From Candidatus Izemoplasmatales bacterium (lineage in GTDB: Bacteria > Bacillota_I > Bacilli_A > Izemoplasmatales > Hujiaoplasmataceae): DNA of 64,000 nt. Made by a program: the position numbers and the translations under genes. The notes under the pieces were generated by a model. It was not told the origin of the DNA. It made no database searches and was given only the letters and a program-made list of their open reading frames with translations. Shown here in pieces: positions 1-64,000 of this stretch (the first letter of the stretch is position 1; every line of letters begins with the position of its first letter). Where the stretch lies: contig JBFXGX010000005.1 of the NCBI GenBank assembly GCA_050177605.1, positions 1 through 64,000 of the forward strand, written 5' to 3'.

Positions 1-83
1 GAACATAACAATTCAAATTACACAAATCCCAAAATATATCGAATGAAATATATTGAAAATGTGCTGGTTTATATAATTTGACG

Positions 84-113
84 CAAAAAAAGGTCTGATA
101 TAATATCAAACCT
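84..113 (-). terminator. Intrinsic terminator downstream of the tRNA pair
   Basis: Minus strand AGGTTTGATAT-TA-TATCAGACCT stem followed by a T-run. Confidence 0.65.
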
Positions 114-125
114 ATGCCTTCAATA

Positions 126-216
126 TGGCGGAGAAGAGGGGATTTGAACCCCTGCACCGGGTTAACGATCTACTAGCTTTCCAAGCCAGCCCCTTCAGCC
201 ACTTGGGTACTTCTCC
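126..216 (-). tRNA. tRNA-Ser (GGA)
   Basis: Minus strand GGAGAAG...CTTCTCC-GCCA acceptor stem with encoded CCA; anticodon arm CTGGC-TT-GGA-AA-GCTAG; long variable arm; GGTTCAAATCC T-loop. Confidence 0.97.
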
Positions 217-225
217 ATTTCTAAT

Positions 226-248
226 AAAAAGGCGATGATTCATCGCCA
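226..248 (-). terminator. Terminator-like hairpin between the two tRNAs
   Basis: GGCGATG-AAT-CATCGCC followed by TTTTT on minus strand. Confidence 0.6.
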
Positions 249-264
249 TTTTAGTTTAAAAAAG

Positions 265-355
265 TGGCGGAGTAAGAGAGATTCGAACTCTCGCGCCGGT
301 TTCCCGACCTACACCCTTAGCAGGGGCGCCTCTTCGGCCTCTTGAGTATTACTCC
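265..355 (-). tRNA. tRNA-Ser (GCT)
   Basis: Minus strand GGAGTAA...TTACTCC-GCCA; anticodon arm CGCCC-CT-GCT-AA-GGGTG; long variable arm; GTTCGAATC T-loop. Confidence 0.97.
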
Positions 356-376
356 AAAAATGCAGTTAGCCATTTT

Positions 377-405
377 ATGATACCTTATTTTGGGCTAACT
401 GTCAA
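377..405 (-). promoter_or_regulatory. Sigma70-type promoter of the tRNA-Ser pair
   Basis: TTGACA (405-400), 17-nt spacer, TATCAT (382-377), about 20 nt upstream of the tRNA 5' end. Confidence 0.8.
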
Positions 406-413
406 TCTTTTTT

Positions 414-1082
414 TTAGCTGATCAAGGTCTCTTCTTGCTTCTCTGGTTCTGGTTGAGGTTTAGGTAATTCCTTGTCAACATTAGGAATCTTTACGACTGT
501 TTTATCTTCATTTAATAATTTAGAAGTTTGGCGATATTTACGATATCCACCATATCCGTCAAATCCTAAATAAGCGCCACCACCAACAGAGATAAATAGT
601 ATAATCCATCCAAGTGTATGAATGATATCAATTTGCATAATTGTAAGCACAAGAATCGTTGGTGCTAATAACAAACAAACGATATGGAACCAGAACTTAA
701 TTGGTTCTGACTTCTCACCAAAATAGTAAAGAGATACAAAATAGATAAGTCCTCTTGCGATAAAGAAGAATGTTAATAAGTATCCATAGAAAGAAACCCA
801 AAACTGAACACTCGTTCTACCAGAAAAAACAACAAACAACATCACGCCACCGACGATAATATCGAATACAATTTCAAACAAATTAATTGTTCTTAACACT
901 TCTTTTTTTAATGTTTTCAGTAAAGGGACCACTCTAAAAATAGAGTAAAGAACAATTGCAATGCCTGTTGTTGCATAAACAATATCCACATCATAAATCT
1001 TCATTAAAACACCTGCCGCAATAAGAATTGCCGCAAGAACCCATTTTAATGCCCAGCCATAACCAAATTTTAATTTTGACAT
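414..1082 (-). CDS. Multi-pass membrane protein of unknown function (possibly HdeD/DUF308-like)
   Basis: 222 aa, about 6 hydrophobic helices, charged Pro/Glu-rich tail; AGGGGG RBS. Confidence 0.7.
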   Translation of the reverse strand: MSKLKFGYGWALKWVLAAILIAAGVLMKIYDVDIVYATTGIAIVLYSIFRVVPLLKTLKKEVLRTINLFEIVFDIIVGGVMLFVVFSGRTSVQFWVSFYGYLLTFFFIARGLIYFVSLYYFGEKSEPIKFWFHIVCLLLAPTILVLTIMQIDIIHTLGWIILFISVGGGAYLGFDGYGGYRKYRQTSKLLNEDKTVVKIPNVDKELPKPQPEPEKQEETLIS

Positions 1083-1161
1083 TTTAAATCCCCCTTTATT
1101 ACTTTCATAAACCTATTATATTACATCTGTACCAAAAAAAGTAGTGAGTTCACTTAATAAA

Positions 1162-2745
1162 TTATTCTTTGATATAGACTTGATTCTTTCCATTCTTTTT
1201 AGCTTCATAGAGCGCTTCATCCGCATCTTTTAAATATTGTTCAAAGGAACGATTCACAGTGCTACCAGTACCACTTATTCCGAAACTACCGGTGATAAAG
1301 ATACGATGTTTTTCATAAACAAAAGGATTCTTTTCAATACATGCTTTCAGTTCGGTCGCAAGATCATAGGCATCAATCGGAGCTACTCCACCAAGAAATA
1401 CAACGAACTCTTCACCACCATATCGAGCAAATATCATGGAATCATTCATCAATTTCTTGCATAGTTTAGAAAGCGACGCTAACACATAATCTCCTGCTAA
1501 ATGTCCATAAATATCATTTACATCCTTGAAATTATCTAAATCGAACATAATAAACGATAAACTTGATTTATGAATGACAGTTTCATCAAACGCCTGCATT
1601 GCTTTAGAGAAAAATACACGACGATTCAGGATGCCAGTTAAATCATCATATGTCGCCATATACTCCATTTTTCTCATTTCCAATTTATGCATTGTGATAT
1701 CTTGATATGTCATTAAATATCCAATTGTGTGGCCAAACTTAAACAATTCTTCTAACTTTATTTGATAATATACTTCTCGGTCTCTTACTGAAACCTCTAG
1801 TACATAATACCCTAATTGAAGTAATTTATCACTAAATCCTTTTTCAAACTGATTAAAATCCGCCAAGCAAAAAGGCGCATTGAAATCAAATTGATCCTTG
1901 TATAAGGCTTTTGCCTTTCTGTTCATTGATAAAATATAGAGCCCTTTATCGAAAATGATAACCGGAAATGAGGAATCATCAAAAACTTGTCGATACGCAA
2001 TCGGAATCAAATCAAATAATTCTTGCTTATAGAGTGAAAAGAATAACACAATTGAAAATGCTGATGTCGCAACAGGTAGTGCATCAATTAAAACGGTAGA
2101 TGGACTAATATATCCAAATAACATGAATAAGACAAGTACAATCGTCATTAAGACCAACCAAAGGATTCTCAATTTACTTGATTCTAAACTTCTCCTAAAG
2201 GTATGTATATAATTCACCATTGCTAGAAGATACACAACAATATTAAATGCTAAAAGAGCATAAAAGATAATCCCTTTAACAAACACGATTCCAGAATAAC
2301 CCACACCAATAAAGGTGTTTCCGGCAATGTAATGTGAAACATAATACAATTTTTGAACCCAAGAGGATGAAATAGATAGAACATCCCATGGATAGATCAT
2401 CATCGAAACAAATGATATCGCAGGAACAAGTATCATTAATAAAATAAACTGAATGGAAAATTTACGCGATTGATGTTTTTGTTGAACAGAGATTAAATAC
2501 CAAAGAACAGGGATAAACATATATCCCACAGCCTGAAATCGCGTAAAGAAAAGCATATAGAGTTCGGTATCACTTAAAATAACACTTGCTTGACCAAAGA
2601 GAAACAAAACGTTGGCTATCGCTAAAACACCAACGAGTTTGATTCCATATAGTAATGCTTTTCTTGTTAAAATATAAACAGCCGCAAACACTAAAAATGA
2701 AGCTAAACTAAAATAAAAAGCGGCTACCATAAAGTCTATTCTCAT
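1162..2745 (-). CDS. Diguanylate cyclase with N-terminal 7TM (HisKA_7TM-like) sensor and PAS-like linker
   Basis: About 7 TM segments; DDLTGILNRR, FDLDNFKDVNDIYGHLAGD and RYGGEEF motifs. Confidence 0.9.
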   Translation of the reverse strand: MRIDFMVAAFYFSLASFLVFAAVYILTRKALLYGIKLVGVLAIANVLFLFGQASVILSDTELYMLFFTRFQAVGYMFIPVLWYLISVQQKHQSRKFSIQFILLMILVPAISFVSMMIYPWDVLSISSSWVQKLYYVSHYIAGNTFIGVGYSGIVFVKGIIFYALLAFNIVVYLLAMVNYIHTFRRSLESSKLRILWLVLMTIVLVLFMLFGYISPSTVLIDALPVATSAFSIVLFFSLYKQELFDLIPIAYRQVFDDSSFPVIIFDKGLYILSMNRKAKALYKDQFDFNAPFCLADFNQFEKGFSDKLLQLGYYVLEVSVRDREVYYQIKLEELFKFGHTIGYLMTYQDITMHKLEMRKMEYMATYDDLTGILNRRVFFSKAMQAFDETVIHKSSLSFIMFDLDNFKDVNDIYGHLAGDYVLASLSKLCKKLMNDSMIFARYGGEEFVVFLGGVAPIDAYDLATELKACIEKNPFVYEKHRIFITGSFGISGTGSTVNRSFEQYLKDADEALYEAKKNGKNQVYIKE

Positions 2746-2774
2746 ATAGATCCCCCTACTGAATCTATTTCAAT

Positions 2775-4949
2775 TTATTCCTTTGGATCTAACATCGTTA
2801 ATTGTAGTCTTTTTCTTTCTAAATCCGCTTGAATAACCCATACCTTAACAATATCACCAACCGATAAAATTTCAAGTGGATGTTTAATAAATTTCTTACT
2901 TATTTTAGAAATATGGACAAGTCCGTCCTCCTTAATACCACAATCAATAAAAGCACCAAAATCAACAACGTTTCGAACTGTGCCTTGTAATTCCATTCCT
3001 GGTTTTAAATCTTCTAATTTGAGAAGATCTGATTTTAATAATGGTTGTGGATAATCATCTCTTAAATCACGATTTGGAGAAACAAATGCATCCAGCAAAT
3101 CGTCCAATGTAATCGGATTAATTCCAAGTTTTTTAATAATTGCATTCTTATCTGCACTTTCGATCGTTGAAACGCATTTCTGGGTTCCAATCTCTTGTTT
3201 TTTAAGCCCTAGTTCTTCGAGAACTGTAACAGCCAAATCATAGCTTTCAGGATGAATTGGGGTTTTATCTAATGGATTATTCGAGTCTAAAATACGAAGG
3301 AATCCAATCGCTTGTTCAAATGTTTTTGGCCCAAGTTTTGGAACCTTTTTAATTTGCGAACGATTTTTAAATGGTCCTGAAGCTTCTCTAAACTCAACAA
3401 TACTTTGAGCGACACTATTAGAGAGACCCGAAACATATTTCAACAATGACGAAGAGGCTGTATTTACATTTACTCCGACTTGATTTACAGCTGTTGAAAC
3501 AACAAAGTCGAGAGACTCCGATAATTTTGATTGACTTACATCATGTTGATATTGTCCTACACCAATCGATTTCGGGTCAATTTTTACAAGTTCGCTGAGC
3601 GGATCTTGCATTCTTCTTGCAATGGACACTGCAGAACGTTCTTCTACATGGAATTCAGGAAATTCAAGTCTAGCCAAATCACTCGCCGAATACACAGACG
3701 CTCCCGCTTCTGATACAATCACATATTGACATGACAATTTGTTTTCTTTGATTAAATTAACTATGAAACTTTCAGTCTCTCTAGATGCAGTTCCATTTCC
3801 GATTGCAATGACTTCGATATGATATTTATTCACAAAATCTAGAACTATTCTTTTAGATTGTTCTACTTTTCTCGGATCTGCAGTATCTCCAACTCTAGCT
3901 TCATGTGGGTAAATAACTGATTTATCAATAAACTTCCCAAAAGAGTCAATTACCGCCATTTTACAACCCGTTCTAAATGCTGGGTCTACCCCTAACACCA
4001 TTTTTCCTTTTAAAGGTGGTTGTAAAAGTAAACTTCTGAGATTTTCAGAGAAAATATGAATAGCTTGATCTTCTGCCCTATCAGTAAACTCACTACGAAT
4101 CTCTCTTTCAATGGATGGTGCGATAAGTCTCTTATACGCATCAGCAATTGCATTTTCCACAAAGTCACGAACAAAAGTTGTTGGATTGGTAATAAAGTTT
4201 TTATTGATATAGCGTAAAATGTCATCTGAATTGATATTAATTTTAGCTGAAATAACTTTTTCTGATTCTGCTCTATTAATTGCGAGTACACGGTACAACT
4301 TAACATTTTTTAGTGGTTCTTCATATTCATAATAATTTTGATATGTCCCATATTCATCCACGGCATCTTTTTTCTTTGATGTTTGAATTGATCCATTTTT
4401 TGTTGTATACTCGCGAATCCACATACGATAACCAGCATTATCTGAAACAACTTCCGCAATAATATAGGAAGCACCTTCAAGTGCAGCTTCAATCGATGGA
4501 ACTTCTTCGGTAATAAAAGGTTCTGCTAAAACTTCTAAAGAACCTTTATTTGGAAATAACAATATCGCTTTTGCGAGTGGCTCTAAACCTTTTTTGATTG
4601 CCTCCGTCGCCTTCGTCTTTTTCTTTTCTTTGTATGGGCGATAAATATCTTCTAAATCGACTAATTTTTCACAACCTAAGATATCGTTCTTTAATTCTTC
4701 AGTGAGCATTCCTTTTTCGTCAATTAGACGAATGATATCCTCTTTTCTTTTTTCGAGGTTTTTCTTATATTCAAATTCTTTTTCAATGACTCTGATTTGT
4801 TCCTCATCGAGTGATCCAGTCATCTCTTTACGATAACGAGCAATAAAAGGAACCGTGTTCCCATCTTCTAAAAGTTCCAACACTGTTTGTACTTGAGAAA
4901 GTTTAATTTGTTGGTTCGTTGCTATTTGTTTTAATAATTCTTCATTCAT
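2775..4949 (-). CDS. tex: Tex family RNA-binding transcription accessory protein
   Basis: TVPFIARYRKEMTG, GVDPAFRTGCK, IGVGQYQHD, C-terminal S1 domain; start moved to ATG after GAAGGTG. Confidence 0.95.
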   Translation of the reverse strand: MNEELLKQIATNQQIKLSQVQTVLELLEDGNTVPFIARYRKEMTGSLDEEQIRVIEKEFEYKKNLEKRKEDIIRLIDEKGMLTEELKNDILGCEKLVDLEDIYRPYKEKKKTKATEAIKKGLEPLAKAILLFPNKGSLEVLAEPFITEEVPSIEAALEGASYIIAEVVSDNAGYRMWIREYTTKNGSIQTSKKKDAVDEYGTYQNYYEYEEPLKNVKLYRVLAINRAESEKVISAKININSDDILRYINKNFITNPTTFVRDFVENAIADAYKRLIAPSIEREIRSEFTDRAEDQAIHIFSENLRSLLLQPPLKGKMVLGVDPAFRTGCKMAVIDSFGKFIDKSVIYPHEARVGDTADPRKVEQSKRIVLDFVNKYHIEVIAIGNGTASRETESFIVNLIKENKLSCQYVIVSEAGASVYSASDLARLEFPEFHVEERSAVSIARRMQDPLSELVKIDPKSIGVGQYQHDVSQSKLSESLDFVVSTAVNQVGVNVNTASSSLLKYVSGLSNSVAQSIVEFREASGPFKNRSQIKKVPKLGPKTFEQAIGFLRILDSNNPLDKTPIHPESYDLAVTVLEELGLKKQEIGTQKCVSTIESADKNAIIKKLGINPITLDDLLDAFVSPNRDLRDDYPQPLLKSDLLKLEDLKPGMELQGTVRNVVDFGAFIDCGIKEDGLVHISKISKKFIKHPLEILSVGDIVKVWVIQADLERKRLQLTMLDPKE

Positions 4950-5006
4950 TCTATACACCTTCCAATATCACTTATATTTATACCATATTTTTGCTTATTT
5001 GGAAAT

Positions 5007-5027
5007 AAAAAAAACCCTTACGGGTTT
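5007..5027 (-). terminator. Intrinsic terminator
   Basis: AAACCC-GTAA-GGGTTT followed by T-run on minus strand. Confidence 0.6.
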
Positions 5028-5045
5028 CTTTATTGATTCATAATC

Positions 5046-5564
5046 TTAGTTAAATGGTGCGTAATCTCCGTTGAGTACATCTGTTAAAACTGAAATAACG
5101 TCATCTGTACCAATGAATTTATCTTCATAAGTTCCGTTGATTACAGAAATAACCATTGGTGTTTTGAGTGATGATTCATCGATATCTAGTAAGAATTGAT
5201 CTTTAAATGTATCATCATCTGTTGTATTAGCGATATCTACAAAGTAAATAACAATACCTTCTTTTTCAAGTTTTTCAGCTAATTTAAGTGCATCTGCTTT
5301 TATTGATTCACAATTTGTGCAAGTATCACTATAAAAATATACTAGATATTCAGGCACAAGAACGCCGTCTGTATCTTCTTGAGAAAGAATTGTTTCATAA
5401 GTGTCTATCTTTGTGAAATCATCATAAGATCTTGTAACAGTAAGTTGATCATAGATAAACGCAAATGCCACAATTAATAGTACTGCAACGATAATTCCTA
5501 CGATTACTTTTAGTAAAACTTGTCCAGAAGTTTCTTTTTTATATCCTTTTTTATAAGTTGCCAT
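5046..5564 (-). CDS. Membrane-anchored thioredoxin-fold protein
   Basis: Single N-terminal TM helix; LVYFYSDTCTNC (CxxC) and TP cis-Pro-like motif. Confidence 0.75.
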   Translation of the reverse strand: MATYKKGYKKETSGQVLLKVIVGIIVAVLLIVAFAFIYDQLTVTRSYDDFTKIDTYETILSQEDTDGVLVPEYLVYFYSDTCTNCESIKADALKLAEKLEKEGIVIYFVDIANTTDDDTFKDQFLLDIDESSLKTPMVISVINGTYEDKFIGTDDVISVLTDVLNGDYAPFN

Positions 5565-5642
5565 ATTTTCACCTCAGCATTAATAATTTTACATAATTTT
5601 GGTACTTTTTGCAAGCATTTATTTGATACATTCATAAATTCA

Positions 5643-5990
5643 TCATATTTCTTTTCTCTCAACTACACAAAGACCAATAGCATACTCTCTCTCGTGAGAG
5701 ATGGATAAATGAATCACTTTATCCTCAAAAACAGGACTAGATAGGTAGGGTGCACCCGCTTCAGTATTTAAAATAACAAGTTCAGTCATTGAACTAAACT
5801 TTTCAAACGAGGGCATCGCCTTTTTAATGGCTTCCTTTACCGCAAACCTTCCCGCAAGGAATTCAATCTTTCTTTGTTCAGAAACAAAGGATTCCATTTG
5901 GGCTGTTTCTTCTGGTGATAACACTTTTCGAACAATCGATGGTCTCACCCTTGTAATTTTAACAATATCCGTTCCTATGCCGATAATCAT
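5643..5990 (-). CDS. acpS: Holo-ACP synthase
   Basis: GIGTDIV, AGRFAVKEA, LSISHE motifs. Confidence 0.93.
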   Translation of the reverse strand: MIIGIGTDIVKITRVRPSIVRKVLSPEETAQMESFVSEQRKIEFLAGRFAVKEAIKKAMPSFEKFSSMTELVILNTEAGAPYLSSPVFEDKVIHLSISHEREYAIGLCVVERKEI

Positions 5991-6940
5991 GATTTTGTTT
6001 CCTCCTCAATTTCTAGTCTCGTCGCTAAATCCTTCAACGCTCTAAAGCGATGATTTAACGCTGATTTTGAAATTTGTTCATCAAAATGTTCTAGGGAAGC
6101 ATAACTTAATTCATGTAAAGTAGATTCAGGGTATGTTTTTCTTAAAAAAATGGCCTCTTTCATGCTCTTAGGAATCTGGTCATGAAGATGTCTCTCGATT
6201 ATTTCAATATATTCAAGTTGTTTTTCTGCAGCTTCTAGTGCCTTTTTTTCATTGGCAATGTCACAGTTGATTACTCGGTTAATCGAATTCTTAAAATCTC
6301 TTTTAATTCTAGAATCCTCGTATTCAAAAAGTGAATTGGTCGCGCCAACGACTCTTAAAAAATCCGCGATTTTTTCAGCTTCTTTGATGTAAGTAATAAA
6401 ACCTCTTTTATTTTTTGATACTTTTGCATTCAGCGAAAACTCGCTCGCAATATCCGCTACTATTTTCGCATGTGTTTCATACATTGATTGTATTTCTAAA
6501 TGATAGGACGCTGTTTCAGGGCTGTTAAGAGAACCCCCTGCAAGGAAAGCGCCTCTTAAGTAGGCTTTCTTACAACATTCTTTTTCATAAATTTCTGGGT
6601 TGGTTTCTTGAAATGGAAGATAATCAAGATATTGGATTGATAAATCAGAAATGATGAAATCGATTTGCTCATTGATCGATAAAACAAATAAATCATGTTT
6701 TTGGAACTTAGTTTGTTTTTTACTCAATAAGACAATATTTACTTTATAAATATCTTTCATCAATTTGGTTACTTTTCGAATCACCGCATTATTTGTCGAT
6801 TGAAAAACAAGCGAAGCTCCCTTGCTTGAAATTTCAATCGATCCACCAATATGAAATAAAGCCGACAATTCGGCTTTATTACAACATTCAAGATGATGTA
6901 AACTAGCTAATTCAGTTTTGACCATTGTCGAAAACGACAT
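5987..6940 (-). CDS. whiA: DNA-binding protein WhiA
   Basis: MSFS..VK.EL start, YLRGAFLAGGS, NRVINCDIAN, ISKSALNHR. Confidence 0.93.
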   Translation of the reverse strand: MSFSTMVKTELASLHHLECCNKAELSALFHIGGSIEISSKGASLVFQSTNNAVIRKVTKLMKDIYKVNIVLLSKKQTKFQKHDLFVLSINEQIDFIISDLSIQYLDYLPFQETNPEIYEKECCKKAYLRGAFLAGGSLNSPETASYHLEIQSMYETHAKIVADIASEFSLNAKVSKNKRGFITYIKEAEKIADFLRVVGATNSLFEYEDSRIKRDFKNSINRVINCDIANEKKALEAAEKQLEYIEIIERHLHDQIPKSMKEAIFLRKTYPESTLHELSYASLEHFDEQISKSALNHRFRALKDLATRLEIEEETKS

Positions 6941-6949
6941 ATCATCACC

Positions 6950-7876
6950 CTATTTCATTTCTTCATCAATATATTTTATTGCGGTCATCGCCGCAATCGC
7001 TCCATCACTAATTGCCGTAACAATGAATCGATAATCTTTCTTTGTTACATCTCCACACGCATACAATCCTTCAATTTTTGTTCTCATTTCAGGTGTTACC
7101 TCGACAAAATCCTCTTTGGTATTATGAAGTAATCCTGATAAAAAACTCGTATCTGCTTGATTGCCAATATAAATAAACGCTCCAGCACATGGAATAATTT
7201 CTTCTTTTTGCGTTGCTTTATTCACAATTGTGACACTTTCAAGTTCATCAATTCCATCAAAACGAATTGTATTTGATAAGTACTTACAAGTGACATTGTC
7301 TTGCGCTAACAGTTTCTGTACAATTTGTTTTGAAGCGCTAAATGCATCAAACTCATGAATTATTGTCACATGTTTACATTTTGTGGATAAGTAATATCCT
7401 TCTTCTAACGCGGCATCGCCCCCACCAATCATGACAACATCCTCGTTTTCAAAAAACATCGCATCACAAACAGCACAATAAGAAACGCCTCTTGCAAGAA
7501 ACTTCTGTTCATTCTCAATTTCCAGTGGTTTTGGACCTGTTCCTGTCGCAACAATGACTGTTTTTGAAAGATAAGAATCTTCATCTGTTTTAACGACGAA
7601 AAATCCTTCTTCATTCTTACAAACATCTTGAACTAATCCATACGTTTCTTGAATATTTAATTCATGAAGGTGGTCAACCATTTTTCCGACAAGTTCATGA
7701 GCGTTGACTTTTCCAAAACCAAGATAGTTATCTACTTGATATGTTGATTTGACTCTACCACCAGGAGTAAATTTGTCGAGCAGCAAAATATCTTTGCTTG
7801 CTCTAGTTGCGTAGACTGCAGCGGTCATCCCCGCTGGTCCAGCACCGATAATGATGATATCGTATACTTTATTCAC
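6950..7876 (-). CDS. trxB: Thioredoxin-disulfide reductase
   Basis: GAGPAG, ATG, GVSYCAVCD active site, GGGDAA, GLYACGD; probable GTG start overlapping the lgt stop. Confidence 0.88.
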   Translation of the reverse strand: MNKVYDIIIIGAGPAGMTAAVYATRASKDILLLDKFTPGGRVKSTYQVDNYLGFGKVNAHELVGKMVDHLHELNIQETYGLVQDVCKNEEGFFVVKTDEDSYLSKTVIVATGTGPKPLEIENEQKFLARGVSYCAVCDAMFFENEDVVMIGGGDAALEEGYYLSTKCKHVTIIHEFDAFSASKQIVQKLLAQDNVTCKYLSNTIRFDGIDELESVTIVNKATQKEEIIPCAGAFIYIGNQADTSFLSGLLHNTKEDFVEVTPEMRTKIEGLYACGDVTKKDYRFIVTAISDGAIAAMTAIKYIDEEMK

Positions 7877-9134
7877 TCTTTTCAGCACATGCTTTCTTTT
7901 TGCACTCAAAATAACCAGGAACTGTTCCGTAAGTTTTTCCAGGTCTTTTCAAACGAATAAGCACCGATAACGAAATGCCAAGTAATATCATTAATACCGA
8001 AGTTACAATTGCGGATTTAAATACCATTCCAAATAATTCGAAAGTGAGTGGATCAGTTCTCATTGTTTCAATAAAAATCCTAACACTACCGTACCAGATT
8101 AAATAGAATGATAGCAACTCACCAAAATGAATTTTTTTCAATCGGCGAAGGATCAACATCACAACGAAACCTAAAATGTTGAGAGTTGATTCGTAGAAGA
8201 ATGTTGGATGATAATATCCTGTAAGAGGCTCTACACTAACTCCGTGAAGCCCTCTTAATATATACATATTGTTCACGATAAATTCAGGTAAATGAAGCGT
8301 ATATCTTAAGAAATTAAATTGTTCTTCTATCGTTAAATTGGCTGTGGTACCAGTGATACCACCAACGAGACCACCATGCGCTTCTTGATTAAAGAAGTTG
8401 CCCCAACGACCAAATGCTTGTGCAATGATAAATCCAACTGCAATGATATCAATAACTTTAAAAATATCGATTTTTCGTTTTTTAGTATAAAAATATGCAC
8501 AAATAACCGCTGTTACAAACGCACCATGAATGGCTAGTCCAGCAAGACCAAAACTACTAAAATCTAATGTCCCACTTGAAAACCCGATTGCTCTCAATAG
8601 TGATTCACCAACGCTACCATAAAAGAAATTATTCCATTCAAATACAACATACCAAAGTCTCGCTCCGAGAATTGATACCGGCACAATCCATAAGAAGCCA
8701 TCAATTAAATCATCTTGTTTGATGCCTGTTCTTTTAGCTTCTTTTAGTCCCAAGAACAGCGCCACAATAATACCTGTCATAATAAATAACGAATAGAAAA
8801 CAATGCTTCTACCAAATAAAGAAATAGCGACATTATCGAGGGTATAGATTGCCTTAATTGTTGTGTCTGATTGAATACTTGAATAACCACTTTCAAAGAC
8901 AGACCAACGTGTAAAATAAGCGTTATCTTTGTTATCGGGTGCATCTGGTGCAGAGATATCACAAGCACTGCCAACAACACAATCAATTGTTTTCAATACA
9001 GTACCATCATAATCCACAAAAGTTACTGTATAGGAATCTCCGTCATTTAACACAGGGTCATTATTACATCCAAACAAAGAGAAGGATAAAAACACAGTTA
9101 GTACGAGTAATAGTAATCTTAATTTCTTTTTCAT
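7869..9134 (-). CDS. lgt: Prolipoprotein diacylglyceryl transferase with N-terminal lipobox and B-repeat-like extension
   Basis: GARLWYV, GLAIHGA, QAFGRWGNFFNQE, HPTFFYES, RIFIETMR motifs; directly downstream of hprK as in Firmicutes. Confidence 0.93.
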   Translation of the reverse strand: MKKKLRLLLLVLTVFLSFSLFGCNNDPVLNDGDSYTVTFVDYDGTVLKTIDCVVGSACDISAPDAPDNKDNAYFTRWSVFESGYSSIQSDTTIKAIYTLDNVAISLFGRSIVFYSLFIMTGIIVALFLGLKEAKRTGIKQDDLIDGFLWIVPVSILGARLWYVVFEWNNFFYGSVGESLLRAIGFSSGTLDFSSFGLAGLAIHGAFVTAVICAYFYTKKRKIDIFKVIDIIAVGFIIAQAFGRWGNFFNQEAHGGLVGGITGTTANLTIEEQFNFLRYTLHLPEFIVNNMYILRGLHGVSVEPLTGYYHPTFFYESTLNILGFVVMLILRRLKKIHFGELLSFYLIWYGSVRIFIETMRTDPLTFELFGMVFKSAIVTSVLMILLGISLSVLIRLKRPGKTYGTVPGYFECKKKACAEKSE

Positions 9135-10078
9135 TCTGAATCCTTCACTTTCTTTTTGTTTTCTTCAATTTGGCGAACTAAATTCATATTAAATTCTTTC
9201 GCTGAATTATATCCAAATGCCTTGGATTTGTAATCCATGGCAGCAGCTTCTACAAGCGTTGCGGTGTTTCTTGCTTCAGTAATTGGAATAGATACTCTTG
9301 TTAATTCCGTATCAAAAATACACATCTTCTCTTCTTGTAATCCAAGCCGATCAAAGGCTTTATTATCATCCCATTTTTCAAGTTGAACAATCAAAGAAAT
9401 CTTTTTATTTTCTCGGTAGGCTTTCACCCCAAACATATAAACTACATTTACAATCCCGATACCACGTATTTCTAGGTGTTTTTTTAATAGTTGTGGTGCT
9501 TCACCAATGACAATCCCTTTTTCTTTTTGATATACTTCAACAACGTCATCCGCGACTAACATATACCCACGTCTAACCAGTTCGAGTGCAACTTCACTCT
9601 TACCCACGCCACTACTTCCCATAATCATTGTACCAACACCGTTGATATCAAGAAGAACACCATGCATGGATTCTCTTTCAGCTAAATGTGCTTGTAAGAA
9701 TGCAAAACATTCACTGAATAGACTTGACGTCTTATACTGACTCTTTAGCACTGGGATTTGAAATTCGTTCCCATATTCAATAAACATAGATGGAATTTCA
9801 ACATTCTTAGAAAAAATAAAGGCTGGTGGCTGTTTTTCAAACAACATTCGAACACGGATTTGTTGATCATTTTCATTCAACCAATGAAAAAACGTTCCTT
9901 CTTTTGAACCAACGATTTGAATACGATCATGTTCATAAAAATCAAATAACCCGGCCAGTTCTAATCCTGGTTTTGATAAATTTGGATTTTTGACACTTTT
10001 ATCCATTCCTTCTTTTCCGGCGATAACTTCTAATTTCAAGGCATTTGCGACTTCGCGTATAGAAATTTTTTGAGGCAT
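9131..10078 (-). CDS. hprK: HPr kinase/phosphorylase
   Basis: HGVLLD, GSSGVGKSE Walker A, LVADD, LEIRGIGI, DRLG. Confidence 0.96.
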   Translation of the reverse strand: MPQKISIREVANALKLEVIAGKEGMDKSVKNPNLSKPGLELAGLFDFYEHDRIQIVGSKEGTFFHWLNENDQQIRVRMLFEKQPPAFIFSKNVEIPSMFIEYGNEFQIPVLKSQYKTSSLFSECFAFLQAHLAERESMHGVLLDINGVGTMIMGSSGVGKSEVALELVRRGYMLVADDVVEVYQKEKGIVIGEAPQLLKKHLEIRGIGIVNVVYMFGVKAYRENKKISLIVQLEKWDDNKAFDRLGLQEEKMCIFDTELTRVSIPITEARNTATLVEAAAMDYKSKAFGYNSAKEFNMNLVRQIEENKKKVKDSE

Positions 10079-10082
10079 ATAA

Positions 10083-10646
10083 TCACTTCCTATTTTTAAT
10101 TTTGGCTAATCTTAATGAGATAATATGAACTAAGCGAACGTAAATATTCTTCACAAATATTCTCACAAATTGCAATGCAATCACGAAGAATAATGGATAG
10201 ATTTCATTCACAAAAGAAAATGCGCTTGGAAATATATATAAATCAACGAGATAGATAAAAATGATGTTAAATAGATAAAAGATGAGTCCATAAGAATACA
10301 GTACTAGGTTTAAGTATTTCTTCATCAATATATATTTGTACGTTTCTTCGAAAATGGTATAAGATGCCGCAAATATCAGTAGTGTGTATGCACTATTGAT
10401 GGTGAAAAATTGAAAAACAATATTGATAAAGTACATTAAAAGGAAATTGATCAAGAAACTAGCAATGAAATTAATCCATATATTGGTTGAATATTTTGAA
10501 CCGAGATCAATACGAATAACGTTTTTGTCTGGCGCTTTATTTTGCTTGGTTTTTTTCTTTTCAAGATCCTGTTGTTGTTTTACTTCTTCGATTAATTTTT
10601 CTAAGTTTTCTATTTCTTTTTCGATGTCTTCATCAAACTTTGCCAT
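10083..10646 (-). CDS. Membrane protein with N-terminal coiled coil (position of YvlD/holin-like gene upstream of hprK)
   Basis: Charged heptad N-terminus followed by about 4 TM helices; family call rests on synteny only. Confidence 0.6.
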   Translation of the reverse strand: MAKFDEDIEKEIENLEKLIEEVKQQQDLEKKKTKQNKAPDKNVIRIDLGSKYSTNIWINFIASFLINFLLMYFINIVFQFFTINSAYTLLIFAASYTIFEETYKYILMKKYLNLVLYSYGLIFYLFNIIFIYLVDLYIFPSAFSFVNEIYPLFFVIALQFVRIFVKNIYVRLVHIISLRLAKIKNRK

Positions 10647-10726
10647 AAAACATTTCCCTCTATCCTAATTCTATTACTATGATACCACAAAATCACTATT
10701 TTATTTTGAAAAAGCAATAATCAAAA

Positions 10727-10752
10727 AGAAAAAAAGCAGAAATTCTGCTTTT
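10727..10752 (-). terminator. uvrA terminator
   Basis: AAAAGCAGA-ATT-TCTGCTTTT plus T-run immediately after the stop. Confidence 0.7.
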
Positions 10753-13561
10753 ATGACTTTAAGACATGTTTTAAATATTGTCCTGTATAAGAATTCTCTA
10801 CGAGAATTAATTCTTCAGGTGTACCGGTAGCTAAAATCGTTCCTCCTCGGTCTCCGCCTTCTGGTCCAAGATCGATGATATGATCCGCAACCTTTATAAC
10901 ATCGAGATTATGTTCAATGACAATTACGGTTGCGCCTTTTGAAACGATATTTTGGATTACATCAATTAAATTGACGATATCATGGCTATGAAGACCCGTC
11001 GTTGGCTCATCGAGAATATAAATAGACTTATCAGTGATGCGTTTATAAAGTTCACTCGCAAGCTTAACGCGTTGAGCTTCTCCTCCAGAAAGCGTTGTAG
11101 AGGATTGACCTAAACGAATATATCCTAGCCCTACATCATTAATCGTTTTTAGTTTGGCATAAATCTTTGGAATGTTTTCAAAAAACTGGCAAGCTTCTTC
11201 CACAGTCATTTGTAATACATCCGCAATGGTTTTTCCTTTATATTTTACTTGTAATGTTTCCTCGTTATATCGTGCGCCATGACATTCTTCACATTCAACA
11301 TAAATGTCAGGCATAAAATGCATTTCAATTTTAATTAAACCATCTCCAGCACAATGTTCACATCTTCCGCCTTTGACATTGAAACTGAATCTTCCTTTGT
11401 CATAGCCACGAAGTTTTGCTTCTTTGGTTAAAGAGAACAGGTTTCTGATTTCATCAAATACACCAGTGTACGTAGCTGGATTACTTCTAGGAGTTCTTCC
11501 AATTGGAGACTGATCGATATCAATAATCTTATCAAAGTTTTCGACATTGATAATGTCTTCACATTTTCCTGCTACTTCGTTTCTTCTTGTAATTCTATTC
11601 ACAAGCCCTTTAAATAATACTTCGTTGACCAAACTAGATTTTCCAGAACCAGAAACGCCCGTCACAACCGTTAGACAGCCAATCGGAAAATCTGCAGTCA
11701 CACCTTTTAAATTGTTTTGCGTTGCATTCAAAACACGTAAGTATCCTCTTTCGTGAGGACGTCTTGTCTTGGGTATAGGAATAAACAATTCTTTACGTAA
11801 ATACGCTCCCGTAATTGATTTCTTTGATTTTAAGATTTCATCATACGTTCCTGCGAAAACGACTTCTCCACCGTGCTCTCCAGCCCCTGGACCAATATCC
11901 ACAATATAATCTGCATTTTCCATCATTTCCGTGTCGTGTTCAACAATAATCATTGTATTCCCTAAATCACGCATATTTTTCAGTGTGTCAATTAATCTTG
12001 CATTATCTTTTTGGTGGAGTCCAATACTCGGTTCATCAAGGACATATAGAACACCCGTTAAGCGAGATCCAATTTGTGTGGCGAGTCGAATCCGTTGTGC
12101 CTCTCCACCTGAAAGAGAACCTGCGGAACGACTCAATGTTAAGTAATCTAGACCCACATTATTTAAAAAGAGTAATCTTTCTTTCACTTCTTTAAGAATT
12201 GGTTTGGCAATCTCCAAATCCTTTTCTGATAGATTAAGTTTCTCTAAAAACTCTAACAAATGAAGAATACTTAATGCAGTAAAGTCATCAATATTCTTAC
12301 CACCAATATAAACAGATAACGCTTCTTTGCTGAGTCTTTTTCCTTCACAAACCTCACAAGGAATATCATTCATCATGGATTCAATCCAATCACGAATCAT
12401 CCGTGAAGTGGTTTCCATATATCTTCTTTCAAGACTATTGATGACCCCTTCAAAATATCTTTTTGATTGGTGCACTTGATCGCTTGATTTCGATTGGAAG
12501 TGGAAATGAACTAACTTATCTGAACCATATAAAATCATGTTTCTTTCGTCTTCTGTCAGTTCATTAAAAGGCTTGTAAATATCGATATCATGCGCTTTAC
12601 ACGCTTGAATTACTTGTTGGAGATAGATTGATTCAGTGTTGGCATATTTATCTAAAACACCTTCCATAATCGATTTCTCTGGATGAGGAATTAGAAGGTT
12701 CACATCAATCTTTCTTTTAAATCCCAACCCTGAACATTCAGGGCACGCTCCATAAGGACTATTGAACGAAAAGAGTCTTGGCTCCATTGCGCTAATTGTA
12801 AATCCACAATGAGGACAACTAAGATGTTCGCTAAATAAAAACTCTTCATCATTAATCATCACTTTTGCTAAACCATCCGCAAGACGAGTCGCAGTTTCTA
12901 ATGAATCATAGACTCTTGATCGAATACCATCTTTTACAACGACACGGTCAATGACTACATCGATATCATATCTTTTTGTCTTTTCTAATTTGATATCTTG
13001 ATCGAGCTCAATATATTCATCATTCAGTTTAATTCTTGTGTATCCGTCTTTACGAAGTTGCTCAATCATTTTATCATGAGTACCTTTTTTACCTCTTACC
13101 ACTGGAGATAAGATAATCACTTTTGCATTATCATATTCAAGCACTCTATTCGTCATTTCTTGAATCGATTGTGAAGATATTTCAATTCCATGTTCTGGAC
13201 AATAAGCTTTACCAATACGAGCGTATAATAACCTTACATAATCATAGATTTCGGTAACAGTCCCTACTGTAGATCTAGGATTGTTTGAAGTCGTTTTTTG
13301 GTCAATAGAAATTGCAGGCGAAAGTCCTTCAATTGAATCCACATCTGGTTTTTCCATATTCCCAAGAAATTGTCTTGCATACGCGCTTAAACTTTCAACG
13401 TATCTTCTTCTTCCTTCTTCGTATATCGTATCAAATGCCAAACTGGTCTTGCCTGAACCGCTAAGACCCGTCATCACTATCATACTGTTTTTTGGAAGTG
13501 TTAAATCAATCGATTTGAGATTGTTCTCTCTCGCACCCTTGATAATAATTGAGTCATTCAT
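10751..13561 (-). CDS. uvrA: Excinuclease ABC subunit A
   Basis: GARENNLK, two ABC ATPase sites (GLSGSGKT, GVSGSGKS), LSGGEAQR twice, Zn fingers. Confidence 0.98.
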   Translation of the reverse strand: MNDSIIIKGARENNLKSIDLTLPKNSMIVMTGLSGSGKTSLAFDTIYEEGRRRYVESLSAYARQFLGNMEKPDVDSIEGLSPAISIDQKTTSNNPRSTVGTVTEIYDYVRLLYARIGKAYCPEHGIEISSQSIQEMTNRVLEYDNAKVIILSPVVRGKKGTHDKMIEQLRKDGYTRIKLNDEYIELDQDIKLEKTKRYDIDVVIDRVVVKDGIRSRVYDSLETATRLADGLAKVMINDEEFLFSEHLSCPHCGFTISAMEPRLFSFNSPYGACPECSGLGFKRKIDVNLLIPHPEKSIMEGVLDKYANTESIYLQQVIQACKAHDIDIYKPFNELTEDERNMILYGSDKLVHFHFQSKSSDQVHQSKRYFEGVINSLERRYMETTSRMIRDWIESMMNDIPCEVCEGKRLSKEALSVYIGGKNIDDFTALSILHLLEFLEKLNLSEKDLEIAKPILKEVKERLLFLNNVGLDYLTLSRSAGSLSGGEAQRIRLATQIGSRLTGVLYVLDEPSIGLHQKDNARLIDTLKNMRDLGNTMIIVEHDTEMMENADYIVDIGPGAGEHGGEVVFAGTYDEILKSKKSITGAYLRKELFIPIPKTRRPHERGYLRVLNATQNNLKGVTADFPIGCLTVVTGVSGSGKSSLVNEVLFKGLVNRITRRNEVAGKCEDIINVENFDKIIDIDQSPIGRTPRSNPATYTGVFDEIRNLFSLTKEAKLRGYDKGRFSFNVKGGRCEHCAGDGLIKIEMHFMPDIYVECEECHGARYNEETLQVKYKGKTIADVLQMTVEEACQFFENIPKIYAKLKTINDVGLGYIRLGQSSTTLSGGEAQRVKLASELYKRITDKSIYILDEPTTGLHSHDIVNLIDVIQNIVSKGATVIVIEHNLDVIKVADHIIDLGPEGGDRGGTILATGTPEELILVENSYTGQYLKHVLKS

Positions 13562-13577
13562 CCTATCACCTTTCTTC

Positions 13578-13586
13578 ATTATATCA
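13578..13586 (-). promoter_or_regulatory. Extended -10 promoter (TGnTATAAT) for uvrA
   Basis: TGATATAAT just upstream of the AAAGGTGA RBS. Confidence 0.55.
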
Positions 13587-13609
13587 TATGAGAAGAAAGA
13601 AGAACCTTT

Positions 13610-15601
<1,992 letters not shown>

Positions 15602-17791
15602 TTAACCTACCTTTTCAATACTAGGATGATCTTTCATTAATACTTTTATGCCTGTATTTTTATCGAATGCAATCGTAGCCTTATCTCCTTGAATGGAAAC
15701 AATGACCCCGATACCAAATACTTTATGCTTAATTCTATCGCCTATAACAAGATGATTATTTGTTTTCTCATAACTTTCCTGAGTTTCAGGTGTCACATAA
15801 CTTTCTGTGCGATGTTTGACTTTTTCGGTGGTGATCTCTCTTGGCCTAGACAATCCTAATTTTTCAATAACACTTGAATCTAATTCATTGATAAACTGCG
15901 AATCTGGATTCTCCATATAACGTCCATACATAAATCTCGTTCTTGCATTTGTTAAAAAAGCAAATTCCTTCGCTCTTGTGAGGGCAACATAAAATAATCT
16001 ACGCTCTTCTTCAACATCTGCTTTTTCAAATAAGCTTTGACTGCTAGGAAAAAGTGTTTGTTCTAACGTTGTAACAAAAACCACTTTAAATTCGAGCCCT
16101 TTCGCACTATGGATTGTCATTAAACTAACATATTCGCTGTTTTCTAATAAACTTTCTGTTTCTTCCCTTAAAGATAAGTCTTCAAGGATATCAATCAACT
16201 TCTCATAGTTTGTTACTTCGGCATCGTAATCTTTTATTTTTTCTAAAAGAATCGTTTTAAATTCTTGAAGGTTTTCAATACGTCTTTCAGATTCGAATTT
16301 CTTTTCGAGTGATGCATCCGCGTTTTCCAGCATCGCCATATAACCACTTTCTTTTAATAAAGCATCATAGGTTTCAAGCAAATTTCGTTCTTCTAGTTTC
16401 TTTTGAATATCGAGTAAACTATGTTTTAACTCTAATAAGCGATGCAGCGCAGCCTTCGGAATAAATTCTGAACTTTCATCAACCACGTCTATTAATTTTA
16501 GATTGGACATCAGTGCTGCCTCTTGCATTTTTTGGAAAGTAACGTTTCCAACACCCCTTTTAGGTTCGTTATAGATACGTTCAAATGCAAAATCATCACC
16601 TAAATTCACAATCAACCTTAAATAAGCAATGATATCTTTGATTTCTTTTCTTTTATAGAAGGATGTATTTCCAATCACCTTATACGGAATATTATACTTT
16701 AACAAAACATCCTCATATCGACGAGACATCGCATTGTTTCGATAAAAAATTGCCATATCACTAAATGGAATGCCTTCTTTATTAAGTGTCTTAATTTTCG
16801 AATAAATGTAATAAGCTTCTTCTTCATCATTATCTGCTTTGTAATGAACTACCTTTTCTCCCGGTCCTAGATCCGAATATAAATCTTTAGGAATACGATT
16901 ACGATTATGCTTAATAACACTGTTTGCGGCTTGTAATATGTTCGTTCTAGAACGATAATTTTGATTCAAAATAATCGTCACAAATTCAGGAAAATCTTTC
17001 ATAAATTTACGAATATTTTGTATATTCGACCCTCTGAAAGCATAAATACTTTGATCTTCATCGCCTACAATAAACAGATTATGATGATCTAGTGCTAACA
17101 GATGAACAATCTCATATTGTAAGTCGTTCGTGTCTTGGAACTCATCTACCAGGATGTATTTGAATTGTTCTTGGTAATATTTTAATACTGTTTTTTCTTG
17201 TCTAAATAGTTTTAATACTAGCACAAGTAAATCCTGAAAATCGACCAGATTATTTCTAAACAAATACTTTTGATATGCTTCAAATACTTGGCTTAAAATA
17301 GATCTTACTGGCTCTTGATGTAAAGCGAGCGTATGACCATCTGCTTTTGCTTCGGTAATCATACTATAAAACGCCTTCGGCGAAAACTTCTTTATATCGT
17401 AATTAAGATCATTTAATATGTTTTTCGTAATGATAACCGAATCGTCATCATCAATAATTTGAAAATCTGTTTTATACCCTAGATGCTCAATGTCTTTTCT
17501 TAGTATTTTTGCGCCCATCGCGTGAAATGTTGAAATCCAAATACCCTTTAATGGAATATCAATCAACTTAAAAACCCTAGAACGCATCTCTTCGGCTGCG
17601 CGATTGGTAAAGGTGATTGCGAGAATTTGACTTGCAGGAATCCCTACTTCTTCAATTAAATAAGCAATACGATTCGTTAAAACACGTGTTTTTCCAGAAC
17701 CAGCTCCGGCAACAGCCATCACTGGACCGTTAACGATTTTTACAGCCTCAATTTGCTTTTCATTTAGTTTTTGAAATATCTTATTTTCCAA
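15602..17791 (-). CDS. pcrA: ATP-dependent DNA helicase PcrA/UvrD
   Basis: AGAGSGKT, VDEFQDTN, VGDEDQSIYAFRG, QNYRS, TIHSAKGLEF; probable TTG start after AGGTGA (17800 GTG is the alternative). Confidence 0.96.
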   Translation of the reverse strand: MENKIFQKLNEKQIEAVKIVNGPVMAVAGAGSGKTRVLTNRIAYLIEEVGIPASQILAITFTNRAAEEMRSRVFKLIDIPLKGIWISTFHAMGAKILRKDIEHLGYKTDFQIIDDDDSVIITKNILNDLNYDIKKFSPKAFYSMITEAKADGHTLALHQEPVRSILSQVFEAYQKYLFRNNLVDFQDLLVLVLKLFRQEKTVLKYYQEQFKYILVDEFQDTNDLQYEIVHLLALDHHNLFIVGDEDQSIYAFRGSNIQNIRKFMKDFPEFVTIILNQNYRSRTNILQAANSVIKHNRNRIPKDLYSDLGPGEKVVHYKADNDEEEAYYIYSKIKTLNKEGIPFSDMAIFYRNNAMSRRYEDVLLKYNIPYKVIGNTSFYKRKEIKDIIAYLRLIVNLGDDFAFERIYNEPKRGVGNVTFQKMQEAALMSNLKLIDVVDESSEFIPKAALHRLLELKHSLLDIQKKLEERNLLETYDALLKESGYMAMLENADASLEKKFESERRIENLQEFKTILLEKIKDYDAEVTNYEKLIDILEDLSLREETESLLENSEYVSLMTIHSAKGLEFKVVFVTTLEQTLFPSSQSLFEKADVEEERRLFYVALTRAKEFAFLTNARTRFMYGRYMENPDSQFINELDSSVIEKLGLSRPREITTEKVKHRTESYVTPETQESYEKTNNHLVIGDRIKHKVFGIGVIVSIQGDKATIAFDKNTGIKVLMKDHPSIEKVG

Positions 17792-17847
17792 TCTTATCAC
17801 CTATCTATATTATACCATATTTGCATCCTTTCTTTTCCTCCTAGAGT

Positions 17848-17873
17848 AAAAAAAATCAACGTTTTCACGTTGA
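17848..17873 (-). terminator. Intrinsic terminator
   Basis: TCAACG-TGAAAA-CGTTGA followed by T8 on minus strand. Confidence 0.65.
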
Positions 17874-17874
17874 C

Positions 17875-18111
17875 TTATTTTTGATGTTCATTGATATTTT
17901 TTGCTTTGATAAATCTCAAAAACCAGATTACTGCTTGTGACAAAGATAGGAGAAACATCACTAGAAAAATCGTTCCAAAGAAGATGACTTCTGTCAAGAC
18001 GCCACCACTTTCAATTAACGAAAGAAGGGCAACGATATTGATTGTCAGTGCAAATCCACTAAGAATCGCAAGAACAAGAAATCCTAAACTATAAAAAAGT
18101 GACTTTTTCAT
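17875..18111 (-). CDS. Small two-TM membrane protein of unknown function
   Basis: 78 aa; starts 2 nt after the glnS stop and is followed by a terminator. Confidence 0.65.
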   Translation of the reverse strand: MKKSLFYSLGFLVLAILSGFALTINIVALLSLIESGGVLTEVIFFGTIFLVMFLLSLSQAVIWFLRFIKAKNINEHQK

Positions 18112-18113
18112 TG

Positions 18114-19748
18114 TTATTTGTTAAAACTTGATTTTAGTTCCACAATACGATTGAACACCAAGTTTTCCTTTGTTGAAGTTTTATCTGTCGCAAAATAACC
18201 ATTACGAATAAATTGGAATCTTTCTAATGTTGAAGTATCTGCTAAAGAAGGCTCTACATAACCTTCCGCGATGTTCCAAGAATGTGGATTAAGTCTTTCA
18301 ACTAAATCTCGATCACTATCACTATCTACCATAAGCGGCTCTAACAAATTAAAAGTTGCTTTTAAGGCTGTCGAAGCTTCAAGAAAATGAATGTTTCCGT
18401 TTGGTTTTCTTTCATTAAATCCTGACCCAGATTTTGTTAATTCATCATATGTGACATGAAGTTTTGTAACATTTCCTGCTTCATCATAAAAAACTTCATT
18501 ACATTTGATGAAATAAGCATGCATTAACCTTACTTCAAGCCCTTTGGATAATCTCTTCCAATGTTTATTCGGTTTTTCTTCTAAGAAATCGCTTCGCTCA
18601 ATATATAGTTCTTTACCAAATGGTAATTTTCTAGATCCTAGTTCAAGATTGTCTTGATTGTATTCCACATCTAGATATTCAATTCCTTGATCATAATTCG
18701 TAATGATCACTTTAATCGGATCAATAATCGCATTGACTCTTTTTGTTTTTCCAACAAGGTCATTTCTAAGTTCGTTTTCAAGCATTTCAGTAGAAACAGT
18801 GGAGTTAATTCTAGATAATCCTGTGCCTAACACAAAATTACGAATCGATTCCTTAGTATATCCACGACGTCTTAATCCGGCAAGAGTTGGCATACGAGGG
18901 TCGTCATAACCTTTGACCAGTTTTTGATCCACAAGTTGTTTTAAATATCTCTTTGACATGATTGTGTTTTCAATATTCAAACGACCAAACTCATATTGAT
19001 GTGGGACATGTGGCATTTCACACTTTTCAACGAACCAATCATAAAGTATTCGATGATCTACATACTCTAATGAACATAAAGAATGTGTAACGCCTTCAAT
19101 CGCATCTTGAATTGGATGAGCAAAATCATACATTGGATAAATGCACCATTTATCCCCTGTGTTATGATGCGTAATATGGATAATACGGTAAATGACAGGA
19201 TCGCGTAAATTAATGTTAGGACTCGCCATATCAATTTTGGCACGTAATGTCTTTTCTCCGTCTTTATATCTTCCTTGTCTCATTTCATCGAATAATTTCA
19301 AGTTTTCTTCAATTGTTCGATTGCGATAAGGAGATTCTTTTCCTGGTTCAGTTAAAGAACCACGATATTTAGATACTTCTTCTTGATTCAAGTCGCAAAC
19401 ATATGCTAAACCTTTTTTGATTAGCAATATCGCCAAATGATAGGTTTGTTCGAAATAATCACTACCAAACAAAATGTTTTTTGGTTCATACCCAAGCCAT
19501 TTGATATCTTCTTTAATGGCTTCCACAAAAGAAGAGTCTTCCTTCACTGGATTTGTATCATCAAAACGAAGATTTGTATAACCTGAAAATACTTTCGCGA
19601 GTTCAAAGTTTGTTATAATCGCTCTAGCGTGTCCTATATGCAAATAAGCATTTGGTTCAGGTGGAAATCTTGTAATAATCGAAGATACTTTACCAGAGGC
19701 TAAATCTTCTTCCATGATTGTTTTAATAAAATTAGATTCAATTTCCAT
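18114..19748 (-). CDS. glnS: Glutamine--tRNA ligase
   Basis: TRFPPEPNAYLHIGH, LRFDDTNP, YPMYDFAH, MSKR, DDPRMPT, RFQFIRNGYF. Confidence 0.93.
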   Translation of the reverse strand: MEIESNFIKTIMEEDLASGKVSSIITRFPPEPNAYLHIGHARAIITNFELAKVFSGYTNLRFDDTNPVKEDSSFVEAIKEDIKWLGYEPKNILFGSDYFEQTYHLAILLIKKGLAYVCDLNQEEVSKYRGSLTEPGKESPYRNRTIEENLKLFDEMRQGRYKDGEKTLRAKIDMASPNINLRDPVIYRIIHITHHNTGDKWCIYPMYDFAHPIQDAIEGVTHSLCSLEYVDHRILYDWFVEKCEMPHVPHQYEFGRLNIENTIMSKRYLKQLVDQKLVKGYDDPRMPTLAGLRRRGYTKESIRNFVLGTGLSRINSTVSTEMLENELRNDLVGKTKRVNAIIDPIKVIITNYDQGIEYLDVEYNQDNLELGSRKLPFGKELYIERSDFLEEKPNKHWKRLSKGLEVRLMHAYFIKCNEVFYDEAGNVTKLHVTYDELTKSGSGFNERKPNGNIHFLEASTALKATFNLLEPLMVDSDSDRDLVERLNPHSWNIAEGYVEPSLADTSTLERFQFIRNGYFATDKTSTKENLVFNRIVELKSSFNK

Positions 19749-19752
19749 AGTT

Positions 19753-20760
19753 TCACCTTCTAGTTAGATCAAGTCTAGATGACCCATTAAGGTATAGGTC
19801 ATCCACTTGATGATTTTTTAAATATTTAAATGTACCGCTGACCGCAATCATCGCAGCATTGTCTGTACAATAACGAATATGTGGAAAATAGACAGGTACC
19901 GATGTTATTTCCTTCTGCATTTTTGCGCGTAATCCTTTATTCGCCGCAACGCCTCCAGCTACAATTACTTGCTTAACTTGATAATGCTCTAATGCATCTT
20001 TTGTCTTTTTCACTAAAACATCCGTAACGGCTTCTTGAAAACTGCGGCAGAAATTAGCATTATTTATATCTTCCTTACGCTGGACTAAATTGTGATGTAA
20101 ATTAATGACATGACTCTTGAGTCCTGAAAAACTGAAATTAAAATCTTTAGAATCAATCATCGGACGAGGAAAATGATATACATCTTCACCCTCTACTGAT
20201 AATTTATCAACTTGAGGTCCACCAGGATAAGGTAAATCAAGAACTCTAGCGACCTTGTCATAAGCTTCACCCACAGCGTCATCCATGGTTTCACCTATTT
20301 TTTCAAAATCATAATGTTCTTTCATTAATATAAGTTCTGTATGTCCTCCCGAGACAACCAAAGCCAGAAGCGGAAATTCCATATCATGTTCGATATTATT
20401 TGCATAAATATGCCCAGAGATATGGTGTACCCCAAGAATGGGGATATGGTAATTCAGACTGATGACTTTTGCGGCATTTACCCCGATAAGAAGGGATCCA
20501 ATTAACCCCGGACCTTCAGTCACCGCAATTAAGTCTATGTCTTCATACTTTATTCCAGCTTTGGTGATGGCCTGGTCAAACACGTAGGTTATCCCTTTGA
20601 CGTGTTCTCTTGAAGCAATTTCAGGAACAACACCGCCATAGGCTTTATGGATATCTATTTGACTTAGGACTTCGTTCGATAAAACAATTTTACCGTCTTT
20701 TACGACGCTAACGCTGGTTTCGTCGCAACTTGTTTCAACACCTAGTACAATCATATTCAT
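19753..20760 (-). CDS. tsaD: tRNA N6-adenosine threonylcarbamoyltransferase
   Basis: [39 protein letters not shown]. Confidence 0.97.
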
Positions 20761-20765
20761 TCACT

Positions 20766-21221
20766 TCACATTCTTTTTAACATTAAGAAGGCATCTTCTC
20801 CATTATCGTAATATTCTCTGCGAATTGCGACTTGTTTAAATCCATACTTCTCATACAGAGCAATAGCACGCTTATTTGTAGTTCTTACCTCTAAAGATAT
20901 TTCTGTTACATCAAAGGATTTTACGTAATCGCACATAAAATCTAACAAAATAATAGATAATTTGTTTCCTTGAAACTCGGGCATAATGTAGACATTAATG
21001 ATTTGAGCTGTCGGACTATCAATCCACAGACTAATCATTCCTAAAAAATCACCTGTTGTTTCATCCTCCAAGAAAAAATAATGAGCAAAAGGATTGTCGT
21101 TTAGTTCAAAACGATAAGTCTCTTCTCCTAAAGTATGTCCTAAGACAATACGATCATTTTTTACTAGTAAGGGAATATCTTCGTGATTCATATCACGAAT
21201 GATTGGTTTTAAGATCGACAT
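20766..21221 (-). CDS. rimI: Ribosomal protein alanine N-acetyltransferase (GNAT)
   Basis: LEVR..N..AI.LY.KYGF, RREYY...EDA; sits in the tsaB-rimI-tsaD cluster. Confidence 0.88.
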   Translation of the reverse strand: MSILKPIIRDMNHEDIPLLVKNDRIVLGHTLGEETYRFELNDNPFAHYFFLEDETTGDFLGMISLWIDSPTAQIINVYIMPEFQGNKLSIILLDFMCDYVKSFDVTEISLEVRTTNKRAIALYEKYGFKQVAIRREYYDNGEDAFLMLKRM

Positions 21222-21817
21222 AAGTTTCTTTCTGCCTCGGTTATTTGTAAGTAATTTGGTACAAGTTCATGTACGTTTTCAACGTGTGTTAAAAGATCAG
21301 AATGAATAATCTTTTGGATTTGTGGCTTCCCAGAAACAACAAAATCAAAAGGTTGTTGGAGATTGTTTAAAAAATCCTCTGTACTTGTAAGCGTGTCTTC
21401 TTTCAACGCTGCCAATCTTCCGTCCGTTAGCTCATAGAGCGCAATAAAGGAGTTTCCTCTTCTAGCATCAATGGATGGAACGATATATCGATTATCACTA
21501 CTAGACGCTAGTAATGCGAGTGATGAAATAGATTTCAGAGGAATATTATTTAAGTATCCTATCATTTTTGCTATAGAAACACCAATGCGAACGCCGGTAT
21601 AACTACCAGGTCCGATACCAATAATGACTTCGTCAATATCTCTTAGTTCTAGGTCAGCCTTTTTTAGTAATTGCTCGATAAAAGGCAAAATAGTAACAGA
21701 ATGATTTTGATGACCAAATTCATACACCGTATCCATTTCTTTATCATCAATTAATAAAGCTAGGTACATATATTCTGATGCGGTATCAATTACCAATCGT
21801 TTGAAGGATTTCTTCAT
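21209..21817 (-). CDS. tsaB: t6A biosynthesis protein TsaB
   Basis: IDTA, GPGSYTGVRIG, IDARR, PNYL. Confidence 0.95.
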   Translation of the reverse strand: MKKSFKRLVIDTASEYMYLALLIDDKEMDTVYEFGHQNHSVTILPFIEQLLKKADLELRDIDEVIIGIGPGSYTGVRIGVSIAKMIGYLNNIPLKSISSLALLASSSDNRYIVPSIDARRGNSFIALYELTDGRLAALKEDTLTSTEDFLNNLQQPFDFVVSGKPQIQKIIHSDLLTHVENVHELVPNYLQITEAERNLCRS

Positions 21818-22235
21818 AGATACCACTTCCTTTCAATAAAACTTCACGCGAACCATCTTCAAGTAATGAAATATGGATTTCTAAAAATTCTTTTGGCAAC
21901 ATCTCTAGAATAAAGGGGTACCATTCTATTACAGCAACACCTTTTCCATAGATAAAATCATCAAGTTCATAATCATAGCCTATTCCCTCAAGACGATAGA
22001 CATCCATATGATAAAGTGGTCGTTCGCCTGGATAGACTTTCAAAATCGTAAAAGTTGGTGAATTTACAGTTTCAGTAATTCCTAAATGACGCGCTAAAAA
22101 TTTAGTTAATGTTGTTTTTCCACTTCCTAAATCACCTTCAAGCCCAATAATAGACCCTGGAAAACAGAAAGGGATTAATTTCAGCGCGAATGCATTCATT
22201 TCTTCTAAAGAATGTATTAAATATTTCTTTTCCAT
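21786..22235 (-). CDS. tsaE: t6A biosynthesis ATPase TsaE
   Basis: GDLGSGKTT, SPTF, HMDVYRL, IEW. Confidence 0.95.
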   Translation of the reverse strand: MEKKYLIHSLEEMNAFALKLIPFCFPGSIIGLEGDLGSGKTTLTKFLARHLGITETVNSPTFTILKVYPGERPLYHMDVYRLEGIGYDYELDDFIYGKGVAVIEWYPFILEMLPKEFLEIHISLLEDGSREVLLKGSGIYEEILQTIGN

Positions 22236-22432
22236 CTTTTCACCTTAAAACTCTTTTAATGATGATTAAATTATATCATAAAGTAGCTACTTTATTGCTA
22301 GATTTTAGCCAAACTAATTAAAAAAATATCATCGATTAAGAAGTCATTATATCAAACCAACGAACCTATGTTATAATGTATTTAAGGAGTATAGTACGAT
22401 GAAAAAGTAATGAAGTGCTATAAAAGGATTTC

Positions 22433-23299
22433 ATGTTATTAATTGTCCACAATCCGTTATCAAACAACAGAAAATCTAAAAAAACAACGAATCATTGGGT
22501 AAAATATTTCAAAAAACATCAAGTACCAATTACCGTTCGATCAACACTCAAAATCGATGATTTAAGTATCTATTTAGAAAAACACCCCAATATTAAAGAT
22601 GTATTATATTTAGGTGGCGATGGTTCAATTAACTATCTTGTGAACCAAGTAGATGTGTCTAAAATCAAACAAAATATATATTTAGCGAAAAGTGGCTCCG
22701 GTAATGATTTTTTACGAACATTAAAACAAATAAAAAAGGGAGATATCTCTATTGGTTTAGCGAAAACGAATGTTGGTGAAACACGCTTTATCAATGGTTG
22801 CGGTATTGGATTTGATGCGCTTGTTGGCCATTATGTCAATAACGACACCAAGAAATCAAAAATCTCTTACTTTAAAAATGTATTTAAAGCAGTGTATCGC
22901 TATCAAAAATCCCCTATTGATGTAAGTGTCGATGGAAAAGACTATCATTTTGAAAAAGCGTACTTTATTGCAATTCAAAATGGAAAGTATTTTGGCGGCG
23001 GAATGAAAATCACACCAAAGGGTAATCCCACAAAAGATTCTTTTCAAGTCTGTGTAGCCCACAATTTAAATACAACGATTTTATTAACTTTATTCCCAAC
23101 TATTTATTTTGGCGTTCATCCAAAATTCAAAAAATATATTACGGTTCTTGAAGGAAAAACAATTAAAGTGAAAGTACCGAGTCCAAGATACTTCCAAGCG
23201 GATGGAGAAGTCCTTGAAAATGTTGAAGAAATGATTATCACAAAAGATATGACGAAAGAATTTACAGCCTTCAACAAGTCAGATTATTTAAATCATTAA
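22433..23299 (+). CDS. Diacylglycerol/lipid kinase family protein (YegS/DgkB-like)
   Basis: NP.S, GGDGS, GSGNDF, GIGFDA, NGKYFGGG, QADGE. Confidence 0.88.
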   Translation: MLLIVHNPLSNNRKSKKTTNHWVKYFKKHQVPITVRSTLKIDDLSIYLEKHPNIKDVLYLGGDGSINYLVNQVDVSKIKQNIYLAKSGSGNDFLRTLKQIKKGDISIGLAKTNVGETRFINGCGIGFDALVGHYVNNDTKKSKISYFKNVFKAVYRYQKSPIDVSVDGKDYHFEKAYFIAIQNGKYFGGGMKITPKGNPTKDSFQVCVAHNLNTTILLTLFPTIYFGVHPKFKKYITVLEGKTIKVKVPSPRYFQADGEVLENVEEMIITKDMTKEFTAFNKSDYLNH

Positions 23300-23300
23300 G

Positions 23301-23336
23301 AAAAAAACAACTCAGCCGAGTTGTTTTATTTTTTTT
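23301..23336. terminator. Bidirectional terminator between lipid kinase gene and pgi
   Basis: AAAACAACTC-AGCC-GAGTTGTTTT flanked by A- and T-runs. Confidence 0.75.
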
Positions 23337-24670
23337 TATTGTAGTTTTGCTTCTAGTTTTGCTTTTAATTCTTCGTAACCAGGTTTTCCAAGTAATGCAA
23401 ACATATTTTTCTTGTATGCTTCCACGCCAGGCTGATTAAATGGGTTCACATCTAAAACATAACCACTGATTCCACATGCTAATTCAAAGAAATAGACAAG
23501 GTAACCAAAGGTATAAGCGTTTACGCTGTCAACATTGACAACAATATTTGGGACCCCACCTTCTTGATGAGCTAACAAAGTTCCTTGGAAAGCTTTTTTA
23601 TTGACATAATCCACAGATTTTCCTGCTAAATAGTTTAAACCATCAAGATCAGATGGAGCTTTTTCAATGAACATTTCTTTTTCAGGAGTCAAAACATTTA
23701 AGACTGTTTCAAACATAATACGTTCGCCTTCTTGAATATATTGTCCTAAAGAATGTAAATCCGTAGAAAATGATGCACTTGCGACAAATAATCCCTTATG
23801 ATCTTTTCCTTCAGATTCGCCAAATAATTGTTTCCACCATTCTGTAACATAATGGAACTTAGTTTCATAATCTACAAGCATTTCAACTGATTTTCCATTG
23901 CGATATAAAAGATTTCTCATCGCAACGTATTTTAAAACTTCATTTTCTTCAAGATTATTTTTCTTTGTATCTTTAAGACAGGCTTTTGCGCCTTTCATCA
24001 TCTCTTTGATGTTGATATTCATTGCGGCGATTGGAAGTAATCCAACTGCAGTAAGAACAGAGTATCTACCTCCTACATTATCTGGGACAACAAATGTTTC
24101 ATATCCTTCTTCTGTAGAAAGATTTCTTAAAGCACCTTTTTCTTTATCTGTTGTAACATAGATTCTTTCTTTTGCTTCAACTTTGCCGTATTTTGTTTCA
24201 AGTAAATCCTTGAAAACACGGAATGCGATTGCTGGTTCAGTCGTTGTTCCTGATTTCGAAATAACATTTACAGAAAAATCTTTGTCTTTTACATATTCAA
24301 CCAACTCATTTAAGTAAGTTGAAGACATATTATGTCCAGCAAAAATTACTTCTAATTTTTTCTTTTTTTCGAAATAGGGTGTTAATAAATCTATCGCTGC
24401 TTTCGCTCCAAGATAAGAACCACCAATTCCAATCACGATTAATACTTTTGATTGACGACGAATTTTCTTTGCAGAGTTTAAAATCCTTGCAAATTCTTCT
24501 TTATCATAATCATTCGGTAAGTTTACCCAGCCAAGGAAATCTGAGCCTTCGCCAGACTTGTCAGTTAATGTTTTTTTAGCTGCAAATACTTCTTTTTGAA
24601 TCTTTTTAAGTGCTCCTTCTTGTACGAAAGGAAGCGCGTGTTTTAACTCAACACTGATTACTTTATCCAT
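23336..24670 (-). CDS. pgi: Glucose-6-phosphate isomerase
   Basis: [43 protein letters not shown]. Confidence 0.97.
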
Positions 24671-24699
24671 AAAATACCTCCATTATTAGACCAAACGTT

Positions 24700-24708
24700 A
24701 TTATATCA
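24700..24708 (-). promoter_or_regulatory. Extended -10 promoter for pgi
   Basis: TGATATAAT about 30 nt upstream of the start; GGAGG RBS. Confidence 0.55.
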
Positions 24709-24761
24709 CAAACTAAAACAACATCAAAGGAATATTGCTGAAGTTTTGAAAGAAAAAACGG

Positions 24762-25100
24762 CTAGGATTTCCCGCCGTTCTTCTGATATTTTTCAATCCA
24801 TTGTGGTAACATCGTTTCAAACGGTTTAAATCCAGCTTGAAGCTCAACTTCCACATACTTTTTGCGTCTTTTTTTGTTTGTTCGTTTGAAGCTAAGGCTT
24901 ACTTTGCCATCTTCTCCGACACTGATTACTTCTAAAGACACGGTTTCGCCAACGCTAACAAAGTCTTCAATACTCCTAACAAACCCATCGCTGAACTCAC
25001 TAATATGAATAAGTCCATCAGTTTCATTCTCAAGTTTTACAAACGCTCCATAGGGTTTGATTCCAGTAATCCGACCTTTGACGATGTCTCCTTGATTCAT
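24762..25100 (-). CDS. S1-domain RNA-binding protein (YugI/GSP13/CvfD family)
   Basis: GRITGIKPYGAFV, GLIHISE, C-terminal GF....LPQWI; next to pgi as in Bacillus; ATG after GAGGTG. Confidence 0.88.
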   Translation of the reverse strand: MNQGDIVKGRITGIKPYGAFVKLENETDGLIHISEFSDGFVRSIEDFVSVGETVSLEVISVGEDGKVSLSFKRTNKKRRKKYVEVELQAGFKPFETMLPQWIEKYQKNGGKS

Positions 25101-25167
25101 ACATAACACCTCACATAGATTACTGACTTTATTATACCATAAATGAGCTATTTTCGAAAGCAAAGAA

Positions 25168-25197
25168 GAAAAAAAGATATGAACGAGTCATATCTTT
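25168..25197 (-). terminator. Intrinsic terminator
   Basis: AAAGATATGA-CTCGT-TCATATCTTT plus T-run. Confidence 0.65.
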
Positions 25198-25212
25198 AAA
25201 TGTTTATAAAAA

Positions 25213-25710
25213 TTATTGTTGAGAATTATGCGCAACACTACTAGCTGCAGCTGCTGCTATCGCACCGATAATGTCATCTAAGAAAGTATGGCATTTGTCT
25301 GTTTCTTTACCTAACTGATCTAACTTACCAATAATTCCTGGCTTAACCTTATCTACATACCCAAAATTCGTTAATCCAATTGATCCATATACATTGCAAA
25401 TTGATAGCACTAATATTTCATCAATACCATATAGTGGATTATCAGAGTCAATCAATGTTTGTAATGGTTCGGATAATAATTTTTTTTCTGCCAACACATC
25501 AAGTTCAATTCCAGTCAAAATCGCATTGTGAACTTCTCTTTTCGATAAAACACGATCCACTGCTTCAGCACAAGTGTCGATTGTCAAATCTGGAATATAT
25601 TTTTTTTGTAATCCATAAACAATTTCGGCAATATCACTCAGCTCTACCCCGCGATTTCGAATCGATTTAATACAGATTTCTTTCATTTCTACCGTTTTAA
25701 TTCCTACCAT
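25213..25710 (-). CDS. pgpA: Phosphatidylglycerophosphatase A family (YutG-like)
   Basis: YGIDE, YGSIGLTNFGYVDK.KPGII, FLDDIIGAIAAAA. Confidence 0.88.
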   Translation of the reverse strand: MVGIKTVEMKEICIKSIRNRGVELSDIAEIVYGLQKKYIPDLTIDTCAEAVDRVLSKREVHNAILTGIELDVLAEKKLLSEPLQTLIDSDNPLYGIDEILVLSICNVYGSIGLTNFGYVDKVKPGIIGKLDQLGKETDKCHTFLDDIIGAIAAAAASSVAHNSQQ

Positions 25711-25940
25711 GTTTGTTCTACTCCTATTACGCCTGGCACTCTTTCAAGTAAAGTGTCTTCTACCAGTTCTCTCAATGTGCTTTCAACACCGCCACATCCA
25801 ACGCATGCTCCCATGAGTTGAACATAAACGATGCCATCTTCGAATCGAATGAATTCGATGTCGCCGCCATCTCTTCTAATATATGGTTTGATTAGATTAA
25901 TTACTTCTTTGATTTCAACAAGTATTTCATCATATGTCAT
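25704..25940 (-). CDS. NifU/Nfu-type Fe-S cluster carrier (YutI-like)
   Basis: PYIRRDGGDIE, GACVGC. Confidence 0.9.
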   Translation of the reverse strand: MTYDEILVEIKEVINLIKPYIRRDGGDIEFIRFEDGIVYVQLMGACVGCGGVESTLRELVEDTLLERVPGVIGVEQTW

Positions 25941-25955
25941 TTTCGTTTCCCTACC

Positions 25956-26240
25956 TTATTCATCTCTTTTTTTGTTTGGATCGAAATGTGGGTTTTTCAA
26001 GATGAAATAAGCACAATTCATCGGACATGATTCGACTAAATAATCCGGAATGAATTTATATGAATTTGTTTTTCCGTTTTTTGTAAAACCTTTTAATCTT
26101 AAGATGCCTGCGGAATAGTCACCAACGATATAAGGATAAATATCAAAGGCATCGGTATATCTTTTATTAAAGTCATCTAAAATAAAAGCGTCACGATAAT
26201 CTTTGATCATTTCAAAATCTCCATGGATGGTATCAATCAT
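25956..26240 (-). CDS. YutD/DUF1027 family protein
   Basis: YIVGD....LRLKGF, DYLVESC...CAYFIL. Confidence 0.85.
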   Translation of the reverse strand: MIDTIHGDFEMIKDYRDAFILDDFNKRYTDAFDIYPYIVGDYSAGILRLKGFTKNGKTNSYKFIPDYLVESCPMNCAYFILKNPHFDPNKKRDE

Positions 26241-26311
26241 GTTCTCATCTCCTCAGCATATCTATTGTATCATAAAACAACGAAAATCAAGTAATTTATG
26301 TCTTTTAAATA

Positions 26312-26340
26312 AAAGAAAAGGAGTCCATTGATGGATTCCT
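26312..26340 (-). terminator. ispF terminator
   Basis: AGGAATCCAT-CA-ATGGACTCCT followed by TTTCTTTT. Confidence 0.65.
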
Positions 26341-26826
26341 CTAATAAATCAATTCATGTTCTAACAAACAGATTGCTTCACATATAATCGCTTGCTCGGT
26401 TCCAACAATTCCTAGTCCCTCAAATGTCGTTGCTTTGATGGATATCTTTGAAACATCTTCTTCAAATATCGCCGCGATATGATTTCTCATATCATCGACA
26501 TAATCTCTTAGTTTTGGTTTTTCTAAGGATACCATGCAATCTAGATTTACCAAATAATATCCTTTGCCTTTAGCGTAATCTACCACTTCTCGTAATATTT
26601 TACTAGAATCGTAATCTTTAAACCTAGGATCAGTGTCAGGGAAATATTTACCTAAATCACCTAAAGCTAGGGCCCCTAGAATTGATTCTGCAATTGCATG
26701 TAACAAACAATCCGCATCCGAATGTCCAAAAGGACCTTTTGGATGGTCGATTAATACACCGCCTAAAATAAATGGTCTTCCTTCTACTAAAGGATGGACA
26801 TCTTTTGAGAAACCTATTTTGTACAT
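26341..26826 (-). CDS. ispF: 2-C-methyl-D-erythritol 2,4-cyclodiphosphate synthase
   Basis: DVH, GHSDAD, GDLGKYFPDTD, KATT.E. Confidence 0.95.
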   Translation of the reverse strand: MYKIGFSKDVHPLVEGRPFILGGVLIDHPKGPFGHSDADCLLHAIAESILGALALGDLGKYFPDTDPRFKDYDSSKILREVVDYAKGKGYYLVNLDCMVSLEKPKLRDYVDDMRNHIAAIFEEDVSKISIKATTFEGLGIVGTEQAIICEAICLLEHELIY

Positions 26827-27476
26827 AATATTTCCTCCAAAATCATTAGATCAACTTGTGTTGTTGCCTTTATATTATATTCGTCCCCCATCACCACATA
26901 AACATCTTGATGAAGTTCTTCTTTATATAGTGTAGCATCATCTGTATACTCATGATGATTGTTGAAAGCCAATTTGTGGGCACGGATAATATCCTCTGTA
27001 AAAAAAGCTTGCGGCGTTTGAAGCGACACTGTATTTTCTCTTGGAACAGTGTTTCCAAGTAGCTGATGTTCAACGGTCTTTAGTGTATCCTTCACTGGGA
27101 TACCTAAGGTGATTGCTTTATGCTTTTTAACTTCATCGATACATTTATTCAATAATAATGGGTGAAGATTAGGTCTAGCACCATCATGGATAATCGTAAT
27201 ATCAGATGATACTTGATGTAACCCATTCATCACACTTTCTTGTCTTGTGGCGCCGCCAAGGACAAGCATCACTTTTTCAGAAAACACTTTTTCATTCATT
27301 TCAGAAAAATCGTGACTTGAAACAACCAAAATGATTTTATCACATTCGAGGTCATTTTCGAAGGGGAGTAATGTAAAATCTATTAAAGATTTACCTCCAA
27401 AATTATAAAAAACCTTATTGAAGCCTAGATTTGACCTTGTACCTTTACCAGCAGCCACAATAACAGCTGTATACAT
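26814..27476 (-). CDS. ispD: 2-C-methyl-D-erythritol 4-phosphate cytidylyltransferase
   Basis: AAGKGTR, GGATRQESV, IHDGARP, QTPQAF, TDD; overlaps ispF. Confidence 0.95.
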   Translation of the reverse strand: MYTAVIVAAGKGTRSNLGFNKVFYNFGGKSLIDFTLLPFENDLECDKIILVVSSHDFSEMNEKVFSEKVMLVLGGATRQESVMNGLHQVSSDITIIHDGARPNLHPLLLNKCIDEVKKHKAITLGIPVKDTLKTVEHQLLGNTVPRENTVSLQTPQAFFTEDIIRAHKLAFNNHHEYTDDATLYKEELHQDVYVVMGDEYNIKATTQVDLMILEEILCTK

Positions 27477-27478
27477 AT

Positions 27479-28009
27479 CTATTCCTCCTCGCTAACGAGT
27501 TCATCAAGAAGCGTATCAAATTCACTTAATTCAAATGCATCAATTCTTTGAAATCCATACATAACTCCAATTTTTTTTACTGAAATGTCTTTCAAATACT
27601 TATCGTAAAATCCTTTGCCATATCCAATCCTGCCACCTTCATTCGAAAACGCGACACCAGGGACTAGAAACAAGTCAATATCATGGCCTGAAACATACTT
27701 CCCTGTTGGTTCGTGAATTCCAAATGCAGATATTTCATAGGTTTCTCCTGGCTCAAAAAAATCCATCATTGATGTAGGAAAACTAATGACTTTAGGAAAA
27801 CAAAATATTTTATCATCTTTTAGTAAATCAAGTAAATCAACTTCTTGATTCATTGGATAGTAAATGGCAACGATTTTCGCTGTTTTATAACTAGGCAATG
27901 CACGAATATTATCAACAATTTTTTTTGATAATTGTTGAACCTCTTCATTCGTTAATGCTTTTCTCTTTCGAATAAATTCTTGTCTAATTGATTCTTTACT
28001 AAAACTCAT
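27479..28009 (-). CDS. 5-formyltetrahydrofolate cyclo-ligase
   Basis: FGIHEP, DLFLVPGVAF...GGRIGYGKGFYDKYL. Confidence 0.93.
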   Translation of the reverse strand: MSFSKESIRQEFIRKRKALTNEEVQQLSKKIVDNIRALPSYKTAKIVAIYYPMNQEVDLLDLLKDDKIFCFPKVISFPTSMMDFFEPGETYEISAFGIHEPTGKYVSGHDIDLFLVPGVAFSNEGGRIGYGKGFYDKYLKDISVKKIGVMYGFQRIDAFELSEFDTLLDELVSEEE

Positions 28010-29181
28010 TATTCCCCAAATATTGCGTAATTCTTTTTAATATTTGTGATTGCTTCATTTAATGCTTTATTCGAAAGATTGATTAGTTCATTCATAGAAT
28101 AGTTAGACCAAGGGTCCCTTTTAACAATTCCTAAGTTAGGATAAATAACTTGTTGGATTCCACCTATCGCAAGTGAAAGATTGATTAAATCTCCTCCACT
28201 TTGAAGTGCTCTTAACAAGACTTCGTATTTTCGTTGCTCTTTAATGATTAATGCAAATTGGATTCCTGTTATTCTAAAGATCGAATTGATATCTTTCGCA
28301 AAATGATATCTCATCTTTTTGATATATTCCGCAATCATTAAGTTCCCAACTTCTCTTCCGAAACGACTATTGATATCTGGAATATTTGTTAAATGGATCA
28401 TCACGACATAGAACGGTTCGGTCTCTTTCATGATTTGGTTTAAATATTGGAATAATTGTGGTTCTTGTGGAAGCGAATCAATCTCATGAATACTCGTTTC
28501 AGGAAATAGCTTTAAATCAATTCCTTTAATCGTCGAAATCAACTGTGTCTTCTTCTCAAACTCGAAAACTTTCACAGTTTCCATCACCCAAACATAAATT
28601 CCTGATTTTAATACGCGATACTTCATTTCAAAACTCGGATTTTTTTTACTAGCTTTTCGAATATTTTGCAAATACGCACTTTGATCATCTTTATGGATTA
28701 AAGAAGCGTATTCTTCTAAAGATAAATTATTTTTCTTCGTGCCAGTAATTTCCAAAAATTGATCCGTCGCAAATAGTCCATGAAGATCTTCATCATAAAA
28801 AATAAGTCCGACCGGTAACAGCGAAATTGTGGAAATATATCTTAGTCTTAATAATTCAGATGATGACTTAATTTCATCTAGCTCTTTTTCTAACTCAAAG
28901 AAATCATAATCCGTTAAGTTTTGGGTTATTTTAATTTTGTTTTTAAATGTTAACGCAAAAAGTAACACACTAACGAATAAACCATAAGGAAAATAGCTTT
29001 CAACGACAGCCGTATCCACAAAGGTAATCAGCGCTTGAAAGTAAGTTAACACAACATAAACTCCAATCATAAGAAAGGAAATTACAAACTTCCACCATTT
29101 AAATGCTTTATAAAATAATCCGCTTAAGATTGGTAACAAAAGTATCAATCCAAGGGAAGAATAAATTAGATATTCGTTCAA
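28009..29181 (-). CDS. Membrane protein with PAS domain and degenerate GGDEF domain
   Basis: 3 TM helices, coiled coil, PAS/PAC (IHKDD...YRV...G.YVW), GGDEF-like fold with RITGIQF in place of RxGGDEF; probable TTG start. Confidence 0.75.
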   Translation of the reverse strand: MNEYLIYSSLGLILLLPILSGLFYKAFKWWKFVISFLMIGVYVVLTYFQALITFVDTAVVESYFPYGLFVSVLLFALTFKNKIKITQNLTDYDFFELEKELDEIKSSSELLRLRYISTISLLPVGLIFYDEDLHGLFATDQFLEITGTKKNNLSLEEYASLIHKDDQSAYLQNIRKASKKNPSFEMKYRVLKSGIYVWVMETVKVFEFEKKTQLISTIKGIDLKLFPETSIHEIDSLPQEPQLFQYLNQIMKETEPFYVVMIHLTNIPDINSRFGREVGNLMIAEYIKKMRYHFAKDINSIFRITGIQFALIIKEQRKYEVLLRALQSGGDLINLSLAIGGIQQVIYPNLGIVKRDPWSNYSMNELINLSNKALNEAITNIKKNYAIFGE

Positions 29182-29202
29182 GAATGTCCACCCTTTCTTT
29201 GA

Positions 29203-31554
29203 TTAATTTTTGATATTTGTTTTTACATAAAGTACCGGATAATAATAACTTAGAAAAATACCTAAAAAGATAAAATTATATAACACAGAAACATATCTTT
29301 CTCCCGAAACAAACGTCATTACGAAAATGCCAAGGAAGACAAGTGCCCACAAGAATGTTAACCCATTATTGATAACTCTAAACAAAATGCTATGTGCATA
29401 ATCTTCTTTGAAATCATATCGATGAAAATCGTATACCACTGGAAAATTCAAAGCCCAAGAGATGAAAAATGTTGATCCCATCACAATTAAATAAGGGCTG
29501 TCTGTGTAGATATATCGAAAGCCAGGCAAGAATATTCGCAACATTATAAAAACAAAGTACGTTGCCAACAAGAATATTTCAAACCAAGTAATCTTTAAAT
29601 AGAGTCGATATCTAAAATAGATGCCAATGCCACTAATGAATAGTGCTGGCGGCATTAACCATATTGGGTCAATATAATTTGTTAAGAATGAAGCCCCACC
29701 ATAAACGAGCAGATAAGCAAATAAAAACTTGATACCTAGAAAATAGATTTTATGTTTTTGATACTCCGTGCTTGAGTATTCTTGGAAATCATCTAGTCCA
29801 AAATTATTGACCACTTCATAAAGTGTATCCATATTCCCTAAATATCGAAAACTCCCTGATTTTAGTACTTCAGTAAAGGTTGTCTTCTTCAGCAATAAAT
29901 TAGATAATTTATCGTTCGTAGAATAAATCGTGACATCTGCGTCTTGATACACACCGCGGTGAATCGTGATATTTTTCTTTTTAGTACGAACAAAATAGTC
30001 GCTTTTCCCAATATGAAAATTGATATGTCTTTCTTTATTGTTAAATTCCGAAGGTTGATAATTATGACGAATCATCATCATAATTTCATCGTTAGTAAGA
30101 TAATAAAAAGAATCATCATCTTCCCCATAGTATAATCTTTCTTCAATTTTATCCGCAAGAACAATACCAGAGTGGAGCCATCCAAACATAGATGCTTCAG
30201 GTCTTAACCATTTTCCTACGACATATAGATTATCAAATAACTGTGTATGTTCTCCTGATTCAATTGAAATTTGATCATTAATAGACAATCCTTTTCGAAC
30301 AGATTCTTCACTTAACATAGACAAATATCTTTTTGGTTTTCCAAGTTTTGTACCGACAACTGTTTTCTTCATTTTTGGAAAAACATCATAAAGTCGTTTT
30401 AAAATTTCATCAACGGCAAATGGTGATTCCTCATCATAACAAAAATCAAGACATAATGCACTATGACTTGCAAGGCAAACATCTTTATCAAATTTTTGAT
30501 AATTAAATAAACGAATCAGTCGATGTGAATCATCATAATTATTTTTAAAGAAGTAATTAAGTTCATCAATTCCTATAGCGGCTGCTTTTTGATTTAGCGC
30601 CAAATACAACGTATTGATGTATGTTGTGGTTTTGATATTTGGATAGTACTGTTCTAAATGTACAATTTCTTCTTTTTTCTCCGGAAAATGTAACGTATAA
30701 AAATCAACAGGGTCACTTTGAACCACGAGATACTTAGCGCGATATTCTTTCTTATCATCCGAAACAAATCCAACCACTTTATTCTGGTCATCCTTAATAT
30801 AATGATGAACTTTGGCGCTCATTAGCATCTTAGGATTGATAATCGTTAATTTTTCTTTAAGTGCTTTTTCAATTTCGATTGAATTTTGATCCAAATAAAC
30901 CCAACCATCTTTTAAACCTAAAAAGAAATTCATAAAGAAATTATAACTATTTATTTTCGATGGTGAGATTCCATTGATAGGACTATTCAATAAAAATTCT
31001 TCAATCAGTCGACCATCATTAAAGTATTTACTTAATAAATCCAGAAGCGAATAGTCTCCCCACTCAATCATTAAGCTTGTTAATGTATAATCCGTATTTT
31101 TAAGCATTGCTGTATATTGTGTAACGTAATTTTGATAATGTCGATCTAAATCGTTAAAAAAACGATGAATATGATCTCGTTGTTTTGGATAATACCTTAC
31201 TAGATAAGTTCGATATTGATCAAATGAAAGAATTCTCTCTCTCATCGATTGGTTTAAATCGATGATCATATCTTTTTCATAGGTTGCCTTATGTGATTTT
31301 AACTCTAGCCCAATCGTCTTCAAATATTTTGAAATCAAAGATCCCTCTTCAAAAGCAGGAAACAACGAATTTCTTTGATACTCGAAATGATATTTACGGT
31401 TCTCAGGATCAGTAATTGTCATCACTTCGAAATCGTCTTCTTTATACTCTTCATTCACGACAACAAGGACATTTCTCATTTTACGAGCTAAAAACAATGC
31501 CGTGGTTAAAGAAAAGATGTCTTCACCAATAACAATACAATCGAATTGTTCCAA
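29203..31554 (-). CDS. Fusion of a phytoene-desaturase/FAD-oxidoreductase-like domain, SCP2 lipid-binding domain and C-terminal membrane domain
   Basis: N-terminal FDCIVIGEDIFSLTTALFLA Rossmann-like start; NLYVVG..L.P..S..G...SG C-terminal CrtI-like motif; SCP2-like ADVTI...L...V..G.FR..G; about 5-6 TM helices. Confidence 0.7.
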   Translation of the reverse strand: MEQFDCIVIGEDIFSLTTALFLARKMRNVLVVVNEEYKEDDFEVMTITDPENRKYHFEYQRNSLFPAFEEGSLISKYLKTIGLELKSHKATYEKDMIIDLNQSMRERILSFDQYRTYLVRYYPKQRDHIHRFFNDLDRHYQNYVTQYTAMLKNTDYTLTSLMIEWGDYSLLDLLSKYFNDGRLIEEFLLNSPINGISPSKINSYNFFMNFFLGLKDGWVYLDQNSIEIEKALKEKLTIINPKMLMSAKVHHYIKDDQNKVVGFVSDDKKEYRAKYLVVQSDPVDFYTLHFPEKKEEIVHLEQYYPNIKTTTYINTLYLALNQKAAAIGIDELNYFFKNNYDDSHRLIRLFNYQKFDKDVCLASHSALCLDFCYDEESPFAVDEILKRLYDVFPKMKKTVVGTKLGKPKRYLSMLSEESVRKGLSINDQISIESGEHTQLFDNLYVVGKWLRPEASMFGWLHSGIVLADKIEERLYYGEDDDSFYYLTNDEIMMMIRHNYQPSEFNNKERHINFHIGKSDYFVRTKKKNITIHRGVYQDADVTIYSTNDKLSNLLLKKTTFTEVLKSGSFRYLGNMDTLYEVVNNFGLDDFQEYSSTEYQKHKIYFLGIKFLFAYLLVYGGASFLTNYIDPIWLMPPALFISGIGIYFRYRLYLKITWFEIFLLATYFVFIMLRIFLPGFRYIYTDSPYLIVMGSTFFISWALNFPVVYDFHRYDFKEDYAHSILFRVINNGLTFLWALVFLGIFVMTFVSGERYVSVLYNFIFLGIFLSYYYPVLYVKTNIKN

Positions 31555-31624
31555 AATATCACCTCAATTCTATCTTTGATTACATCAAATTATATCACAT
31601 AAATTCTAAAAATACTATGAATCA

Positions 31625-31650
31625 AAAAAGAAAAAGTGCCGAAGCACTTT
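31625..31650 (-). terminator. dacA terminator
   Basis: AAAGTGC-TTCG-GCACTTT (UUCG loop) plus T-run. Confidence 0.75.
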
Positions 31651-32392
31651 ACTTAATTTTAAGGTATTTTTCGAAATATAACGACATTGTTTCCTTCGAT
31701 ACATTGTAGTCAATTTGGCGATTTATCGTTACACTAACATGTCCTGTCTCTTCAGATACTACAATCGTTAATGCATCGCTTTGCTCGCTAATTCCAATTG
31801 CGGCGCGATGTCTAGTTCCAAATTGAAGCGGTAAGTCGGTTCTTTCCGTAGAGGGATAATAAGCTTTTGCACAAAGGATATTTCCTTCTCGAATAATTAC
31901 GGCTCCATCATGAAGTGGCGTAGTAGGAATGAAAATCGAAGCAAGTAATTCTGAAGTCACTGGGGCATTAATCATCAACGCCTTTGAAATAAATGCAGAT
32001 AAATTAATATTTCTTTCGATTGTAATCAATGCACCAATTTTACGGTTGGCAAGAAACTCGATTGTATCCAATAACTTATCAGCTAAATCATTATCCGTTT
32101 GGTTTTTTTGTCCCTTTTTGTGAAAAAAACCAATTCTCTTTAATAGCGTATGTAATTCATTCACATAGGTTGCAAAAACCATATAAAGTGCAGGAACAAG
32201 GACAACAATCTCGGTCGCAAGTGTAAGTCCAGTACCTGGGTTCATAACAAATAAAACAATATCAAGCGCAAATAAAGCAAGTAATAATCCTTTAAAAATT
32301 CGGATTGATTTGTGTGATATTTTAGCTCTTAAAACGATGACATAGATTGCAAACAAATAGGTAGCAGATACGCTTAAAATAAAATTATCCAT
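31649..32392 (-). CDS. dacA: Membrane diadenylate cyclase (CdaA/DacA)
   Basis: 3 N-terminal TM helices; GALI, PLHDGAV, GTRHRAA, VSEETG. Confidence 0.92.
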   Translation of the reverse strand: MDNFILSVSATYLFAIYVIVLRAKISHKSIRIFKGLLLALFALDIVLFVMNPGTGLTLATEIVVLVPALYMVFATYVNELHTLLKRIGFFHKKGQKNQTDNDLADKLLDTIEFLANRKIGALITIERNINLSAFISKALMINAPVTSELLASIFIPTTPLHDGAVIIREGNILCAKAYYPSTERTDLPLQFGTRHRAAIGISEQSDALTIVVSEETGHVSVTINRQIDYNVSKETMSLYFEKYLKIK

Positions 32393-32478
32393 TCTCAAAC
32401 CTTCTTTCTTAAAGAATTATTCTTTGATATTTCTATTATACAAAAAGAACTATTGAATATAAAGTGTTTATCAAAAAA

Positions 32479-32934
32479 TTAACTCATTTTAATATCTGTT
32501 TTTTTAAATACAAAATCAAGTGCAAAATAAGCAATTGGAATTAATAATGCTGAAGCCATAAATGGCGCAACTGCAGATAAATAAGGATGTAAATCATAAT
32601 TTGCATGAAGCAAACTCACCATCATGTAATTAAACAGAAGCGCTAAACCGTTACTGGTCATCAAGCGAACGAAATAAACCGCCATGATAACTGAAAACTG
32701 TGTTGCATTTCTGTTTTTTGGCTTGAACGTGATAATTGCATTCATAAAGTAAGAAAATACTGAAGCAACGATAAACGCAACCGTGTTAGACCAAAAAACA
32801 CCCGCATGAATTACATGAAAAAATAGTTGATATACCGCTAAATCGATAACTGTATTTAATACACCAATAATACCAAAAGTAAGAAATTTCTTGGTCAAAA
32901 AATTCTTAACAACAAATTGCCACAACTTACGCAA
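32479..32934 (-). CDS. GtrA family lipid-sugar flippase
   Basis: FGIIGVLNTVID, SYFMN...TF, 4 TM helices; probable TTG start after GGAGGA. Confidence 0.85.
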   Translation of the reverse strand: MRKLWQFVVKNFLTKKFLTFGIIGVLNTVIDLAVYQLFFHVIHAGVFWSNTVAFIVASVFSYFMNAIITFKPKNRNATQFSVIMAVYFVRLMTSNGLALLFNYMMVSLLHANYDLHPYLSAVAPFMASALLIPIAYFALDFVFKKTDIKMS

Positions 32935-33853
32935 GAGTAGAGTCCTCCGATGATTCTTCAATTAAGTAAATAGGTCGGTTGAGTAGTTGTCTTCTCATTT
33001 GATATAGCAAATAAAATATAGCGTATGTAGAAATGCCTAACACAAACACGACCACGAATAAATATAGCCCCAAGATAAATTCTGATAGTGACAAAACACT
33101 AAAAGCGAACAATAATGCATCGCTGACTAATAAAAGCACACTGGTGAGTAACACTAAGATAGGTACAATCATCAATATCGTAGAAAATTGATTCATACCA
33201 TTAAAAGCATATCTTAATAGAGATTTAAAACTCCATGAACTTTTACCATTTAGTCTTGGAATAAAATCATATTCCAAACATTTTCTTTTATAGCCGACCC
33301 ATGAGAATATCCCTTTTACAAAGCGGTAATTATCGTTTAATTTCAAGAATGCTTCCACAACGACTTTATCGAGCAATTGATAATCTTTTGCGCCATTATC
33401 GAGTGGCATATCTGAATGAGCATTATAAATTCTATAAAACCAATTTGCAAAAAAAGTTCTTAACTTTGGTTCCCCTTTTCTGGTTTTTCCTTTGGTGTAA
33501 ACAATTTTGTATCCCTCTTCATAATAGGATAACATTTCAGGAATCAATGATGGTGGTTGTTGGAGATCGCAATCAATCATAATAACGGCATCACTATCTT
33601 TTGATTCCATTAACCCCGCATGCATCGCACTTTCTTTTCCAAAATTACGAGAAAAACTAATATATCGGACTTTTTTATCGAGTTCATGTAGTTTTTTCAT
33701 TTCACCAAGGGTATCATCCTTCGATCCGTCATTTACATACAAAAGTTCAAACTCATAATTAGGATGATTGATATATTTTGAAACTTCATCATAAAAAGGT
33801 CGAACATTTTTCTCTTCATTAAAGGACGGAATGATGATCGTTATTTTCTTCAT
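32927..33853 (-). CDS. GT2 polyprenol-phosphate glycosyltransferase (GtrB/CsbB/YkoT-like)
   Basis: IPSFNEE, VNDGSKD, FSRNFGKESA, IDCDLQQPP, two C-terminal TM helices, RPIY. Confidence 0.92.
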   Translation of the reverse strand: MKKITIIIPSFNEEKNVRPFYDEVSKYINHPNYEFELLYVNDGSKDDTLGEMKKLHELDKKVRYISFSRNFGKESAMHAGLMESKDSDAVIMIDCDLQQPPSLIPEMLSYYEEGYKIVYTKGKTRKGEPKLRTFFANWFYRIYNAHSDMPLDNGAKDYQLLDKVVVEAFLKLNDNYRFVKGIFSWVGYKRKCLEYDFIPRLNGKSSWSFKSLLRYAFNGMNQFSTILMIVPILVLLTSVLLLVSDALLFAFSVLSLSEFILGLYLFVVVFVLGISTYAIFYLLYQMRRQLLNRPIYLIEESSEDSTLA

Positions 33854-36800
33854 TTAAACTCAACTCCAACTCTTTCTTTTTCTTATTTTTTTTGATTACA
33901 AAACTAGGAACAAAAATAGCTAAATAAACCAAACTACCCGCAAGAGTACCATAGATTCCATAGGTTAATCCTTTTGGATGGAAAACAAATGTAACATCAA
34001 TTGATGTTTCGCCATAAGGAATAATAATTCCTAAAAATCCACCACTTGCTGAGACTGTTTCATATTTTGTTTCAGAAGTAATCGTCCATTCTTCCGAATA
34101 AGCAACTGGTATAACAACGATTTGATCTAGCGTGCTTTCACTTATTCTATCATAATGCAAGGTGATTTTTCCACCTTCAATTGTTAAAGATTGATTATCC
34201 GCAAGATTAGAAACCGCATTTTCCTCATAAAAACTTAAATCATCATAAGCATACTTCAGACTGAATAAGAACAAATCTGATTGTTCGTACATTTTCGATG
34301 TTTTATAGATATACATCTTACTTGGTGTCTCATTGAAATAATAATACCCATTAAAACATTCTGTTTCATTGCCAAAGCTATCTTCTACAAAAACACGATC
34401 GAAATCAATGGATGAAGATAAACTAAAATATAACATACCTTCTGTGCTTGTGTAATTAATTCCACTTAAGTCATAAACCAAATATGCAGCACCATCAATT
34501 GCGCGCTCCATGCGGTACTCTAATACTTTATTGGAATTAAATAAAGTTGTTTGTTCGAAATAGATTGCGGTAGGTTCGTTCCAAAACTCACACTTTACTT
34601 GATGAGAAGTTCCGCTGGATATGGTACAACTAGATCTACTTCCATCCTCAAACTCCATAAATACTTCACCATAAGCATCAACAGTTAAATAGTGTGACTT
34701 TAGATAAATCGCACCCGTACTAAATCCAATACGAATATCATCGTTAGAATATTTGAAAAATGTTCTTACAGAAGAATCTACAACACCGGTTGTCGTTACA
34801 GCTTCTGCGTCACTTATGGTTTGATAGGACGTAATGCTTCTTAAATTAACTTCATTGGACACAGAATCATGCGTTAAGTTAATGTCGGAAAAGTCAAATC
34901 TTTCATCCTCGAAATCTAATAGAACATCAACCAACAATAACTTTTGTCCAGCTATTTTGGTATTAATCGTTGCGAATGTCTTATATTCACTGTAATTTAA
35001 ATAAGACTCATATACACTAAATGGTTCTGCTTTGACGATTTCATATAATTGAAACTGTTCATTTTCGTCAATCAAAGTATAAAAACTATCTGGAAGATAA
35101 TAATTATAGTCATGGTTCACAAGGATATATTTATAACCAAGGAATTGATTTAAATAAATCGCCTGAATTTCAAGTTTCGATTTTGATTGATATTCACTTG
35201 ATCCAAATAACAAGTAACTAATCATATTTGTTTCACTATCTGTCCACGAGTGGAAGATTTGAGTATTTGTTGGAAAAGTTGTCATTCGATTGAAATTCAA
35301 ATCTTCCACATCAAATCGACTTAAATCCACATATACGCGATAAAACTCATCATGATCTAAAACTTCATTTAAATATTCATTAATCGAGTGCATTTCATCA
35401 AATGTATCAATTTTATTTCGAATCGCAAATGGACCAGAATAAATGTAAACAATCGCGACTATAAACTCAATCCAAAAAATAGTTTTAATTACTTTGTGTT
35501 TTTTTAACCATCCAAACACTAAAATCAAAATCAAAATAAGACCAGCAACTCCCATCAGGACGGTATCTGCGGTCATTACATCGCGAGAGATATAACTTGT
35601 ATTGGCCTCAAAAGTTGCGGATAGACTACTTCGAATAATCTCCCAATAATCTGGGCTAAGATAATCTGCGGTTGATGTTAGTCTTGTAATATAATAATGC
35701 ATCACAAATCCGTCAAGCATTAACAAAATAACAATCGGAATGGTTAAAAACTTCATTTTCACTTTTTCGAAACCATATTCATTAAATACGTGAGCTAAGA
35801 TCATTGCCTCAACAAGCGGGAAGGTATTAATCCATCTTGTATATGGTGAATCGGTCGTTCCTGAGAAGACAAAAGAGAAAATAGGTAGAATAATGAGAAC
35901 TAAACTGAAAGGAATCAAGAACTTGTATACTCTAGCGACTCTTCCCTTCATAAACCAAATATAATTCATGTAAACAAATCCAACCACAGTAATAAAAAGC
36001 GAAATATGTTCTTGCCCGTAATTGTTTTCAAAGCCATAAAATCCAATTGGTTTTTGCTCGGTAAATATTTTGGCGATTACTCGCAAATAGATGGTTGGTT
36101 GGAATAACTTAAGTTCATACCCGTGAATCGTCACTAACCAATAATCAAAATATCCTTCTGGTCGATATGTATCTTCGATAATAAACAGAATGGATGGATA
36201 TAAAATAACAAGTGCCATTAAAACGCCAAGTAACAAAAGAAGTAAGAAAATCAGTCCATCTAGCACAAACTTAAAGAACTTAAAATTGGGTTCCTTAAAG
36301 TATTCCACAATGAACATAATACTGACAAATGCAAGCGCCATGTACCCTAAATAAAAGTCATAAAATACAAGTGCCATCGCAAAAAGTGGGACAATCCACC
36401 TTTTTTTATGGAAAAAGAAATGAACAACGACTAACCCTAAAGGAAGATAAAACGCTAAGGATAAAAACACAGGGAACGCCATAAAACTGACAGAGCCTCC
36501 ACTGATGAAATAAACAATCCCCATCCAAAAAATCGTTCTGTTTTTCATTCCTTTTAGGTTGAGATAATAAGCGAAAATCATCACACCGGCAAATATTTTT
36601 ATGAGTTCTGTAGCGGAATATGCAATTTCAACTGGCATAATGTACGATAAAACAAAAGTAATGAATGTAAACACATCAAGAGGAACGTAATAAATGTCGG
36701 AAAAGAACGATGCACCTAAGTAATTATTTAAATTAAACCACGATAAAGATCCATCTTTTACAGAAGTGATAAAATCATTGATAATTGCATAATATTGGAT

Positions 36801-37001
36801 AACATCATCAGAAAAGTTATTGTAAAAACTATTATTGATTAGCATAATTGCTGCATCAATTGTGAAAAGGACTAAGAAGACAAAAACCGCTAAAAAAAGA
36901 AATGTTTTCTTTCGACTACTAAAAACATCCTCTATAAACAGCTGGAATTTAGTTTGAATGTGTTTTATTCCTTCTTTTAGCTTCAATATCTTAGTTTTCA
37001 T
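33819..37001 (-). CDS. YfhO family GT-C-type polytopic membrane protein
   Basis: DD..QY, LGASF, many TM helices, large soluble loop, C-terminal IPVAYSEEW...GFLGI..P.G...V...F.PKG..G; start ATG after GAGG. Confidence 0.85.
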   Translation of the reverse strand: MKTKILKLKEGIKHIQTKFQLFIEDVFSSRKKTFLFLAVFVFLVLFTIDAAIMLINNSFYNNFSDDVIQYYAIINDFITSVKDGSLSWFNLNNYLGASFFSDIYYVPLDVFTFITFVLSYIMPVEIAYSATELIKIFAGVMIFAYYLNLKGMKNRTIFWMGIVYFISGGSVSFMAFPVFLSLAFYLPLGLVVVHFFFHKKRWIVPLFAMALVFYDFYLGYMALAFVSIMFIVEYFKEPNFKFFKFVLDGLIFLLLLLLGVLMALVILYPSILFIIEDTYRPEGYFDYWLVTIHGYELKLFQPTIYLRVIAKIFTEQKPIGFYGFENNYGQEHISLFITVVGFVYMNYIWFMKGRVARVYKFLIPFSLVLIILPIFSFVFSGTTDSPYTRWINTFPLVEAMILAHVFNEYGFEKVKMKFLTIPIVILLMLDGFVMHYYITRLTSTADYLSPDYWEIIRSSLSATFEANTSYISRDVMTADTVLMGVAGLILILILVFGWLKKHKVIKTIFWIEFIVAIVYIYSGPFAIRNKIDTFDEMHSINEYLNEVLDHDEFYRVYVDLSRFDVEDLNFNRMTTFPTNTQIFHSWTDSETNMISYLLFGSSEYQSKSKLEIQAIYLNQFLGYKYILVNHDYNYYLPDSFYTLIDENEQFQLYEIVKAEPFSVYESYLNYSEYKTFATINTKIAGQKLLLVDVLLDFEDERFDFSDINLTHDSVSNEVNLRSITSYQTISDAEAVTTTGVVDSSVRTFFKYSNDDIRIGFSTGAIYLKSHYLTVDAYGEVFMEFEDGSRSSCTISSGTSHQVKCEFWNEPTAIYFEQTTLFNSNKVLEYRMERAIDGAAYLVYDLSGINYTSTEGMLYFSLSSSIDFDRVFVEDSFGNETECFNGYYYFNETPSKMYIYKTSKMYEQSDLFLFSLKYAYDDLSFYEENAVSNLADNQSLTIEGGKITLHYDRISESTLDQIVVIPVAYSEEWTITSETKYETVSASGGFLGIIIPYGETSIDVTFVFHPKGLTYGIYGTLAGSLVYLAIFVPSFVIKKNKKKKELELSLNEENNDHHSVL

Positions 37002-37157
37002 ATACAACCTCATTAAAATATAATGGCTGTTTTATTATAACATAAAACAAGGTACGAAGAGTCGATGATTTTTTAAAAGCCGCAATTTAATAAATGAATG
37101 ATAACTAATCGCTATATAGACTAAATATCTAAAGCCAGATAACAAAATAATCGATTA

Positions 37158-37232
37158 TTCCCTTACGGTAATTTTTTAATATTATTTAATTGAAAACGCC
37201 TGAATAGGTAGTATAATATTACCGAGAGGTAA
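37158..37232 (+). promoter_or_regulatory. hipBA promoter with two palindromic operators
   Basis: TTGAAA (37190-37195), 16 nt, TATAAT (37212-37217); TTCCC-TTAC-GGTAA (37158-37171) and perfect-arm TTACC-GAGA-GGTAA (37219-37232) overlapping the RBS. Confidence 0.7.
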
Positions 37233-37236
37233 AAAA

Positions 37237-37440
37237 ATGAACGCAAAAGAATTTGGAAAGATAATTCAAGATAAAAGAAAACAAATTGGCATAACACAAA
37301 AGTATTTAGCGGCTATTTCAAATACAGGAATCCGATTTATAAGCGATTTGGAAAACGGGAAGCCGACAGTACAACTTGATAAAGCTTTTATCGTGGCAAA
37401 AACATTAAACATTGAAATTAGAATGATTAGTCATGAATAG
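37237..37440 (+). CDS. hipB: HipB-like XRE HTH antitoxin (y4mF type)
   Basis: RKQIGITQKYLA...G.RFISDLENGKPTVQL; stop overlaps hipA start by 8 nt. Confidence 0.88.
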   Translation: MNAKEFGKIIQDKRKQIGITQKYLAAISNTGIRFISDLENGKPTVQLDKAFIVAKTLNIEIRMISHE

Positions 37441-39901
37441 AGTGCTGAAAGTCTATCTATATAACACATATATCGGTGATCTTATTGAAAAAAACGGTAA
37501 AAATCTCGATTTTTTGTATTTAGATACTGCAGAATACCCCATTTCTATTGCTATGCCAATTCAACGTGAGAAATATCATAACAATATTGTAAAACCATTT
37601 TTTGAGAACTTACTGCCTGAAGGAGATTTACTTAAGGCGATTGCGAGCACATACCGTGTTTCTGTAAACAATCCTTTTTCTTTACTTGAGATGATTGGCG
37701 AGGATTGTGCTGGGGCAATCAGTCTATCCAATGAACCTATAACAGAAAAATTATCCAAACACCTTTCAAAAAACGAATTCGTTCAATTATTAACAATTAA
37801 TTCAAGTAGTGAATTATATTACCGAAAGGAAATGCGCTTGTCTTTAGCTGGAGCTCAAAATAAGACAGCAATCATTATTAACGATAATGAATACTATATT
37901 CCTAACATTACTCATCCGTCGACACATATCATAAAATATGATAATAAATTCTACTCGGACATTCTACTAAATGAATATTTTGTGACTTCATTAGCAAAAA
38001 GCGTAAAGTTGCCTACATCAGAAATTGAATTAAAACGAGTTGATAAACTTGAGTATCTCCAAATCAAAAGATATGATAGATTATGTTATGGTACAACGGT
38101 TTCGAGGATCCATCAAGAAGATTTTTGCCAGATACTAAGCATCTTATCTTCTAATAAATACCAATCTGAAGGTGGCGTAGGGCTGAATAAGATTGTAAGT
38201 GTCATTCGTGAATATTCTAGCGTTTCCGCTAGTGATATAGTTTTACTTGCAAAAGTGGTGGTCTTTAATTTGCTTGTTGGCAACTGCGATTATCATGGGA
38301 AAAACCTATCGATGCTCCACCTTGATAATAACAAGTATCAATTATCTCCGTTTTATGACTTAGTTTCAACAGTTGTCTATCCAAATATGTCAAAGAAAAT
38401 TGCAATGTCTATCAATAAAAAATATTCTATCGATGAAATATCCAAAAATGACATTATCAAGGAATTTAATTCTTGGGGTATTAAGGGAGAACAAATTTTA
38501 TCACTGATCATGACTGATTTTAAACAAATTGCAAATCAGGCAAGACAATTATCAAAGCAACCTAGTTTTTTTTCTAATACCAATATCGTCGATAAAATAA
38601 TCGAATTTTTAGAACAACAATATCATAAATTTTCCCAAAAAAGAGAAGCAGGTGTAACTATGGAAAAAGCAATTTTAATCGGTCTAGATACCGGAACAGA
38701 CGTGAATTTTAAAGAATCAATCCTGGAATTAGAGAACTTAGCAGAAGCCTGCAATGTTGACGTTATCGGAAAAACATTTCAAAAAGCAGACTCGCCAACC
38801 GCGAATTATTATGTTGGTTCAGGAAAAGTACAAGAAATCAAAGAATTAATAGCAACCCTCGACGCTAATCTCGTCATTTTTAATGATGAGCTCAGTCCAT
38901 CTCATATCCGAAATTTAGAAAAAGCTCTCGATTGTAAAGTGATTGACCGCACAATTCTTATTTTAGATATATTCGCTCGTAGAGCAAAAACCAAAGAAGC
39001 CATGCTTCAAGTTGAACTTGCACAATCTGAGTACATGCTTCCTCGTGTCGTTGGAATGTATTCATCTCTTTCAAGACAAAAAAGTGGAACTGGATCAAAA
39101 GGACCTGGTGAACAACAATTAGAACTTGATCGTCGGTTGTTAAGGTCAAGAATAACGAAACTAAAACACGAACTCAAAGATATCGTAGAAATCAGACGAA
39201 CTCAACGAGAAAAAAGAAAAAAATCTGAAGTGAAGACGGTTGCTTTGACAGGATACACAAACTCAGGCAAATCAACTTTGATGAATTCTCTACTTAATTT
39301 TTCGGTCGTCAATCAAGAAAAATATGTGTTTGAAAAGAACATGTTATTCGCAACACTAGAAACACAAACAAGAAACATTACCCTTGAGAACAATCACCAA
39401 TTCTTAATAACAGATACCGTAGGGTTTATTTCAAAACTGCCTCATCATTTGGTAGAAGCATTTAAATCCACCCTAGAAGAAATCAAAGAAGCATCGCTCA
39501 TCTTACATGTTATCGACACTGCAAACCCTTATTATTTAGATCAGATATCTGTTGTCGAACAAGTTCTTCAAGATATAGGTGTAAAAGATGTACCTATCAT
39601 TTATGTTTTTAATAAAATAGACTTACTTACTGATATTCCTGTTATAGAGTACCATCCTTATGTTTTTGTAAGTGCGCTAGAAAAACAGCATTTAAACATT
39701 TTAATTGAAGAAATTGAAAAGATTCTTTATTCTTCAAATCATCGTGTAAAAATGTTATTGCCATTTACAAAAGGTGATATCTACAATCTATTAAAAGAAA
39801 ATGCAAATATTATTGAAACTAACTACACCGATGAAGGCATTCAAGTTGATGTTGAATTAAGTGATGTGTACTATCATAAATTTGAAGAATATATTGAATA
39901 A
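37433..39901 (+). CDS. hipA: HipA Ser/Thr kinase toxin fused in frame to GTPase HflX
   Basis: aa 1-409: PFFENLLPEG, IGEDCAGA, SLAGAQNK, HIIK, RYDR, HQEDFCQ, GNCDYHGKN, LSPFYD; no stop before the HflX Met410. Confidence 0.85.
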   Translation: MNRVLKVYLYNTYIGDLIEKNGKNLDFLYLDTAEYPISIAMPIQREKYHNNIVKPFFENLLPEGDLLKAIASTYRVSVNNPFSLLEMIGEDCAGAISLSNEPITEKLSKHLSKNEFVQLLTINSSSELYYRKEMRLSLAGAQNKTAIIINDNEYYIPNITHPSTHIIKYDNKFYSDILLNEYFVTSLAKSVKLPTSEIELKRVDKLEYLQIKRYDRLCYGTTVSRIHQEDFCQILSILSSNKYQSEGGVGLNKIVSVIREYSSVSASDIVLLAKVVVFNLLVGNCDYHGKNLSMLHLDNNKYQLSPFYDLVSTVVYPNMSKKIAMSINKKYSIDEISKNDIIKEFNSWGIKGEQILSLIMTDFKQIANQARQLSKQPSFFSNTNIVDKIIEFLEQQYHKFSQKREAGVTMEKAILIGLDTGTDVNFKESILELENLAEACNVDVIGKTFQKADSPTANYYVGSGKVQEIKELIATLDANLVIFNDELSPSHIRNLEKALDCKVIDRTILILDIFARRAKTKEAMLQVELAQSEYMLPRVVGMYSSLSRQKSGTGSKGPGEQQLELDRRLLRSRITKLKHELKDIVEIRRTQREKRKKSEVKTVALTGYTNSGKSTLMNSLLNFSVVNQEKYVFEKNMLFATLETQTRNITLENNHQFLITDTVGFISKLPHHLVEAFKSTLEEIKEASLILHVIDTANPYYLDQISVVEQVLQDIGVKDVPIIYVFNKIDLLTDIPVIEYHPYVFVSALEKQHLNILIEEIEKILYSSNHRVKMLLPFTKGDIYNLLKENANIIETNYTDEGIQVDVELSDVYYHKFEEYIE
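38660..39901 (+). CDS. hflX: Ribosome-splitting GTPase HflX (internal start within the fusion ORF)
   Basis: MEKAILIG start after GCAGGTG RBS; DRTILILDIFARRA, GPGE, GYTNSGKS, FATL, DTVGF, NKID, SAL. Confidence 0.93.
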   Translation: MEKAILIGLDTGTDVNFKESILELENLAEACNVDVIGKTFQKADSPTANYYVGSGKVQEIKELIATLDANLVIFNDELSPSHIRNLEKALDCKVIDRTILILDIFARRAKTKEAMLQVELAQSEYMLPRVVGMYSSLSRQKSGTGSKGPGEQQLELDRRLLRSRITKLKHELKDIVEIRRTQREKRKKSEVKTVALTGYTNSGKSTLMNSLLNFSVVNQEKYVFEKNMLFATLETQTRNITLENNHQFLITDTVGFISKLPHHLVEAFKSTLEEIKEASLILHVIDTANPYYLDQISVVEQVLQDIGVKDVPIIYVFNKIDLLTDIPVIEYHPYVFVSALEKQHLNILIEEIEKILYSSNHRVKMLLPFTKGDIYNLLKENANIIETNYTDEGIQVDVELSDVYYHKFEEYIE

Positions 39902-39929
39902 AAAAAGTTCACAAATTGTGAACTTTTTT
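39901..39929. terminator. Bidirectional terminator between hflX and dusB
   Basis: AAAAAAGTTCACA-AAT-TGTGAACTTTTTT perfect inverted repeat. Confidence 0.85.
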
Positions 39930-40905
39930 ATTCATTTAACGCATCAAAAAAATCATCAATAATCTTTATAACTTCCTCAACTGTTTTTGCGGAAGCTAAA
40001 GACGTTTTAGCAGAAGTCGCGTTTTTTAGCCCTTTTAGATACCAAGGTCCATGGCTTCTCATTTCTAAACAAGCAATCTTTTCACCTTTTAAATCGACAA
40101 GATAACTCAGATGTTTTAACATCAGTTCTTTCACTTCTAAAGGCGTAACCGAACTAATTTCCTCTTTCTTTTCTAAGAATAAAACGAGTTCCTTTATTAG
40201 CCAAGGATTCCCTAGCAACCCTCTACCAATCATCACTGCGTCACAACCAGTTTCTTCTAACATACGAAGTGCATCTTCTTTTGTTCGAATATCTCCATTC
40301 CCAATCACAGGAATTTTTACCGTTTCTTTAATTGCTTTGATAATTGACCAATCCGCTTGTCCTGAATACATTTGTGACCTAGTTCTTGGGTGAACAGCGA
40401 TGGCACTTACACCTGCTTTTTCCAATATCTTCGCAACTTCAATCGCATTAATTGAAGAATGGTCCCAACCAGACCGTATCTTAACTGTTACAGGTTTTTT
40501 TACAGCGTTTACTACCGCACTCACCAACCTGTAAATATGCTCAGGATTTTGAAGTAAAGCTGATCCCGCACCTGCCTTTACCACTTTTTGAACCGGACAC
40601 CCCATATTGATATCAATGATGTCTGCGCTTGTATATTGATCGATGTACTTCGCAGCTTCGACCATACTGTCAATATCACTTCCAAATAATTGAAGTGCTA
40701 TTGGGTGTTCGTCTTCACCGATTTCAAGCATATCTAATGTTTTATGATTATTATGACCTAGTCCCTTATCAGAAACCATTTCAGTATAGATTAGCCCTGT
40801 CCCAAAATCTTTCAATATTTGTCTGTAAGCAATATTTGTAACACCTGCCATTGGCGCCACAACAACTTGATTTTGGATGACTAAATCCTTGATTTTCCAT
40901 TCCAT
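39928..40905 (-). CDS. dusB: tRNA-dihydrouridine synthase B
   Basis: [43 protein letters not shown]. Confidence 0.95.
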
Positions 40906-40982
40906 AGTATCAAAACCTTTCGCCTATTCATTATATCGTAAAATAAGCCAAAAAACAAAACAATATGAATTTGAAATGAATA

Positions 40983-40991
40983 TGATATAAT
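40983..40991 (+). promoter_or_regulatory. Extended -10 promoter for hslO
   Basis: TGATATAAT about 20 nt upstream of the start; GAGG RBS. Confidence 0.55.
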
Positions 40992-41012
40992 AGTCCACGA
41001 GGAAGTGAACAA

Positions 41013-41894
41013 ATGAAAGATTATTTAGTAAAAGCCTATGCTTTTGATGGAACAGTAAGAATATATAGTGCTTCAACAACGATGCTTGTGGAAGAAGCAA
41101 GAGTCATTCATGATACCTGGCCAGCCGCAACCGCCGCTCTAGGAAGAACATTAACAGCCAGCGTTATTATGGGCGCAATGTATAAGGAAGATCAAACGTT
41201 ATCGATTCGTATTGATGGCGGTGGTCCTATCGGGAAAATAATGACTACGACGAATGCACACGGAGAAGTCCGCGGTTTTGTATCCAATCCGCACGTGCAT
41301 ATGTCAACGAACGCAGGAAAATTGGCGGTCGGACATGTTGTTGGAAATAATGGATTTATCCACGTGACTAAAGATGTCAAAATAAGGGAAACATTCACCA
41401 GTTCGGCATCATTACAAACGGGAGAAATCGCGGAAGATTTCACCTATTATTTTGCAAAAAGTGAACAAATCCCTTCATCGGTTGGACTTGGTGTGTTAGT
41501 CGCTGATGATAATTCGGTTATCGCAAGTGGTGGTTTTATTCTTCAAATCATGCCTGGTTGTACTGAAGAAACCTTATCTTTGATTGAAGAAAACATAAAG
41601 TCCATGAAACCTGTTAGTGAATTGATTCATCTGGGATTAACTCCAGAAGAAGTTGTTCAAGAATTAACCAAAGGAAATCACGAGTTTGTTCAAAAAATGG
41701 ATTTACATTACGCTTGTGATTGCTCAAAAGAACGATTCGCAAGGGGATTAATTTCTTTAGGCGAGAAAGAACTTGAAGAAATGATACAAGCAGGCGAGAC
41801 GATTGAAACAACTTGTCATTTTTGTGGAAAAGAATATCACTTTGATATTGAAGAACTAAAAGAACTCAAACATATTACTGAAAAAGTAAGTTAG
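41013..41894 (+). CDS. hslO: Hsp33 redox-regulated chaperone
   Basis: ALGRTLT, SEQIPS, GGFILQ.MPG, C-terminal CDCS...CHFC Zn motif. Confidence 0.96.
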   Translation: MKDYLVKAYAFDGTVRIYSASTTMLVEEARVIHDTWPAATAALGRTLTASVIMGAMYKEDQTLSIRIDGGGPIGKIMTTTNAHGEVRGFVSNPHVHMSTNAGKLAVGHVVGNNGFIHVTKDVKIRETFTSSASLQTGEIAEDFTYYFAKSEQIPSSVGLGVLVADDNSVIASGGFILQIMPGCTEETLSLIEENIKSMKPVSELIHLGLTPEEVVQELTKGNHEFVQKMDLHYACDCSKERFARGLISLGEKELEEMIQAGETIETTCHFCGKEYHFDIEELKELKHITEKVS

Positions 41895-41895
41895 T

Positions 41896-41930
41896 AAAAA
41901 GAAAAGACGATATCAAAATCGTCTTTTTTT
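41896..41930. terminator. Bidirectional terminator between hslO and the GH16 gene
   Basis: AAAAGACGAT-ATCAAA-ATCGTCTTTT with flanking runs. Confidence 0.75.
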
Positions 41931-41935
41931 ATTAA

Positions 41936-43195
41936 TTAAGTAATAATTGCAGTTTCAAGCGGTGTTCCTAAGTTTCCAGCATAATCTTCCGCAATGATAA
42001 TAATCATATTCGTATCATCTGCTTTTAGATTCGTTAGCAATACCCCTGTCAGACTTGTTTTCTTCGCTAAAACACCATTCACATAAACATAATATTTAGC
42101 TACTTGTTTATCGTCTGAAGCTGCTGTCCAAATTAGATATGCAGATGTACCTGTTTGGTATAAAACTCTTGGGTTTGTTGGGTTATGTGGCGCCTCACTA
42201 TCACCATAAACATAATCTTGTTGGTAAACACGTACATAATCAACTTTATAAGATTGTGGGAAGATTGAATCATCAACACCTTGTGCTCCACCCCAATTAC
42301 CGCCAATTGCGAAATTCAAGATAAGGTAGAAGTATTGGTCAAACGGCCAATCAACTGACGTATCATAAAGAACGGTTTGTGACAAATAAGGACTGTAAGA
42401 TTCACTCGCATACTCATGCCCATCAAAATACCAAGTAATACTATTTTCGTCCCATTCGATGCCATATACATGGAATTCATTTGCGACATCAATGGATGCT
42501 AGTACATTTTGTGTAATTAATGAATTTGTAGAACCTCCACGTCCATTTGAACCATTAAAACGATCCGTATGGATGGTTCCATAAACAACATTCATATCAT
42601 ATCCAACATGTTCCATAATATCGATTTCGCCGCTATCTGGCCAACCACCGTATTTTGAAGTAGAAGGCATCATCCAAAATGCAGGCCAAGTACCTCTACC
42701 AGCTGGCAACATAGCACGCATTTCAAACTTACCATATTTCCAATCAATTTTTCCGTTTGTCCAAATTTTAGCGGAGGTATAATTATACCCACTAAAAGAT
42801 TCTTTTTTACCAACAATATTTAAATAATCTCCATCAACATATAAGTTATCTGTTCTAGAAGTGTAGTATTGTAACTCATTATTACCAAATCCGCCACCGC
42901 CAGTTACAACATTCCACTTAGTTGAATCAACGCCACCAGTGTAATTAAATTCATCGCACCAAACGGGTACCCATCCATCCACAATTTCGATTGACGAACA
43001 TTCTGAAGGAATAGAATTCGATAATGCCGTTGCGGTGTTGGTGATTAATTCTCCGGACGTCGTTGTCGTAGTAGTAGTTGTATCAGATGAAGTCGTTGTG
43101 GTTGTTGTGGTTGTACTTGTGGTTACCGTCTCACAACCTACAAGCGCTATAATGGTTAATATCATGACCCCTAGCGTTACAATTTTCTTTTTCAT
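41936..43195 (-). CDS. GH16 glycoside hydrolase lipoprotein (laminarinase-like) with Thr-rich linker and Fn3-like C-terminus
   Basis: Lipobox LVGC; WCDEF, NNELQYY, GTWPAFWM, GEIDIME catalytic motif, PFDQYFYLILN.AIGGNWGG, VDYVRVY. Confidence 0.92.
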   Translation of the reverse strand: MKKKIVTLGVMILTIIALVGCETVTTSTTTTTTTTSSDTTTTTTTTSGELITNTATALSNSIPSECSSIEIVDGWVPVWCDEFNYTGGVDSTKWNVVTGGGGFGNNELQYYTSRTDNLYVDGDYLNIVGKKESFSGYNYTSAKIWTNGKIDWKYGKFEMRAMLPAGRGTWPAFWMMPSTSKYGGWPDSGEIDIMEHVGYDMNVVYGTIHTDRFNGSNGRGGSTNSLITQNVLASIDVANEFHVYGIEWDENSITWYFDGHEYASESYSPYLSQTVLYDTSVDWPFDQYFYLILNFAIGGNWGGAQGVDDSIFPQSYKVDYVRVYQQDYVYGDSEAPHNPTNPRVLYQTGTSAYLIWTAASDDKQVAKYYVYVNGVLAKKTSLTGVLLTNLKADDTNMIIIIAEDYAGNLGTPLETAIIT

Positions 43196-43301
43196 AAATT
43201 AACTCCTTTTTGTATGTAAACTGTTACACACAAAATAATACCATAATAAAAGCGAAAAAAAAAGGAAAAACGCATATGAAATTCGTTTCCTTTTTATTTT
43301 G

Positions 43302-44168
43302 CTATAAGATTTTGTTGATTTCGTTAGATAAACGGACAAATGATTCGATTGGCAATGCTTCTGCTCGAACTGAAGGTTCGATTCCTGCATCTTTTATTGC
43401 GGTCTCAATCATCTCTTTATCTACATTTGGATATGCATTTCTTAGGTTGTTGTATAATGTTTTTCTTCTTTGCGCAAAAGTTTGTCTTACTAATCCAAAA
43501 AAGAATTCTTCATTTTCAACTTTAAATAGCGGTTTATCCCTTAATTGGATTTCAATGATTGCGGAATCAACATTGGGTTCTGGTATAAAAACTGTTCTTG
43601 GCACTTTAAATAATATTTTCGTTTCTGCTCGGTATTGAATAGCGATACTGAGTGAGTTATAGTCTTTTGAGTTAGGTTTTGAAGCCATCCGGGATGCAAC
43701 TTCAAGTTGAACCATCAAAATTAATTTGGATACTCTTTTCGATGTCTCTAAAAACTTCATTAAAATAGGTGTCGTAATATAATAGGGTAAATTTGCTACC
43801 ACAACGACTTCTGTTTCATCTTTAAAAAACTTATCAATGTCATCATCAATGTGAGCTTCTAAAATATCTTGATGTAATAAGTAAAAATGAGATTCGTCTT
43901 TAAACTCGGATTCAAGAATCGGGATTAAATCCTTATCAATTTCATAAGCGAGTACTTCTTTTGCATTTTCTAGAAGTTTTTGAGTTAATGATCCTAGACC
44001 AGGGCCAATTTCAATCACTGAAGTAGCTTTTGAAATACCAGAAGAAGCAACGATTTGATTTAGAATATTTTGATCAACGAGAAAATTTTGGCCAAAATGT
44101 TTTTTTACATGCAGGTCATTTTTTTTCATTGCTGATTTAATTTCGTTAATCGTTCCAATTTTCTTCAT
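43302..44168 (-). CDS. rsmA: 16S rRNA m6,2A dimethyltransferase
   Basis: KKHFGQNFL, IEIGPGLG, VANLPYYITTP, F.QRRKTL.N. Confidence 0.96.
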   Translation of the reverse strand: MKKIGTINEIKSAMKKNDLHVKKHFGQNFLVDQNILNQIVASSGISKATSVIEIGPGLGSLTQKLLENAKEVLAYEIDKDLIPILESEFKDESHFYLLHQDILEAHIDDDIDKFFKDETEVVVVANLPYYITTPILMKFLETSKRVSKLILMVQLEVASRMASKPNSKDYNSLSIAIQYRAETKILFKVPRTVFIPEPNVDSAIIEIQLRDKPLFKVENEEFFFGLVRQTFAQRRKTLYNNLRNAYPNVDKEMIETAIKDAGIEPSVRAEALPIESFVRLSNEINKIL

Positions 44169-44703
44169 CGATGATTTCACTCAATTCTTTTAATGATAGT
44201 TGAAGCATATGACAATATTTTAACAACGTCTTACCATTACAATAAGGAATGTGTAGTCGTTCACAAATACGAATTCTTCGCTCTTTCGAACCAGAATGAC
44301 CATTTAACTCTAAATGAAATAAATCCTTCATTGAGAGAGCGGGCAATACATCACTTGAAAGTGAAACAACACCCTCTAAACAAGCAATAATATCTTCTTT
44401 TGTCGCATGTTCAATACCAATTTTCTTTCTATTTTTACTATAAGCCAAATGACGACTTAATGCTGCTATTTTAATATTACTAATACCTGGAATGTCTAAA
44501 ATTTTTTGAGTGATTTGTCTGCCAGGATAATCAGGATCCAACATTAAAATAACACCTCGTTCAATTGAAGCTTGATAGATTAATGACTTTGTTTGTTCAC
44601 TAATTTCGCTTCCTCCTGTTACAATAACAGAAGCATCTTGATAGATTGATTTAATTTTCTGTTCGTCATGAAGACCTTCGACGACAATGATTTCTTTAAG
44701 CAC
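44146..44703 (-). CDS. rnmV: Ribonuclease M5
   Basis: EIIVVEG..D Toprim, DPDYPG, IGIEHA; upstream of rsmA; probable GTG start. Confidence 0.92.
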   Translation of the reverse strand: MLKEIIVVEGLHDEQKIKSIYQDASVIVTGGSEISEQTKSLIYQASIERGVILMLDPDYPGRQITQKILDIPGISNIKIAALSRHLAYSKNRKKIGIEHATKEDIIACLEGVVSLSSDVLPALSMKDLFHLELNGHSGSKERRIRICERLHIPYCNGKTLLKYCHMLQLSLKELSEIIDEENWND

Positions 44704-45625
44704 AAGACACCTCATCCTCTTGATGAATGAAATATCTCTTTTTGATATGTTTTGGAATGATGATACAAATTGCTTGCCTCATCACGTGAATATCTTGATT
44801 ACCTATCCCACCTGATTCACCATCTACATTCCATCTACTTCTAATATTGGTGACTACTTTTAAATTGGAAGTTGTAAATCTTTTTACTAATGGTGTTGAC
44901 CAAAATGGAAGTAAAAATGATGTGAAATAAAGCACGAAATTAAAAGGAAAGATATTTCTATATAAAACTACATTCACTTTGCCATCGTCTAGTTTAGGTC
45001 GATAGATCATATTGATACCTGCAACTCTCTTAGAATTGATAATCAACATTAAACTAAATTTACCCCTAAACTCTCCACCATCATGCTTAATCTTCATTCT
45101 CATTTTTGGGATTGTAAATAACTCTTCCGCACCTTTAATTAAATATGCAAAATATCCAATCTTCTTCTTCAATTTAGAATCCGTTACATAAGATATATCG
45201 ATAAATGCACCATTCCCAGAAACATAACAAAAATACCTATCATTTGACTTAACAATATCCATCTTCACAGGATGGTTATTAAGCATGACATCTAATGCTT
45301 TTTTGATGTTTTTCTTAAGCCCTAATGTATGTCCTATGTCGCAACATGTTCCAGCTGGAATATAGCCAATTACAGGCCTTTTATCAAAGTCCATTAAACC
45401 GTTAACGACCTCATTAAAAGTGCCATCTCCACCAACAATAACAATCATATCGACTTCATCTTTACACGCTTGTTTTGCTAATTCTGTCGCATGTCCCATA
45501 TAACTTGTAGGTAAAGGAAAAACGTCATGTCCTCGCTCTGCTAAACGGTCTATGACGTAATGTAAGCTTTCTGTGAAATTTTGTTTTCCGCTCATCGGAT
45601 TATAAATCAAATATGTTTTCTTCAC
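44696..45625 (-). CDS. Diacylglycerol/lipid kinase family protein
   Basis: YNPMSG, GGDGTFNEVVNG, IPAGT, VDGE; probable GTG start after AGGTGA. Confidence 0.88.
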   Translation of the reverse strand: MKKTYLIYNPMSGKQNFTESLHYVIDRLAERGHDVFPLPTSYMGHATELAKQACKDEVDMIVIVGGDGTFNEVVNGLMDFDKRPVIGYIPAGTCCDIGHTLGLKKNIKKALDVMLNNHPVKMDIVKSNDRYFCYVSGNGAFIDISYVTDSKLKKKIGYFAYLIKGAEELFTIPKMRMKIKHDGGEFRGKFSLMLIINSKRVAGINMIYRPKLDDGKVNVVLYRNIFPFNFVLYFTSFLLPFWSTPLVKRFTTSNLKVVTNIRSRWNVDGESGGIGNQDIHVMRQAICIIIPKHIKKRYFIHQEDEVSCA

Positions 45626-45743
45626 GAAATCACCTAGCAACATTATATCATACCAAAAGTAAATTTTCTACTTAGACTTGCCCTTCTTTAATTACTTTAC
45701 AAAAACACCTCAATTTCTGTTATAATAGAGGAGGTGAATATAA

Positions 45744-46403
45744 ATGAAGATAAATACAATTCTATTCGATTTGGACGGAACACTCGTTGATTCCAACGAA
45801 TTAATCTTAGAATCTTTTCGAAGAACTTTCCTCAAATTCGATCCTACGAAAAATTATTCAAAAGCAGCGCTACTAGAAATGATGGGGCCGCCTCTTTACG
45901 AAACATTTAGAGAAGTGACCGATGAAGAATCGGTCATTCATGAAATGATTGATTATTATCGTAAAATATATGTTGAGATAGAGTTTGATTATGTTAGGCT
46001 ATATCCTTACACTTTAGAGATGCTCTCTTATTTCAAAAACAAAGGATATAATCTCGCAATAGTAACAACTAAATTCTTAGTTTCTGCAGTTCCTTCCATC
46101 GAGGAGTTTCATATTAACGATTATATTGATGTCGTAATTTCTCTAGACGATGTAAAAAACCATAAACCACATCCAGAACCAGTTCTTGCGGCATTAAATC
46201 GATTTGATAACGTTATGAACGCCGTGATGGTTGGAGATAATTATACGGATTTAGAATCTGGAAAAGCTGCCGGTATTTTGACTTGCGGCCTAGAATGGTC
46301 TTTTAAAAAGGACACGCTTTTACAAACGAATCCAACCTTCTGGATTCACTCATTTAAGGATTTAATTACACAGATTGAAGAATATAATAAGGAGGAATCA
46401 TAA
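45744..46403 (+). CDS. ppaX: HAD-family pyrophosphatase PpaX-like
   Basis: FDLDGTL, IVTTK, KPHPEP, MVGDN..D...GK.AG. Confidence 0.75.
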   Translation: MKINTILFDLDGTLVDSNELILESFRRTFLKFDPTKNYSKAALLEMMGPPLYETFREVTDEESVIHEMIDYYRKIYVEIEFDYVRLYPYTLEMLSYFKNKGYNLAIVTTKFLVSAVPSIEEFHINDYIDVVISLDDVKNHKPHPEPVLAALNRFDNVMNAVMVGDNYTDLESGKAAGILTCGLEWSFKKDTLLQTNPTFWIHSFKDLITQIEEYNKEES

Positions 46404-46819
46404 TGGATTGTGTATTTTGTAGAATCGTTGCCGGGGAAATACCTTCCTATAAGGTGTATGAAGATGAACATATTCTTGCGATTCTTGATATTTCTCAAGC
46501 AACAAAGGGTCACACATTAATTATTGCAAAAGAGCATTACAAAAATCTTTACGACATCGACGAAGATTTAGCAGGAAACATTTTTAAAACAATTCCAAAG
46601 ATTGCGCGAGCAATCCGAGACGCTTTTCATCCCATTGGTCTTAATGTTTTAATCAACACAGAAAAGCCACTTCAAACCGTATTTCATTTTCACGTGCATT
46701 TAATTCCACGATATCACATGGATGGTGTTGATATTGATTTCATTAACAATCAAGGGATTACTACCAAAGAAACCTATCTTGAAACGGCAAAATTAATTCA
46801 AGATCATATTCAAGAATAA
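46403..46819 (+). CDS. HIT family nucleotide hydrolase
   Basis: CVFC, GHTL, QTVFHFHVHLIPR. Confidence 0.93.
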   Translation: MDCVFCRIVAGEIPSYKVYEDEHILAILDISQATKGHTLIIAKEHYKNLYDIDEDLAGNIFKTIPKIARAIRDAFHPIGLNVLINTEKPLQTVFHFHVHLIPRYHMDGVDIDFINNQGITTKETYLETAKLIQDHIQE

Positions 46820-46820
46820 G

Positions 46821-46856
46821 AAAAAACACGAGGAAATCGGTCCTCGTGTTTTCTTT
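46821..46856. terminator. Bidirectional terminator
   Basis: AAAACACGAGGA-AATCGG-TCCTCGTGTTTT. Confidence 0.8.
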
Positions 46857-46871
46857 ATTTATGCGATAAAT

Positions 46872-47510
46872 TTATCCGTTGATGCATGTTTGATAATTGT
46901 TATATACTTTTGTAGTACTTGTTCCTGATTTTTTAAACATATTTCTGACTTGACTCATAAGGTCTGTCCCAACACCAATATAACGATCTTTTGAGAAAGC
47001 TGCTAAATGACTATAAGATGCGTTTTGAAGTGCTGTAAATACGTCTCTAACATCATCAGGTAAATCTTGACCTAAGAAGGCTGCATACATTGCGATATTC
47101 ATTTCTTCTGCTTGAATACCTGTTGCTAAAGCGCTAGTCACTGAATCTGGAACGACTACATAATCAGCTGCTGTGTTTTCTGGAACGCTGATTCCATAGG
47201 CTTCAAATAAAGGTAATAAAAGACTAATATGAGTTCCTTCTGCTAAAATAACGTTTGTGAATGGGCGAATTTCTCCATAGGTGCTAATGATTGCTTGGTA
47301 TTCTGCTTGCGCCATATATTCATCTTGAAGAGCGTAAACCAACATTTCTTCTAGCGTATAACTATCTGCAGATAATGCATCTGCGCTACCATAATTAATA
47401 CTTGCTGTGTCATAAACAGCGTCTGCGCTGACAGTTGATAATGTAAATGTAAGACCAAAAGTTAAAACCACCGCGGCAATGATTGCCACTTTAATCATAT
47501 TTTTTTTCAT
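46872..47510 (-). CDS. Secreted ferritin-like (DUF2202-type) protein
   Basis: Signal peptide; ALQDEY.A...Y, PF.N...AE.TH, AE..NI.MY, AS..HL.AF. Confidence 0.75.
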   Translation of the reverse strand: MKKNMIKVAIIAAVVLTFGLTFTLSTVSADAVYDTASINYGSADALSADSYTLEEMLVYALQDEYMAQAEYQAIISTYGEIRPFTNVILAEGTHISLLLPLFEAYGISVPENTAADYVVVPDSVTSALATGIQAEEMNIAMYAAFLGQDLPDDVRDVFTALQNASYSHLAAFSKDRYIGVGTDLMSQVRNMFKKSGTSTTKVYNNYQTCING

Positions 47511-47601
47511 TGTTAAATTCCTCCTTGAATTTTGTTTTCGGAAGATATACGCTTTGAAAAAATCAATTATTGGGATTTAACAAATCCATCACAAAACCCT
47601 C

Positions 47602-47631
47602 AAAAAAGAAAGACACCCTTCCCGGATGTCT
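47602..47631 (-). terminator. serS terminator
   Basis: AGACATCC-GGGAA-GGGTGTCT followed by TTCTTTTTT. Confidence 0.65.
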
Positions 47632-47640
47632 ATTCAATCA

Positions 47641-48915
47641 TTATTTAATAAGGTCTGTCCCCATATATTTACGGAGTACCTCAGGAACAACAATCGTTCC
47701 ATCTGCTTGTTGGTAGTTTTCCATAATTGCAATAACGGTACGACCAACCGCAAGTCCAGAACCGTTTAACGTGTGGACATATTCAAGTTTAGAATCGTTA
47801 TCTCTTCTAAATTTGATATTCGCTCTTCTTGCTTGGTAATCTTCAGCATTAGAAATTGATCCTATCTCACGATACTTATTTTCGGATGGTAACCAAACTT
47901 CAATATCGAATGTTTTTCTCATACCAAAACCTAAATCTCCAGTACATAACTCAACGACACGGTAAGGTAGTTCTAAGAGTTGTAATACTTTTTCTGAATT
48001 TGCAAGCATCTTATCTAATTCTTCATAACTATCTTCAGGCTTTGTGAATTTAATAAGCTCTACTTTGTTAAATTGATGTTGTCTTAAAATTCCTCGAGTA
48101 TCTCTACCAGCAGAACCAGCTTCTTGGCGGAATGCCGTTGTATAAGATACATATTTAATTGGTAATTCTTGTACATTTAATACTTCATCACGATGTAGAT
48201 TAATCGTTGGAACTTCAGCTGTAGGATTTAAATATAAATTTCTTTCGTCATATAATTTAAACGCATCTTCCTTAAACTTAGGAAATTGCCCTGTCGCATA
48301 CATTGATGCTTCATTAACGATATAAGGAGGAATAATTTCACGATATCCATGTTCGTTGGAATGAAGATCCATCATCCATTGAATTAATGAACGTTCCAGT
48401 CTTGCGCCTAGCCCTTTGTATACAACAAATCTAGATCCACTAATTTTACCCGCGCGATTAAAATCAAGAATATCAAGTTTTTCACCAAGTTCGTAGTGTC
48501 CTAAAATTGGAAAGTTAAATTCTGTCGGAGTCAGATACTTCTTTAGTTCTTTGTTTTCAGAATCGTCTTTTCCAATGGTTATGGATTCGTTTGGAAGGTT
48601 TGGCGTCATCATTAAACTGAATTTAATTTCTTCCTCAGTTTTACTGATAAATTCATCAAGTGTCTTAATATCAGTACTATAAGAATCCATATCATTTAAG
48701 ATAGTTGTTACATCTTTACCTTCTCTTTTATACTGTCCAATCATCTTGGAAACTTCATTTTTCTTTTGCTTTAACGCTTCTGCTTTTTGAATTGCATAAC
48801 GTCTTTCTTCATCTTTTTGAACAACATCGCGAAGATAACTAAAATCTCCACCTCTGCGATTTAAAAGTTCAATTACTTTATCTGTTTCTTCACGAATTAA
48901 TTTAAGATCTAACAT
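47641..48915 (-). CDS. serS: Serine--tRNA ligase
   Basis: [38 protein letters not shown]. Confidence 0.98.
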
Positions 48916-48925
48916 GAGAAACCTC

Positions 48926-51511
48926 CTAATAGCTTTCGCTTAAAATATCATCTATTGTATCATTATCTTCTTCGTTTGTTGACACAACTTCAGAAGTTTC
49001 TACAACTTTTGTTTCGTTTTCTACTTCTAACTCTAAATTTTCTGCCGTTTCAGCCACTGGCGTAATCTCAGAATCTTCATCTTTAGGAACAATTGCGATG
49101 GTTGCGACAGTGTGTCCTTCTAATAGATTAATAATTCTAACGCCTTGTGTAGAACGTTTTGTTTGTGCAATTTGATCAATCGGTACACGAATAATCATTC
49201 CTTTATCTGTCACAACAAGTAAATCTTCTTCACCGGTCACAGATATTAATTTCTTAAGGTTACCATTCTTTTCCGTAACATTAATTGTCTTTACACCTTT
49301 ACCACCACGGGATTGTTGGCGATATTCTTCGACAATTGTACGTTTCCCATATCCAAACGCTGTAATTGCTAGAACTTCTTCTTGCTCATCACTCACGCTC
49401 GTAACGCCGACAACTTCTTCTTTGTTTTCTAAATAAATACCACGAACACCGGCAGCATTTCTACCCATATCACGAACGTCTTGTTCGTTGAAACGGATTG
49501 CTTTACCGTTTGAAGCACCAATGATAATGTCTTTCGTTCCGTCGGTTAATTTAACTGAATGCAATGTGTCGTCTTCTCTTAATGACAATGCACGAATACC
49601 GTTAACACGAATGTTTTGGAAATCAGATACTTTTGTACGTTTTACAACACCTTTAGATGTAGTAAAGAATAGATAGCCATTTTCAAAATCTTTAACACTC
49701 ATGACTGCCGCTAAAGTTTCGTTTTCTACTAAATTAAGTAGATTAACAATAGGTAATCCTTTGGAGTTTCTTCCGTAACTTGGTATACGATATCCCTTAA
49801 TCTTATAGACACGTCCTAAAGAAGTAAAGAACAACAAGTAATCATGCGTAGAAGTAGAAATGATTGAATCAATTACATCATCTTCATTCATCTTCATACC
49901 GGATTTACCTCGTCCACCACGATTTTGAGATTTATAAACATCAATGTTCATTCTCTTAACATAACCATTGGTTGTGACTGCGATAATTACATCTTCAACA
50001 GGAATTAAATCCTCGTCTTCGATGTCATAATCACCATCTAAATCGATATCTGTACGACGAGCGTCGCCATATTTTTCTTTGACTTCATTTGCATCTTGAA
50101 TTAATAATTCTTTTCTTAACTCTTCACTCGATAAAATTTGGTTGAAGTAAGAAATTGATTCTTCGATTTCTTTTAACTCTTGATGAATTTTATCTCTTTC
50201 AAGCCCGCTTAAACGTCTTAATTGCATTGCAAGAATAGCTTTTGCTTGAATATCAGATAACCCAAATCGTTCAATTAGTCTTGATTCAGTATCATCATAA
50301 GAATCGCGAATTAATTGGATCACTTCATCGATATTATCAAGAGCAATGATAAATCCTTGTAACAAATGTTCTCTTTGTAATGCTTTATTTAGGTCAAAAT
50401 TCGTTTTTCTAATTAAAACTTCAACTTGATGGTTGTAGTAATGGCGAATCATATCAACAAGAGGTAAAATTTCAGGTTTCATATCAACAAGCGCCAGCAT
50501 GTTGATACCGAAAGAAACTTGAAGTTGAGAGTTTTTATATAGATTGTTTAGTAAAACTTCTGGATTAACATCTCTTCGAAGTTCCATCACAACTCTCATA
50601 CCATTACGATTAGATTCATCTCTTAAATCTGTAATGCCATCAATTCTTTTATCTTTTGCAAGTTCCGCAATACGTTCGATTAAAGTCGTTTTGTTTACTT
50701 GGTAAGGAATTTCTTTGATAATGATTTGTTTTTTCCCAGAAGCATACTCAATCGTTTCTGTTTTTGCTTTAACACGAATAATTCCTTTTCCAGTTTGATA
50801 GGCTTCTCGAATACCGCTTTGGCCAAGAATAATACCCCCCGTAGGAAAATCAGGACCTTTAATATAATCCATTAATTCTTCGGTTGTAATTTCAGGATTG
50901 TGAACGTATGCAATATACCCGTCCAATACCTCAGTTAAGTTATGTGGTGGAATATTGGTTGCCATACCTACAGCAATCCCCGTAGAACCGTTGATTAATA
51001 AGTTTGGTATTCTTGTTGGTAACACTTTTGGTTCTTGTTCTGAACCATCGTAGTTATCCATAAAATCAACTGTATCTTTTTTTAAGTCACGAAGAATTTC
51101 CATCGTGATTTTTTCCATTTTAGCTTCGGTGTAACGCATCGCTGCAGCACCATCACCATCCACTGAACCAAAGTTTCCATGCCCATTGACAAGTGGATAT
51201 CGATAACTAAAATCTTGCGCCATACGAACCATCGATTCATAAATTGCAGAGTCACCATGAGGGTGATACTTACCCATGACATCCCCGACAATACGTGCGC
51301 TCTTTTTATATTGTTTATCAGGATAAACACCTAGTTCGTCCATACCATATAAGATACGGCGATGAACAGGTTTAAGTCCATCTCTTACGTCTGGTAATGC
51401 GCGTTCAACAATAACGCTCATTGCATAACTTAAGAAGGAGTTTTTCATTTCGTTTGATATGTTGACTTCAATCACTTTACTAGGATTAAGTACATTTTTT
51501 ACATCTTCCAT
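48926..51511 (-). CDS. gyrA: DNA gyrase subunit A
   Basis: [24 protein letters not shown], GyrA-box QNRGGRG, acidic tail. Confidence 0.97.
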
Positions 51512-51523
51512 GTGTTCTCCCCC

Positions 51524-54507
<2,984 letters not shown>

Positions 54508-54515
<8 letters not shown>

Positions 54516-54732
54516 CTTGTTTTCTCTCAATCTGAAGTACTACTTCATTATTGATAACAATTTGATCACCAGGATAACATTTCTTTCCTCTTCTGTTTTC
54601 TGCTTCGCCATTAAAGGTGATATCATTCTCCATCAAGAAAAATTTTGTTTCTCCACCGCTTGAAATAACGTTTGCAAATTTAAGTAATTGGCCCAAAGTG
54701 ATATAAGGGCTTGTGATATAAACTCTTTGCAT
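54508..54732 (-). CDS. yaaA: S4-domain RNA-binding protein YaaA
   Basis: YITLGQLLK, SGGE.K, NGEAENRRGKK.YPGD. Confidence 0.92.
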
Positions 54733-54761
54733 TGGGGCCTCCTAACATAACTGAAATCTCG

Positions 54762-54803
54762 ATATATTATATATAATATTATATAATATTATTATATAAT
54801 TTT
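54762..54803. repeat. 42-bp A/T-only tract with tandem ATATAATATT repeats
   Basis: Direct reading; ATATAATATT exact at 54771 and 54781. Confidence 0.8.
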
Positions 54804-54857
54804 CAACTTATATTTTTTTGCTTTTGAATTTTATCACAATGCTCTAAAAAAGCAAAA

Positions 54858-54887
54858 ATAAAAGAGCATAATTTGAATTTATGCTCT
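54858..54887 (-). terminator. mfd terminator
   Basis: AGAGCATAA-ATTCAAA-TTATGCTCT plus T-run. Confidence 0.7.
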
Positions 54888-57800
54888 AATTTATTTTCGT
54901 GTTTTTGTTCATATTTTTAATAACCAAGTCAAAAAATTCTGTTGCTGTAAATAACCAATGTTTTTTCAGTTCAATCGTATCAATTGTAATATGTATTTTT
55001 TCTTCCTTGTACGAAAAACGAATATAAGGGGATATTTTATACCCAGATGCAAATAAAGTATCTCCTGCGAGGAATTTACTGCCCTCTACGCTAACAATGA
55101 ATGTAATGTTTGTTTTTGTTTCATGAATTTTTTCAATATCGATGAATTTTGTTTGCACTTCGAACAAACGTTCTACCATATAAATATGTAATTCTTCATC
55201 AACTTTCCCAAACCTATCTTTTAGTTCATCAAGCAAATCTTGAACATCTTCCATGTTCGTGATTGCTTGAATCTTTTTATGCATTTCGATTTTGATGAAG
55301 TCATCTTCGATATATACCTGATCAATATATTTTGAAACTCTTGCCTTAACGCCTTTTGCTGTTTCTTGTTTTTCAGACAATCCTTGCTTTTCTTTAATTT
55401 CTTCTTCCAAAATCCGCATATAAAGGTCAATCCCAACTGAATCGATGAATCCCGATTGTTCACTTCCTAGCACATCTCCAGCACCTCGTATTGACAAATC
55501 TCTAATCGCGATTTTAAATCCACTACCCAACTCTGTGAATTCTTTTATTACTTTAAGCCGCTTAACGGCGTCTTCAGTAAGGACTTTTTCTTTTTTGTAC
55601 ATTAAATAGGCATAAGCGATGCGGTTTGTTCTACCTACTCGGCCTCTGATTTGATACAGTTGTGATAGTCCGAGTCTATCGGCATCGTGTACAATAAGTG
55701 TGTTTGCATTCGGAATGTCAATTCCGGTTTCAATTATTGTCGTCGACAATAATACATCAATCTCTTGTTCAATAAAATCGTCTACAACCCGTTCAAGCGT
55801 ATCTTTGTGCATTCTTCCGTGAGCAACTTGAATTCTTGCCTCTGGTACTAATTTTTGAAGTTTCGCTGCAATATTATCAATATCTTCAATTTTGTTATAA
55901 AGGTAGAAGACTTGACCTCCCCGCATTAATTCTCTTTCAATTGCGTCTTTGACTAGTATCTCATTGCGTTCTAAGACGTAAGTTTGAATAGGATACCTAT
56001 TTTCAGGAGCGGTTTCGAGTAAAGACATATTTTTTACACCCATGATTGCCATTTGAAGGGTTCTTGGAATCGGCGTTGCGGAAAGAGAAAGAACATCAAT
56101 CGATACTTTCATCTCTTTAATCCGTTCTTTGTGAAGTACACCAAATCTTTGTTCCTCATCAATCACAAGCAATCCTAAATCTTTAAACAAAATATCTTTG
56201 CTTAAAATACGGTGTGTTCCAATTAACACATCGATTGTTCCTTCTTTTATTTTCTTTAAAATCAAAGTTTGTTCTTTTTTGGTCACAAAGCGATTTAATA
56301 ACGCAACTTGAATGCCATATTTTTCCATACGATCTCTAAAAGTATGAAAGTGTTGTTTTGATAAAACAGTTGTGGGTGCTAAATATGCAACCTGCTTGTT
56401 GTTGAGGACGGCGCGGAAAGCAGCTCGTAAAGCAACCTCGGTTTTCCCAAACCCGACATCGCCACATAATAATCGATCCATCGGTTTAGATAGTTTCATA
56501 TCTTGTAAAACTTCAAGAATTGCTTTCTTTTGATCAATTGTTTCAGAATATGGGAAATCATTCTCAAATTCACGTTCCATATCTGCATATTCAAGAAAAG
56601 CAAAACCAGGAGAGTTTTCTCGTTCTGCATACAACTTGATTAATTGATCCGCAATATCTTTCGCTTTATCCCTAACACGTTGTTTAGTTTTTGCCCAATC
56701 ACTTCCACCAAGTTTAGAAAGCCTTGGAACGAACCCCTCACTTCCAGAGTACTTTTGAATCTGGTGAATAGACTCAAGAGGGATGTATAGTTTATCGCCA
56801 TCTCGATACTCAAGATGAATATAATCATTCATTACATTTCCTAAATCCATCGTCTTGACTTCAAGAAATTTACCAATACCATAATCGTAATGAACAATAT
56901 AATCGCCAGGCTTTAAATCATGGATTGAAGACAGCCTCTTGCTTGTCTCAAAAACAGAAACATATCTCCCTTTTTTCTTGATGTTTTTAAGTTGAAAAAT
57001 CGTCGAATCTGTGATGATATGAAGCTTAAGAACATCACTGTTCAAATCAAAATAATGGTCAGACTCAATTAAATTCAAGGCGTTTTTTTGAAACGAAGTT
57101 TCATCACTTCTTAACACATAAGGAATCTTGTTTTCATCGAATATCGATTTAATTTCAACAAAATTCTTTTTTGATGAAACCGCTATAATTAGCGTATTTC
57201 TACCAATTTCAGTTCGAATGTCAGAAACAAACAAATCAAGATTCGATCGGTAGGATAAGATTTCTTTTCCAAAGAGTGAAAATTGGTTTTCATAATCTCC
57301 CTTATCGGCATAATCAAAGTAATCAACATCTACACGTTTTTGAAATTCCATCTCATCAATTGGATAGATTAAATCAAAGCCCATTTTCGGATAATCGCTC
57401 GTGGATAAATACCAATCTTTGATTTCTTCAATCATAATTTTTACTTGTTCTTTTATGCGGTGATTATCCATAAAAAAGACTGTAGGTTTTTCAACATAAT
57501 CTAAAATTGTAGTTCGTTTTTGAGTTATAAAAGGAATATATCTTGTTAATCGATCAAGTTCTGTATGGTCTTTAAGATGAGCTAAATCTTGATTGATTTT
57601 ATCTAATGACTCCTTTGTAAATTCCACTTCATTTATTCTGTTTTTTATGTATTTTTCCAATTTTAAGTAATCGTCTTCTTGATAGATGAATTCCGTAAAG
57701 GGTATGATTTTAATCTCGCCAACACTTTCAAAAGAGCGTTGGGATTCAATATCAAATCGTTTAATTGTATCGATTTCATCCCCAAAAAAATCAAGTCTAA

Positions 57801-58374
57801 ATGGATGCTTTTCACCAATTAAATAGATATCAACAATTCCTCCTCGAACAGAATAATCTCCAGGTTTTTCGACAGTATATTCTTGTGAGTAACCTAAGTC
57901 AAACAATTTTGACATTAAAGTTTCACGGCTGATTTCTCCTCCTGTTTTCAAGGTGAATATTGCTTCTTTCCATGCGTCTTGTTCAAGTTCCGGTTTCATT
58001 AAACCCGCAAGGTGTGTAACTAAAATTCTTGGAGCAGAATCAAATATCGTTGCAATAGTAGACATTCTTTCCATTTTAAGTTCCATGGAAGATACTAATA
58101 ATTCACTTGTGATGAACTCATCTTGAGGAAAGAAAGAAACTTGTTTATCATTTAATATCGTAGAAATCTTATCATAGACCATCTGTGCAGAATACAGATT
58201 TGGACAGACTAAAACAACATTCTCTTGGTAAGTTAAAAAGTAATGAAGGATGTATAAAAGCGCATTTTCTTCATTGGTGTTTTTAATATGAACGTTGACC
58301 TTCTTTTGATGAATTGATTGATTCAAAGAAGAAATAACTTGATTTTCATCTAAGAATGTTTGTAGTTTTTTCAT
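54886..58374 (-). CDS. mfd: Transcription-repair coupling factor
   Basis: UvrB-like N-terminus (RGGIVD, FFGDEI), RID (VHYDYGIG), CGDVGFGKTEVA, IDEEQRFG, SATPIPRT, QIRGRVGR. Confidence 0.97.
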   Translation of the reverse strand: MKKLQTFLDENQVISSLNQSIHQKKVNVHIKNTNEENALLYILHYFLTYQENVVLVCPNLYSAQMVYDKISTILNDKQVSFFPQDEFITSELLVSSMELKMERMSTIATIFDSAPRILVTHLAGLMKPELEQDAWKEAIFTLKTGGEISRETLMSKLFDLGYSQEYTVEKPGDYSVRGGIVDIYLIGEKHPFRLDFFGDEIDTIKRFDIESQRSFESVGEIKIIPFTEFIYQEDDYLKLEKYIKNRINEVEFTKESLDKINQDLAHLKDHTELDRLTRYIPFITQKRTTILDYVEKPTVFFMDNHRIKEQVKIMIEEIKDWYLSTSDYPKMGFDLIYPIDEMEFQKRVDVDYFDYADKGDYENQFSLFGKEILSYRSNLDLFVSDIRTEIGRNTLIIAVSSKKNFVEIKSIFDENKIPYVLRSDETSFQKNALNLIESDHYFDLNSDVLKLHIITDSTIFQLKNIKKKGRYVSVFETSKRLSSIHDLKPGDYIVHYDYGIGKFLEVKTMDLGNVMNDYIHLEYRDGDKLYIPLESIHQIQKYSGSEGFVPRLSKLGGSDWAKTKQRVRDKAKDIADQLIKLYAERENSPGFAFLEYADMEREFENDFPYSETIDQKKAILEVLQDMKLSKPMDRLLCGDVGFGKTEVALRAAFRAVLNNKQVAYLAPTTVLSKQHFHTFRDRMEKYGIQVALLNRFVTKKEQTLILKKIKEGTIDVLIGTHRILSKDILFKDLGLLVIDEEQRFGVLHKERIKEMKVSIDVLSLSATPIPRTLQMAIMGVKNMSLLETAPENRYPIQTYVLERNEILVKDAIERELMRGGQVFYLYNKIEDIDNIAAKLQKLVPEARIQVAHGRMHKDTLERVVDDFIEQEIDVLLSTTIIETGIDIPNANTLIVHDADRLGLSQLYQIRGRVGRTNRIAYAYLMYKKEKVLTEDAVKRLKVIKEFTELGSGFKIAIRDLSIRGAGDVLGSEQSGFIDSVGIDLYMRILEEEIKEKQGLSEKQETAKGVKARVSKYIDQVYIEDDFIKIEMHKKIQAITNMEDVQDLLDELKDRFGKVDEELHIYMVERLFEVQTKFIDIEKIHETKTNITFIVSVEGSKFLAGDTLFASGYKISPYIRFSYKEEKIHITIDTIELKKHWLFTATEFFDLVIKNMNKNTKIN

Positions 58375-58442
58375 CATTACCTCCACGTCGTTTTAGCGAG
58401 TCTTGTGGACTCGCTGGGGTATCGCTATTTAATTATGGTTAT

Positions 58443-58451
58443 ATTATATCA
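58443..58451 (-). promoter_or_regulatory. Extended -10 promoter for mfd
   Basis: TGATATAAT immediately after the SDR stop. Confidence 0.5.
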
Positions 58452-59210
58452 CTAGTTTTTCTTTTTTGTTTGTATTTTATACGAGACTTTTAGAATTAGT
58501 CCGGTCGGAATAAAACGTAATGCAAACCGCATTAATTTCATCTGTACACCTGGAATAATCACTGGTTTTCTCTTAAACATTCCATTGACCGCGACTTTAG
58601 CGCAATACTCGGCACTAATACCAGGAAGACCAAAATTATCCGCTTCAGCAACTTGTCCAAACTCTGTTTTCACTGGTCCAGGACATAATACACTTAATCG
58701 TAAGTCTTTCTTTTGTTTTTTTAATTCGTAGTTTACTGCTTGGCTAAATGAAACAACGTAACTTTTAGAAGCTGCATAAGTCGCAAGTAACGGTGTAGGC
58801 AGGAAAGCGGCCATACTTCCTACGTTTAAAATAATCCCTTTTTGCATTGATTTTGAATATAACTTTGTTAGCGTATGAAGTCCAATGATATTGAGCGATA
58901 ACATCTCAATTTCGCTTTCAAGAGGGATGTTCTCAAATCGGCCGGTCTTTCCAAACCCTGCGTTATTTACAAATATCTCAATAGGATATTCTTTGGTTTC
59001 TTCATGAAGTTTATAACAGTTTTCTAGCACTGAAAGATCTTTGACATTTACTACAACATCAACTCCATATTGCTTTGAAAGCTCTGTTTTTAGTTCTTCA
59101 AGTCTTTCTTTCCTTCGTGCAACTAAAATAAGATCTATTTTCTTTGCGGCTAATAATCTCGCAATTTCTCTTCCGATTCCGCTACTAGCTCCTGTGATTA
59201 CTGCGTACAT
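58452..59210 (-). CDS. Short-chain dehydrogenase/reductase
   Basis: TGASSGIG, NNAGFG, YAASK, LCPGPVKTEF. Confidence 0.93.
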   Translation of the reverse strand: MYAVITGASSGIGREIARLLAAKKIDLILVARRKERLEELKTELSKQYGVDVVVNVKDLSVLENCYKLHEETKEYPIEIFVNNAGFGKTGRFENIPLESEIEMLSLNIIGLHTLTKLYSKSMQKGIILNVGSMAAFLPTPLLATYAASKSYVVSFSQAVNYELKKQKKDLRLSVLCPGPVKTEFGQVAEADNFGLPGISAEYCAKVAVNGMFKRKPVIIPGVQMKLMRFALRFIPTGLILKVSYKIQTKKKN

Positions 59211-59229
59211 ATGATCCCTCGATTCATCT

Positions 59230-60003
59230 CTAATTCGTTTGATTTTTTTTCCTTCTAATTAACATAAATGCTGCGATAATAAACATAATAATACTAATAT
59301 ATTGTGAAGGTGTTGGGAAATTGGAATAAGTCCCCTGAATAATCGTTAGAAATTCACCACGATCATCACCACGAATAAATTCAATTAAAAATCTCCAAGC
59401 CCCATATCCAATTAAATAGACTTCAAATTCGATTCCTTTGAATTTTTTTGCTTTATTTAAAACAAAGAAGAAGATAAATAAGAAAATTGCTTCAAATAAT
59501 TGCGTTGGATAGACTGGTATTCCTCCTGATTCTCCATAAGGAAACGAAACTCCGAGGAATGAATCGGTTGGAATTCCATAACAACATCCTGCAAAAGTAC
59601 ATCCAATTCGGCCAAAAGCATGTGCTAACACAACACCTACAATTAGCGTGTTAAGAATCGGTTTTAGTTTTGGTTTAAATTTCTTGTTTCCTAAGGTGAT
59701 TAGTAATAAAAAAGCAACAAGGCCACCAATTAATCCCCCTAAAAAGGTAATCGATCCAAATGCGGCTTCGCCTTCATGTAAACTGTGAAAAATTCCATCA
59801 GACAGCCAACTAAACCCTAAAGCTCCTGCTAAACTTATTGCAATATAAATGAGTAACGTGTTCGCTTCTTGTCTTGTAAATCCATCTACTTTTTCGAAAC
59901 GATCACCAACATAAAGAAGCATAAAAAAGATACCGATGGCAATCATTACATTGTAAAGTGGTACATTATAGCCTAAAATATCTGGTAATAAAAATGGGTA
60001 CAT
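59230..60003 (-). CDS. Second Lgt-family protein
   Basis: GRIGC..AGCCYG, YPTQLFE, YG.WRFLIEFIRGD; 7 TM helices. Confidence 0.85.
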   Translation of the reverse strand: MYPFLLPDILGYNVPLYNVMIAIGIFFMLLYVGDRFEKVDGFTRQEANTLLIYIAISLAGALGFSWLSDGIFHSLHEGEAAFGSITFLGGLIGGLVAFLLLITLGNKKFKPKLKPILNTLIVGVVLAHAFGRIGCTFAGCCYGIPTDSFLGVSFPYGESGGIPVYPTQLFEAIFLFIFFFVLNKAKKFKGIEFEVYLIGYGAWRFLIEFIRGDDRGEFLTIIQGTYSNFPTPSQYISIIMFIIAAFMLIRRKKNQTN

Positions 60004-60080
60004 GTCTTCCCCTCCTTAATAAAGATTATATCATAAACATTTCTTTCTTGATTATTTATAATCGGAATAAATTTTCAACT

Positions 60081-60112
60081 AAAAAAATAGCAGACTTTTG
60101 GTCTGCTATTTT
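60081..60112 (-). terminator. pth terminator
   Basis: AAAATAGCAGAC-CAAAA-GTCTGCTATTTT plus T-run. Confidence 0.8.
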
Positions 60113-60114
60113 AC

Positions 60115-60672
60115 TTATAACGAATTATATTTAGTCATAATATTAGAAAATGGTACTTCACGAAAGAAATCATCAATCATTTGGTCAACAGAGATTGCTA
60201 GGTCTGATAATTCTTTCAACTCTTGCTTAGAAAAATTACTTAAAACTTGTTCTGCAGCATCTGCAAATTGATCTCTATCGATGCCAACACGACAACGTTT
60301 AAAGTTTTCAGAACCTAAAGAAGAAATAATCGATTTTAATCCATTATGCCCTCCGGCGCCGCCCTTTTCTCTTAATCTAAGTTTAGAAAATGGTAAATCT
60401 AAATCATCAGAAATCACCAAAACATCCTCTGGAGCAATATTATAATACTCCGTAAGAGCTCTAACAGAATTTCCTGATAAGTTCATATACGTTTTCGGCT
60501 TCAAAAGATAATCTTTCCCGATTTGTAATACTTCACCTTGAAACTTAGGTTCCTTTTTAAAATGGAGCTTGTTTGCTTTAGCATATTGGTCTAAACAGAT
60601 AAAACCAATGTTGTGTTTAGACTTTTCATAAGCCTTGCCAGGATTACCAAGTCCAACAACTAAGCGAGCCAT
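60115..60672 (-). CDS. pth: Peptidyl-tRNA hydrolase
   Basis: VGLGNPG, HNIGF, KP.TYMNLSG, GGHNGLKSI. Confidence 0.96.
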   Translation of the reverse strand: MARLVVGLGNPGKAYEKSKHNIGFICLDQYAKANKLHFKKEPKFQGEVLQIGKDYLLKPKTYMNLSGNSVRALTEYYNIAPEDVLVISDDLDLPFSKLRLREKGGAGGHNGLKSIISSLGSENFKRCRVGIDRDQFADAAEQVLSNFSKQELKELSDLAISVDQMIDDFFREVPFSNIMTKYNSL

Positions 60673-60674
60673 AT

Positions 60675-61295
60675 TTATTTGTTTCTAGGTTTAATCACAA
60701 CGTAACGATTTGGTTCTTCGCCTTCTGATTCCGTCGTGACATCACGCCAATCTGCTAATTTTGTATGGATAACTCTACGTTCGTAGGCATTCATTTTGCT
60801 TAAACGAACAGCAAATCTAGAATGAGCAACTTCTTTTGCGGTTTTTGTCGCCAAAATTTCAAGTTGTTTCTTTCTTTGTGCTTTATATCCACCAACATCC
60901 ACAAGAACCATATAGTGTTCGTCAGTAAAAATATTAATATAGTTTTTTAGAAGAACTTGGATAGCGTCCAATGTTTTTCCGTTCTTGCCAATTAAAATTG
61001 GGTTTTCGTTTGCATCAACAAGGAAAGTGATTTGTTTGTTATCTCCTGGTCTTGCTTCAACAACAGCTTCAATTTCCATATCTGCAAGAACTGCTTTTAA
61101 ATACATAATGGAGTCTTTAACAACATCAAATTTTACGCTAGCTTCAACGATGTATGTTTTATTTAACCCTAGAATACTTTTCTTTTCTTCTACAATTTCT
61201 AAATTGACATAATCTTTATTTACACGAAGTTCTCCCGCTGCATATTTTAGGGTTGCTTCGTTCATTGCTTTTGCTTCAAATTGAATTGATTTCAT
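60675..61295 (-). CDS. jag: RNA-binding protein Jag/EloR (KH plus R3H)
   Basis: LIGKNGKTLDAIQ, MNAYERRVIH, SEGEEPNRYVVI; downstream of yidC. Confidence 0.93.
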   Translation of the reverse strand: MKSIQFEAKAMNEATLKYAAGELRVNKDYVNLEIVEEKKSILGLNKTYIVEASVKFDVVKDSIMYLKAVLADMEIEAVVEARPGDNKQITFLVDANENPILIGKNGKTLDAIQVLLKNYINIFTDEHYMVLVDVGGYKAQRKKQLEILATKTAKEVAHSRFAVRLSKMNAYERRVIHTKLADWRDVTTESEGEEPNRYVVIKPRNK

Positions 61296-61305
61296 TTTTC
61301 TCCCC

Positions 61306-62412
61306 CTAGAACTGCTTTCTTAATTCTTCTTGTCTTTTATCGGACTGTCTATGAGAAATATAACTTTGGAATAATTGGTAGGTATTACCAATAATCCAAT
61401 AGAAGGCGATACCTGCGTTTTGTAACGCAATGGATCCCATCATCACAATCATACCATACATAAAAATTTGCATTTGGTTTTGAGTTTTTTGTTGTTGAGG
61501 TGATTGATATCTTCTACGTTGATTTTTCTTTTGACGAACTTGCATTAATTTTTGACTTAAGTACATTGTCCCCACAACGACTAAAGCTAAAGGTAAGTTA
61601 GCTAACCAACCTGTGTTTCCTAGGTTTGTCCACAAGAATACAGTGTTCATATCAATTCCAGATCCACCGAATACCGATGTTTCAGTTACAGGGAATCTTT
61701 GAACTACTTGATACATCGCGATAAAGATAGGCATTTGTAATAAAGGCATCAGACATCCAGCAAAATTGATCTTATATCTTTTATAGATATCCATCATTTC
61801 CATTTGTTTTCTTTGTTGAGAAGCTTGATCTGTTCTACCTTCGTATTTTTCGTTTAATTTATCTAGTTCAGGTTGAGCTAATTGCATTTTTAATGTCATA
61901 TCATTACTTTTAGCATAAACTGGCCAAGCTGCAGTTCTTACAACTAAAGTCATAATTAATAATCCAATCCAATAATAATAACTATCGCCTAATAAACCGA
62001 AAAGGTTACTCGCGTGGAAAGTAAAAGAGCCTAGTTGTAATATAATCCAATCCCAAACCCCTCCGTTTTCAACAATAGGAGTTTTATAAATCGATTGATA
62101 AAGTCCTGTTTGTGTTTTGTTGACAGCATCAAAATCTACAAAATAAACTTTAACATCATAATCGGATGAGGTCCACTCTAAAGAACCAGTTCCTGTTGAG
62201 TAATTGTATTGTGAATCATCTGTAGCATCGCCAAGTAAAACGATTACTTGGTTGGTTGAACTAACATTAGCAATGTCAACCCCTGAAGCAGGAACAACAA
62301 TAGATGTATAGTTGTTATACGATACTTCTCCTGTTTTCGTTCCACACGATACGACACCAAACAATAAGAAAATGCTTAGTGCAATCATTAATAGTTTGTT
62401 TTTTTTCATCAT
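61306..62412 (-). CDS. yidC: Membrane protein insertase YidC/SpoIIIJ (lipoprotein-type N-terminus)
   Basis: Lipobox VVSC; TLVVR...P, QPEL..L..KY, GCLMPLLQMPIF, FYW..GN. Confidence 0.93.
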   Translation of the reverse strand: MMKKNKLLMIALSIFLLFGVVSCGTKTGEVSYNNYTSIVVPASGVDIANVSSTNQVIVLLGDATDDSQYNYSTGTGSLEWTSSDYDVKVYFVDFDAVNKTQTGLYQSIYKTPIVENGGVWDWIILQLGSFTFHASNLFGLLGDSYYYWIGLLIMTLVVRTAAWPVYAKSNDMTLKMQLAQPELDKLNEKYEGRTDQASQQRKQMEMMDIYKRYKINFAGCLMPLLQMPIFIAMYQVVQRFPVTETSVFGGSGIDMNTVFLWTNLGNTGWLANLPLALVVVGTMYLSQKLMQVRQKKNQRRRYQSPQQQKTQNQMQIFMYGMIVMMGSIALQNAGIAFYWIIGNTYQLFQSYISHRQSDKRQEELRKQF

Positions 62413-62418
62413 AAATTT

Positions 62419-62754
62419 TTATCCTTCTAATATTTTCGCACGCGCGAATAGTTTTGTTAATTTTTCTTCAATTTCCTGAAACGAAAGACTGTTTGCCTTT
62501 GGTTTTACAATGATAAAGAATTCTAAATTTTGTTGAAATTTGTATTTTCTTACAATTTCACGAATCCTTCGTTTCATTAAATTTCTTGAAACAGCAATTC
62601 CGTACTTTTTTGGAACGCTAACTGCAAAACGAAAATGAGGTAACTCGGATCCTCTTTTTTTGTAAATTACAAAATAGCCATCGCCGACGCTATCCTTTTG
62701 GTTCATTATGATTTCAATTTCAGCGCTTTTTTTTACACGATAAGCTTTTTCCAT
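62419..62754 (-). CDS. rnpA: Ribonuclease P protein component
   Basis: FAVSVPKKYG.AV.RN.MKRRIRE. Confidence 0.95.
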   Translation of the reverse strand: MEKAYRVKKSAEIEIIMNQKDSVGDGYFVIYKKRGSELPHFRFAVSVPKKYGIAVSRNLMKRRIREIVRKYKFQQNLEFFIIVKPKANSLSFQEIEEKLTKLFARAKILEG

Positions 62755-62850
62755 TTTTACCTCCTAAAAAAACAAAAAAACCACCAAAAATATAATATTC
62801 AGGTGATTACAGGTATCATTATATATTAGGTGTGAAATGATATTTTGTTT

Positions 62851-62991
62851 TTAACGGTCGGATACAGTTAATGACTTGCGGCCTCTTGCTCTTCTTCTTG
62901 CTAATACTTTACGGCCGTTTGCAGTTTCCATTCTTGCTCTAAAACCATGTGTACGTGCTCTTTTGATTTTACTAGGTTGATATGTTGGCAT
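62851..62991 (-). CDS. rpmH: 50S ribosomal protein L34 (absent from the ORF track, 46 aa)
   Basis: Manual translation [55 protein letters not shown]. Confidence 0.96.
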
Positions 62992-63009
62992 ATTGGCACC
63001 TCCTAACAA

Positions 63010-63300
63010 TTTTATCCAAAAACCATGCTATATCATTATAATTTATTTATATCTCTATGTCAACAATTATTCTCTTTAATTACATAATTTTTTTGATAAT
63101 TATCCACAATTCAAAATCGCTCAATTAGGGCCTCATTTTATCTTATAAACCTTTACACATTTCGTGTTGATGGAACGATTTCAACACAATGTGGAAAACT
63201 GTGTTTAAGCGCCATATTTAGATATATTTTTTCCACATTTTGATGGTTGATAAGATTTTTTTAGTAAAAGTTATCCACATAATTTGTGGAAAAGTATTTT
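63010..63300. other. oriC region: DnaA-box cluster between rpmH and dnaA
   Basis: TTATCCACA at 63100-63108 and 63271-63279; TTTTCCACA at 63229-63237 and on the reverse strand at 63190-63198 and 63285-63293; TTATCCAAA at 63012-63020. Confidence 0.88.
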
Positions 63301-63354
63301 CTTCATTTTTTTGAAGTTGTGATATATTATTTATAAGATATAGGGGTAACGAAA

Positions 63355-64000
63355 ATGGAACAATTCGAATTAATCTGGAACAAAATAAAAAATCAACTTC
63401 AAATTTCTCTAGATGAAGATGTATATAATGAGCAATTTGCTAATATTACAACTGTTTTTAAGGTTGTCAATAATACGGTTTATTTGATCGTACCGAACTC
63501 CTTCATCAAAGGTAAAATTGAATCTTTTTATTTGAATCGACTCAATGGAATGTTGAATGAATATACTTCTGAAAAGCATATGTTTCGTATTATGACAAAA
63601 GATCAAGCTGCAGAAGAATTAGCAAAAGCCAATGTATATGAGATTAATACGCCAGAAAAAGATTTGGAAAACAAATACAAAACTGGATTAAATAATATCT
63701 ATACCTTTGAAAATTTTGTTGTTGGAGCATCCAACCGTCTTGCCTACACTAGTGCGATGAAAGTAGCGGATCAACCAGGAGTTTTTGCAAATCCTCTTTA
63801 TGTTTTTGGTGATGTTGGTCTAGGAAAAACTCATCTAATGCAATGTGTTGGTAATTTTATTTTAGAAAACGATATAAACAAAAAAGTACTCTACGTAAAA
63901 ACAGATCAATTCATTGAAGATTATGCAAAAGCTGCTCAAAAGAAATCCTTCGATGATTTTTCAAAAAAATATGAAAATGTTGATATTTTACTTGTGGATG
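63355..64000 (+). CDS. dnaA: Chromosomal replication initiator DnaA (3' truncated by window end)
   Basis: Manual translation MEQFELIWNKIK...YTFENFVVGASNRLA...NPLYVFGDVGLGKTHL...DILLVD; AGGGG RBS. Confidence 0.97.
   Translation, partial: MEQFELIWNKIKNQLQISLDEDVYNEQFANITTVFKVVNNTVYLIVPNSFIKGKIESFYLNRLNGMLNEYTSEKHMFRIMTKDQAAEELAKANVYEINTPEKDLENKYKTGLNNIYTFENFVVGASNRLAYTSAMKVADQPGVFANPLYVFGDVGLGKTHLMQCVGNFILENDINKKVLYVKTDQFIEDYAKAAQKKSFDDFSKKYENVDILLVD

Follow-up and report, generated by a model that had tools for sequence, protein, structure and literature searches.

In the E. coli HipBA system (PDB 3tpd, 3dnt and 2wiu), a toxin kinase with Couple_hipA and HipA_C domains lies behind an overlapping HTH gene, and the promoter is flanked by inverted repeats. 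Substrates reported for E. coli HipA include L11 as well as GltX (PMC7180214), and HflX synthesis in E. coli is reported to rise at resuscitation from hipA-induced persistence (PMC8407246). HflX proteins with solved structures, such as those of Listeria (8a57_D) and E. coli (5ady_6), are built of an N-terminal, a middle and a G domain, and their G motifs are intact.

We examined a locus within a 64,000-nucleotide stretch of a Candidatus Izemoplasmatales genome (hereafter the window) that resembles both systems. Its hipBA genes share the domains, gene overlap and repeat-flanked promoter of E. coli HipBA, and the adjoining HflX has the same three domains and intact motifs. Unlike E. coli hipA, however, the toxin gene of the window has no stop codon and runs on into HflX. 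Unlike an ordinary hflX, the gene in the window lacks a -10 box of its own, stands behind hipBA and may be read with a further 409 residues at the N-terminus of its product. We consider hipA::hflX to be, with fair probability, a real but lineage-specific read-through fusion that arose by recent stop-codon loss.

Anatomy of the hipA::hflX frame

The initial annotation described an uninterrupted 822-codon frame with a complete HflX at residues 410-822, preceded by an overlapping HipB-like HTH gene. Our open reading frame listing and translation with table 11 agree: hipA::hflX is a single stop-free ORF of 822 codons (37433..39901, + strand), in which an 8-residue linker separates HipA (residues 1-401) from HflX (410-822; Table 1). 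All Pfam matches in the protein lie above gathering scores. In the HipA half these are Couple_hipA (PF13657, residues 5-98, 82.1 bits against a cut-off of 22.5) and HipA_C (PF07804, residues 136-341, 157.7 bits against 30.5), and the NCBIfam model TIGR03071 couple_hipA scores 82.9 bits. The HflX half contains GTP-bdg_N (PF13167, 428-515), GTP-bdg_M (PF16360, 517-595) and MMR_HSR1 (PF01926, 602-728), and the TIGR03156 GTP_HflX equivalog (NCBIfam) is matched with 441.9 bits, where the cut-off is 216.75.

Table 1. Positions in the window of the fused frame, its parts and its flanking elements
Feature	Position	Strand	Evidence
Whole hipA::hflX frame, stop codon included	37433..39901	+	ORF listing and translation
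HipA kinase part (residues 1-401), complete by comparison with its family	37433..38635	+	Pfam, alignment end column, catalytic columns, E. coli HipA structures
CAA (Gln402) where relatives carry the hipA stop; single codon creating the fusion	38636..38638	+	Alignment, relatives' DNA
Former hipA-hflX spacer of 21 nt, now codons 403-409	38639..38659	+	Sequence; carries the hflX SD
hflX part, residues 410-822, 413 aa from ATG 38660	38660..39901	+	TIGR03156, synteny, 8a57_D
hipB antitoxin gene, 67 aa, HTH	37237..37440	+	HTH_3, 38.9 bits
hipB promoter, TTGAAA-16 nt-TATAAT	37190..37217	+	Best promoter-like site in 36900-40100, 11/12 matches
Operator-like inverted repeat, left arm (core CCCTTACGGTAAT)	37155..37181		Repeat search: 27-nt arms, 74% complementary
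Operator-like inverted repeat, right arm (TATAATATTACCGAGAGG), overlapping the -10 and the hipB SD	37209..37235		Repeat search, relatives
Hairpin resembling an intrinsic terminator downstream of hflX, with a 13-bp stem and a T run	39901..39929	+	Terminator search

The motifs RLSLAGAQNKT (135-145), HQEDFCQ (227-233), GNCDYHGKN (283-291) and SPFYD (305-309) occupy columns that do not vary among the 30 sequences of a HipA alignment. They had been assigned to a HipA domain of residues 1-409; the motifs stand, but the extent does not, and homology in the alignment stops at residue 401. Four residues within or between these motifs (S137, K168, D286 and D309) are invariant across the 30 sequences and align with the corresponding positions of E. 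coli HipA. We take these to be S150, K181, D309 and D332, presumably the P-loop serine, the ATP-binding lysine, the catalytic aspartate and the Mg-binding aspartate, respectively. Similarity to the E. coli HipA structures is weak (136 bits over residues 34-314); the window's HipA half groups with proteins of about 400 aa that form a clade in Acholeplasma- and Izemoplasma-like genomes.

No frameshift or internal stop interrupts the HipA half, which keeps 89 of 92 outgroup-invariant columns, and the same 3 columns deviate in the closest unfused homologue, P0122. The two proteins are equally far from 8 outgroups (25 and 27 diagnostic sites, respectively). By these measures HipA shows no apparent decay. 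With the domains, the catalytic residues, the upstream overlapping HTH gene and a promoter with repeats, it has the features of a HipA-family toxin kinase, for which autoregulation is putative. A free-standing HipA would measure about 400-440 aa and end in a stop codon, whereas the window's HipA carries CAA at the stop position.

The antitoxin gene matches HTH_3, scores slightly below the cut-off for TIGR03070 couple_hipB (64.4 against 71.65 bits) and is 51-67% identical to the HipB of five relatives of the cassette. It overlaps the hipA ATG by 8 nt (ATGAATAG), matching the ATGAATAA overlap in four of those five relatives, and the hipA start has no SD of its own.

In the HflX half, the G motifs GYTNSGKS (607-614), DTVG (661-664), NKID (727-730) and S747 are invariant or nearly so in alignments of 26 and 30 rows, and both halves of the protein look enzymatically intact. 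The closest solved structure to this half is 8a57_D (381 bits). The hflX neighbours (a membrane-protein gene upstream and dus-hsp33 downstream) match those in relatives, and hflX has one match in its own genome, which is 89% complete; the fused copy is the ortholog and the sole hflX found there. In joint MAFFT alignments of the two families, HflX rows were 12-20% identical to the query in one and HipA rows 17-18% in another, with rows misplaced between halves. A prediction of an HflX-HipA complex, run without controls, scored 0.00 (mark 0.32) and speaks neither for nor against binding.

Junction, cassette and relatives

Comparison with relatives points to the arrangement in which hflX ordinarily lies. 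At all 11 loci compared, the start of a divergent membrane-protein gene is separated from that of hflX by about 100-130 nt, and hflX has its own extended -10 box (TGnTATAAT type) and a GGTG(AT) SD before its ATG. The gene dus is also present at nine of these loci; the fetched stretches of the other two end before it. In the window, a complete hipBA cassette fills the gap between the membrane-protein gene and hflX, and the 3' end of hipA stands where relatives have the hflX -10 box. The apparent 1.15-kb insert before hflX at loci L008 and L012 turned out to be a longer N-terminus of the membrane-protein gene running off the end of the locus, with no insertion. The window's intergenic DNA at 37048-37159 is too diverged from genome G001 to fix the left insertion boundary or a -10 remnant.

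The cassette itself appears to be an autonomous unit, its promoter and flanking repeats being conserved in five of five hipBA relatives in unrelated contexts. The -35 and -10 boxes are kept in all five, ATATTACCG(A/T)(G/A)AGG follows directly after the -10 in all five, and each has an upstream element comparable to the left repeat arm. Sequence after the hipA stop is unrelated among the five, save for the duplicate pairs L025/L104 and L026/L105. Because the promoter and repeats accompany the cassette in this way, we ruled out that hipB had taken over the former promoter of hflX. The GC content of the cassette (0.32, against 0.28-0.37 around it) leaves no foreign mark.

On the + strand we found no terminator-like site between hipA and hflX and no promoter of at least 9/12 matches at 38100-38660, and the hipB promoter is probably the sole promoter for hipB and hipA::hflX. 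Rfam gave no matches at gathering scores on L001 (the window's own locus), L008 and L012, so that no riboswitch or leader RNA is recognised ahead of hflX at these loci.

The fusion turns on the end of hipA. All nine aligned HipA relatives end exactly at the column of the window's S401. Among five relatives with DNA, two have a TAA directly after this column and one has a TAA a codon later; the remaining two have TAG four codons past the end of the tblastn match. The linker QKREAGVT (402-409) is the former stop codon plus the translated 21-nt spacer with the SD at native spacing: it is raw intergenic sequence, with no sign of shaping by selection. With the hipA stop lost, an open frame across the junction is no statistical oddity: the spacer measures just 21 nt, a multiple of 3, and contains no stop.

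An internal ribosome binding site and ATG 38660 were said to be retained, and both are present: the SD AGGTG lies at 38650-38654, 5 nt ahead of the ATG, and most of the 11 relatives have a GGTG core with an identical 5-nt spacing. At the RNA level, the junction lacks structure (z +1.35). Given this spacing and lack of structure, internal initiation at 38660 is plausible.

We identified no second instance of the fusion. None of 40 relatives has hipA adjoining or fused to hflX; 30 of them have an hflX match, which never reaches upstream of query residue 396. Across 172 loci, both genes occur together at L001 alone (0 of the 171 others). A word-index search, covering proteins of 452-1439 aa, returned no fused HipA-HflX, nor was one among the best 150 matches when 1.84 billion representative proteins were scanned exhaustively, a scan in which a two-domain protein would score above single-domain matches. 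Literature naming both HipA and HflX likewise yielded no such fusion at the level of titles and abstract openings, among the matches listed. The architecture is thus not a recurring one in the collections searched, and with no other searched genome showing it, the fusion looks like a recent accident and not an established protein type.

The nearest homologues of both halves are separate proteins. The closest HflX, P0389, has 413 aa and is 96% identical, and the closest HipA, P0122, has 403 aa, is 81% identical and ends in ...YIKFS. For each, a single contig of common origin is recorded, the longest measuring 5,335 nt, and from this equal length the two probably share that contig. The initial annotation regarded a stop before 38660 in close relatives as grounds against the fusion. 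The relatives come near to this, while the open frame in the window itself stands. Between the two lineages HipA differs by 18% and HflX by 4%. With HipA so much more different than HflX, the two lineages may carry distinct alleles of the cassette, and the junction could have arisen in a more complex way than by one point mutation.

Origin and meaning of the fusion

In the reading we favour, a self-contained hipBA cassette would have taken the gap between the divergent membrane-protein gene and hflX, replacing the hflX -10 box and leaving the hflX SD and ATG in place. Either a point mutation, in the simplest case TAA to CAA, or events at the recombination junction would have turned the hipA stop into CAA. 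With the stop replaced by CAA, ribosomes on hipA run via 21 in-frame nucleotides into hflX. A single hipB-hipA::hflX transcript would extend from the HipB-controlled promoter to the terminator-like hairpin. It would yield little of an approximately 94-kDa HipA-HflX, with hipA starting by coupling to hipB, and a more abundant free 413-aa HflX translated from the internal start, where SD and ATG are kept and free of RNA structure. Free HflX is thus probably still made, and each HipA molecule would bear HflX at its C-terminus. We infer that the fusion came about recently as a by-product, either neutral or of slight cost; neutrality is assumed here, and the intact catalytic residues would fit a functional fusion equally well. 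Co-transcription of hflX with a toxin-antitoxin (TA) module may be the more consequential change.

We consider two alternatives improbable. One is that the frame is a sequence artefact or a minority variant, the majority having ordinary neighbouring genes separated by a stop at 38636 or by an A6 run (38637-38642) that is one A shorter. With one A fewer, TAA at 38655-38657 would come into frame and HipA would end 2 nt before the hflX ATG. The source genome was assembled from a metagenome, in 66 contigs and to 89% completeness, and the fusion hangs on one codon beside a homopolymer. No independent sample bridges the junction: X1, the only run whose contigs do so, may be the sample behind the window's own assembly; two identical X2 contigs leave 38535-38632 uncovered, breaking just upstream; an X4 piece over 38300-38641 ends at 38641, too near the codon to report its letter; and X4 and X5 cover fragments only. 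However, an independent assembly of X1 produced a 17.6-kb contig identical to the window over 36900-40100 (3.2 kb, 0 differences, 0 gaps) at depth 38. The right-hand X2 contig, which starts at 38633, 3 nt before the CAA, likewise covers the CAA and the A run with 0 differences. The other is that a 47-kDa C-terminal cargo inactivates or destabilises HipA. Read-through would then mark the decay or domestication of an awkwardly placed TA module, with hflX as the one part still of importance. TA cassettes are often inactivated after insertion, and an hflX with its own SD and ATG has no need of the fusion. Against such disarmament stand the intact HipA, whose few deviations from outgroup-invariant columns recur in the unfused sibling, and the intact hipB, promoter and operator elements.

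A selected, bifunctional protein is also unlikely, if somewhat less so. Here HflX would bring the kinase to the 50S subunit (e.g. the GTPase-associated centre), or HipA would control HflX in cis, and dormancy entry would be coupled with ribosome splitting or rescue. Several observations are consistent with this: family-invariant catalytic columns are kept in both halves, HipA shows no excess divergence, E. coli HipA reportedly phosphorylates L11 besides GltX (PMC7180214), E. coli reportedly induces HflX synthesis on resuscitation after persistence brought on by hipA (PMC8407246), and terminal additions are tolerated in the clostridial long-form HflX (about 596 aa) and, as described for its C-terminal extension, in HipL (PMC8262856). 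By contrast, no search returned a second case of the fusion, the closest known HipA and HflX occur unfused, and a linker that is a translated 21-nt spacer with the SD inside is what a very recent accident should leave. The purposes proposed in the initial annotation, namely kinase delivery to the ribosome or a coupling of dormancy to rescue, are accordingly unsupported for a singleton that depends on one CAA codon and whose nearest homologues are separate. We also consider it doubtful that a hipBA operon has captured hflX, in what would probably be two or more sibling lineages, so that HflX is made only when the HipB/HipA promoter fires, with HipA in the window covalently tied to HflX and the 50S as a natural ribosome-targeted HipA. 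Were this so, HipA could act on the GTPase-associated centre, L11 being a reported substrate of the E. coli enzyme, or be switched by the nucleotide state of HflX, linking dormancy entry and exit.

If the fusion reflects merely a recent stop-codon loss, which we judge most likely, it is a caution that two-domain ORFs in metagenome-assembled genomes may hinge on one codon and are not to be taken for new architectures. Operon capture suggests a testable link between derepression of a TA module and expression of a ribosome-rescue factor, echoing the reported behaviour of HflX in E. coli (PMC8407246). If the fusion is made and active, it would provide a natural experiment on HipA tethered to a ribosome-binding GTPase and on HflX under a 46-kDa N-terminal load.

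Extended HipA and HflX proteins in other microbes

Two described groups of proteins parallel the layout of the fusion. HipL kinases, as described by Gerdes et al. (2021; PMC8262856), resemble the window's protein in joining a HipA-type core to a large C-terminal extension, which in HipL spans about 200 aa; the words 'GTPase', 'fused' and 'fusion' are absent from the main text of that paper. The HipL extension (HipS-like plus HIRAN) is described as a conserved family, whereas that of the window is a housekeeping GTPase confined to one lineage.

Clostridial long-form HflX proteins (P0078 and P0259, for instance), which measure about 596 aa, provide the counterpart at the other end. Like the window's HflX they carry an N-terminal addition, theirs of about 180 aa, with the match beginning at about residue 181. 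Unlike it, their extension is conserved across many species and has no HipA domains in precomputed Pfam lists. These long forms thus indicate that additions at the N-terminus of HflX are tolerated.

Fused frame and probable transcription unit

The uninterrupted 822-codon HipA-HflX frame proposed in the initial annotation, with a complete HflX, intact G motifs and a HipB-like HTH gene overlapping its start, was borne out on each point. Pfam gathering scores are exceeded by Couple_hipA (residues 5-98) and HipA_C (136-341) in the HipA half and by GTP-bdg_N (428-515), GTP-bdg_M (517-595) and MMR_HSR1 (602-728) in the HflX half, and the HflX equivalog TIGR03156 (NCBIfam) scores 441.9 bits (cut-off 216.75). 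HipA motifs and HflX G motifs occupy invariant columns in alignments of 30 sequences per family, and the 3' end of hipB overlaps the ATG of the long ORF by 8 nt. The extent assigned to HipA (residues 1-409) needs correction: its motifs are present, but homology stops at 401, the next eight residues (402-409) being translated spacer.

Features of the hipB-hipA::hflX locus (window coordinates)
Feature	Position	Strand	Description
hipB	37237..37440	+	HipB-like 67-aa protein, HTH_3
hipA::hflX ORF	37433..39901	+	822 codons, stop-free
Cassette promoter	37190-37217	+	11/12 matches, best promoter-like site of region
Inverted repeat, likely HipB operators	37155-37181 / 37209-37235		repeat search
Terminator-like hairpin after hflX	39901-39929	+	13-bp hairpin + T run

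The cassette was compared with those of five HipA relatives with DNA (about 50% identity; the five include two duplicate pairs). As in the window, each of the five has a -35/-10 promoter, with ATATTACCG(A/T)(G/A)AGG directly after the -10 and an inverted partner of this string ~50 nt upstream. Because these cassettes occupy unrelated genomic contexts, the promoter and likely HipB operators belong to the cassette, and we rejected the promoter as a remnant of that of hflX. On the plus strand, no promoter between 38100 and 38660 reaches 9/12 matches and the hipA-hflX junction has no terminator-like site. With the best promoter before hipB and a hairpin after hflX, we infer that hipB-hipA::hflX forms a single transcription unit. 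One contig of metagenome run X5 begins to match the window at 37167, in the left operator-like repeat, and is unlike it upstream, which hints at a related hipBA cassette in a different context with its left end near 37160-37167.

Probable ancestral hflX locus and missing hipA stop

We compared the hflX neighbourhood of the window, whose host genome comprises 66 contigs and is 89% complete, with the loci of 11 relatives. In all 11, a large membrane-protein gene lies head-to-head with hflX, the start codons ~100-130 nt apart, and an extended -10 box (TGnTATAAT type) roughly 25 nt or less from the hflX ATG is followed by a GGTG(AT) Shine-Dalgarno sequence. The gene dus lies 3' of hflX in 9/9 loci reaching far enough, seven of which also contain hsp33. 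In the window, hipB and hipA lie between hflX and the membrane-protein gene, and the relatives' -10 box is absent before hflX. The internal ribosome-binding site and ATG 38660 are retained, as had been claimed, with AGGTG 5 nt before the ATG at the relatives' spacing.

In these Izemoplasmatales loci (L002-L012), the 130 nt preceding hflX contain two conserved, back-to-back promoter-like elements, TTATTATATCA(T/C)A on the side of the membrane-protein gene and TGnTATAAT on that of hflX. The window retains the former (about 37030-37046) and lacks the latter. The window's membrane protein (33819-37013, minus strand; 1064 aa, multi-pass) matches no Pfam family at E<=1e-5. Its counterparts beside hflX are 57-73% identical over the part compared in all 11 loci, and in genus g4 one form of the protein has an N-terminal region without a match to the query. 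The minus strand at 41936-43195 encodes a GH16 glycoside hydrolase (PF00722, 70.5 bits) that is lipoprotein-like and whose signal peptide is followed by a long linker rich in Thr and Ser.

The S401 column is the C-terminal end in all nine aligned HipA relatives (45-82% identity), and the stop (TAA or TAG) lies 0-4 codons past the aligned end in the five with DNA. At 38636-38638 the window instead reads CAA, followed by a stop-free spacer of 21 nt, a multiple of three that includes the Shine-Dalgarno sequence, and then the hflX ATG. A single base change, TAA to CAA, would suffice for fusion; alternatively, a recombination junction may lie at the very end of hipA. An A6 run adjoins the CAA codon, and with one A fewer an in-frame TAA at 38655-38657 would end hipA 2 nt before hflX. 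A single small change thus separates the fusion from two ordinary genes.

Sequence support, presumed unfused sibling and distribution

Assembled contigs of metagenome runs X1, X2, X4 and X5 were checked against 36900-40100; no RNA run containing the stretch was found. In X1, labelled a landfill metagenome and possibly the window's own source, a 17.6-kb contig at depth 38 is identical throughout. X2, a second sample from the study that yielded X1, has contigs identical to the window over 36900-38534 and over 38633-40100; the right-hand one includes the CAA codon and A run, with only 3 letters upstream of the codon, and the junction is not bridged. These contigs leave a gap of ~98 nt in the 3' part of hipA (38535-38632), both flanks being identical to the window; low depth (6-7x) or strain variation at this site could account for it. 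For X4 (another study, about 96% identity), coverage of hipA ends at 38641. In X5, also from another study, a contig matches hflX from 38660 and is promoter-like and unlike the window upstream; judged by this sequence, hflX is unfused in some relative.

In a collection of 5.8 billion clusters, the closest HflX (P0389; 413 aa, 96% identical) starts MEKAI... and the closest HipA (P0122; 403 aa, 81% identical) ends ...YIKFS. Both come from the same source, each is seen on one contig, and the longest contig is 5,335 nt for each. They probably share one contig, from a sister lineage with hipA beside hflX and the stop in place. HipA differs by 18% between the lineages and HflX by 4%. A relative-rate count with eight outgroups is symmetric (25 vs 27 sites, fused HipA vs P0122), and each protein departs from 3 of 92 invariant columns, the same three in both; at the level of sequence, the fused HipA therefore has no sign of decay. 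At 81-82% identity to the presumed sibling in HipA and 96% in HflX, the toxin-antitoxin cassette has changed far more rapidly than the adjacent housekeeping gene, by divergence or by exchange.

Among 40 relatives, hflX matches occur in 30, none reaching upstream of query residue 396, and HipA-like matches are weak (25-32% identity) and lie at a distance or on a different contig. A further 160 loci came from scans of 185,579 species genomes and JGI metagenomes; across the resulting 172, hflX is present in 167, hipA in six and both in the window's own locus only. A word-index search of proteins of 452-1439 aa returned HflX-type proteins only and no fusion (best 443 bits at 50% coverage). The best 150 phmmer matches among 1.84 billion representatives comprise 147 HflX-type and 3 HipA-type proteins and no HipA-HflX protein, the longest (720 and 733 aa) having HflX N-terminal; any protein containing both halves would be expected to score above all of these. 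The domain-architecture check across genomes and MAGs proposed in the initial annotation thus confines the fusion to the window (0/40 relatives, 1/172 loci, none in protein searches), and the literature searched yielded no report of the combination.

Possible working and relation to known systems

HipB would repress the cassette promoter, and hipA, without a Shine-Dalgarno sequence of its own, would be translated by coupling to hipB and give little product. Ribosomes on hipA would run on into hflX, producing HipA-HflX of ~94 kDa, such that every HipA would be HflX-tagged; other ribosomes would initiate at the kept Shine-Dalgarno sequence and ATG to make free HflX. The junction RNA around these signals is unstructured (z +1.35). 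Clostridial HflX forms of ~596 aa have a natural N-terminal extension and HipL is a HipA-type kinase with a C-terminal extension (PMC8262856), which suggests that neither half of the fusion need be crippled.

We consider it fairly probable that the fusion is a recent accident with a two-product outcome, HipA-HflX and free HflX. A bifunctional protein maintained by selection, to be weighed with two intact halves on one side and a singleton on the other, seems rather unlikely. That the sequence is an artefact or a minority variant, with the A6 run to be set beside the X1 and X2 contigs that carry the CAA codon, is decidedly improbable, and we give similarly little credence to disarmament of the toxin by its HflX tag, there being no sign of HipA decay.

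A bolder reading would have HipA targeted to the ribosome and hflX placed under toxin-antitoxin control. Two E. coli observations provide some background for it: HipA is also reported to phosphorylate L11 (PMC7180214), and cells resuscitating from hipA-induced persistence induce HflX (PMC8407246). HipA-HflX is a singleton resting on one codon, and the combination is absent from the sequence collections searched. Its HflX part is an ordinary member of the HflX family, and hipB and the HipA part are ordinary members of theirs.
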